Of a stretch of 64,000 nucleotides of DNA, positions 1-64,000 are shown piece by piece (position 1 is the stretch's first letter; each line of letters starts with the position of its first letter). Made by a program: the position numbers and the translations under genes. The notes beneath the pieces are model-generated. The model did no database searches, had not been told where the DNA came from, and was given only the letters and a program-made list of their open reading frames with translations. Origin of the DNA: Eledone cirrhosa (Eukaryota); contig OZ024747.1 of NCBI GenBank assembly GCA_964016885.1, forward strand, positions 33,976,001-34,040,000, given 5' to 3'.

Positions 1-250
1 CACCATTCTCAAGCTGTGGCACGCCGCCCAGGCCTTGCTCTTCCTCTCAACCACATCATTTTCCGTATTCCCAATCTTTGCTCCCAAATACAGGAAGCCC
101 TCAACCAATTCTAGCGGCTTCCCGTCTACATTAGTGATCCCCTCTGGCTTCTCAACATTCTCTACCAGATATTTTGTTTTAGTCTCATTTATTCTCAGCC
201 CCACACTCATCGACACAGTCTCAACCTCCCGCATCAAATCCTCAGCTCAA
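1..250 (-). mobile_element. RTE-type non-LTR retrotransposon RT fragment (inverted 5' part)
   Basis: Minus strand translates as ...VGLRINETKTKY...LELVEGFLYLGAKI...RKSKAWAAC, typical of the late RT domains of RTE-like LINEs. Confidence 0.8.
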
Positions 251-252
251 AA

Positions 253-496
253 GTGACACAGAGGAGATTGAGGTTAGCTGGACAAGCTCACCGACATCCA
301 GAGTTGACATTGCACTCAGTGCTCCTTTGGGAGCCCCTACATGGACACACTAGAAGAGGAAGTCCAAGGTTAACGTATGTTGATGCCCTAAGGACAGACA
401 CTGGTCTGTTGGAGAGGCAGGACATGGCAGCGATAATGAGGGACAGAGACCGCTCGAGAGAACTCGTCCATGGATCTCGGGAATTTTACCCGCCTT

Positions 497-497
<1 letters not shown>
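253..497 (+). mobile_element. RTE-type LINE 3' end
   Basis: ORF RRLRLAGQAHR...LLWEP...RRGSPRLTYVD...MRDRDRSRELV matches the RTE C-terminal motif; followed by (TA)n. Confidence 0.8.
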
Positions 498-530
<33 letters not shown>

Positions 531-787
531 GGAAAAAAATGAAACGAAATTTCATTTTCCACTCTTAGTACGGCTGTTACTTAAATATAAGTATGTATAC
601 TTACATACATTTAGGTATACAGACGTACAGTATTATATATATATACATACATGCACACATATATATGTACGTATGGATTCACCGAACATTTATTATAATG
701 CTCGGTGTGTTTGTAAACAAACATCCCGTATTAAGCCGTAGTGTCTAGCAACCATCGTTGCTCGTTTTTTTAACACTGACAAAGGAA

Positions 788-828
788 CGCGGTACTAGTT
801 TCAAGCTTATTAGCTCTCGTCAGCAACG
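788..828 (-). ncRNA. Minimal type I hammerhead ribozyme (family A)
   Basis: Reverse complement: cgttg CTGACGA GAGCT-aata-AGCTT GAAA CTAG TA ccgcg; palindromic stem III ACTAGT. Confidence 0.8.
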
Positions 829-1266
829 TATACCTTCCTGCCAGATGATTGTACTTCTGAAAGTATATACTTTACTTATGCATATTAACGGCTGAGCAGC
901 CTAATTTGCATATCGAGTGGGTTAATCGGCCGGGTGCACCGAAAACGATAAATGAAAAAGAATGAAATGAAATGAAATTTCTCACTCTTAGTATGGCTGA
1001 TACTTAAAAATGAATATGTATACGTACATACATATATGTATACAGACGTACAGTATAATGTATATATGTACATACATGCACACATATATATATATATATA
1101 TGTACGTATGGGTTTTCCGTACATTTCGTTTCATTTTTTCCGTTTACCGTTATCGGTGCGCCCGGCCGACTATCTCACTCGATATGCAAATCAGGCTGCT
1201 CAACCGTTAATATGCATAAGTAAAGTATATACTTTTAAACATTAAATCTTATGGCAGGAAGGTATA

Positions 1267-1300
1267 CGGTGCTGACGATAAGCTTGAAACTAGTTCATCG
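1267..1300 (+). ncRNA. Minimal hammerhead ribozyme with collapsed stem II (family A)
   Basis: cggtg CTGACGA taagctt GAAA CTAG TT catcg; stem I CGGTG/CATCG. Confidence 0.65.
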
Positions 1301-1577
1301 TTCGTTTGTCAGTGTTGAACAAAAGGGCAACGATGGTTGCTAAACAATGTACGGCTTCATTCGGGCTGTTTGTTTACAAACAAACCGAATATTATAATAA
1401 ATGTTCGGTAAACCGATACGTACATATATATACGTGTGCATGTATGTATATATCTACATACTACTGTACGTCTGTATACATATATGTATGTACGTATACA
1501 TACTTATATTTAGTTTTATGTATATATATTATATATATATATATATGCAAGTTGAAGGAAGACGTAGTAGAAGAAGA

Positions 1578-1962
1578 TCATCATTATTTTACGTCTGCTT
1601 TGTCCTGTTTGCAAGGGTGGGACGGGAACTGATTCTGGCTTTATTTCTACAGCTGGATTCCCTTCCTAACACCAAGCCGCCAACCTCATTTACAGTGAGT
1701 GCTGGGTGCTTTTTTCCCTGTGGCGCCTACACATCCACTTTACAGTGTGAGCTAGGTGCTCTTTATTTTGCCGTGGCACCTCCACCACCACTTTGCCGTG
1801 GACTGATAGGGACCCCAGTCCTATCATCTCAATTCTACAGCTGAGTAAATTGGACCAATTTGAAATAAAGTATCTTGCTCAAGGAAACAACACATCACCT
1901 GGTCCGAGAATTGAACTCACAACCTTTCGATTTCAAGGCCAATGCTCTATCCACTAAGCCAT
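1578..1962 (-). mobile_element. tRNA-headed CORE-like SINE with RTE-type tail
   Basis: Minus strand: A box tggcttagtgg, B box gagttcaattc, CORE-like ccttgagcaagatacttta, tail gacgtaaaataatgatga. Confidence 0.75.
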
Positions 1963-2254
1963 ATATATATATAATGTAATGAATCTTTCTTGAAATCTGA
2001 CCTCTCTTCATGCCCAGTTTTTCCTCATATTCTATACTAAATTATTCTGCAAACTCTTGGAACCTTTTACCATACTCAAATATTTAACATTGGGATAATT
2101 ATCTTACGTAACTCTACCAATCACCTTGAGTACAACTATCTGGTAAGCTGTTAATTTCACCTTTTGTTTGCATATTCAATCCACACAAATATGGATTAAC
2201 CAACATAAAGTGAAACATCTTTAACTTCTCGTATTATATATATATATATATATA

Positions 2255-2668
2255 TATTATTCAAAATATTAACAAATGAAAAATATTCACATAATCAAAA
2301 TATATACTTTATTATATATATTTCAAAGGTACTGTGTTGTTTTTTTCAGTACATCCTCATCAGACAAAATATATGATTTGATATATGACATACCGCTACG
2401 GTCTTGATTATTCAAATCCCGTACTGGCAGTCAAGACCATAGCGGTATGTCATATATCAAATCGTATATTTTGTCTGATGAGGACGTACTGAATAAACAA
2501 CACAGTACCTTTGAAATATATATAATAAAGTATATATTTTGATTATGAAAATATTTTTCATTTGTTAATATTTTGAATAATATTAAAAACTCCAGGAAAA
2601 CCTAACTGTCTAGTGTAAAATTGTATTCATTGAGTAATCAACGAACCATACTAATCTTTTGTCATATA
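2255..2668 (+). mobile_element. Family E fold-back insertion (PLE pLTR-like): ~150-bp inverted arms plus ~85-bp unpaired tail
   Basis: 2255-2407 is the reverse complement of 2431-2582; flanked by (TA)n on both sides. Confidence 0.75.
2470..2525 (+). ncRNA. Hammerhead-like core
   Basis: CTGATGA ggacGTACTG-loop-CAGTACcttt GAAA tatata; stem I/III register imperfect. Confidence 0.45.
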
Positions 2669-3448
2669 AATATATATATATATATTTGTGTAAGTCTGCA
2701 CTAACATGAATGGTATCAACTTAATGCACCGAAACTATAATGATTTCCAGAGTCTGTTCATTTTTCCATTGGTTTTTCCATTGTCGTGTGCCCCTCTATT
2801 TTCAATTCCAGTTCTAAACATAATCTGATAATAATATTCACCAGAATTAGCCCTAATATGACTTCATGGTCCTGTGGATAAAAATGATGAATATTTTACC
2901 CCAGTGAATGGCAAGTGAGATCTAATGAATTATAATGCTATTTGGGATATAATTTGGATATGGCAATAAATCCCAAGTGAGTTGCTGATGTGAACACAAG
3001 AGAGCTCAAAATTGTATATAATAATATTCACTGCACCATTCATAATTCTCTCTTACTTTTGGATCTCAATTAATCGCCCCTCCCCCTCTGCATTTTTCAG
3101 TGCCTCCTCACCTATTAAATTTTGTTCATCTATCCTCAGTGACATTTTATTTTAAGTGGTAGCATTCCTGTGATAATTAATTTTCTTTAGACATTAACAA
3201 ATATTGTGCCTAACATAAAAGAACTTTACAAGAAATCTCATACGTTATAAAATTAGCAGGATGGTTTGGGGTCTCAATATGTAAACTAAACAACTAATTG
3301 GTTTTTTAAAATGAAGGTAGACAACCTAGTACAATTATCATCCCCACCCCACTTATTCTAACTTCCCCCTAATATTTGGGACCCGAGAGTAAGTGTCTCA
3401 ATTGGAAAACTATTAGATATAAAAATGTCATATTAATTTCTAATTCCG

Positions 3449-3633
3449 TGGCGGTGGATTGGCTGTATCGGTAGAGGGTCGGATGCCATGCTTTCCAGCA
3501 TAGTTATGTCATTTTATGGTCTGAGTTCAAATCCTGCCGAGGTTAACTTTGCCTTTCATCCTTACGGGGTCGATAAAATAAAGTACCAGTAATTCACTGT
3601 GTAATTGCTGGCCTTGTACCAAATGTAGAAACA
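3449..3633 (+). mobile_element. tRNA-headed SINE with Meta-like central domain
   Basis: B box gagttcaaatcc; gcctttcatccttacggggtcgataaaataaagtacc; 15-bp TSD attaatttctaattc. Confidence 0.85.
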
Positions 3634-4119
3634 ATTAATTTCTAATTCAGTCAATGAATTACTTTGTACACGTGATTAGCTAAACAGATGGAACATTTGT
3701 AATATATTATCTGTAATATTATCTGTTGATGTCTAGACTGCAAATGTATTTAATCATTATCGCGATTTATTTTATTTTAGAGAAAAATCTACATATGAAA
3801 ATGATAGTCTATATTTTCTCTACAAATATCTTGATTTATGAGCCTATCTTCTAATTTAGTTGCTATAGGGTGTCTATAGAATATACTCAAGGTAGATATG
3901 TTTTGAAATCCATACAATGCAAGTGGGTTAGAATTATCAAAGTAATAATTTGGAAGGGAATTGAGAGAATTTGTCTCAAAACTTTTCAGATAATTCTAAC
4001 CCTCTTGCATTGTACGGCTTTCTAAACATACCCACTTTTCAGTTTCATATTCCACAATGCTTCAAGCAAACTATTACACCTTTTTTACACTCAAGGTTGA
4101 TTAACAGAATCAGTAAAGC

Positions 4120-4300
4120 ACGCCCACTTTGCAGTGGAATGATAGGGACCCCAGTCCCTATCATCTCATTTCTAGAGCTGAGTAAACTGCAGCAATGTGA
4201 AATAAAGTCTTGCTCAAGGAAACAACACATTACCCAGTCTGAGAATTGAACTCAACCTTTCGATTGCAAGGCCAATGCTCTAAGCACTAAGCCATATGCC
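4120..4300 (-). mobile_element. CORE-like SINE, 5' half
   Basis: Closely similar to 1785-1962. Confidence 0.75.
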
Positions 4301-4344
4301 TCCATATATACATATATATATGGCTACATATATATATACATATA

Positions 4345-5440
4345 TATATACATATATAACAGAGGAGTTTAAGACCAGATGCCCATGGGATCTTCTGTAC
4401 ACGGATGATCTTACATTTATAGCTGAATCTATGGTGGAACTAGAGTAGAAATTCCAAAAGCAGGGACTAGATAGAGGGGGCCTCAGAATCAACATGACAA
4501 ACACTAAGGTCCTCATAAGTAGATGAGAAAACAGAGCCCAGATCCTCTCAGGGAAATGGCCTTGCTCAGTATGCAGGAAAGTGTAGGTAGAAATTCCATC
4601 CTCTGCCCCAAATGCAAAGTATGGGTGCACAAGAGATGTAGTTGGATCTCAGGAAGTTTAATTAAGAATGTAGGCTTTACATGTAGCAGTTGTACCGGGA
4701 CAGTAAGCAGCAAACAGCCACAGGGAACAACAACTATCAAATTCTGGGAGGGCTCTGTAGAAACAGTAGACAGCTTCTGCTATCTAGGAGACCACATTAG
4801 TAGCGGAAGGGGGTGTTCTGAAAGTACAGTAACCAGGGTAAGAACGGGATGGAAGAAGTTCAGGGAGCTACTACCACTGCTAGCTACAAAAGGCTTTTCC
4901 CTCAAAATGAAATCAGACTGTATGATGTGTGTATACAAAATAGCAATGTTACATGGTAGTGAGTCCTGTGCGCTGTCTGTGGACGATTTGCATAGATTAG
5001 AAAGAAACGAAGCCTGCATGTTCCGATGGATGTCATCATCATCATCATCATCACCGTTTTACGTTCGTTCTTCCATGCTAGCATGGGTTAGACGGGTTGT
5101 CCTGTTGTGGGCAGTGTCTGGTCGGCTGACCATGCCTTGCTTATACAGGAACTGATTTTGGCTTGATTTCTACAGCTGGATGCCCTTCCTAACACCAACC
5201 TAATTTACTGTGAGTGCTGGATGTGTAATAGTAATATACGTGAATGGCAAAGCATAAACAAATTGAGAGAGAGACTGAGCATAAGAGGAATAAAATGCTG
5301 TGTGCAGGAGAGGAGGTTGCGTTGGTATGGACATGTGATGGGTATGAAGGATGACAGCTGCATAAAAATGTGCAGAGCACTAGAAGTCGATGGGAGCCGT
5401 GGAGTGAGGAGACCCAAGAAAACCTGGAATGGGGTGATAA
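4345..5440 (+). mobile_element. Decayed RTE LINE with PHD-like Cys module, interrupted by a minus-strand SINE tail at ~5033-5217
   Basis: LLYTDDL; CPKCKVWVHKRC..CSSC; SFCYLGD; GWKKFRELLPLL; RRLRWYGHV; GVRRPKKTW. Confidence 0.85.
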
Positions 5441-5589
5441 ATCTGACCTTCCCAATTGCACCTCTCAAAGGCGATGACACAGAACTGAGATCTCTGGTGG
5501 TATGCAGTAATACGGAAGACCCGAGTTCCCATGGGTACAAGCTGAAGCATATAGAAAATATGCCCCCACACCCTTTCCAATGTAAAGTG

Positions 5590-5845
5590 GTGATGTAGGT
5601 GTCATGACAAAAAACACCCAGTCCACACTGTAAAGTGGCCGTGTGGGCGCCACGGTAAAAAAGCACCCAGTATTCACTGTAAATGAGGTTTGTGTTAGGA
5701 AGGGCATCCAGCTGTAGAAACCAAGCCAAAATCAGTCCTATATGAGCAAGACACAGTCACCTGACCAGGCATTGCCCACAACAGGACAAACCATCTAACT
5801 CATTCTAGCATGGAGACATCGACGTAAAACGGTTATGATGATGAT
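5590..5845 (+). mobile_element. SINE 3' half with RTE-like tail
   Basis: gttaggaagggcatccagctgtagaaacc...gacgtaaaacggttatgatgatga; homologous to 1578-1780. Confidence 0.65.
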
Positions 5846-5855
5846 ATACATATAT

Positions 5856-5894
<39 letters not shown>

Positions 5895-5895
<1 letters not shown>

Positions 5896-6536
5896 CAAAT
5901 GCAGGTAGGTTCTATAGAAGTGGTTGATAGTTTCCAGTATGTGGGTGACCAGATTAGCATGGGAGGGGGCTATCCCTAGGCCATAGTATCTAGAATAGGC
6001 ATGGGTTAGAAGAAGTTTAGGGATCTGCTTCTTCTGTTGACAAAGAAGGGTTTCTCACTGTGTACGAAAGGCCGGTTATATGATGCCCGTGTCAGATGCG
6101 CGATGCTGTATGGTAGTGAGACATGGGCAGCAACTGCAGAGGAATTGCGATGGCTGGAGAGAAATCAAGCAAGCATGCTCTGTTGGATGTTTAATGTCAA
6201 TGTACGTGAGTGACCAAGCATGGATAAGTTGAGAGAGAAACTGTGTATAAGAGGGATAAGTTGTAGTGTGTGGGAGAGAAGACTGAGATGGTAAGGACAT
6301 GTGATGTGTATGGAGGATGACCGCTGAGTAAAGAAGTGCCAATAAATCTCAGTAGAAGGAAGACACAGTCGAGGAAGATCACAAAAAACATGGTCGGAGG
6401 TGGTGAGAGCAGACCTCAGATCGCTGAAGATCACGGAGGAGATGACGAAGGACCGTGACAAGTGGAGAGATGTTGTGCTGAAAGAGACCCATCTCACCCT
6501 TGCAAGCAGGGAAAAGCGGACATAAAATGATGATGA

Positions 6537-6540
<4 letters not shown>
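5895..6540 (+). mobile_element. 5'-truncated RTE LINE
   Basis: IEVVDSFQYVG...RRLRW*GHV; ends ggacataaaatgatgatgat plus (TA)n. Confidence 0.85.
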
Positions 6541-6602
<62 letters not shown>

Positions 6603-6608
<6 letters not shown>

Positions 6609-7100
6609 CGTAAAATAAGAAAAAAATAAAATAAAATAAAAAAAATGTTTTTTTAAATTAACTTACTTACTTAAATTTTCACTCCAACTAATTAGTTCCT
6701 GCAATGGGATAAAGACAGATACGTAATGAACTGTTGAGAATTTCATTGCGTCATCAGGGAGATCATTCTCAGCCAAGTCTCCAGGCAATGCGCGGACACT
6801 GGGGACTCATATAAAAATAATAATAATTCGGTAAATGGAACAGCTATCGAGGACTGGATTCCAGGTACTAGAATTCTCACTGCCACTGATCATATGGCCG
6901 ATTCTAAAGAATCAATCACGTGACACAGAGGCTAGTCATTAGGAATGGGATGGTAAGATGACAGACGCCTACTAACACCCCCAAAAAATTTAGAAGTGGT
7001 TTTGGCAGGTTTGCTCGACAAATCAGTGATTTGGAGATAAATATAGATAATTTAATATATCTACTAACATAAGCGCACAGATGTACGCCAATGCCAGCGT
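6603..7100 (-). mobile_element. Family B non-coding hammerhead element (diverged copy)
   Basis: Colinear with 57080-57530; between TA-rich tracts. Confidence 0.7.
6682..6761 (-). ncRNA. Type I hammerhead (family B), GAAA mutated to GGAA
   Basis: ctcc CTGATGA c GCAATG...CATTGC a GGAA CTAATTAG TT ggag. Confidence 0.6.
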
Positions 7101-7994
7101 ATACATATATATATACACACACACACACACATATACACTTTGTTTTTGTACCTGTTTTGCAAGATTTCTCATCTGAAGATTTCTAATCCGATATGAAACA
7201 GATATTGTTATATTTTGGGAGAGTCATGCTGCCAATAAAAACACTTGCTGATTCCACAGCTGTTTCCAAACTGATTGAATCAGTTCGGAAATAACTGTTG
7301 AAATGGCAGGAGCTCAGCCATAGGAGTCCCAGATTCTTCATATATATATGTATTAATCTCCCGAGTCTTACAATTAACCTGTTAATAATTCTATTGACAG
7401 ATTAATTGCATAAGTTTATTTTAAAAACTACCCGGTCCAGAGCTTATTAGATTTGTGCTATTTATGCAATGTTTTGCATGGATTTACACATACTGAATTC
7501 ATTTGCCAAAATTTGGGGTTTTTCCCCTGTGAGTTACACATGTGCTTTTACGAAACACTGTGTCATCCACAACACTGGCGCAGAACAAAATACCTGTTGA
7601 TAACGTGATATTCCTCGTTTGATCATTATACCAAAAGCTTATTGTTTTAAGCAGTCAGTATTATTGATTTAGATGTCGCAGAAACCCTGTACTGGATTTT
7701 ACCATCGATTCTAAGAGTCTGGGTTTGTTATATATATATATGTATATATATATGTATATATGAATATGTCATTTATTTTGTCTGACCTGTTTAGCTTGAC
7801 CTGTTTTTTGGCTTAGGTGGTTAATGGCTTCTTGACCGCCTTCTCAGTTTGTATAGCCTTTATAACCTATGTTTATTGCTCTGGTCTTTTTAGCCCATGG
7901 AGCGCTTGCCAGCATGACTAGGAATTTGTGTTACATTTCGCTTTTTCTACTCACTGAAATGCGATTCTCGCTGAATTTATATTTATATATATAA

Positions 7995-8832
7995 GGACGG
8001 GCTGCTGGAAAAAAATTAGGGAGCTGCTTCCTCTGTTGACAGAGAAGGGTTTCTCTCTTACACAATGCAGATCTTGGGTACACAAGAGATATAGTGGGAT
8101 AGAAGGCAAGCTAACAGGTAGAGAAAACTATGTATGCAGTAGATGTACAGGGAAATTTGACAGTAGAAGTCACAGTGATAGAGACATTTTTCAAATGCGG
8201 TTAGGACCTATAGAGGTGGTTGATAGCTTCCAATACCTAGGTGATCATATTAGCAAGGGAGGAGGGTGGTCCAAGACAAGAGTATCCAGAATAAGGAAGG
8301 GGTGGAAGAAGTTTAGGGAGTTGCTTCCTCTGATGACAAAGAAGGGTTTCTCCATGGGTACAAAAGGACGGTTATATGATGCCTGTGTGAGATACGTGAT
8401 GCTGCATGGTAGTGAGAAATGGGCAGCAACTGTGGAAGATATGCAACGGCTGGAGAGAAATGAAGCAAGTATACTCCGTTGGATGTGTAATGTCAATGTG
8501 CGTGAACGATCAAGCATAGATGAGTTGAGAGATAAACTGTGTATAAGTTGGATAGGCTGTAGTGTGCAGGAGAGGAGACTGCGTTGGTATGGACATGTGA
8601 TGCACATGGAGGATGATCGCTAGATAAAGAAGTGCCAAGAAATTCCAGTAGAAGGAAGATGCAGTCGAGAAAGACCACGAAAAACATGGGTGGAGGTGGT
8701 GAGAGCAGATCTCAGATCACTCCAGCTGACGGGGGAGATGACAAAGGACTGTGACAAGTGGAGAGATGCTGTGCTTAATAAGACCCATCCCACCCTTGTT
8801 AGCAGGGAAAGATGGACGTAAAATGATGGTGA
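7995..8832 (+). mobile_element. 5'-truncated RTE LINE
   Basis: ORF 8036-8623: CRSWVHKRY..CSRC, SFQYLGD, GWKKFRELLPL, RRLRWYGHV; tail ggacgtaaaatgatggtgat. Confidence 0.88.
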
Positions 8833-9065
8833 TATATATATTTTATACACATAATGACCTACATGTGTAAATTCACATACAGTAATACATGTATCTACAC
8901 ATACACAGCCACAAGCAAATGTCATGCAGATATATGAATTCATAAACACCTCTATATAAGCATATGCCGGTGCAAGCACATTATGAGTTTATGCACAGAT
9001 GTATACAAACACACATGCAAACACATAATGCATATATATGATTCCATACACAAATCTACACACAT

Positions 9066-9252
9066 TGGATTGGCAGTATCGGTAGAGGATCGGACGCCAT
9101 GCTTTGCAGCAAAGAGTTACGGCCCTTTATGGTCTGAGTTCAAATCCCGCCGAGGTTAAACTTTGCCTTTCATCCTTACGGCGTCGATAAAATAAAGTAC
9201 CAGTAATACACTGGAATAATTGCTGGCCTTGTGCCAAAAGTAGAAACAATTA
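9066..9252 (+). mobile_element. Meta-like SINE
   Basis: Copy of 3449-3633. Confidence 0.85.
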
Positions 9253-10733
9253 TTAATATATATGAATTTATACCCATATACAAATGTCTAAAGATGAGTG
9301 AGAAAAATTGTGCATGAAGTGAGAGAGATTCAGAGAAAAAATCAAAAAGAGATTGAAGAAGAATATTCTATTTTAGAACTCAAATTGACAATGCTCTATT
9401 TTGTCATTTCACCAAAGGACAATGTTCAGTAAATTTTACAAGCACATATGTCTTGCATTTGGGTAAAAATTAATATTTTGTTTGTGTGTTTTTAATGAAT
9501 CTGTCATCCAAACCCATCTGAAATGACTTGGTTTTCAAATATCGGAGAAAAGCAGGTGGTGGGGGTAAAAGAAACTTGGAGTTTCCCACCCTCAAAGATT
9601 TCATTATAATCACAGCCATCTTGCATGGGAGGTGAAGCATTTTTTTTCCAAGGAGTGAAAAGAATTCTGACCCAAGCCCAAGATGTTCTTGTTAAATTTT
9701 ACCAAATATTCTATTTTGGTACACTCTTTCAAGGCTGTTCCATTCTCAGTCCATTTGAAATTTTCATATTTCTCCATGTTCATTCTTAAATATTCTGTAT
9801 TTAACTATAGGAAGAGCTTAGATTCAGTTTCTTGTGTTTGTGGATTATTCAGTAATATATTTGAATTTCCATGCCAACTTTTGAGAAGATTTGAGAAAAT
9901 ATGTTTAAAAGCAATTCGACTCAGTTACGCATTTATAAATTTATATAGAAAAGTGTAGCATTTACAGTAAATGTTAATTTCAACATACATTCCATTTGTA
10001 TACTGCTTTTTAAAATGAATATTGTATAACTTCATAAGCATCTTCTGCTTAAAATATATTACAGTGCATTAATATTTGCAAAGGAAGTGAAAATGAAGAA
10101 ATGCTAATAATTTTAACTGTGATTAAACCATTTCTTCATTGCTAACTGAAGATTTCATTAACTGACTGTTAACAAAACAATATTTAATGACGATTTTAAA
10201 AGAGGAACTAGATTTAAAAATTTCAAACTACACAGGAGTTTTATGTTTGTTTATGTTTATTTTATTTTATTTATATTTCCTTGTATTTTAATTTTATTTA
10301 TCTTTTCATATCTAATTTTCTAACTATCAAGGAATTTTTCCAAAATTCTTTCATATTTCAATATTCACTATATGAGAAATCAATAAATAAATTACATCTG
10401 TTGAAAGGAATATTTTTATGTGAAAAAATGCCTTACACATCATTTGTTGTTATTCATTTTATTCTTCATCTAATATTCATAAATTTCCAATTTCTTCCTA
10501 TGAAGGATTTCACTGGTAATTTTCTCAGTCAGAGAGAATGTAAGCAACTATTTTCAGTCATATCACACTAGTTAATATTGCAGTGATGCATTAGAAAAAG
10601 AATGATATGAAGGATAAGGTATTCTCTTGCTAACTCATGGTGATTAGTTTTAAATCTGCTATAGCAAATTCATTTTGTGTGTGCATACATATATATGTGT
10701 ATGTGTATGTATATATATATATATGTGTATGTG

Positions 10734-10790
<57 letters not shown>

Positions 10791-10847
10791 ATGATGATGA
10801 TGATGATATACACATATACACACACACACATGCATATATATATATAT

Positions 10848-11968
10848 CCAAAATTAAATTAAGGGTTGTCATGTCTGAGAGACATGCACCATATCCACTG
10901 TAGAATAAGCTCAAAGATTCCAATGAATAGATCCGAGCATTTTATATCAACTAGAAATAGATTGACACATATATATATAAAATAAATACATGGAACAATC
11001 ACAGGGATAATTTGTAAAGTATGTAAGTACACATAACTAGGTAGGTAACTAATTAAAGTTTAACTAGAACTTCTAATATAGATACCTTTTAAAATGATTA
11101 ATCCCCTTTGTATATATTTTTTTAAGTAAGAAATATATTTCACCAATTTTTAATCAGTAAATCATAGTAGTCAAATCCTGGATGGTCACCAAAGGAGAAG
11201 GAAATAACTATCTGCGTTTACAAAGCAAATGCAAATCTGAGAATGACTCGAACCACGTCTTGCATTTTTAAAAATTACACACATCGCACAGCGTCATCCC
11301 AGTGGCATGAATAGGATTATCGACACCTAGAACTAATCATTTAAAAAGGTATCTATATTTGAAGTACTAGTTAAACTTTAATTAGTTACCTACCTAGCTA
11401 TGTGTGCTTACATTCTTTACAAATTATTCCCTGTGATTGTTCCATGTATTTATATATATATATTAATCTATTTCTAGTTGATATAAAATGCTCGGATCTA
11501 TTGATTGGAATCTTTGAGCTTATTCTACAGTGGATATGGCGCATGTCTCTCAGACATGACAACCCTTAATTTAATTTTGATTGTTGAGCTAACTCAGTTG
11601 AATAGACTCGGCTGCTATTTCTAGCTGTCGATAATCCTATTCACGCCACTGGGATGACGCTGTGTGATGTGTGTATTTAAAAAAAATGCAACACGTGGTT
11701 CGAGTCATTCTCAGATTTGCATTTGCTTTGTAAACGCAGATAGTTATTTTCTTCTCCTTTGGTGACCATCCAGGATTTGACTACTATTTCTTACTAAAAG
11801 AAATATATACAAAGGAGATTAATCATGTTAAAAGGTATCTATATTTGAAGTTCTAATTAAACTTTAATTAGTTACCTACCTAGTTATGTGTGCTTACATA
11901 CTTTACAAATTATTCCCTGTGATTGTTCCATTTATATATATATATATATATGTCAATCTATTTCTAGT

Positions 11969-11972
<4 letters not shown>
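10848..11972. mobile_element. Family D non-coding element: inverted ~1 monomer joined to ~1.3 tandem monomers of 486 bp
   Basis: ggtatctatatttgaag at 11348 and 11834; 10848-11330 is the reverse complement of a permuted monomer; (TA)n flanks. Confidence 0.8.
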
Positions 11973-12005
<33 letters not shown>

Positions 12006-12269
12006 AAGAATTTGAAGTTTGAAGGCCACAACAATGCAGGTTACATGGAAAATAATTAAATCATAAGAAACAGGGGTTGTTTTTTTACACTAAGTTATTC
12101 ATATGTCCTGATATTTTGAGATTAATATCTCTTTTGAGGAAAATAAAGGAACTATTCCAGTGTCAGATGTGGCTATACCATGCTGGCCAGAAGTGGTTTT
12201 ATTATTTTTTTTTCCCCCAACCTTTTTTTGTTTTAGTGTCATGTGTTCCAATTGATACTATCAATGGAA

Positions 12270-12500
12270 CAACCTGCTTACAAAATTAACGTGCAACTGG
12301 CTGAGCATTCCACAAATAATTTGACACGACTGGCCCTTTGAATTACAGGTCCAACTAATTTTTACCAGCTGAGTGGACTAGAACAATGTGAAATAAAGTG
12401 AGTTGCCTATGGACACTGTGTGCTACTGAGAATCAAATTCATGACCTTACAATACAACCTTGTGCTGAATACCCTCACCCCAATGACATGCACCTTCATT
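12270..12500 (-). mobile_element. Old CORE-like SINE
   Basis: cagctgagtggactagaacaatgtgaaataaagtg shared with the 1840-1880 region. Confidence 0.55.
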
Positions 12501-13789
12501 CATATTGATGATATATATATATATAACATAGTTTAATGTCTATTTTTCCATGCTTGCATGGGTTAAACAGGTTGTCAAAATATGAAAGAAGTCAGGACAG
12601 GTGACCATGCTGCTCATATGAATCTGTATTTTGGTTTGGTTTCTATTGTTGGATGCCTTACCTACACCCCTCCCCACACACACATATATATATGCACATA
12701 TAAACGTGTGTGTATGAAACGCTTTGTACTACTTCAATATACCATAACCATTCACAAGTTATTAATCAGTGTGAAAGTATAGAAAAAAAAAATCATTTGT
12801 CAATGGTGTTGCACAATGGGATAGAACCTGAGATCTCATGCATGTGAAGTGAATTTCTTATTCGCTTAACCACAACAATTCATCCTAACAATTTGTACTC
12901 TTATATCAATGAAAACAACATTACCATTTTATCATCCATAGTAGTGTGGGACAAATTTGTCAGCATAATACTGTATGGTATGTGGGAGGGGATTAGGGAA
13001 GAGCTCTTGAGGAAAAAGAGCAGTGAATTGGAAAATATTCAGAAAAAACTGGCCTTGCATTTTTGTGTGTATATCTGTGTTTGTGGGCGAGGTAATAAAT
13101 GTACACCCACACATACATAATCCCACATATTCATACATAAACAGTACTGTATTATGCCACAGATGTTTGTCTTGTAAAATATCAAAGTGTAATTTACTGG
13201 ATAGTGCTTTAGAAGAATCAGTAGAGAAATATGTAAGACAAAAAAGAAAATTTAATGAGCATTTAAAAGGTTTCTTGATTTTTGAAAAAAATAAAATGGT
13301 TCCATTAATATTTTTCCACTTCCATCTTTGATATTCCAAATGAAGTAATGAATGTGCTACAGCGAATGAAACAATTTAAATTTCTAATTTAAATGATAGT
13401 TCTATTGATAACAGTTTTTTAAATTATTTTGTTGTTGTTTGTTATGTTGCAAGTTAGTAAACCCTAATCTAGAAGACACATGATGAAAAATATTTCAGCT
13501 ATGACCATTTCATAATTTTCTTTTGTCTTCTTTTGTTTTTTTTTTCAGAATAGTGTATAAAATGTCATACCTGTTTGTGAAATGCAGGATACATAGTTGC
13601 TATTTCTAGCAGATTGAATAATCCTGTAGACCCATCATCGAAATACTTAAGGAAGAAGATGGCAGAATTAACAAACTGAATTGGAATATTTAGCTGCCTT
13701 GTACACACCAGTTTCAATGATACTCCCCACATATGGTATGGGGTTTTTATTTTTCTTTGCTTTTTCTACCACTACTGTTGTGACATTTA

Positions 13790-14040
13790 TTCTTCAGGGC
13801 TTATCCCAGTTTCTATGGCATCAAGTGATTGTACAATACTCTCTCTAGACAGTATGCCAAAACACCATGGGGTTAATCGCCCAGCTACTGCTGGTACTTA
13901 TTTACAACAAAGTATACTGGAGTAACGTGAAATGAAGTGTTTTACTCAAGATCACAACACACAACCCTGTCAAGGAATCGAACAGACAACATTTTGATCA
14001 TAGGCCCAATACACTTACCACTAGACCATGTGCCTTCACA
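13790..14040 (-). mobile_element. Old CORE-like SINE
   Basis: Minus tRNA-like head ggcacatggtctagtggtaagtg...gttcgattcc; gtgaaatgaagtgttttactcaag. Confidence 0.55.
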
Positions 14041-14689
14041 TACATGTCACGTCCACGTAAGCAATCCCACATTATGTCAACAATGAAATATTTCAAGTTC
14101 ATCCCTAGATTCAGAACTAAACATTATCTGCCTTCCTTTCCAGAAGATCCACTTTCTGGGCTTTCTCTTCCTATTCTGTGTTTTAACAATAGTTGACAAC
14201 TTGCAACTCTATAGCAAAATTAACCAGTTTCTTTTGTGATGATAATGGATCCAGTCCCTTCCTCAAGCAACCCTACACCATGCTAATATATTTACCTTGT
14301 AATAATATGTTGGTAAAGATATCCAAGGTATAAACCACTCAAGTGAGTTTAAATAAAATGATTAAGGCCAGTCAATACAACAGGCCATACCAGATACATA
14401 CTGGTTCATTTTCATCGGCACTAGGTGAAAATGTTGGTCCACAGAACTAAAGAAAGGTATGTATCTGGTATGGCACCATGGTAGAAACTGGCCCTAATAA
14501 TTATGTATCATCATCATTATCATCATCTAACGTCTATCTTCTATCATGCTAGCATGGGTTTAGACAGGAATTGTCCTACTTGAGGCAAGATTGGTCGGGT
14601 GACCATGTCTCGCTCGTATAGGACTGTCTGGTAGGTTTTCTATGGCTGGATGCCCTTCCTAACACCAACCATATTTACAGTGTGGACTG

Positions 14690-14728
<39 letters not shown>

Positions 14729-14729
14729 G

Positions 14730-14960
14730 TTATATTTATTTTGTTGGGATACAACAAGCAAAATATTTTTATAACTGATATAAAGCACTAAACAAATTAT
14801 TGGAGTATATATACAATATATTAACAAATGGAAACTATATTTATAAAACCATATTTATTTCATTATTCATATTTCAAGGGCCACCAAGGCAAAATATGGT
14901 GTGCTTTCATCAGATAAAATATAATATAGGTTAGTTTTATAAATAAATATTGACATACCC
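14730..14960 (-). mobile_element. Diverged relative of family E with a hammerhead-like core at ~14865-14918
   Basis: Minus: ttttat CTGATGA aagcaCACCA-loop-TGGTGgccctt GAAA tatg; shares aatatattaacaaatg and tgacatacc with 2255-2400. Confidence 0.5.
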
Positions 14961-15056
14961 TGAAAAAATGCAACTATTCTGGTTGGAATCTCCTGGATAG
15001 GAGAAATGAAATCTCGTTTCATTTTTTACGTTTATATATATATATATATATGAACG

Positions 15057-15096
<40 letters not shown>

Positions 15097-15100
<4 letters not shown>

Positions 15101-15592
15101 GGAAAAAATGAAACGAAATTTCATTTCTCACTCTTAGTACGGCTGCTACTTAAATATAAGTATGTATACGTACATACATATATGTATATAGACGTACAGT
15201 AGTATGTATATATTTATATACATACATGCACACATATATATATGTACGTATGGCCTCACCGAACATTTATTATAATGCTCGGTGTGTTTGTAAACAAACA
15301 TCCCGAATTCAGACGTTCAATTATCTGGCAGGAAGGTATACGTTGCTGACGATAGCTAATAAGCTTGAAACTAGTACAGCGTTCCTTTGTCAGTGTTGAA
15401 CAAATTTTCAACGATGGTTGCTAGACACTGTACGGCTTAATTCGGGATGTTTGTTTACAAACACACCTAACATTATAATAAATGTTCGGTGAATCTATAC
15501 GTACATATATATATATGTGTGCATGTATGTATATATATATACATACTACTGTACGTTTGTATACATATATGTATGAACGTATACATACTTAT
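15097..15592. mobile_element. Family A fold-back copy 2
   Basis: Same outer ends as 527-1512 (aaacggaaaaaatgaaacgaaat; atacatacttatat) but a different internal inversion point (~15309). Confidence 0.8.
15341..15381 (+). ncRNA. Minimal type I hammerhead ribozyme (family A)
   Basis: cgttg CTGACGA tAGCT-aata-AGCTt GAAA CTAG TA cagcg; predicted GUA cleavage after 15376. Confidence 0.8.
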
Positions 15593-15599
15593 ATATATA

Positions 15600-16076
15600 T
15601 ATATAAAGTTGTATTCCTGTCTGCTTGTTTGTTTGTTCACGAACTTCTATGGTTTTGGAGATAGAATCCCATAACCATATATATTGTGAAATTACTTGCC
15701 CAGGGTACTTATCAAAGGGTTCCCCGGGGGCACAAACCCCCACTGAAAACCGCCGCTGAAATTGTTTTCCCTTCGATTTATATGAAATTTAAACCATAGG
15801 TAAATGACAAGATGTGATGCCTATTCACAAAAGTTTTGAATTGATATTTTGAAAAAAATTATTTACAAGAAACAAAATAAGAATAAGATTTAATAATGTA
15901 ATTTTGATTTGATATATTACAAAAATGTTTTCGAATTTTTCATCCATTACATTTTATATTGAGTAATATTGAAATGCAGAGTTTTTCTCCATAATTATAT
16001 CACTGATTTAAAATCAATCATCATTCTCTTACAAAAAAATGTGTGAAACGCAGCAAGGCGCGGGTAATTCAGCTAG
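15600..16076 (+). mobile_element. Non-autonomous Helitron
   Basis: 5' tatataaa followed by (tgtt)n; 3' gcaaggcgcgggtaattcagCTAG|t, a typical Helitron terminus. Confidence 0.7.
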
Positions 16077-16399
16077 TATATATATATGTGTGTGTTTGTG
16101 TAGAATGCCATTGTAAATCTGGAAGTGGTCACTGTTAAAAAAGGCACTCAATATGTTAGTAGAGTATAGGCATATTCATTTTATTATAGAAATGATCTCT
16201 ACCAGAATAGTACTTTTTCCTTCATAAGAAATGATCAGTCCTGATGATTTCTTACAAATGAAACAGCTCTAGTCCTATGATAAAATGTATGTGTGTGTGG
16301 GTGCGTGTGTTTGTATAAAAAAATATCGGTAGGTGTGAAAAAGGAAAAATAAAACATTTTTTTTTTTTGTACATGCATCCATTCATTCATTTGCTAACA

Positions 16400-19300
16400 T
16401 TCTACCTTCTTGTGTGTCCCCCTCCATGCACCCCTCCTTTTCTTTCTTGTCTTCTGATGCCTCCATATCTGATGTAGATGAGCTATGAGGCCCTCTTACC
16501 AGCACTTTCCCTTCCACCCACACATGCCAGCCACTCACCCCCGATGCCGCTCAGTTCCCCAGTACCCGGCCCCATGCCCAAACCTCCATCCCCACAAGCC
16601 GACACCAACAGCACTTGCAGCATCACGAACAGACGGAAGAGAGGCCGGAACTGTTCAAGGTGCGGCTGCTTCCACCACATCACCTGTGTTAGCTTGACAC
16701 GTCAAGATTCCAGTGCCCTCGCAGCGTGGAGATACAGAAACTGTCTCTTCCTCTCATCTGCCTAGCTACGGCCGTCTGGCACACCACCAGATGAGACAGT
16801 GAGCTTGCCTGACGACCAAGCGTCGCTGGTCAACATCGATTGGCTCCGGAAGATCCCACTCAGGATCCCGAGAGCGGCCCAGGTGCCGGTAGCCGATGCC
16901 CTCACTTCCTCGATTGAGCCAGCGACTGGGAACGACTATTTTTTTTCGCCCCACTGCGTCCTCGGCCTCTCCAGCTCTGGCGCTGAACGAGGCGGTTGGT
17001 CGACAGCAACCTTTGTCAAGGCCAATTTTTCGTCCTTTGTGCAAGCGCCCATTCCACGCGTCCCTAGGGACGCCACCCACCCCACCCTTCGGTATCCCCA
17101 ATCCTCCACCCTTGAGGCCAGTGCCAAGCGTTTCCATAACCGCGTAAATACCAAATTAATCATGGGTGATGTCTCGGCCAGTCAGAGTGGTTCCCTCAGA
17201 GGACAGTGTCCTCCAACCCACCAAGGAGGTCCTGGCCGCCCTGCGACTCAAGAACCCTGAGCCACCCACTGATCTCAGACCCATACCCCTACCCGATTGC
17301 CACTTGCTCCTTGTGGCTTCTGATGCAGACATCATGTCCAAAATCATGTCCTTCCCAACAAGTAGAAGCAGAGGTGCTGATGGTCTCCTACCAGGCCACC
17401 TCAAGGAGTTGCTATCCCCCATCTCCGCTGAGGCCGGGAGCTGCCTTCTGAGTGCAATTGTGGCACTCACCAATAGGCTTATCCATGGCGCCCTGGACCT
17501 TCACACCCGAGGCTTCCTTTTTCTGGAAGAAAGAGGGTGGCAGATGCCCCATTGCTGGGAGCAATGTCTTCAGGAGGCTGGCTGCCAAGGCGGTCTTCCG
17601 ATCCATAACACCCGAACTGGGTGAGGAGTTCAGTCCGGTGCAACTGGGTGTCGGTGTGTCCGGTGGCTGTGAGGGGACTGCATATGCAACCAGGTAGTTC
17701 TTCAAAAGCTGCCCACTGGCATCGGTATCCAGGGACTCCAGGCACCTTAATGTCAAGCTTGACATGAGGAATGCCTATAACTGCTTACGCCGGAACCATC
17801 TGCTCGATGCCTGCTTCAGCCGAGCCCCTTTGCTACTCGCTGGCCTACCTGTCATATGGAGCCCCGAGCATACTCCTTGCTGCTGATACGGTCATAACTT
17901 AGGCCACTAGGGTCCAATAGGGCGACGCTTTGGGCCGCCTCCTGTTTGCTCTTGGTATAGACCACATCGCTTGGAGTATGATGGCCCCTCTCAATCTTTG
18001 GTATCTGAATGATGCTATGTTGAGCGGGCCCCTACAGACTGTCTGCCATGACCTAAAATCGGTGGTTCCTACCCTGGTGGGAATTGGCCTCCAGCTCAAC
18101 TCGGCTAGGTCGGTGGTGGTGAATGTCAGCCACAATGCTGAGTGGTGAATGTCAGCCACAATGCTGAGAGCTTTGCAGCCTCCATCTCGGATGTACAGTC
18201 CATTCTCCACCAGGTACAGGTGACCCCAAAAAGGATGTCCTCATCCTCGGGTCACCAATCCACCCGCTCCACCTTCAGGTCCAGGCTTCAACAACTTCAG
18301 ACCCTCACGAGCCGACTGGGCTTAATCGACAGCCACACAGCTCTATTTCTGTTAAGGAACTGCTTTGCCATGCCGAAGCTGCTCTATACCCTTTGCAGCG
18401 CTCCGTGCTACACCCACACATCTCTCCTCACTGACCCCGGTACTTGTATTCAAGCAGCAGCCGAGAAGATATGCAACGTCAGGTTTGATGACATTGGATG
18501 GCAACAGGACACTTTACCTGTCAGGTATGGCGGCCTTGGCCTCCGGTCCACGATCTCACTGGCTTTGCCAGCATAACTTTCATCGGTAACCTCATGCCAC
18601 ATCCTCATCAGCAGGGTTCTCCAAAACACAATAGAACCGTCTATGTTCAGAGAAAGTGAGGCCGTCTGTAAAACATGGGATTGGCTGGGACTTAGCCCAG
18701 TAGACATCCCTCCTCCTTCTCCCCCTGCTCACGTTACGTCCCCCCAAAGCACTTGGGATACCATCCAGTGCAAGCCTGGCTTCAGACAGGATCCGCGCCA
18801 GCTCGGCCAGCACCGCCTTGCCTGTTTTAGTGTGGCTTCCAAACCCCACATTGGTGCCTGGCTTCATGCCCTGCCCTCATTCTCCACTGGAATGCAGCTA
18901 GACAAAAATAGCCTGTACATTGGCGTTTCCTTGTGGCTAGGCCTCTGGATATGTGAGCCACACCAATATCGCTGTGGATCCACCGTGGACTCTTTCGGCC
19001 TCCACCCGCATTCCTGTCACCACAGTGCCGGTCATCTTCCACGACATGCTGCCCTCAACGAGGTTATAAAGCATGGCTTGGACGCTGCAGGATTCCCTTC
19101 CCAGCTCGAGCCGGTGGGGCTGGAACAAAGGGAGAGCAAAAGACCAGATGGCATGACCATCTTCCCGTTCCGCAGTGACAAACCTCTCATCTGGGATGCC
19201 ACTTGCACCGACACTTTCTGCGGCCGCAAACTGGTGCAGTCTGCGACTAACGCAGGTTCTGCTGCACGTCAGGCTGAGGAGGCCAAACTCCTTAAATAGC

Positions 19301-19595
19301 AGTCGCTCTCTGACAGGTTAGCGGTTGTACCCTTGGCAGTGGAGACTTCTGGTGTCCTCAGCCCTAGGGCTACCTCTCTACTCACCACCATAGGTGCTGA
19401 GCTGGCCAACCGCAGGTGTGAGCCCCGCGAGTTTGAGTGGCTTTTCCAGCGCGTCTCTGGGGAAACGCTTTCACAAACCGCCGGGTTTGTGCAGAGACAA
19501 GCCGATTATATTACAAATTCTGTTGAATAGTCCTATATATTGTGTAGTCACATACTTTTATATAGTTGTCATTACCAAACTATTGTTGAAAAAAA
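16400..19595 (+). mobile_element. CRE-clade RLE non-LTR retrotransposon, near full length, frameshifted
   Basis: PHD-like CSRCGCFHHITC; RT motifs PIAGSNVFRRLAAK, QLGVGVSGGCE, KLDMRNAYN, GVQ*GDALG, WYLND; CCHC-like RCG..H..SC..RH; RLE KRPDG..WDATCTDT; AVETSG; 3' A-rich end. Confidence 0.85.
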
Positions 19596-19869
19596 TTCAT
19601 TTTTATTTCAATGTGGTTTATAGTTACCTATACTTTAGAACACATTTATTCAGAATAATGCCAATGACAGTATTACACTGGTGTCATCTATATCAGTGTT
19701 TCTCGGCGGTCTATAGCTCTCTTGGGAGACATAATACTAGGTCCAAGGGGAATAGGCTGATAAATTATGTCACAATTTTGATCCCTTTAACAATCTGAAG
19801 ATATGGTCAATATTGTGCCTTGGAACCTTTGGTAGTGCTTTTGTTCCATGTAGTACACACACATATGTG

Positions 19870-20000
<131 letters not shown>

Positions 20001-20329
20001 TCATGCCCTGTAGCTAATGCTATCAACTATGTCGTACTTCCAAAATTGTCTGACTTACTGTTTAAGTTTTGAGGAAAATGATTATTTGCATTAGATATTT
20101 ATTGTTTGTATGAATTTATAAAATGTTTAGTAACTGAAGAGAATCATTTTGTTTGAAATATTTCCCTTTTGGGAAAAGGCCAATTGAATTATTTGTAACT
20201 TTCTGACACAATAAATAAAAGTTTTCAAATATGACGATGTAAATATATTAGTTGAAGAAGTGAAATTTATCAAGAATGTAGCTGCTTTTCTTTACCAGAG
20301 AATGGTTGTGATATATTACAATAAATAAC

Positions 20330-21090
20330 AAATGACAACAGTAATGTTGAGGAAGACAACAGTGGCAAGAATAGCGTTAGTAAATGAATCTTTCATTTGG
20401 TTTAGCAATCTCATAGAGAGCAGCAGTTGGCACTCTAATGGCATGATAGTGGGTAGAGAGTGAAAGTGTCTACAAGGGATCTGCAGCAACATTTTTGTGC
20501 CTGACAGATCCAGAGGTTGAGCCTCAGGGAAATACCAATGCATAAACTTTTGCTCTCCAGCTGAGCGCCAAGTGAGAGCAAGTGTACAGCATTAAACCAG
20601 GCACTCATAATGGGTTGGGAGACCAAGCGAAAAAATGCCATTCAGTGCTGGTCAAACCAAACCCACTAGCCTATCTGAGGACATGTACAGGAAGATGTCT
20701 AATTTGCTTTGGTGGGTTGGGGAATCTATAGAGACAAGAGGCCCAGCTAGTTCTAAGTTGAGATGGGTAACCTGGCATTCCCTAATCAGCATTGGTTCTG
20801 TTGTGTTGCCGAGAACGTTGTGGATAAGGTCATGGCTAAAGGTCACCAATGAAAGAAATGCTGACAAAGCAAATCTGACTGGTGACCAGAGACTGAGTTC
20901 ACCATATCTGATGGATTGATGCCATCCAGTGTCATTAATTGGGATGTTGCATATCACCTCACGAGCCCTTTGGATACAGGATTCAAGATCTGTGAGGAGA
21001 GATGTGTGACTGTGGCAGGGAGCACAGTGGAATGAAAATAGAAACTTAGGTATGACAAAGCAGTTAAAATAATGTTTCGTAGCTTTTGCC
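20330..21090 (-). mobile_element. Older CRE-like fragment
   Basis: NCFVIPKFLFS..APC...GWHQ..IRYGEL; SAWFNA..SLGAQLE..IGISLRL; homologous to 18330-19050. Confidence 0.75.
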
Positions 21091-21399
21091 TGAGCTATGA
21101 AAACACTCATTTTGTCCGTTCCCATACCTCTTATCTTACATTTGTATTGCCTCAGGAACATAACATTTTTAAATAATGTTGCTGTATAATGAAATCAGGT
21201 GACTGGTTATGTGATGGAAAAATCACTTGTAACGATTGTCCTTGAAATATTTATCACAGCCTTATCAATAAAGGACTCTTTAACATCTACAACAAACTTT
21301 ACGTATTCTTTATTCTAAATATACTCCATCATTCTTATTTGGAAGAAGTAACATCATGTTGTGTGCTTGAATTGAATTGCATCAATGTTTACTGTAGGA

Positions 21400-21902
21400 A
21401 TATATGTATATATAAATTAAATATACATATACATACATATACAAATATATACATACATGTACATACATATACATATTTATACATACATGTACAGACATAT
21501 ACATACCTGTACATACATATATTTATACATACATGTACATATATGTAAATACGTATACATATATATAGATAGATACATATATATATATATACAGTTATAT
21601 ACATACATATACATACATACACATATATATATACATATACATATATATATACATATACATATATATCCATATAATTATATATATATATATACATATATAT
21701 CCATAAACATATATATATATATATATATACATATATATCCATAAACATATATATATATATATACATTTACATATATATGTACATATATATGTATATGTAT
21801 ATATACATATATATATATATACACATATATACATATATATACATGTACATATATATAGATATATATACATATAAATACATACACATATGTCCATATATTT
21901 AT

Positions 21903-21936
<34 letters not shown>

Positions 21937-21982
21937 GTACATATATATACATATATGTACATATATATATACATATACATAC

Positions 21983-22028
<46 letters not shown>

Positions 22029-22050
22029 GTATAAATATATTTCTGTGTGT
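21400..22050. repeat. Degenerate (TA)n/(TACA)n low-complexity tract
   Basis: Seen directly. Confidence 0.95.
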
Positions 22051-22394
22051 GTGTATGAAATAATCAAGAAATTAATATAGAAATTATTACACATACATTC
22101 ATGTAAATCATGAAATAACATCTTAGAATATTCAAGTAATTTGAGTGAAGTTATAATGCAGGATTAAATTTCAGCTTTCAATTAAATTAAAATTTTACAT
22201 TTACTTAACCTGTATTCAACTACTGTTTATCTTAGTAATGTATAGATATAGTAATAAATGCATGTAATCCATTAAGCTATGAAGGAAGATTTCATTTATC
22301 AAATATTTTCCAAGCATATATGTTGTGTCAAGAAGAAAAATATTTATTTATAATAATTTGAATTAGATTTGCATTATTAAAATCTCTCTCTCTG

Positions 22395-22464
<70 letters not shown>

Positions 22465-22466
<2 letters not shown>

Positions 22467-22870
22467 TCATCATCATCATCATCATTTTATGTCCGCTTTT
22501 CCCTGCTTGCAAGGGCGGGACAGGTCTTATTTAGCACAGCATCTCTCCACTTGTCACGGTCCTTCGTCATCTCCACTATGAGCTTCAGCAATCTGAGGTC
22601 TGTTCTCACCAGGTCCGCCCATGTTTTTCGTGGTCTACCTCTACCATGTCTTCCTCCAACTGGCATTTCCTGGCACTTCTTCACCCATCGGACATCCTCC
22701 ATGTCCATACCACTGCAGTCTCCTCTCTCACACACTACATTCTATCCCTCTCAGACACAGTTTCTCTCTCAACACATCCATACTGGGTGGTTCACACACA
22801 TTGACATTGCACATCCAACGGAGCATACTTGCCTCATTTCTATCCAGCCGTCGCATTTCCTCTGCAGTTG
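22465..22870 (-). mobile_element. RTE LINE 3' end
   Basis: RRLDRNEASMLRW...GRGRPRKTW...WRDAV; (gat)n tail into (TA)n. Confidence 0.85.
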
Positions 22871-23215
22871 CTATAGAAATTCCAAACCTGGAAGTACGGT
22901 CTAGAAGCTAAGTGACTTATAGTCAAACTGACAAAAACTAAGGTCTTAGTAAGTAGAAGAGCAAACAGAGGCCTGATCCCCCTGGGGAAATGCCCTTGCT
23001 CAGTGTGTAGGAAAGGTGTGGGTAGAAATTCTATGAGAATGGGATGGAAGAAGTTCAGAAAAGCTACTACCACTGCTAGCAGCAAAAGGCTTTTATCCCA
23101 AATGAAAGACAGACTGTATGATGCATGCATATTCACAACAATTTTGCATGGTGTATGCAGACGACTTGCTAAGGTTGGGAAGAAATGAAGCTAGCATGAA
23201 CTGATGGATAAGTAA
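22871..23215 (+). mobile_element. RTE fragment in opposite orientation, internally deleted
   Basis: KFQTWKYGLE..KTKVLV; CSVCRKGVGRNS fused directly to RMGWKKFR. Confidence 0.75.
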
Positions 23216-23689
23216 TAGTAATATCATTTTAATAAATATCATCATATGTCCATAATAATATTTATTAAAATTCTGACAAATGTGTTAATTTTGCAGAACA
23301 TGATTAATTTTTATTAAAACCAACTACATATTTTACACCCCTTCACGGGAATAATAAGACACTATAACAATTGTAGATAGTTATATTAGTTTGTGAACAG
23401 GACAATATATGCTATCTAATATAACATTAAAATAATCTTGCATGGTTGAAAATAAATGTTACTGAAAGTGATTGTGATAACATAACATCCAAGGGAATAT
23501 TCCTTTTAAGAAAATTTATGAAGTTTTAAATATATCAGCGAAAACTAACAAAATCATTCTCCAAGAACTTAACACATCCTCACAGGCAGTCAACACAACA
23601 ACGACTGTTCATGCCTTTGCTCTACATAGCAGGAACGAGAAGCAGCAAATAGTAACAAAGTGAGGCATTATTTTTAAGTAAGATCAATC

Positions 23690-24030
23690 TGACTAGCATA
23701 AATTACTTACATATGAACCTAGACACACAAAATCAGACCTTTCCACAAACTCAATGAAAAATGGATTATATACACAAGGACTCATTCCATCCACCTCTGG
23801 TCTTTAACAACTTCATCAAAAACATCAGCACTAGGATCTCGAATCCTTCTTCTAACAAAGCCATATTTGACAGAGTGGCACCTGACTATAACGCCATATT
23901 AGATAACAGTAGATTCTCCGATAACATTTCTTATTCCTCTCCTAATCACACTAGCAGAAGAAAGAAAACTAGAAACAGAAAAAAATAATTTGGTTCTGCT
24001 TACCCTTCTCATATGGAGTTAGAACAAATG
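23690..24030 (+). mobile_element. PLE RT/thumb fragment
   Basis: YIHKDSFHPP..IKNISTRISNPSSNKAIF...YNAIL..RNRKK.IWF; homologous to 45671-46633. Confidence 0.75.
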
Positions 24031-24298
24031 TATGTTTTGTATATAACTAAAATGAATTAAATCAGAACCAGGAACTTTCAGATTTAGTATCCTTCTGGTA
24101 AATATTTTACAACCAGCAAAACTGAACCTTCTTTTATGCATTCAGTATATGATTTAAACTATTTCGAACACTCAACAATTTAAAGTTGAGTGGTTGGTGA
24201 CTAAGCTGCCCCCCCCCCCCTCCCTCCTCAAGACTTTGGTACAGTGAGGAGAGTAAGTGGATCCCAGCAGTATTAATATAGTTGATAAAGGGGCAGAT

Positions 24299-24720
24299 GA
24301 ACTCCTCAGAGTCAACGGCCGTTCAATCCAACTATGAGTTATATAGGTTCACCAATCCACAATCGGCCAGGTATGGTGAGTAAGGTTACACCCCTGTTGT
24401 GACCAAAACCAAACATAAAGTGGTGTAGATCAATCAAGGAGGGGTTCCTCCAATGGAAGTGAGAAGGTCCTAGATTGAATTGAATATCAATTCATAATTA
24501 ATTCCACCACCTAGGAAAACACTAGATTTCTGACCACATAGTGATAATCTTTGTGTTTATATATTTAGGATACGGTTTCTGCTATTTATAGAATATTTGC
24601 TGTTTGATTTTTGTCATGTCTTCAGAGGTGTAACCGTAGTCACTGTGCTTGGCCAATTGCGGGTTGGTAAAGCTATTTAACCCACAGTTGGAGTGGATGG
24701 CCGTTGACTCTAAGGAACTA
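24299..24720. repeat. Degenerate inverted repeat (~120-bp arms), MITE-like or fold-back
   Basis: gagtcaacggccgttcaatccaact at 24309 versus agttggagtggatggccgttgactc at ~24687; partial copy at ~25950-26035. Confidence 0.55.
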
Positions 24721-26599
24721 CCTTTTTAACAGCTCATGTGTTGTGTTGCTGGGGCACACTTACCCTCTTCACCAGAAGAGAGTTTGGTGGAGGAGCCAAT
24801 TTAGTTACCAACCACCTGACCATGAAGCAGGTTGTATGAGGTTATATGATATCAGTTTTCTTAGACAAGGAATATTTATCATTTAAATTAACACAAACTG
24901 TCAGACTGAAAACTTTCTATTTAACTGGGTCAGCTGTTTCCAGCCATGTGCACCATATCTGCACATGCACAATAGCTGGCAAAAAAAACACCTCTAACAG
25001 TCTTCGTTGACGTACTACTAGATACTTGTAAAGATGTAGAGAGAATACGGGATCTCTTGTACTGCAAGGACATCAATATAAAGAAAACAATGCCTATGAT
25101 CATTTCTGAAACATAATGAGTCGAGTGAATCACTAAAACATTATTAAATCATCACATTATAATCATTGCCTGAACATATACCATGTTTCTATCACACATA
25201 CACTCTCTCATTCTATATATAAATATATAAATTTATATATAGATATATATAGAGTGTGAGGAAAATGTGTGTGTGAGTATATGCAAACATTTATATAAAA
25301 TCCAGTTACCTACCAGCAATATATACAGGCATTTTGACTCGCCCACATACATTTCTTCAAAGAATATGCATATACAAAAGTATATATATATAGGCATACA
25401 CAAGAATATATATATAGATATACACAAACACGCACACACATACACACATATATAGACACAGAAACTTACACTCATACACAAAGTATTTCCTTTCTTCTTT
25501 ACGCTACATTTGATAATTGACTTTTCACAAGTTTGTAGCTATATTTATCAGATGTACATGAATATAGATGCCACTTGGCAAAATTTAGCCACGATGGAGC
25601 CAATTCTTTCCCCAGCATTCAACATTGATACTTAACATGTGTTCTAGAGTTTTTCACCACTAATGCCTCCACCACACAACAAAATGTAGATTGTTTGACA
25701 AAATCACAACAAATGTGATTAACCATTAAGAAAACTTCTAAGACAAAATTATTCAATGCTAGCAATAGCATAAACATATCCCTCACATCCCCCAAAAGGG
25801 AGGCTACTTTATGGAACGTAATTCTAGATACAAACCTTGATGGTCATCGATAGAATGACTTCAGCTTAACCATTTCACGAAAGGAATTTTTGTCTCTAAT
25901 CCAACCCAGGGCCTCCTCACTACTATTGAAGGAACCCTGACGTGGTTAACCTCCACTGCTTTCTGTTTGGTTTTGGTCATGTCTTGCGAGGTATGGCCTT
26001 ACTCACTCTGCTTGACCAGACTATTTAACCCATAGTTGTTTATTTTTCGTCTCAGTAACAGATACATTTTGTAAGTATGTCCAGAATGCTGCTGTAGTTT
26101 TAGTATACATTCCGGTTAGTTTCAAACCAAATTCCATCTTGTTTCATCGGTCTGTCTGTGTTGTATTTTTTATAGATACTTCGGAATAGCACCACGCATA
26201 CTGTTTGGGTGTTTTTTTAATTCTGAGCCGAACACATGTAATCATGGAAAAACACGTAAATACGATGGTGGGCCATAATAAGCTTACTGATTACAACGAA
26301 ACATTAATGACATGTTTGCATTTTAAATATTGTGTAGCTATATAACCTTACATACAATGCATATATATTACTCTTGTAATAAACTTATGAATTATTATGA
26401 CTTCTATTTATTTTATTCAGATTTCTTAATAGTAAAGAATTATGGACCCCCACACTATATATATATTAATTTTCCATTTAGTAACTGATATATCTATTAT
26501 TTAGGTGACTGATAATGAGAGAGAGAGAGAGGTCACACACACATACACATATATATATATGTATATATATATGTATATATATATGTATATATATATATA

Positions 26600-27845
26600 T
26601 ATGTAACATAGTTTTGTAGCTTGCTTGAAGAATTGTTGAAGTGGAAAGACAAGACAAATTTAAATAATTTTGAAGCCAAAACAATTCATTAGAAGGAAAT
26701 TAAATTGCTGAGATAACAAAAGAATCTTACCTTAGCAAATTTAATGATCCCAAATATTTTCGGGCTTAAAAACCCATTATCAAGGGAGTATTCCTGAGAG
26801 ACTTAAAGAAAAGTCTACTAGAGTTGACTTGCAAGTTAAATGAAATGAAGACGTTAACATTTCGAACGTGCGCGTTGCGAAATGTATGATATATGTATGG
26901 GTGTCCGTGGATGTAAGGTTATGTAGTGAAAGGTGTGTGCGAATATGTATATAATAAAACGGGAAAATTATGTGTGTGATATATGTATGTGTGTGTCAGT
27001 CTAAGTGTGTTTGACTAGTGAAGACAGATTTCATTTGAAAGAAAGAATGAAACTGGCCGTTGGGATGTTGGAATCAAAGCTTTTAAATTAGCCATTCTGG
27101 TGCACTTCTTTCCATTTGATTATTGATCCTAGGTTTTAATAGCTTGATTAAGAGGGCCTCCTTAATTCTCAGTCTACCTATACTTTGTTCGGTAGCGAAG
27201 ATTGTGGTGGTAATGTCCCGGTTTCCAAACTTGAGGATGTGTTTCCGGAAGGAAGAGGAGTTGGGGTTAACATACTCTTTAATACGAAGATGTAACGGAC
27301 GAATAGTGCTGCCTATGTAAAATATATTGAATTTGTTACATTCTAGCCTGTATACTACGTAGGAAATACGCAACAATTAGTGTTGCGGATAAAGCAATTG
27401 GCTAGGGTGCATCCGTTATCCTCGTTGGGGGGGGGGGGGGGGGGGGCGTTGAAGAGAGGCATCGTCGCAGGGAAGGTCCAGAGTGAGCTAGTTTGATATT
27501 GAGACCATCTCTTCTGATGGCTTTGCGTATTGTGTTAGTAGTTTCCTCGCTGCGACGTGGGATCTAGAAGAAACAACTGTTGTTTAGTTGGTCCGGTCTC
27601 TGGAAATTATAACGGCTTTTCATTTGATTTAACTTAAATCTGCTCTCCAAAAATGCAAGTCAACTCCGATCGATTTTCAAAAAACGTCTCTCATAGGGTT
27701 ACTCCCTTGATAATGGGTTTTGAAACTCGAACATATTTGGGATCATGAAATTTGCTAAGGTAAGATTCCCTTGTTATCTTAGCGATTTAATTTTCTTCTG
27801 ATGCATTGTTTGAGCTTCAATATTAGTTAAATTCGTGTTTCATAT
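26600..27845 (-). mobile_element. 5'-truncated PLE (GIY-YIG 3' part) with inverted pLTR copy at the 5' end
   Basis: ORF 27083-27376 VVYRLEC..YIGST.R.LHLRIKE..EALLIK..PRIN; 26650-26850 inverted at 27615-27840. Confidence 0.85.
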
Positions 27846-27849
27846 ATAT

Positions 27850-30660
27850 ATAGTATTTACGTATCGAGAGAGAGAAAAAGGGGAGGATAGGTGATACATA
27901 TAGTTATTTTCCAAGTAGCGTATGCCAAAGGTGCTCGATACTAGTGCCGGCAGTATTAAATATTCGAAGTGTTAATATTTAGTTGGCTAGAGTATTAGCA
28001 GAGCGTAAGCACGTGGGAAAGTAAGAAATCGGAGAATAGACCGTTAAAACATGTTTATTTAAAACAGCACCTAAGTACGTTTCGCCCAGTTGGGCTTCTC
28101 AAGGGCATAAATAACCAAAAGTGTTCCTTACATTGCTCGAAAAGAGTTTTTGGGGTTAAATCCACGTCAAAAATAGCTAGTTTTGATTTTGCAGCAGGTC
28201 AAGGGAGGTAACTCTGGCCTGTGTTAGGGCAGTCTTTGCCGGACAAATCTGTATCCGCTACAAGATGTTACCTTACCATTATCGACCCGCGCAGGGCCAT
28301 GTAACCAGGCTTATTTTGAGACGTTTGTTTTACCGCATCTGTTTGTCTGAGTCGTTTGAGGCTGGGTCTGGTATGCAAGGTTAGTTTCCTGGGTGTTATT
28401 TTGCAGCGCCTGCCCGCCGGAGTGTTAAGACTTGTTGCAGGGAGATCCGGTGCACGTTTTCACTCCTCATCCTTAACCCATCCGAAGAAGGATATTTTAA
28501 AGCGATGTGTACAACTTATCGCTGTTTCAGCTCTGCTGTTGATGATCTCGTGGGGTGCAGTTATGATGTGGTAGAGCTCCATGAGGCAAAGATCGCATTT
28601 CCTCTTGAAGTTGTACGGTGCAGCCCTGCCGACAATATCCCAGTGCGTGGGGAAGCTGATGTTTAAGTCCTTTAGTGATGTGATGTAGTCCGCGAGCGAA
28701 GTGGAATGTCTTAGTTTTTTATTTGTGAAAAAGTGACGATGTGTTCGAAACCTAATTTTGAACGGGCCGGAGGTAGCCGCTATATAATGTTTAACGCTAT
28801 TGTGGCTAGTTATAGTGCATCTCTATATAACCCTATCAGTCAAGCAGTATCCTCTAAGGGAGCAGCGTCCTCTGTCGCGGCAGTTGCAATTTCTGACGCG
28901 GTTCCATCCATTTCCCACAGTAAATTTGCCTACGTTGTTACCTACGCGCCCGCAGCTGTCGTTAGCACCATTACAACCCACCGCACGCGGGGCGGTGCGA
29001 TTGTTATTCCTCACGTCATGTCCTGCATGTTCCCCAGTCCTTTCGCGGTTATGCTGGTTGCATCTGCGGAGGCCGTTTCCAGGACTATTAAGGCCGATAT
29101 AGTTATTGTCAGGTGTAGGTGCGTCTGTGTCAAGTTGCTATGTCTTGGTGATCTTACTGTGGTTTGTTGTTCCTATGATGTCTGCTAGGTTAGGAGTAGT
29201 AGAGAAGGATATTTTTATATTGTTCCTATTAAGAATTTTTCTATACCTATGGTTGGGCGGGAAGTTCTTCTCTAAGGCTTCGAAGAACATTCGGGGTATG
29301 TTGGAGGCCACACTCCGAGAGTAGGGGGGTGGAACCAAAGGACGTTACGGTGGCGATTACGTGTCCTTGTTGTACGTTTGCTACGGGTGGTTCCATCTAG
29401 GTGATCGCTCTTATATGTGTTAATGCGCCGTAGCTCGTTAGGTCCCCCTTTCATTTTATGCTCGGGTCCACTCTTCTTCCCTCTTCCATGTTTATGTACA
29501 GGAAGATGTTGGTTGGAAGGCGTTGGTAGTAGGCCGTCGCCTTTGTTGGTTTTGTAATAGGGGAATAGTTCGAGTAATCTACATTGGTCACCGTCGCCGG
29601 GGTCGTGATCTTTAGTACGATTATCTATTCTACTATATCCGACTTCAACGAGGTCGCCGCGTGATCGGTTATAGGTATGGTTTACTATAAGGTTCGTTTT
29701 CTGAGGGGGTGGGGGGGTGGGGGGCGTTCTAGGGCTAGCGTTAGGGATGTAGGAAATAACTCGGTTAAAGCCGGCGCTTATCAAGGCCCTATTGTAGTAA
29801 TCTGCCGCTTGGTTGAAGATATCCTCATTGGCAGATAGCCTCGAGATTCTATGAGAGATACTATAGAACATGGAGTTGAGAGTCTGCTTAGGGTGGTTGG
29901 AGGCATAATTAATATAAGAGAGGCACTCTCCAAGCTTATGGTATGGCTTGTATAAGCCCGTACTCAACTCCAGGCTCACGTCCAGGAAGTTGACAACCTT
30001 GTGGTTGAGGTCCATAGTTACGGATAGGCCGTATGTCTTGAAGAACCTGTGTATATGTTTGTTAAGGTTCTCTATCCTACGGGGGCTATGGTTCCTAACG
30101 GTAAACAGGGCATCGTCCCTATATACACCTCCTTGTAGGGCCGGTATCTCGTCCATAAGCTTATGTAGGAGGTATATCCCGACCAGGTCAGTTGCTTGCG
30201 CTGAGTCACTAGACCCCATCGTGAGATCGAAGTTATCAGAACGGTTGGTTCTGGTCCTGTGGGAGCCTTCGAACTGGATAATGGTTCTACGCGCCGCTAG
30301 AACTATGTCTATTTCTTTTTTAGTGAGGTTAGTTTTAGATTTACCTAAGATGAGTGCTTTATTTAAGAGTATGGGGGTGATTGAGGCGTAGTAACTATCT
30401 ATGTCAAACTGGATGAACTTCAGGGTCGCTTTATCCGGCAACTCGGTGAACCAATTTATGACCTGGTCGGTGTTGCCCCAGAGGCAGACCGTAGCTTTTC
30501 TATTAAGCTTCAGTAGTAATCTGTCGAGGATCACTTTACTAATCTTACCTATATCAGATGTAGAGGGGCATATTATTCTAATAGAGGGGCTTTCATTAAA
30601 GTTACATTTGTGATCCTTAAGAGAGAATCTAGGCGTCAGAGGGACGTTCGGGTTAGTGTA
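27850..30660 (-). mobile_element. PLE, Naiad-like, RT plus GIY-YIG, frameshifted
   Basis: LKDHK..SDIGKISK; QFDIDSYYASI; FDLTMGSSDSA; GVYRDD; NFLDV; CNCR..CSLRGYC; YIAATSGPFKIRF; CDLCLME..IN..E..CTH. Confidence 0.88.
28067..28106 (-). ncRNA. Variant hammerhead in the PLE 3' pLTR
   Basis: gccc TTGAGAA GCCC-aact-GGGC GAAA CGTACT TA ggtgc. Confidence 0.55.
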
Positions 30661-30945
30661 ATCAGACACCCGGATGTAACACATGTGCAAACTAAGCACA
30701 CTGCACACATAAAAACAAGATGGCGTAGGACAGATCAAAGGAGAGGCACAGAAATAAAGAAAAGAATCCCCAGTCACTGAAGAGTTCACATAATGTGTGA
30801 CGAAAGAACTTTGACAATATATAAACAATCATCTGGAAATTTATAAATTCCTAAATTTATAAATTTATTATAATAATTTGAAGTGAAAGCCATTGGTGCG
30901 TGTGTTTTTATTGGCATCATGACCCTCCCAAAGTATAACAATATA
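30660..30945 (+). mobile_element. pLTR-like segment related to the 49085-49925 PLE
   Basis: Shares atggcgtag and a hammerhead with GAAAGAAC with 49830-49920. Confidence 0.5.
30773..30815 (+). ncRNA. Type I hammerhead ribozyme
   Basis: GTCA CTGAAGA GTtCACA-taa-TGTGtgAC GAAA GAAC TT TGAC; perfect stem I GTCA/TGAC. Confidence 0.75.
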
Positions 30946-30949
30946 TAGC

Positions 30950-32940
30950 AACTTCCTTTATATCCTGTTAAAACCATTCCTAAAACACATTAAAAGCTAC
31001 ATAAGGGACGAACTTGATATGCTCAACCACCTCCCCTAAAACACTTAATAATGAAATACCTACTAGAGTCTTTTGATGTAGTCAACCTATATTTCAATAT
31101 CCCACACAACCTAGGAATAGAGGAAATCCAATTCTGGTTATAAAATTACCCCCAATGAACTCCCACACCGCATCATAAAAGAATTCGTAATAGAAGGGCT
31201 CAAATTTATCTTGGAGAACAACTACTTCGAATTCGATACCAAACTCTACAGACAGAAATCCGGGAATGCCATGGGCATGAAAACGCCCCCCCCCTCTTAC
31301 GCCAACCTTGCTATGGGAACTTGGAAATCACCCTCTACCGAAAAGTACTGGATAAATAGGGAAACCCCTACTACCTCCACATAGAAAAAAAACTGGAAGA
31401 GATATCTGGATGATTGCTTCATCCTCTGGAATGAAAGTATGGAAAGACTTATTAAATTTAAAACACTTCTAAACAGACTCAACACAAACTTTCGATTTAC
31501 AATGGAATACAGCCATGAACAACTTCCTTTCCTCGACATCCTTATCAAGAAAACCAACAACAAAATAGAAACTGACATATATTATAAACCCACAGACTCC
31601 AAACAGTATCTTCCATTCAACTCATGCCACCCTAGACATACCAAAATGAACATTCCTTACAACCTAGCAAAAAGAATCTTCACAATAGTATCTGATAAAT
31701 ACACGTGCTACATACGACTAGAAGAATTAAAGAACACACTCATTAGCAGAAATTACCCACCATCTCTAATCAACAATGGATTCCAACGTGCCCTAAAACT
31801 CAGAATCCAGGAACTTAGACATTTCAATACAAGGAATGATTCGAAACTGAAAACTCTACCATACATCTCCACACACAACCGCCTTAACAATAAGGCATTC
31901 GACACTATCCTCCAGAACATACCTTTACTAAAAAGAGACCTAAGAATGGATCAAATCCTCCAACGCAAAATATCATGAAGAGCAAAAGACAACCCAAATC
32001 AATAAAAAACTTGCTTACACCGGCCAAATCCAGCCGACCCTCACAAGGAACCTTAGAGTAAAAACATGCGGAACGCCCAACTGTGGTATATGTATCAATC
32101 TAATAGAGGGATCGGAGTTCCACTTCAAACAAGGACAACACTGTACAGTTAAACACAACTTCACATGTGCATCAGACAACCTGATCTATGTGTTCACTTG
32201 CTCAGGTTGTCGAGAGCACTACATAGGGCAGACCAAAAATAGCCTCTGACAAGGTATGACTGTCCATAGATCCCAAATTAAAATATGGGAATACAGAAAG
32301 ATAGCACTAAGTGAACACATCGTGACCTGCGCATCTAGTAAACATCCCAATTTTAGAATTTGTCCCATCTACAAATTTAAAGACAACGCTTCCTACATCC
32401 AGCGCATTAGCAAGGAATCACAATTTATCTCTAAATACGAACCCCTTCTAAATGCTTCTACTTCGGACTAAACCAAAGCTGGCACACTTTAAAATCAACA
32501 CCCTAGACAAATTAATCCTTTAGCAATGTATCCTTCTCCAAGATTCCAGCAACTTCTGACAACTATATAATGCAGACCATCCAACCTCATAGAAACACAA
32601 AAATGATCTAGTCCTGGAGGACTTCCACGAAGATAATCGGATAAAAGGAAGCATTCAGGTGTCAAACTAAATGCTTTACATTCCCCTGAATTTGGAAGTT
32701 TCTGCTGAAGATATAATGGGTATTCCAGTGGCTCTGAACCCATTTTGTGGCAAACGTTTTTCCATTCACCCTAAATCTGAAATTTCTGCTAGGGATGGAA
32801 TTAGTATTTCAGGCACTCGTTTACGTGTGTTGTATTGAAGCGAAAAAGTATGTGTATACTCTGGGAATGTATTCTACATTATCTATTGAGTACGCTGAGA
32901 TACAACCGGGCCTGGCATTGATAAATATGCTGGATCCGTC
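30950..32940 (+). mobile_element. PLE, Neptune-like, decayed
   Basis: SFDVVNLYFNIPH; GNAMG; WKRYLDDCF; LPFLDILI; YKPTDSKQYL; Cys linker CGTPNCGIC; LIYVFTCSGC..YIGQT; ORF end ~32471. Confidence 0.88.
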
Positions 32941-32959
32941 AACTCCTTATTATATGTAC

Positions 32960-33081
<122 letters not shown>

Positions 33082-33122
33082 TTCTGTATATGTATATATG
33101 TATATATATATGTATATGTATA

Positions 33123-34343
33123 TTAGCTGCAGTACCCGGTAATACCCGGGAAAAGTAGGGTTGTTCGCAGTTCCCAGAGTGCGCCTGAAAATGCTAGGGA
33201 ACCTGGGTGCCCATACTGGATTTTCAATAGCAACATATGCTACGTGTGTTTATGGTACATCAATTTTTTTGTGTGGAACTATCAATAGTTGTTTAATTCA
33301 TAAGTCTTTCTTCATTCAGAGTGAATAAGCCGAAGATGTTTGAGCCCGAAGAGTATCGAACTTATTCAACATACGTATGTATATGTATAGCAAATTTGCT
33401 GCCTTAGCGCTCTTGAACAAACACAGAACAATTGAAGAAGTCATAGCAATTATTGAAGAAATTATAACCGAGTGAACATATACAGGTACTGTTCAACCAC
33501 TCTATATAGCACTATTTGTAAAGCCCTTCGAATGACTGAAACAATTCAATAAAACTATCCCGTTTTCCCTTATAGTAGACATAACCAGAGAAAACACACC
33601 ATAATAAGTCGGATAAACAATCAGAAGTGTTGGCTCTAAAGAGGGCCTTGTAACCTTCACTGTTACAAAGTGTCAATAATGGGGGAGAATTACATCTTCT
33701 TAATTCGTGTTAAACTCCCCACGATCCGACACCTCGAAATATCGACAAAATAAACTCTACTCTACTGTTACAATTAACACGTCGGGAGTACGAATATTCG
33801 TCAACATGCGATTCAGGTTTTATTCTACGCACTAATCTCATGGTAAGCCAACTTCCAGGTCATTGATCACTTTTTTGTAACTTATCACTGATTCCTGCAG
33901 TTGACCATAATGCTACATAAGCGTGTGCACGTGTTCAGAATCCATATCAGTGGATGTGATATATATATATATACAGAGACATCTGTTCAGTCGTCAACCC
34001 AAATAAGATTGTCGTCTGCTTTGTTTGAAATTTCTTTAGGTATATTTCAAATAAGTTGTTGCCTCGATTTGGAGGACTAAGGAAGAGGAATAGTGGGAGG
34101 GAGGGCTTAACATGCAGAAGTAGTACCTCCCTCTCCCCTCTCTCTTCTCTTTTTTCCTCCATTGTAAAGATGTTCCCCGGGGTTCCATCATTGATTCTTA
34201 TTGAAATCCAATTAGCCAGTCCTATTTCTGAATATTAGCTTAACATATGTGTAAAGGTTCATCAGGATCGGATAACTGGTTCAGGTGCCAACTCGTTTTA
34301 CACAGATACACAGACAGACACAAATTGCCATTTATATAATAGA
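33123..34343 (-). mobile_element. Non-autonomous Helitron
   Basis: 5' a|TCtattatataaa plus (tgtc)n; 3' hairpin cccgggtattaccggg then gCTAA|t; homologous to 50601-51372. Confidence 0.7.
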
Positions 34344-35329
34344 TGTATATATATATATACATATATATATATGCGCGTGTGTGTGTGTATGTGTTTATGT
34401 ATATGTATATACATAAACACATACACACACACCACACACACACACACACATATATATGTATATACAAACCCATATATTAAACACCATTAGGACTTTTCTG
34501 ATGATTTCGAACGTATAAAACAGATCTACTTTTATAGGAGTAGTTTATATATGAAATATAATTGTGTGTGTATGTGGTGGTGGTGGGGGGGATGTAGTGT
34601 ATGTGTTTGTGTGTTTGTGTATAAAAATATTCTGTGATGAAAAGATAACAATAGATGGAATTGACAGTATAGCATGCTTCGAGAAACAGCAGAAAATCGT
34701 TTAACATTTGGAAATATTTTATACTGTCTACATTTCTTCCTATTTTGCGTTGAATCGATCGATATACATAAAAAATATATTTAATAGTTACTTATTTGCG
34801 AACCGTATAATTTGCATATTCGATTTGTAGTCAGTATATACCAATGTCTGCAACAGTTAAACGATATTTTCTGCTGTTTTTTCCTCAATCTGAACTCGTA
34901 GTCAACTTTAGTTATTCACTCTTCTCCATCGCAGTAAGTGAATGCTTTTGATGCTCCTCGTTATAAAATAATATTTTAAGTCTATTCACCGTCATATAGT
35001 CTGAAAGCAAAGTTGAAATAGTTTTTAAAATAACTATACAAATCAACAGGTTTATTCTGGATTATTCTTAAACTATAATGTATGATTATTTAGACATTTT
35101 ATGGAAAGTTTGACTTTCATTTAATGAACATGTAATATAGCAGATTTGTAAATATTTCTAAATATTTTACTCTCTAATTCTCAAATGTTAGTGAACATGT
35201 TATCTGCTCGGATATTCTTCATGATGAGGGTACTGATGTGCTTGTTCCCCTTCGCTTGTTCGATTCACTAAATGTTGAACGGAAGTACGAACTAACATGT
35301 AAATACCTGATTTTTTCAGACACGTGTAT

Positions 35330-35560
35330 CATATAACTTCATTCCTAACTGGAATCGGCGTGACACAATACGTGACAAGAGTAGACCATTCAATATCCGG
35401 TGCATTTCATCCAATTATCCAACAGGCTTTCAAACAATTTCCATCTACCAAATTTCACTCTCAATGCTATGTTCAAGAGACGTGTCCAAAGATCTACGTA
35501 ATGGGATCGACGCCGGGGTTTCATGATTGCCAAACGAATTTTTTAACCATTCAGCCATAA
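35330..35560 (-). mobile_element. Old tRNA-headed SINE
   Basis: Minus head tggctgaatggttaa...ggcgtcgatccc. Confidence 0.45.
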
Positions 35561-35574
35561 CACGTCTTCCTAAA

Positions 35575-35846
35575 CAGGGCCCGATATATCGGGGATGTGG
35601 TGGGTGGAATGTATTGGCCCTCCCCTCATCAAACAGGTCCCCCACTTCAAGCAGAGCTCCTACTACTTTTTAAGAATGAGGCCCTCACCATAAACATAAT
35701 TTTATCTTTTAGAGACCACGTTTTAAAAAATGTAATTGATATCACATGTGTGTGTGTATGTGTGCGTGCGCGCATGCGTGTGTGTTATATGAGTGGCCCA
35801 CCAAACATGAGCGACCTCGGGACCCCGAGGCCTAAATCTGGTTCTG
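35575..35846. mobile_element. hAT MITE
   Basis: TIRs cagggcccgatata / taaatctggttctg; 8-bp TSD ttcctaaa/ttcataaa. Confidence 0.7.
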
Positions 35847-37938
35847 TTCATAAATACCAGATTTTTGCAATAATCTCAGTTTTCACATTTCATACTGCTC
35901 ATAGATATTCCATATGGCGCACAGAGTGCAGTATCATTATTACAAATGATACACATGGATATATCTTTAAGAAAAAATAAAGAACTAAAACAAAACTATA
36001 TTGTATATTATATATATTATATATACATATTATATATATTATATATATTATGATGACATTATAATATGATGATTATAATATATTATATATACATATTATA
36101 CATTTTATATATATTATGATGACAGTGGAAATATGCTTGTTGATTTGTCATTGTGTAAATCTGTTTAGTCGCTGGTGTCAGTCAATATGACGTTGGATAG
36201 AATGAAAACATAATAGAATTAATATCAATGGCTGTCTAGCAACATCAAAAGCCTTCTCTTATGTCAAGGGATTTAAATCACTTATCTTCGCTCTATTCGA
36301 TACAGTAGTATAATTTTCACTTATTTTTGCTATCACTCTCTTTTTGTATATACATATTGTGAAAATAAATGATTATTAAATTTCCGCTTTACTCAGTACG
36401 ATGCATAATTTAATAGAAATAATGTAAAAATTTCATTTGTTACAGTTTTGTAAATATACATTTCATTTTTGGACTTTTCTAGCCATAGCCAAGATCTTCT
36501 CTAAACAAAACTTTTAAATTAAAGCAAGGAAACATTTGTTAATGTAGTTTCAGATAAACGGATTAAAAGACTTGGGTACTCACTATTGGAATATTGGATG
36601 GAATGCATTGCAGATTCTATCGTGTAATGAACTTGTATTGAGTGTTATCTAACAAAGTACTGTGTAATTGTTTAATTATTTAATGACAGACAATCATATC
36701 ACGATCAAGTGTTTCAAGAGTGATCGTGTTTTCTGCTATTTATTATGCTTCAGCTAAATGGGAGTACACAATTCTATGCAACAGGCTCGAAGTATAACCT
36801 GACGGTTTGAGGAGTACCCAGTTCTTTCTGCTGCTACGGAATTACGTTCAGTCTTAATATTGTTATATACTTGTGTCAGTTCAATAGTTCTACAGTTTAT
36901 TGTGTTTCATCCTTTCAAGGTCAATACAAAAAGTACCAGTTTAGTTCTGGGGTCGATTCTTCCTCTATATCTCTCATTTCAATTCTCTCTGGGAGAAAAC
37001 TTCTGTATTCAGACGTAGAGAAGAGATAGGCTCCGCTCGGTTTCAAAAATGCCCCAGAAACGTCGTATGTCAATACGGCATCCACGTTGTTACCACATGA
37101 TTTACGGAACCATACAGACTGCTATATTTAGTGGAAATGAAAAGTAGAATTTAACTGTCTATTACATCGCTTGTGACAATTGTGTTGATGGAAACCTTTA
37201 TAGGGTGTGTTAAAAACATTCCCGGTATGCTTGTTCGGGATGCCAGGGGCATTAACGATTTATTCTATTCATTTGCTTACTTCTATTACCACCATGATTG
37301 CTGCTTTCCCCTTTTTAACCTAAGCCCCTCTTCAAAAAGGCCTAGAAAGGGAGCCTGTTCTCAGGACACACACACACACAATGATGAAGGCACTTAAGCA
37401 AGGTATTCAATGGTTTCAAATGCCCCACCTTCCATTAACGGACAAAAAGTGTTAATGTTAAAATAGTGTAGAGACAGTGATTACTACCTGTTTTTACTTC
37501 TGTTTGTATTTTTCAGGTTTCATATGTTGATACTTCATATCAAAGATTTTCAATGTGGCAATAACTAGTCTTAATTATAATGTTATCAATGTGTTTGTGG
37601 TATTTGTGCTATCTAACCGAATATATCAGACGTAGGAATCTCGTTGCTATATTAGAAACGATATTTAATATATACGTGGAGCTGGACAAGAAAACTTTTG
37701 CTTGAACTATTTATGTTTTTTAGGCGTCTTATTGCTATGTTGCATGTATTGTATTTTTTATTTAAAGCCGCTTTCTGCTAAAGCATAATTATAATAGTAG
37801 ATGTTATTGAAAAAAAAAAAACTTTTATCGAAAGAAATCACGGCAATCCGCAATCTAATATTGCTGATGAAACATTTCAAAGACTACTTGATTATTTCAT
37901 TTTTTTTGTGTGTGTTGTTGAGCAGAAATTGTCTAGGC

Positions 37939-40400
37939 CAAAGGTTCTCAACCAATTTCGGCCCTCGAAATCACAAAACTCCCCCCTACCCTATTTTTCC
38001 ATTTCTCAATATATTACTGATTTTGATATCAGTAGATTACTAAAAAATTGATTAGCGATATTCCAAAGATACCATTGCAGGCAGTTGAAAGTATAAATAC
38101 ATTCCTTGAAAGGAAGTATATAAATTTCAAAGAAAGTAACATAAATGTTCTTTTTTATGAATAAGGACCATTTGAATTTGTTATATTCCCACCAGACGAC
38201 ACCAACTACTCTGTCTATCCAGAGTGCACTTATAAGAATGCACTTATCTGGAAGAAAATGGCAATTGTATTATTTCAAAGCTTTCCAATTTTCCCTTTAA
38301 TAAAACGGACATAATAAATGTTGATATCTAACTTGATATCCCCTCGGCTTTGTGAGCTTAGAGATAAAGGGAGAGGGTTTTCATGACCACGTAAGAGGGT
38401 ATATTCATTAGTAAACGGTAAAATATATACGACAAATGAGTAAGTGAATTGTGGTAGATGGTTTCCAGTCCAGTCAGACTGCAATTACAAATAAAAAATC
38501 GACTTACTTTGACCTCGTTTCAATGGGACCCTTGAGCTTCATGTAGTTTAACTAACTCTTTGACGTCAGGCTGGATTTTCGTAAGATGTAGCCGGAGATC
38601 TCCACATGTAATTACATTGTAGCGGTTGCGAGCCTTACTATTCAGTCTGGAAACAGCGCCAAACCTCCTCTCGACTAAGTATGATCTATGAAAAAGAAAA
38701 GCAAATCTCTTAGCCTCTGCATGTAGGAGTGGAAATCGACGCTGAATTTCCTCTTGCATCCAAAAAAGGGTTCACCTATTTTGGAAAATTTAATTTTGAT
38801 AATGTCATCTGTCTGAAGTTCAATTAATTCTTCCTGAAATTTAACGTCCAAATCGGTGACGTTAGCTATGAAGTGATCTGCTATCCACATTAGGATGTCC
38901 ATCTACAAAAGGTCGACAAACCGTTATTTCATGTTGTCTTGTAGTGCACGGAATGTTTTGAACATTGACGACACTCGGAAAATTATAGAATTCCCGTCGA
39001 CAAAGATTCCTTTCGATGACTTTCAATTTGGCCAGGAATATTTTCACAGCATTCCTTGCTTTAAACAAGGTGATCTTCTCCCCTTGCAAAGCCATAATGA
39101 GGCTATTGCATTTGTCGAAGATGTCGGCGAGGTAGGCGCAGTCTTGCCTCACATCGAGGGTTTTCTTTACAGTTCTGTGTTGCGTCCTCGAAGAAACCCA
39201 ATGATAGAGTCGACCAGTTCAAAGAAGCGAGTAAGGCACTTGCACTTTGAAAGCCCCCTCACATCAGTATGAAGGAGCAACTCGACGAATTCTTCGTCAT
39301 TATCTTCGCACAGTTGCCGGTAAATTCGTCATTGAGTGAATGGCGTTTGATATAATTGATGAGACCAATGGCTACCTGCAAAGACTTGCTCAGCGGCTCG
39401 CTAGTTTCTTCGCAGCCAAATGTTGTCGATGAATGACACAATAAACAGCAAATACAGATGGATTTTCCCTCTTCAGAAGAGAGACGAAGCCCTTATGTTG
39501 GCCGACCATTGCTCTTGCGCCGTCCGTAGCACATGATACAATATTGTTAAGAGGTATCTCTTTTTCCTCGAGGTTTCCCTTGACAGATTCAAAGATCGTG
39601 GCACCTTTAATATCTGTGGCTAGATTCAGAGTGAAGAGTAGCTCCTGTGCATTTCATTTTTGGTGGAAAAATCGCACGTATCCCAGTAGTAAGGACTGAT
39701 TCCCGGAAAGTGTGCTTTCATCAAGTTGCAAAGCAAATTGTGTTGATTTCAAGATGTTGCATAATTTTTGTTCAACATTTTCCGTCATTTCGTCGATGCG
39801 TCTCATTGAGTCGTTACTCAACGGAATACATTTCAGGGTCTTTATCGGGTTCTGATGTAGAACTTCTGAGATGACAGGAGCTACCAATGTTTCACCCAAG
39901 GAATGGGGCTTGCCACACTTTGCGATTATGTTGGCAATATTGTAAGATGCAACAAGTCCATAAACATTTGAAGCTTCAACTTTTGAAAAGGCAGAAGAAA
40001 TTAGTGTTGTTTTCTGAAATTAGTCCCTAAGAGACTGAAAGTATGCTAAATCTTTATATCTTTTATCGGGGAGCCTCACCTCCAGGTGTCTACTCAAACG
40101 CGATGGCTTCATCGCCTCATTCGAAAATGACTCCTTGCAAATTAAACATATGGGTGACAGGTGGTTCGATGGCGATGGGATGAATCCGAACCGTAAGTAA
40201 TCAACGCTGTACTGCCTGCATTTTTTCTTCATTGCTGAGGCCTTTTTCTGTTTATCGAATGTGTTTGGTAAAATTACGCAAAGATTTGCCTATATAGCCT
40301 ATAAAATTATGTATAAGGAACTTACTATAATGAGTCCTGTTCCAGTATGATAAAGTTTCAAGTATTGTTCTGGAATAACACTTTGTAATAAACCCAACTG
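37939..40400 (-). mobile_element. hAT Buster/Charlie transposon with fragmented transposase (~38520-40232)
   Basis: KKCRQYSVDYLRFGF..CLIC..SNEAMKPSRL; FALQLDEST; AYLADIF; SYLVE..F..RN..GDLRL..QGSH; TIR caaaggttctcaacc after gtcTAggc. Confidence 0.88.
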
Positions 40401-40424
40401 CAATGAAAAACACAAATACTCGTT

Positions 40425-40606
40425 GAATTGGTAGTGTCAGTAGAGGGTCGGACACCATGATTTGACGCATAGAGTTACGGCCCTTGCCATTCTGAATTCA
40501 AATCCCGCCGAGGTTAACTTTGCCTTTCATCCTTACGGGGTCGATAAAATAAAGTACCAGTAATGTACTGGGTAATTGCTGGCCTTGTGCCAATAGTAGA
40601 CACAAT
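40425..40606 (+). mobile_element. Meta-like SINE
   Basis: Copy of 3449-3633. Confidence 0.85.
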
Positions 40607-41175
40607 TAATTAACCAAGTCGAGACAAGTTATATATGAAGATTAACCAGTCTTTCATGTAGGAATAGTAATAACTTAGCTTGAGGGAATTAAGGTGGCAG
40701 ACTCAATAAAGGATCAATGAGGCAACAAGTTCAATAGAACTTAATGTAAGAATGACTAGTAATGTGCTATTTTGAAATGGAATTCATCAATTAAGCACGT
40801 AGTGATAAGACGCGATAATACTAAGTTAAGACATTACTTATTCGTCAGAGTTACTCAAATCATCACCCTTACCTTAATGCATCACTGTGATATCCTTGTA
40901 ATGGTGCTGCAATTATAATGGATGACTGTTGAAGACTACAAAAGCACTTCCTTAAGCCCAAGGCTATAACAAGACTTGATCGTAGTATAAACAGTCAGTT
41001 TATATAGGAATAACAACAACCTAGTTATAGAATAAATGATGTGGAAATGCAATGAAGAGTAGATGGGGTCAAGCAAACCGAATGTTAGTAAGAATGAGCT
41101 GAAGTATCCAAGTCAAGCCGAACACGGTGATGAACGGGTCAGTGAATTCAATTGATAAATAATGTTGCTCTTTTC

Positions 41176-42590
41176 CAGGGGTCACGTTTGCCTTAGAAAT
41201 GTGAGGGGACAAACCAACATTTGTTGGAGCATTTTAGTATTACTTATGGTGTCTTTCCTGAACTCTATCACATAAGCAACAAATTTACGCTAATTAAATT
41301 TTATATATTCAAATGAAGTTCAGATATAAAAAAATAAGCTAAAAAAGTATTTATTATATCAAATAAACAAAAAATAAAACATAGACGTTTGAATAAAAAT
41401 CATCTAAAGTAAATTTATTGTCTTTTAGAACATATCTCGCATCATTGCTGTCAATAAATAATTTAGCAACTTCTTCACAACTAATCTTTTTCAAAAAATC
41501 TCTATGAACGTGGCATATTAGAATATGATTCAACCTTTGCTCAGTCATGGTCGATTGCAACCAAGTTTTGAGTCTCTGCAGAGCGCTACAAGATATTTCA
41601 GCTTCACAAGAACTGGTTGAAAACATTAAAAGTAGCCTGAGCAATCGCTCAACATTTAGAAACATGCGAAGGACTTCTGGTTGCATTTAACCGAATATTT
41701 TACGATGATCCTCGAGAGATGATCCATTATGATGCTTTCTATGAAAAAGTATTTCGTTCCTTAAAGAAAATTCACCAAGCTCTGGATAGTGCATGATCAC
41801 TTCAGCACAAAATTTCCATTGAGTAAAATATTGCTCAGTTTTTCATAATCTGCTAAATCCTGTGAAAAAAAATAATCTTTCAAATTTGATATTGCAGTAT
41901 CCACTACCTGCAAATACTGCACTCTGTAATGATCCAAAGCAGTGCAGTGTTGATATTTTAACGCATTTCCTTCCTGGTATCTTTTAGGAACTTTTCGTTG
42001 CCTGGGTAGCTCCAAAAGAGAAATATCGTGTTGATAAATCACTTTTTATGCTGTATTGAACAGCTCCTGAAATGTTTCTTCACTGCGTAGATTGTTTAGC
42101 TCCTCCTGCACCAGTTTGAGATTATACAACATGCCATCTAGATTGAAGGTGCTTCTTTGAAAAGATTTGTTCAATCCTTCAAGGAATTGAAGTAATGGAA
42201 CAACAAGGTGCAATCCATGAACATATTGGCCTGGAGAGTGACACGTAGGAATACATTAAGTCTGGATGCACTGTTGGTGCCAAACTCATTTGTTGCCTCT
42301 TGTAATGAAATAGGGACATCTGAATAATTGTCAAGAATGGCTTTGACTGCAGAAAGTCGTGTTAGCCATCGAGTAGGGCACACAGGTTTTAAGGAGCGTG
42401 GTGACAATACTTCATTTTCTTCATCATGTTGTGATAAATACACGTGCTTAAATTTCCTGATGTACTATATAGTTTCCGCAATTCATTCCCGTAATCTAGA
42501 ACATTTTTGATAAGTGAATCTTGTTGTACGGACTTAGCTAAAATAAGTTGAGAAATATGAATGCCGCAGTGCACGTAATGGGACAAATCA
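41176..42590 (-). mobile_element. hAT Tip100/ZMYM1-like transposase pseudogene with TIR
   Basis: YVHC..H; LKPVCPTRWLTR; LPRQRKVPKRY; SSCEAE.S.SALQRLKTWLQSTMTEQRLNH; caggggtc terminus. Confidence 0.85.
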
Positions 42591-43184
42591 AGTTATGTTA
42601 GAATCTTTAAAAAGATCTTTAAAAAATACCCGTACGAATTAAATACAACAAAAATTTCAATCCAAAACAAAAGAAAACTATTTCAAATTATATATTTTTG
42701 AAAAAATAGACGTGAATGTTCAGTCGAAGAAGCTTTTTTTAAATTCTATATTTCACTGTTAGCTGTTGTAATATTTTGATTGGATAAACAATTCTACAAT
42801 TCAAACAGTAAAGTCAAAATACAAAAGATGTAAAATATGAAGAGTCTTACCTTTCTTTGAAATCACAAACTCAGGGGAAAGATAGTACCTTGCAAATTAA
42901 AATACCTCGTAGCAAAATAAAATACTTAGCAACGAATGAATTGAGAAGCTTGGTGACAGTGAGAAAGTAGTATTTGTATCCCTTATATATATATATACAT
43001 AGATAGATACACAGACACACACACACATAGACGCATACGCACACACACAGACACACATATACATACACACACACACAAACTTGTGTGTGTGTGCCTTGGT
43101 TTGGGTACAGAAAGAATTTTGTCTAGAGTTTTTTATTTCCAGGTCAAAGGCCAGTGCTCTTTTCAACAACGCCAAATAACAACG

Positions 43185-43335
<151 letters not shown>

Positions 43336-43427
43336 AATGAAGAAAGAAAGAGGGAGGGACAGAGAGAGTAAGAAATGTGTGTGTGTTTGGTACACATCTA
43401 TCTATCTATCTATCTATCTATCTCCAA

Positions 43428-43833
43428 CAGAGGGCTCAAACATGCGGCCCGCGAACTACTTTTCTGTGACCCGTGGTAGAACCAATATTTCATATTGCAT
43501 TATAACTGGTGAAAATAAGGGGGTGAGCTGGTGTAATCGTTAGCACACATGGTGAAATGCTTAACGGTACTTGTTCCGTTTTTACGTTTGGTTGTTCAAA
43601 TTCCGCCGATCTCAACTTTGCCTTTCATCCTTTTGGGGTCTAAGATTTAAGTACCATTTGTGTATTCGGAGCGATGCAATCGACTGAACCATAAACCCCA
43701 AATTTCATGACTTGTTCCTATAGTAGAAATGATTATAACTGGTGAAAATCTTCACCCACCACCATCTTTGGCCCACTGTGCCTCTCCTCCAGGATGTAAT
43801 GGCCCTTTTGTGTCCTTGAGTTTGAGACCCCTC
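43428..43833. mobile_element. hAT MITE carrying a nested Meta-like SINE (43518-43731, +)
   Basis: TIRs cagagggctcaaac / gtttgagacccctc; SINE flanked by 18-bp TSD attataactggtgaaaat. Confidence 0.75.
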
Positions 43834-44181
43834 TTCTACACACACACATATATATATATTATACTTGTTTTCTGTCTCTGAACTACGCCCATGTAGGAGC
43901 TTTACCTCGGTAAGTTATGGGGACGTCAACAATCCAATAAATATTGGTGGGAGGGAAAGCACAAACGAGTCGTATATATGTATATATGTCTGTGACATAT
44001 ATACATATATACGACTCGCTTATTTTAGTTTCGGTCTATCGAATCCACTAACAGGTCTTTGGTCGGCCCGGGCAGTGCGACTGTCCCCGGAAATATGTCG
44101 TTGGCAAGCAAACTTCCTTGTACATACGTAAACGTATGTATGTAGATTTATATGTTTATATATAAATATGTATGTATGTAG

Positions 44182-46784
<2,603 letters not shown>

Positions 46785-46793
46785 TATGTAGAG

Positions 46794-46831
<38 letters not shown>

Positions 46832-48080
46832 CTACATACATACATATATATACATACATACATTTACGTATGTACATAACTATGCATTTATACATTTGTA
46901 TATATACATACATTTAAATTTAAGTATGTAAGGATGTTGATATGATCTATATGTTTTTTTTTTTTGGTAAGGAGAAACATTTTGTCTCCAGATTTTATTA
47001 CCTAGGGAGATTAAATACCACACCTCTGGCTGAAAGCTGACCGGGTTCTCAATCTCATCAAACACTAACGCCGGCCTGTGTGTGTATATATGTGTGTGTG
47101 TGCGTCTGTATGTATGTATGTATGCGTGTATGTTCACCACCATTGCTTCTTCTTGTCATTTCTGTTGAAGTAGTCCTTACTTTCATTCTCTTTGATTTCT
47201 TTGGATTTTCTTTTATTTCCCACGGGAATTCGTTGCCAAGCTTCTTTTATTTATTTTCTTCGTTTTTTTCACTCAAATCCATTCACACTGTCTGTCTAAG
47301 AGACGTACAAATATGACTTATAAAACTTACCAAACTAAAGGGGCTCTCTACGAGCCGAATTCTGACTCGAAAACATGTTTGAAACCAATCATATATAATG
47401 TGCTACAAAGTCTTTTTACAGCATACCTATCACATAAAAAATTACATGACCGTTGCATAAAAACAAAATAAATTTCTATGTAAATGTAATCATTTATGAG
47501 CATTCATTCTACATTTAAAATCGGTGTATAAAACGTCAAAAGCATAAACTACAGCATGGTAAAGATATTAAAAGAACAAGTTCCTAGTTGGAGAGATAGG
47601 AATTCACCATTTCTAATTGAGAGAATTAGCAGTGGATCCAAGAGATTCCAGCTCCGCCTTGCAAAGATTATATATCACGGTAGTCTCAACGTGCTGATAT
47701 GAGAATCGGCATCTCTAGAGAATTTCAGATATATGTGCTATATATTAGGATGTAAGCGAATTTATCCAGCGAAAATGGAACTTTTTCAAAAATAACATTT
47801 CGTTAATTTTACAAAGGAATTGCACAAATCTTGTTAGAAAACACTATTTATATCATAGTTAAATACATACATTTCCATCTCAAGAATACATACATAGAAA
47901 AATGCATCACCAATACCTTCAACACAGGATGAATTGACATTGATTTTCGATTGTTCAATATTTGTTTAATATCGGTATTATTAATATCAATAAATGAACT
48001 AGCAAACGCTGTAGAATAATAGAGGTGCACGGTTTGCGTTGGCGAGATAACTCTTCACTGAAGTAAAATGAGTAAACCAA

Positions 48081-48825
<745 letters not shown>

Positions 48826-48836
48826 TGTATATATAT

Positions 48837-48900
<64 letters not shown>

Positions 48901-49084
48901 TTTGTTTTGCAAAGTTTTTGATATGAAATCGTGTGTCGAAACAAATATTGTTATAATTGGGGAGGGTCGTATTGGTGTTATAATATTGCTAGAAATGATA
49001 ACAGAACACGCTCACTGTTTGGTAGGTTTTCGCTTCTGTATCTTTTATACCTTCATAGTTAATTTATGTGCCAATCAACTTAGC

Positions 49085-49779
49085 TAACCAATGGAGAAAG
49101 ACCATAAGAATGACCCACTTAAAGATTAAACTGGTAGAAAAGCCAGGAGCTACCATAAAATCCCTGATCAGCAAAACATAACTCTTTAAGAAAACCAACT
49201 CTACTAACAAGAAATGTGTTATATATAAAATGAACCCCCAGATAAACTGTAAAACTAGAAATGTAGTCTATAGCAAAGGATGTATAGAGGGTACTTGCAG
49301 AAACGTGACAACGACATACATAGGTGAGACAGCTCGAAGCATAAAAGAAAGAATAGATCAACACTGGGGGGAACTAAAAAGACAAAATAAAATGGTTCAA
49401 TACTATACGAACACGCCAGTGAAAGACATGAGGGTAATATTGACAACATAGAAATTAAAATAATATCTAAACATTGAAATGACTCAACAGGTAGGCAAAT
49501 CAGAGAAGCTACTGAGATAGAGCTTAGAAGACCGAAGTTGAACAGAAAAAACAAATGGAATAACAACAACAACCTTACCCAAACAAACAATACTGAATTA
49601 AGGGAAATATAAATAAATAAATAAATATATACACAAGTACAATAACAACAAACACATATAAACACACACTAGTTAACAAAGAATACAAAAACATAAACAC
49701 ATACACACAAACGCGAACACACTCACCAAATATTATACACACACGCAAACGCATGCGCAGAGACGGAGACAAGAAGACA

Positions 49780-49826
<47 letters not shown>

Positions 49827-49925
49827 AATAAAAATGGCGTAGACATTACAATACAATGGGAGGGAACATAATAATAGTACCACTGATGATGTTGCAGATG
49901 TGCAACGAAAGAACCTTGATAGACT
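49085..49925 (+). mobile_element. PLE 3' fragment (GIY-YIG) with pLTR
   Basis: INCKTRNVVY..C..C..YIGETARSIKERIDQH; RQIREA..I..P.LNRK. Confidence 0.8.
49878..49921 (+). ncRNA. Hammerhead ribozyme, cleavage-site U mutated
   Basis: tacca CTGATGA t GTTGCA-gatg-TGCAAC GAAA GAAC CT tgata. Confidence 0.6.
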
Positions 49926-50032
49926 ATATATATATATATATTCATATCTCAAAGCATGTATTGAGTTAGAAACTTAAAATTGTCTCATTACAGTAAATTA
50001 ACTCTAAGAAAAAAGCTTTTCCGAGCCGTATA

Positions 50033-50211
50033 TTATAACTGAACAAAAAAGAAAAACGAACACAGACATTTACATATATGTGTTCAAATCGTAATGGACC
50101 AGAATCGCTAAGGTGAAAAAAATACTAACTACATACAATAGGGTTTGCCAGACGATTTGAACACATATATGTAAATATCTGTTTTCATTTTTCGTTTCTG
50201 TTCAGTTATAA
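50033..50211. repeat. Fold-back (~60-bp arms)
   Basis: ttataactgaaca...gttcaaatcgt versus acgatttgaac...tgttcagttataa. Confidence 0.75.
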
Positions 50212-50391
50212 TTGTATATTTATATCTGTAATTTTAACCGTTGGTCAATCAATGATAAACATTAATTGCCAAATAAATTAACTATGGAGATATAAAAGAT
50301 ACAGAAGCGAAAACCTAACAAACAGTGAGTGTGTTCTGTTATTAATTCTGGCAATATCATAACAACAACATCACCCTCCCCAAGTAAAACA

Positions 50392-50511
<120 letters not shown>

Positions 50512-50555
50512 GTCGGTGCCTAGTGTATATATGTTACAGACACCCACATATACTA

Positions 50556-50586
<31 letters not shown>

Positions 50587-50600
50587 TATATATATATATG

Positions 50601-51372
50601 CTAGCTACAGTACCCGGTAATACCCGGAAAGATAGGATTATTCGCAGTTCCCAGAGTGCGCCTGAAAATGCTAGCAAACCTGGGTGCCCATACTGGATTA
50701 TCAATAGCAACCTTTGCTAGGTGTGTTTATGGAGAGATCAATTTTTTGTTTGGAGATATTAATAGCTGTTTAAGTCATAAGTCCTTCTTCCATCCAGCTT
50801 TCTTCGTTCATACTGAATAAACCAGGGAAGTTTGTTGAATAATTATCGAACTTATTCAAAAAACTATCCCGTTTTCCCTTATAGTAGACATAACCAGAGA
50901 AAACACACCATAATAAGTCGGATAAACAATCAGAAGTGTTGGCTCTAAAGAGGGCCTTGTAACGTTCACTGTTGCAAAGTATCAATAATGGGGGGAGAAG
51001 TTACAACATCTTAAATCGTGTTAAATACCGCACGATCCGACACCTCGAAATATCGGCAAATTAAACTCTACTCTCAAAGACGACATGTTACTATTAACAG
51101 CTTTTGCAATTTTAAAAGTTTTTGCATCATTTTGGAAGACTGAGTTGTGGTAAGAGGAAGGGAAGAAGTGGGAAGAGGACGGTTAGTAGTGGGAGGGAGG
51201 ATGTAACATATGAATATCCCCTCTTCTCCCTTTCTCACCGAAACGTCTTCTCTCTCCTCCTCCATTGAAAAGATGTCTCACTATCGATTCTTATTGAAAT
51301 CCAATTGGCCAGTCCTGTTTCTGAATATTAGCTTAACATGTGTGTAAAGTTTTATCAGGATCAGGATCAGAT
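50601..51372 (-). mobile_element. Non-autonomous Helitron, 5' end missing
   Basis: 3' ccgggtattaccggg...gCTAG; colinear with 33123-34270 with internal deletions. Confidence 0.7.
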
Positions 51373-51395
51373 ATACATATATATATATATATATA

Positions 51396-51434
<39 letters not shown>

Positions 51435-51458
51435 AAAAAAAAATATATATATATATAT

Positions 51459-51614
51459 ATAGGAACGAGTAGGACCCCGACGGCTGAGCTCAAGCCGTTT
51501 CGACGGAGCTCAGCCGTCGGGGTCCTACTCGTTCCTATTACCCACTCTACTACCTTAAGTATTGAGTACTTTGGTGCGTTATGGTCCACCTGGTTCCTTA
51601 CCACATTTCCTTCG

Positions 51615-51615
<1 letters not shown>
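51459..51615 (+). mobile_element. Family M fold-back mini-element, copy 1
   Basis: 33-bp perfect arms plus ~77-bp tail; in (TA)n. Confidence 0.8.
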
Positions 51616-51671
<56 letters not shown>

Positions 51672-51879
51672 GAAGTTATAAAATATATAATAAAATCTAG
51701 TTTCCATTTATTAATATATTGAATTATATATATATATACATACACACACACATACACAAATAAATATAAGCACATACACACATATATATAAACACATACA
51801 TATAAACAAACACACACATGTACATATACACACTCATATACACAGCCACTTTACTGAGAAACACAATATTAAAACATTT

Positions 51880-54400
51880 TCCTTCCCTTCTACAATTATT
51901 TTGTTTCTCTCTCTCAAAATATTACCCCTCTCTCACTAAAACTTATCTTTCTCACCCTCTTTACAAACATTCCTCACTCTCTCTCACTAGACCAACATCT
52001 CCCTCTCCAATTAAACCACAAAACTCCCTCCCCCTGTCTATATCCGACTACATATCTCACACTTTCAATCTCATAATCTCACTAAACGGTAAAACTAACT
52101 CCCTCTCTCTATATCCCACTACATACCCCATTCTCTCTCATTCTCATAATCCTCCCTACCTCATTAAACCTCAACATTTTTCGCTTCTCTCTATATATAT
52201 AGCACTACATACCTCACTCTCTATCATTTTCACAATTCACCCTCTTTCACTAAGCCACCAAACTCTCTGTCACCCTCTATAACCCACTACATAACTCACT
52301 CTCTCACAATTCAATCTCGCGCTAGAGCACCAAATTTTCTCCCTCTCTATATACCAGTACATACCTCACTCTTTATCACTCTCATGATTCTCACTCTTTC
52401 ACTATATCCCAACCTCTCTGCCCCTAACTATATCCCACTACGCGCTTCACTCACTATCACTTTTACAATTTCCACTCTCTCACTATACCACCAAACTCGC
52501 TGCCTCTCTCTATATCCCACTACATACCTCACTCTCTTTTACTCTCTTAATTCCTTCTCTCTCACAAAATAAACAAATTCTCTCCCGCTTCCTACATACC
52601 ACCAAGTACCTCATTCCCTCTCACCATTCCCTCTCTCTCATTAGAACACCAAACTCTCTCCCCCTCTCTATATACCACTACATACCTCACTCTCTCTCAT
52701 CCACTTAATTTCCTCTCTCTCATTAAACCAACAAACAAAGTCCCTCCCCTTCTCACTATACACCTACATACCTCACTCTCTCAATTCCCCCTCTCTCTCC
52801 ACATGACCAAATTCTCTCCTCCCTCTATATTCCACTACGTACCTCACTCTCTCTCACTCTCACAATACTCCCTCTCTCACCAGGCCAATAAACTCTCCCC
52901 CTTTCTCTGTAACCCACTACATACGACACTTTCTCTTACAATTCCCTCTCTTTCACTAGACCACCAAATTCTCTACCCCACTCTATATTCCACTTCATAC
53001 CGCACTCTCTTTTACTCTCTTAATTCCCTCCTCTCACTAAACCAACAAATCCTCTTCCGTTCTGTATAACCCACTACATACCTCACTCTCTCTCCCTCTC
53101 ATAATTCCCTCTCTCTCCCTAGACACCCAAATACTTTCCACCTTTCTTTATTCCACTATTTACTCACGCTCTTTCACCATCTTACGTCCCCCCTCTCACC
53201 AAACCAACAATGTTGTTTCCTGCTCTCTATATTGCCCTACATACAAAATACTCTCTCACAATGCCCCTCTCTCACTAGACCACCAAATTCTCTTGCCTTC
53301 TCTATATTCCAATACATACCTCATTCTCTCTCCTTTTCACAATAGCTCTCTATCACAAAACCAACAAATTCTCTCCCGCTCTCTATTATATCTCACTACA
53401 TAACTCGCACTCTCACAATTCCCCCTCTCTCACTAGACCACTCGTCAATCTCCCCCTCTATATCCTACTAAATACCTCACTCTCTCTCACAATTCCCCCT
53501 CTGTCACTAGACAACCACATTCTCTCCCTCTCTCTTTATATCACTACATATCTCACTCTCTATCACTTTCTTAATTTATCCTCTCTCATTAAACCAATAA
53601 ACTCTCTCTCGCCGTCTCTATCCTACTACACACCTCACATCCTACGATCCTACTATCACTCTCACAATTTTCCCTCTCTCATTAGACCACCAAATTCACT
53701 CCCCTTCCCTATATCTAACTACATACCTCACTCTATCTCTAACAATTCCTCCTCTCTCACTAAAACAACAATCTCTCCCCTACTCAATCTATACCAATAT
53801 ACACCCCACTCTCTCTCACAACTCCTCCTCTTTCACTAGACCAGAAAAGTCTCTCCCGCTCTCTCTATATTCCACTACATAGCTCACTCTCTTTCACTCT
53901 CTTAATTCCCACTCTCTCATTGGAACAACAAAAATCCACCCGGTCTCTATACCCAACAACATACCTAACCCTTGCTCACATTCCCCCTCTCTTACTAGAC
54001 CGTCGAATTTTCCCCACCTTTCTAAATTCCACTACGTAACCGACGCTCATTCTCACTCTCCGAATACCCCCTCTTCCACTAGGCCTATAAACTCCCCCTG
54101 TATATAACCCACTACATACCTCATGCTCACTTACAATTCCCCTTCTCTCACTAGACCACATAATTCTCTCCTCATCTCTATATTCTATTACACACCCTAC
54201 TCTCTCTCTCTCTAATTCTCATATTACCCCCTCTCTCATAGGCCAATAAACTATCTACCCCTCTCTATAAGCCACTACATACCTCACACTCTCTCACAAT
54301 TGCCCTATCACTAAACCAATAAATTCTCTTCCGCTCTCTATATACCTTACTCTCGCACAATTCCCTCTCTCACTAGATCACCAAATGCTCTCTCCTTCTC
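51880..54400. repeat. Degenerate pyrimidine-rich minisatellite, ~70-85-bp unit, roughly 30 copies
   Basis: Recurring cactacatacctcactctct...caattccc...ctagaccaccaaa or taaaccaacaaa...ctctatat. Confidence 0.85.
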
Positions 54401-54863
54401 TATACATTTAACTTTGAAACAACAAATATGTTCATCCTCTGTAAAGAACAACACATTTCTCCATTCCATTCCCATCTTTCGAACCTCTGGGGTGTCGGGG
54501 CGAATTATTTTTGGGGTGGTGTGCTTTTTTGTTGAATTATTTGACAGGACATTAAAATATGTGGTAATGGAGGGTGGTGGTGATGTGATAGTGTTGGTTG
54601 TAGTGTGATGGTGGTGGTAGTGTAGTGTTGTTGGTGGTGTTTGTTTATTTTGAATATATCTGTCTATCTATATGCTGCTAAAACTCTATGATTGTGCGGC
54701 ATAATAGGAAAATACTTTGAAAGGAAGTTAACCTTGAAATGGGAATACAAATGGAATAAAACAAGTTTCGTGTTAATCAGAGCACGGGTTTCCGAGATAC
54801 GGGGTCTTTCGGGGTACCTTCATAAATAGAGAGAGAGAGATATCTAACAATGAAAACCTAGTC

Positions 54864-54921
<58 letters not shown>

Positions 54922-56344
54922 AGCAATATCCGTAGGTGTGAAAAAGAAAAATATTGCTCAATCGGGAAATATTGTACTTATATTCATACAAGGAACAACA
55001 GTGCTACCTGAGGTTTCAAGGCCCAATATTGACCACACCTTTAGAATACAAGACGGATGAAATTTGAGACCTATTTTCAGGCGCTTATATGATTTTCTTA
55101 GATATTACAGTTTATATACATATATAACTATTTCCTTTTTATGTTATATATCATTGTTTTTTTTATTTTACTATATATTGCACAAACTCAGATACAGACA
55201 TTGAATCAATTATTTTTAGATTTGTCTTTATTTCTTTATTATCATATTTAATTCAAATTTTTATGAATATTTTAATTTTAAGTCTTATTTTTATTTCCAT
55301 AATTACCATAGTAATTCCTGTATTCCTTGTTCTACCATTCTCATTTATCATATAAACCCCTCCTCGAATTTTCATAATATATTTTCCAGCTGCTATATTA
55401 ATTGTTATAATAGCTGTTATTATATCTTCAAAATTTTAATTCTTTATTTCTTAATTCTAAAATATTAAATCCTTAACCATTAATTCGTACATCTTAATGT
55501 TAATTATTATGCTAGGTTTATCAGTAAAAGTTTAATTAGCTATTCTTATTCTCAAATTAACCTAATACAAATAAATCGGTGTAGAAAGACAGAAATTTAA
55601 AAAAATAATATTCAGAGTAACAGATAGAAATGTAGATGAACTGCACAACATAGCCAGATAAATGCATAGATATATACAGAAATAAGTTCAGATAGATATA
55701 GAGATATAGAGACATGGATTACATAAATATATAGAAACAGTAAAGGCGTCAACAGATAAGACTTGGGAGGACTTTGGGGTTAAGCTAGAATCCAAGTTCA
55801 GATCATCAAAGAAAGTATCCTGGCAAACCATCTGCCGAGCTGGTGGAGAAATTCAAGTGTCTGGGAGGCGTGTTTGCGAGTGGTGGAAGGCAAGAGACTG
55901 AATTAAGTGCAAGAATTGCAGGAAAGATTTTTAGCAGCAAGACCAACAGGCAGGAGCCCCAGGGATTGACATCAAGCAAGATGGAATAAACCAACGAACG
56001 AGTCACCAGCAGGTATCGTAATCTAATATATTAAACGGTAGAGGACAGGAAGAAATATACCGATATAAATACATCAGCTACGGAACTTAATAAAATTGCA
56101 CAAACAACACATTAAATGTAATCATACGAAGTAAATGCACATTCACTATAGAAGAAATGTAAACCATATCAAACAGCTCGTAAAAGAGAACACAGATTGC
56201 ATTATACCAAACTATAAATTAATACTGATAGCATAATACAGAAACACTAATGTTTAAAACTCTCTCATCAACAAGCAAGAGCAGCATGCAAACCTGTTAT
56301 GTGATCCATAAATTCGAGTAAGAATGTCAAATTCGGCAATTTTA

Positions 56345-56945
56345 TGACTCTAGCTGTCATATTGGCTTTACATGTACAACACACTTCCACCGGTAATCAA
56401 CAAATATACAACGTCACGATTCTTAGCCATTTTGAATGAATTCTTGGCGCGAATACTTTGGAAAATTTAGTGTCTGGATCAGAGCAAATCTTCTGAAGAG
56501 TCCGATGCTCGAGTTACATAAATATTGGAAATCTCAAAATGCGGACGAAACCATGGTAGAGGTATTTAAATGTATTCTATTTTCTCCTAGTTTATTTTAT
56601 ACCTAATTCTGTTTAATTGACTGTATCTGGGCGATTACGCTGTCGAAATATTCGATAAATATTCCGTTGCGGGCGACGCGAAGGGCTAGTTTCGGTTATT
56701 TGTTAGAGATTTCTTCATAGAAGCCTCATTCTTATAGCCTGGTCTATTCGATTTTTCTATATAGTTAATTATGCTAATTGGGAGAGGAAATGGTATATAT
56801 TTTATCTGGTGATTCTATAGACATGTTTTATGATATATAGCTCTGATTATTTAATTTATTAAATTTTCATTGAGCCACAAAATGACCCGTTGCAAAACAC
56901 GTACATGTATGTATGTATATATATATATATAAGTAAACTTTTATA
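56345..56945 (+). mobile_element. Family C copy, circularly permuted relative to 48192-48825
   Basis: Block ttaatttattaaattttcattgagccac...gtaaactttta is 3'-terminal here and 5'-terminal in the other copy. Confidence 0.8.
56489..56562 (+). ncRNA. Canonical type I hammerhead ribozyme with long stem II (family C)
   Basis: tctt CTGAAGA GTCCG...CGGAC GAAA CCATGG TA gagg; palindromic stem III ACCATGGT; GUA site at 56556-56558. Confidence 0.85.
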
Positions 56946-56958
56946 TATATATATATAT

Positions 56959-57665
56959 ATAAAGAATTAATATATCTAGTAACATATATATACACAGATG
57001 CATACATATGCTAGCAAATATATAGGTTTTGTCTTAGTAACTTTGTGGTTCAATGCATGGGGATGCAGAACAATAATATGAGAGACGTAAAATAAGAAAA
57101 TTATAAAATTAACTTACTTACTAAAATTTCACTCCAACTAATTGGTTTCTGAAAGGGAATAAACATACTTTCTGAAGAAACGTACGGAGAACCCTTTCGT
57201 CATCAGGGAAGTCTATTCTCAGCTAAGTTTCCAGGCAATATGTGGACACAGGGAAGTTATACAAAAATAATTCAGTGGATGGAAAAAAGCAAAGCGTGGA
57301 CTAAATTCCAAGCCATTGAAAAAATCCCTGCCTACTGCGTCGGTGGCAAATTCAAAAGAATCAGTCACGTGACATCGAGGTCAATCAGTGAAGAGTGGTT
57401 TGTTAAGAAGACAGCAGCCGGACCGTTACTGTAGTAGCAGTTTTAGCCAATTTCTGCTCAACAAAATAATTTGGAGATAATTATAAAGAATTAATATATC
57501 TAGTAACATATATATACACAGATGCATACTTATGCTAGCAAATATATAGGTTTTGTTTTAGTAACTTTGTGGTTCAATGCATGGGGATGCAGAACAATAA
57601 TATGAGAGACGTAAAATAAGAAAATTATAAAATTAACTTACTTACTAAAATTTAACTCCAACTAA
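56959..57665 (-). mobile_element. Family B element, 1.35 tandem monomers of 524 bp
   Basis: aaagaattaatatatctag at 56961 and 57485; ~180-bp near-identical direct repeat; (TA)n flanks. Confidence 0.8.
57132..57210 (-). ncRNA. Type I hammerhead with extended stem II (family B)
   Basis: ttcc CTGATGA c GAAAGGG...CCCTTTC a GAAA CCAATTAG TT ggag. Confidence 0.7.
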
Positions 57666-57672
57666 TATATAT

Positions 57673-57885
57673 ATAGGAACGAGTAGGACCCCGACAGCTG
57701 AGCTCAAGCCGTTTCGACGGCTAATTATGGACTAAAAAAAGATTTTTTTTTTTAAGTCCAGAATTAGCCGTCGAAGCGGGTTGAGCTCAGCCGTCGGGGT
57801 CCTACTCGTTCCTATTACCCACTCTACTAGTATTGAGTACTTTGGTGCGTTATGGTCCACCTGGTTCCTTACCACATTTCCTTCG

Positions 57886-57886
<1 letters not shown>
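57673..57886 (+). mobile_element. Family M fold-back mini-element, copy 2
   Basis: ~65-70-bp arms, same tail as 51459. Confidence 0.8.
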
Positions 57887-57929
<43 letters not shown>

Positions 57930-58101
57930 GACCTGAAACACTTATTCCGGTCAGATAGTAGTTTGTAAAATTGATAGTATCTAAGTTTGTTTCTTGTTTC
58001 CCTGTTGGCTACGTACAATATTTCTTGAGAAATTAAATTGTTTTATTTAGAGTTGCAGTCAATGTGAAAGAAAATATGTTTTAACTCATTTTAAATAACA
58101 C

Positions 58102-58281
58102 AAGTGGAGGCTCGTGTATAGGCACCGCGGAAAGGCAGCAGCCCCTATTTTCGTTTAGGATTTCATCAAGTGTTTGAATAAATTTTCATTTTATGTTTGC
58201 TTCATTTTACACAATACTAAAATAATGGCTAAACGTTTCTGAAGTAGCAACGCCACTAATTTTAGCCTCAAGTCGCCACTG
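58102..58281. mobile_element. hAT MITE
   Basis: TIRs aagtggaggctcg / caagtcgccactg; TSD aataacac/aacgacac. Confidence 0.55.
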
Positions 58282-58326
58282 AACGACACATACACACACG
58301 CAGACACACACAAACACACACACACA

Positions 58327-58418
<92 letters not shown>

Positions 58419-58462
58419 CACAGAGAAACATACACACGCGCGCACACACACACACACGCACA

Positions 58463-58508
<46 letters not shown>

Positions 58509-59377
58509 CACATACACACACATACATATATATATAAATATAAATGCATTTTAAAAGAAAAATATTTTACCTCCAAATAATTGCTTATAGCTTATGGTTT
58601 CAATTGGCAAATATTACTAATTCAGATAATTAACTAGTAATTAAGACGCCAAAATCATCAGTAATCATTAGTCTTAAATATACATTCAATCTTTTACAAG
58701 ACACATTCAAGTGAAATTAACTTGTGATGTAAAACATCCATCTATGTATTTGATTATAAATATACATAGAATTAGTAACACAACACTTAGTTCAAGTTAG
58801 TTCAGCATACCGAGAACAATTTTTTCACCTTATGTGGATGTTAAGCTCCGACTTTTAATGGTTATACGGAACAGGAAAAACAACCGTATGAACGCGCATG
58901 TGCAGAAACGGACACTTCACGCAAGTGATACAAAACCACAGGCGAAAGGTGTCAGGGAGATAACTGCGAATATCCGGAATAGATTGTTCAATCTGATTAG
59001 AATATTAGAATGTTGCTGTTATTCAATCCAGAGCTTTGTAGTTAGGCAAGAGGTGTTTCCAAACGTGTGGACAACGTGAGAAGATTTCATTGCTTATATT
59101 TAGGAAATCGCTATTGCGTAATCGTCTTAGAATATTTATCCTTTCATCAATACACAGTCCACACGACGGAATACCTATGGCTTCGACCTAGTTATGGCTT
59201 TCCATTGAATGGAGTAGTCTATATCTGAGTCTTTGAGGGACTATAAGTGGCTCGCGTTTGTCCCGGTACCTAAAGGACGACTGATGGTTTAGGACGCGTT
59301 CCTTAAATGTACAAAACACTTCCCCTGGACTGAGTGCTCTACCACTACGGATATTACCTTCCAGTGTTCCACCTTTA

Positions 59378-59493
<116 letters not shown>

Positions 59494-59869
59494 AATTGGA
59501 AATAGCACGAACAGTATATTTAAAGGATTTGTTTTTCTTTTTTAATTCTTTGATTCGTCAAAGTGACATTATTGAAAAGATGCGAGGAACAATCTTTTTG
59601 TTTTGAAAAAGTAGTTTTATAATGTTTATAAATTATAAAATATAACCGGTTTCGATGTATCAGTGTAATCTATTTTATGAAATGTTGAAAAAAAAAAAAA
59701 CAATTAAAAAGGATTAACAAATTAAAGATTTAAAATTAAGTGTTGAAGCAAATTTTTTCAGTTTCTTGTTGAGAAGAAGACTGGATTTAAAACAATGGGG
59801 AACCTCCTATCATTACTACAAAAATACCGCAATAGCCTGACCACAAAATAATTTGAATACATAAGCCAT

Positions 59870-61520
59870 TTAAAATGTGATCCAAGTACTGTTTACGGTT
59901 TACCGAAGATACACAATTGTAAACTCATAAAAGTTGCCCGTGACACTTTGACTAAGAAATACATACAATTAACACCACCAGAGGACTTAAATCTCAGACC
60001 AATTATAGCTGGCCCAGCATGTGAAGCACTCAGATTTAGCAAATTCCTGGACATCCTATTAAATCCTTTTCTAAAACATATACAGAGTTACATACGGGAT
60101 GATATTTATATGCTGACAGACCAACCAAAAACTGTAAGTGAAGACACAGTTCTTGTCTCCTTTGACGTAGTAACCCTCTACAATAACATACCCCACAACT
60201 ATGGAATAACGGAAAACCAGTACTGGCTAGAAAGACACCAATCTAAAATACCCACACGCACAAAGAAAAACTTCATAATTGACGGACTCCGATTTATCTC
60301 ACAGAGAAATTATTTTACTTTCAATGCTTCAACATACCGGCAAATGACAGGCAATTGACACAGTGGTAGTCACCACATACGCCAACAATACATCTAAAAA
60401 ATAATTGGAAGAGATAACTAGACGATTGCTTTATATTATGGTCGGAAAACATGAATACACTCACTATGTTCAAAAGTATGATGAACAACATTAACAATAA
60501 CATACAATTCACAATGAAATCCAACTCCAATGAATTAGCCTTCTTGGATATCCTTATTTTAAAAACAGATGGGAAAATGGAAACTGACATCTTTTATAAA
60601 CCCAATTTCCTAAATATAAGCAATGAAATCTTCTCACGTTGTCCACACGTTTGGAAACACCTCTTGCCTAACTCCAAACAACCTGCTCTTCACATCAAGT
60701 CACCCTAAATATACCAAAGTTAACATTCCTTTTAACGTAGATAAACGTATATGCACCACAGTATCAGACCCAACTAAACTGGAACAAATACTAAATAAAC
60801 TAAAAACACACTTACCTTGAGAGCCTTCCCACTTGACATAATTAATAACGGAATAGACAGAGCAAAACACGCACAGTTTCATCAATATAACAATCCAAGT
60901 CACAGAACCACGAACAATACCTTACAGGCTTCATGCCCTGAAACACAGAAATGTTCGAGCTCTTACACAAAAACCTGCCCATCCTATCTAATGATAAAAA
61001 AATGAAAAAGTCCTTGAAACACACAATATCATTAAAACTAAAAGGCAACCCAAATCACTAAAACACATTCGCACTGTAACAAATATACACAAACCAATTC
61101 CCAATCCTACAGTAATAAAATGCGGAAGAACAAACTGTGACACATGCCTATACTTAATTGAATGGAAAAATTCACATTTAAAAATGGCCAAACTTTACAT
61201 TGAAAAATACTTCATTTGCAACTCAGAGAACATAATCTACGTAATCACATCCGGTGGATGTGGACATAACTACATAAGACAGACAGGTATACCATTGCAA
61301 AACAGAATCCATCGCCAACAAATCCGAGACGAAAAAACAAGAAAAATTCCCTTAAGTAGCCACATTGCAGATTGAACAGCAATGACCCTTACCCACTTTT
61401 AAATCTTCCCCATTTATAAGTGCTCAGATGCTTTCACAGAACAACAAAGAATAACTAAAGAGAAACTATTTCTTAACAGATTTAAACCAAAAATGCCCCC
61501 CATGAACTTATTCATAAGGA
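59870..61520 (+). mobile_element. PLE, Neptune-like, decayed
   Basis: YGLPKIH; LRPIIAGP; SFDVVTLYNNIPH; WKR*LDDCF; LAFLDILI; CGRTNCDTC; IIYVITSGGCGHNYIRQT; related to 30950-32471. Confidence 0.88.
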
Positions 61521-61615
61521 TCAGTTGACTAAGCACATACACCTGTCTGTCCCATACAGACACATATACAGATAGATCGATACATTTACACACAAACACG
61601 CGTGTGTGGTGTGTA

Positions 61616-61670
<55 letters not shown>

Positions 61671-61825
61671 TAAAATATATATAGAGCCCTCTTTGGATTT
61701 TAGTCTTCAAATTTATTATTATTACTCTATATATATATATATAATTATATATAGTAGTACAACACTGGAAGGTAATATCCGTAGTGGTAGAGCCCTCAGT
61801 CCATGGGACGAGTTAGGTGGAAGTG

Positions 61826-61956
61826 GTTACACAATAGTTAGTTCACCATACCGAGAACAGTTGTTTCACCTTAGCGGATGCTCAGCTAATTACGAGCTGA
61901 GGATCCGCTAAGGTGAAACAACTGTTCTCGGTATGGTGAACTAACTATCGTGTAAC
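61826..61956. repeat. Fold-back (~60-bp arms) around a hammerhead
   Basis: agttagttcaccataccgagaacagttgtttcaccttagcggat mirrored; degenerate single arm at ~58795-58850. Confidence 0.8.
61893..61930 (+). ncRNA. Minimal type I hammerhead ribozyme
   Basis: CGAG CTGAGGA tCC-gctaa-GGt GAAA CAACTG TT CTCG. Confidence 0.7.
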
Positions 61957-62034
61957 GACTTCTATATATATATACATATATGTATATATGAAAAATGTGA
62001 AAATATTGCGTGCTGCGTGGTTGTAAATGGGTTA

Positions 62035-62582
62035 CATATGAATAAATTTAGTCCTTCGTCAGTGACCTTCCAGCCTTCATTGGTATTTCATCGCTTTAAA
62101 GACCATATACCTCTTGTTGGTGCGAGCAACGGCTAAAGAAAGTCGTTGGGACACGTAAATAGGGGGAACGAGCGAGACAGTAAACAAACAAAATGGTAAT
62201 GCAACGAAAAGTGGGGAAGAAAGAGTCAAGTACCTGAAATCGATGAACATAAGTTCTGTGAAATCGTAGACGAGAGAGAATAAAGACCATCCGAACTGGT
62301 CGAAGTGTGAGTGAGGAAAGAATCGGATGGTCTTTACTCTCTCTCGTCTACGATTTCACAGAACTTATGTTCATTGATTTCAGGGACTTGACTCTTTCTT
62401 CCCCATTTTTAGTTGCATTACCATCTCTGTTTGTTTACTGCCTCACTCGTTCCCCCTATTTACGTGTCCCAACGACTTTCTTTAGCCGTTGCTCGCACCA
62501 ACCAGAGGTATATGGTCTTTAAAGCGATGAAAAACCAATGAAGGCTAGAAGATCACTGACGAAGGACTAAATTTATTCATAT
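62035..62582. repeat. Long fold-back (~258-bp arms, ~30-bp spacer) with unpaired tail at ~61990-62034
   Basis: 62035-62292 is the reverse complement of 62323-62582; (TA)n flanks. Confidence 0.9.
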
Positions 62583-62589
62583 ATATATA

Positions 62590-63118
62590 TTATCATAATC
62601 ATCAGGTCTAGCTTGCTCGGCTTTCTACGACACTTTTCCTCCATCCATCTATGTCTCTCATAGCGTTTGCCAGTTCTTCTGCAGTGCACCCGGTATCGAC
62701 CTCAGGTTGCTTGACCTATGTCTTGGGACGACCACCGTTTCTTGCTCCATGAGATGGACTTCATAACAACACATCACATGCTATGTCTTCCTTGCTGCGC
62801 CAACAGTGGCCAGCAAATCTGAATCTCTGTCAACGTATTGATCTGCTGATAGGTGGTATATTGCCATAGAGATCCTTATTTGTTGGGTGTTAACATCAGA
62901 CTGGGAAAAGCCTGGGAAGCATTGAATGCAATGGAAAAGATATGGAAATCAAACCTGCCGACTTAAACTGAAAAGGAATTTCTTCAGAGCTGCTGTGGAA
63001 TCTGTACTTGTTTATGGCTCTAACACTTGGACGCTAACGTCGAAACTGGAGAAAAATGTAGACGGGGCATACACACGTATGGTCCGCGCTGCTTTAAACG
63101 TGTCTTGGAGGGAACACC

Positions 63119-63127
<9 letters not shown>
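62590..63127 (-). mobile_element. RTE LINE with inverted 5' segment (62892-63127 on plus)
   Basis: Plus: RLGKAWEAL..FFRAAVESVLVYGSNTW..WREHPTN; minus continues HPTNKDLYG..RFRFAGHCWR..GGRPKT; (gat) tail. Confidence 0.85.
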
Positions 63128-63180
<53 letters not shown>

Positions 63181-63185
<5 letters not shown>

Positions 63186-63374
63186 AACGAGTAGGACCCC
63201 GACGGCTGAGCTCAAGCCGTTTCGACGGCTAATTCTGGTCCAGAATTAGCCGTCGAAACGGCTTGAGCTCAGCCGTTGGGGTCCTACTCGTTCCTATTAC
63301 CCACTCTACTACCCTAAGTATTGAGTACTTTGGTGCGTTATGGTCCATCTGGTTCCTTACCACATTTCCTTCGT
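63181..63374 (+). mobile_element. Family M fold-back mini-element, copy 3
   Basis: 58-bp arms with a 1-nt loop, same tail. Confidence 0.8.
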
Positions 63375-63503
63375 TATATATATATATACAAGTGGAATCT
63401 TAGTAAAATCGAAGCTTTGGCTGTGGCCGCCAAGAAAAGTCGACCTACAATAGGAATGAGTTAGCAAAGCACTCAATAAATGGGAGGTCCTTAGAGTAAT
63501 AAC

Positions 63504-63688
63504 TGTTTCTACTTTTGGCACAAGGCCAGCAAGTACCCAGTACATTACTGGTACTTTATTTTATCGACCTCGTAAGGGTGAAAGGCAAAGTTAACCTCGG
63601 CGGGATTTGAACTCACAATGGCAAGGGCCGTAACTCTATGCGTCAAAGCATGGCGTCCGACCCTCTACTGATACTGCCAATCCACCGC
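63504..63688 (-). mobile_element. Meta-like SINE
   Basis: Reverse complement of the 3449 family; 15-bp TSD ccttagagtaataac. Confidence 0.88.
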
Positions 63689-63781
63689 CCTTAGAGTAAT
63701 AACATACGTTTGACAAATTGAACATTGCGGGAGGTAAAACCCAACCATACAATACCAAAGTAACGAAAGAACTAACAGGTT

Positions 63782-63834
<53 letters not shown>

Positions 63835-64000
63835 TAGTGTGTGTGTGTGTGTGTGTGTATATATGCAATTTCTCCCTCTCCCTCACGCACGCACACCACG
63901 AAATAAAAAAATATTCATACACATATTTTTCCAAATAACCTCTCGACCCACCGCAAAAAGACATGTGACTAGTAAACAAACTAAAACACACACACCACAC

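Follow-up and report, generated by a model that had tools for sequence, protein, structure and literature searches.

Near the start of a stretch of Eledone cirrhosa DNA, copies of a 423-bp repeat lie in two arms that face opposite ways. This arrangement raises three questions: what kind of element the repeat is, how its arms were inserted, and which template they were copied from. The stretch, here called the window, comprises 64,000 nucleotides (assembly GCA_964016885.1, contig OZ024747.1, positions 33,976,001 to 34,040,000, forward strand), and positions are counted from its first letter.

The two-armed insertions of the window

The minus arm (527-1126) and the plus arm (1123-1512) of the first insertion are arranged head-to-head (Table 1). 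The 423-bp period described in an earlier note on this DNA is correct, as position 525 aligns with 948. The same note had counted 1.4 units in the minus arm. The length of the arm agrees with this count, but the arm is not one homogeneous copy: between its inner part (950-1126) and the corresponding bases of 527-949 the divergence is 14.7%. This inner part is also 10.9% away from the consensus of its nearest neighbours and 10.8% from the plus arm. The outer part (527-949) is of the CAGCG type and only about 4% (3.7-4.1%) from its nearest-neighbour consensus. The plus arm belongs to the CATCG type, at a distance of 9-11% from both parts of the minus arm. Judged by these distances, the 1.4-unit arm is a chimera of an older piece and a younger unit. 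The switch between the two is located between profile positions 286 and 304, approximately at E2, the distal of the two fixed ends described below. The young unit may have been set in register on the older piece via a template switch, re-insertion or gene conversion. Five other in-register chimeras were found among nine candidate arms (L161, L187, L205, L213 and L218), three further arms being ambiguous. E2 is not supported as the common switch point of all such chimeras, their switches lying at differing places.

Within a pair, the two arms are mostly more similar to one another than to arms at other loci, and the pair at 527-1512 is an exception. As the note had stated, the plus arm does cross the endpoint of the minus arm: its first bases are the reverse complement of 527-550, and from there it continues in register into the unit. 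It was also confirmed that the insertions at 527 and 15097 have both outer ends in common and invert at different points (1123-1126 and 15308-15309). Overall, the copy at 527-1512 is judged to be a poor specimen, as it is old, chimeric and equipped with two damaged hammerheads. Upstream of it, a minus-strand frame at 1-300 of the window resembles the C-terminal portion of a LINE protein, putatively of the RTE type.

Table 1. Features of the two insertions of the 423-bp family and of a separate fragment in the window
Feature	Positions	Strand	Remarks
(TA)n target, left flank of first insertion	499..526	.	
Young full 423-bp unit, outer part of minus arm	527..949	-	3' end is the distal fixed end E2 (...TTTTCCGTTT)
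Tail of ~55 nt as in Penelope-like elements (PLEs), with hairpin	527..583	-	from E1 (proximal) to E2 (distal)
Type I hammerhead of the young unit	787..829	-	U.C mismatch in stem I; predicted cut after 793
Older 0.4-unit piece	950..1126	-	same register as the young unit; makes the arm chimeric
Inversion junction	1123..1126	.	ATTT common to both arms
Plus arm, CATCG subfamily	1123..1512	+	through E2 and the cleavage site, ending at E1
Decayed hammerhead	1266..1301	+	7-nt deletion in stem II; GUU triplet
TA-rich target, right flank of first insertion	1513..1546	.	
Second insertion, minus arm	15097..15309	-	ending at E2
Second insertion, plus arm	15308..15591	+	ending at E1
Intact type I hammerhead	15340..15382	+	predicted cut after 15376
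Separate 35-nt tail fragment of the 423-bp family	15001..15035	+	ending at E2; same (TA)n as the second insertion

The hammerhead motif and its covariation

The stems of the hammerheads were identified by hand and with a pattern. The intact motif of the second insertion consists of a 6-bp stem I (ACGUUG/CAGCGU), the CUGACGA segment, a 4-bp stem II (AGCU/AGCU), GAAA and a palindromic ACUAGU stem III, whose halves are predicted to pair intermolecularly with -6.8 kcal/mol. The cleavage site proposed in the earlier note could be located in this motif. Rfam at gathering thresholds gave no hammerhead match in the whole window. An Rfam E-value scan of 15090-15600 returned sub-threshold matches only, mostly to TA-rich hairpins, and no hammerhead family.

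It had been claimed that three hammerheads of the window keep stem I paired with different bases. This holds for CGTTG/CAGCG (15341) and CGGTG/CATCG (1267), but the third one, on the minus strand, reads CGTTG/CCGCG and contains the mismatch listed in Table 1. The reduction of stem II to AAGCTT in the 1267 copy is found at 1280 as described. Such a shortened stem II occurs in just eight scattered copies genome-wide, which fits a recurring deletion between short repeats, and the AAGCTT stem is decay rather than a design variant. In the same copy, the triplet reads GUU in place of GUA.

The core and the GUA (GTA) triplet are present in 206 of 224 hammerhead copies. Five of the six stem I pairs are essentially invariant. 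The remaining pair is found as U.G (111 copies), G.U (70), A-U (32) or in another state (11). When placed on a tree of 115 arms, from which seven with other states were left out, this pair underwent about seven changes, two of them on the 3' side. The covariation of stem I noted earlier is hence real but confined to a single pair at the level of subfamilies: pairing is retained, with few events behind it.

Other hammerheads occur in the window as well. Each arm of a 330-bp palindrome at 2254-2583 contains a type I hammerhead (CTGATGAGGAC...TTGAAATATATATA); the palindrome represents a second two-armed family. Further hammerhead families are found at 16233-16285 (CTGATGA TTTCTTACAAAT GAAA) and at 61840-61960 (CTGAGGA TCCGCTAAGGT GAAA). 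The latter has an inverted partner and is located directly downstream of a PLE ORF fragment.

The family across the genome

A 15-mer from the hammerhead core has 30,621 exact matches in the 3.0-Gb genome, compared to 2 for the reversed control, and the motif is therefore not a product of chance. The copy number is at least 30,621. The monomer measures 420-538 bp (34 monomers), and the subfamilies are 3-17.5% apart and branch ladder-like on the tree. With a GC content of 36.6% and a longest stop-free stretch of 70 aa, the unit is non-coding. Folded as a circle, it is more stable than 60 shuffles (z -6.1). The octamer ATGCAAAT precedes the hammerhead in 184 of 214 copies and a TATA-like box is also located upstream, from which a promoter might be inferred.

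Tandem units with consecutive hammerheads were counted through a dimer pattern, yielding 1,641 exact matches. At some sites the unit has grown into satellite-like tracts of 20-47 kb with higher-order repeats (contig C1 near 51.78, 53.36 and 97.0 Mb, including L338). A short family related to the 423-bp one, likewise ending in (TA)n and with a comparable hairpin in its tail (AAACGAAACGAAATTTAATTTCGTTTCG), was seen at L071:4450-4655 and L122:2310-2612. The unit shows neither LTR nor MITE features: its hammerhead is of type I and not of type III, and its outer ends lie about 55 nt apart and are not matching inverted repeats.

Two fixed ends, one for each arm

To map the arm ends, a profile was applied to both window copies and to two sets of loci, 53 taken in order of position and 28 chosen as best matches. 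Two sites, E1 (50) and E2 (62), account for 112 of the 136 arm 3' ends and are spaced about 55 nt apart. Random end positions, which the earlier note had raised as evidence against its reading, are thus not what was found. In this profile set, all 24 fully classed pairs combine one E1 with one E2 (one duplicated locus is counted twice). The same combination was found in 7 of the 9 classed pairs of 24 dimer loci, where two further pairs are unclassed and L321 (E2/E2) and L350 (E1/E1) form the exceptions, and in 9 of 9 classed pairs of the youngest clade (one more being unclassed). Taken together, one E1 and one E2 are present in 40 of 42 classed pairs. A sample anchored on E2, which partly overlaps the profile set, comprised 70 loci, or 68 after two duplicates had been dropped. 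Here an inverted partner accompanies 38 of the 68 arms and ends at E1 in 31 cases, at E2 in none, with 7 unclassed.

The sequence around the outer ends is similarly constrained. TATATA is found within 20 nt of 102 of the 112 classed ends, target duplications being unreadable inside (TA)n, and exact E2 ends followed by (TA) number 3,290 versus 0 in the control. The inner ends are different: 105 arm 5' ends are distributed uniformly around the unit (KS p=0.83). Where the arms meet, 21 of 38 junctions overlap by at least 1 nt, 3 are blunt and 14 contain inserts. Several loci (L112, L125, L337, L347, L154, L170, L202 and L217) are fold-backs in which both arms begin at the same palindromic position of the unit.

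Fold-back at the level of DNA, or a satellite repeat (MITE-like or formed by replication fold-back) with a chance hammerhead-like motif, would account for the four of 38 junctions that are fold-backs at palindromes, and the unit is indeed hairpin-rich. However, the outer ends are two different sites, one per arm, instead of terminal inverted repeats, and this E1+E2 asymmetry contradicts it. The inner ends are random, the orientation is strongly biased (40 head-to-head pairs against one tail-to-tail pair in the profile set), and the full hammerhead core is conserved. Such an origin is consequently considered most improbable.

The fixed priming sites in independent insertions that the earlier note had postulated are borne out by this mapping, and they correspond to the known tail of PLEs, which is delimited by two internal starts of reverse transcription (PMC11167929). 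Two 3' ends about 55 nt apart, one of each per pair, and (TA)n flanks form the published signature of PLEs, and this signature is also present in coding PLEs of the same genome. By its footprint, the unit is very probably a non-LTR retrozyme mobilised by PLEs.

Coding PLEs and the search for a partner

ORFs combining RT and GIY-YIG domains are present in the genome and reach 1,096 aa. Five coding PLE families have (TA)n flanks and two ends whose spacing, counted by eye, is 38-66 nt, and inverted partners occur at several of their loci. A protein search with one PLE retrieved its own family only, the ends of which show the two-end pattern on inspection.

The question then arises whether the 423-bp unit is simply the pLTR of such an element, left behind by 5'-truncated copies of a coding PLE outside the sample. 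Most PLE insertions are 5'-truncated down to the terminal repeat, as described in 10.64898/2026.07.22.740005, and of the 10,597 GIY-YIG candidates in the genome 90 were read (out of 150 listed). In these 90 loci and in the window, no coding PLE with a terminal repeat related to the unit was found. The PF01541 loci comprise six PLE families and two others, none with a related repeat beside the ORF. Only three matches to the unit lie near PLE ORFs, and these are nested copies, situated after (TA)n or on the other strand. Moreover, the arms continue upstream into the previous unit, over up to 21 units, and not into a shared 3' UTR or ORF, and the stop-free stretches of the unit are short, as given above. 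The possibility that the unit belongs to a coding element as LTR or pLTR, which the earlier note had named as the outcome contrary to its reading, thus finds no match in this sample, yet the footprint remains PLE-like. We consider this origin very unlikely, and mobilisation of a non-coding retrozyme in trans is preferred.

Some further PLE sequences were observed during the search. Coding PLE-like fragments of unsampled families are present in the window at 27110-27581, 30866-32453, 59768-61495 and 45674-46648 (tblastn, 38-69% identity), the last being an RT-like open frame. At L061-L080 and L273-L302 there are young families of coding PLEs whose ORFs are 844-1,096 aa long, and the L071 family shows 94-96% identity over 131 scored copies. 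Several young coding PLEs carry altered hammerhead cores (CAGAAGA, TTGATAA and TTGACGA).

Circle, multimer or cleaved monomer as template

Within the E2-anchored sample, 44 of 68 arms extend past the cleavage site; 31 are longer than one unit and 5 longer than two. Among about 30,000 copies, 38 have a blunt 5' end that coincides with the cut site, compared to 22 at a control site. Positions 9-14 contain 4 of 105 5' ends versus 1.5 expected, leaving room for a minor share of cleaved monomers. The cleaved linear monomer was rejected as main template, as there is no pile-up of 5' ends at the cut site. With 5' ends indifferent to this site, cleaved linear monomers would be a minor template at most. 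Instead, the data support uncleaved multimers or circles as templates of the family. The circular or multimeric template claimed in the earlier note is hence supported for the family, through the arms that cross the cut site or exceed one unit and through the uniform 5' ends, but the 1.4-unit window arm on which it had been based is weak evidence. Being a chimera, this arm is no proof of a multimeric template; the plus arm and the family do support one.

The most informative arrays belong to the youngest clade, where 995 of 2,552 motif matches have a neighbour one unit further on and 30 of the 31 loci looked at yielded units. Two-armed arrays of near-invariant units are found at L333, L334, L367, L369 and L371/2, although assembly polishing may homogenise the units within one array. 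L371/2 contains 21+8 units with one singleton change, and has 8-9 TA pairs versus 7 in most loci.

Multi-unit arms do not need a circle, since arrays also grow at the DNA level, as at L139 and L337 and in the satellite-like tracts. A dimer circle as source of ABAB arrays was rejected for L139 and is unsupported for L337; duplication after insertion fits better. In the corresponding alternative, PLEs drive two-ended insertion from linear read-through transcripts of tandem loci. The hammerhead would then be largely a passenger, and the growth of the arrays would be due to template switching, unequal crossover and in-register re-insertion. In favour of this alternative, uncleaved RNA is the main insertion substrate in vitro (PMC11167929), the DNA-level duplications at L139 and L337 and the in-register chimeras of the window and of the five other loci are of the expected kind, and arms of more than two units are scarce in the E2-anchored sample. 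At L333, however, two private changes are present in every unit of both arms. A genome-wide search for one of them returned 8 units of L333 and, at other loci, 6 copies that are all single; no multi-unit source was found in the assembly. The richness of the youngest clade in long two-armed arrays of near-identical units also argues against linear transcripts, as do the 5' ends, which do not pile up at any position such as a transcription start, and the fact that subfamilies differing by up to 17.5% have kept the core of the hammerhead and the pairing of its stem I. Linear read-through is for these reasons regarded as rather unlikely.

Traces of RNA editing were considered as well. An excess of A-to-G changes in the first set (15 vs 5, p=0.025) did not recur: 24 new loci gave 2 vs 1, and the overall count was 8 vs 4. 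The youngest clade gave 7 vs 2 (p=0.18), and A-to-G accounts for 7 of 22 fixed versus 16 of 152 single changes (p=0.013), in four loci only. ADAR scars were rejected as proof of a single RNA template, the signal having failed replication. At L368 and L370, A-to-G clusters resembling RNA editing are common to neighbouring units.

On balance, the circle is slightly favoured as a main template. In a more specific reading, two PLE RTs share a single small RNA circle made by the hammerhead, each beginning at its own site and copying many laps from its side of the DNA break; this would generate two-armed arrays that carry the private changes of that circle. The arrays leave this reading evenly poised between true and false. 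If true, it would provide genomic evidence for a copying step that has been proposed since 2014.

Proposed mechanism

Tandem transcripts would first be cut by dimeric hammerheads and then ligated into circles. A PLE dimer would cut both strands within (TA)n, after which each DNA end may prime at one of the two internal sites, E1 or E2. Both cDNAs would extend past the hammerhead and may go several times round the unit. Finally, the cDNA ends would be joined via short overlaps or at palindromes. Altogether, the family, with its 423-bp unit and its copies numbering about 30,000, is probably a non-LTR retrozyme whose insertion was likely carried out in trans by a PLE RT and GIY-YIG endonuclease, from both sides of a (TA)n cut. 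The template was likely uncleaved multimeric or circular RNA, and for the long young arrays a monomer circle is the most probable one.

Both the type of element and its individual footprints were already known or had been proposed earlier. The contribution of the family is a data set, very large and still young, in which a retrozyme is linked to the two-site priming of PLEs. With it, the long-proposed step from circle to tandem DNA can be tested using a single RNA, a single enzyme family and a (TA)n target. The informative loci are L333, L334 and L371/2, rather than the window copy.

Comparison with known systems

A literature search, whose scope did not extend to subscription journals, Repbase and the supplements of the 2026 preprint, returned no paper on this 423-bp family or on the mapping of two-armed retrozyme insertions. 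The comparisons below refer to the accessible parts of the cited sources.

The family resembles the metazoan non-LTR retrozymes (PMC7229834; 10.64898/2026.07.22.740005) most closely. Both have a non-coding tandem unit of a few hundred bases with a GC content below 45%, a type I hammerhead with a short palindromic stem III, copies ranging from monomers to long multimers, and PLEs in the same genome. A circular template and mobilisation by PLEs have been proposed for them in these sources. In contrast, two-armed insertions and two fixed ends are unmapped there ('inverted' is absent from the accessible text of PMC7229834). Their molluscan example is a mussel, and no related pLTR was found for the Eledone family in the loci read.

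PLE insertions offer the second parallel. They are characterised by 5' truncation, partial tandems, an adjacent inverted copy and a tail of 30-40 bp at one end (PMC8557442). A PLE protein, predicted to be a dimer, cuts and extends both strands of AT-rich DNA (PMC11167929). The 423-bp family shares the truncation, the partial tandems, the inverted copy, the one-sided tail, the microsatellite or AT-rich target, the two starts of reverse transcription and the hammerhead within the repeat. Its tail of about 55 nt is longer than in PMC8557442 and falls within the range of the coding PLEs of this genome. Unlike PLE insertions, it has no ORF, the entire element is the repeat, and both arms may be multi-unit.

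Non-autonomous PLEs of Chlamys such as MRC1 (PMC8557442) are likewise non-coding PLE derivatives that form pLTRs and multicopy head-to-tail insertions. However, these resemble an autonomous family at their 3' end, and their clade is described as devoid of canonical hammerheads, whereas the 423-bp unit has a hammerhead and showed no similarity to a partner in the loci read.

The minimal PLE hammerheads of PMC4209133 also have an extra base after A9 and a small palindromic stem III predicted to require a dimer. There, a G10.1-C11.1 pair is named in stem II, opposite-strand motif pairs 100-700 bp apart are noted, and circles are proposed as templates for more-than-unit copying. The Eledone motif differs from these hammerheads in its 6-bp stem I and in its 4-bp stem II, which is closed by U.U instead of G-C.
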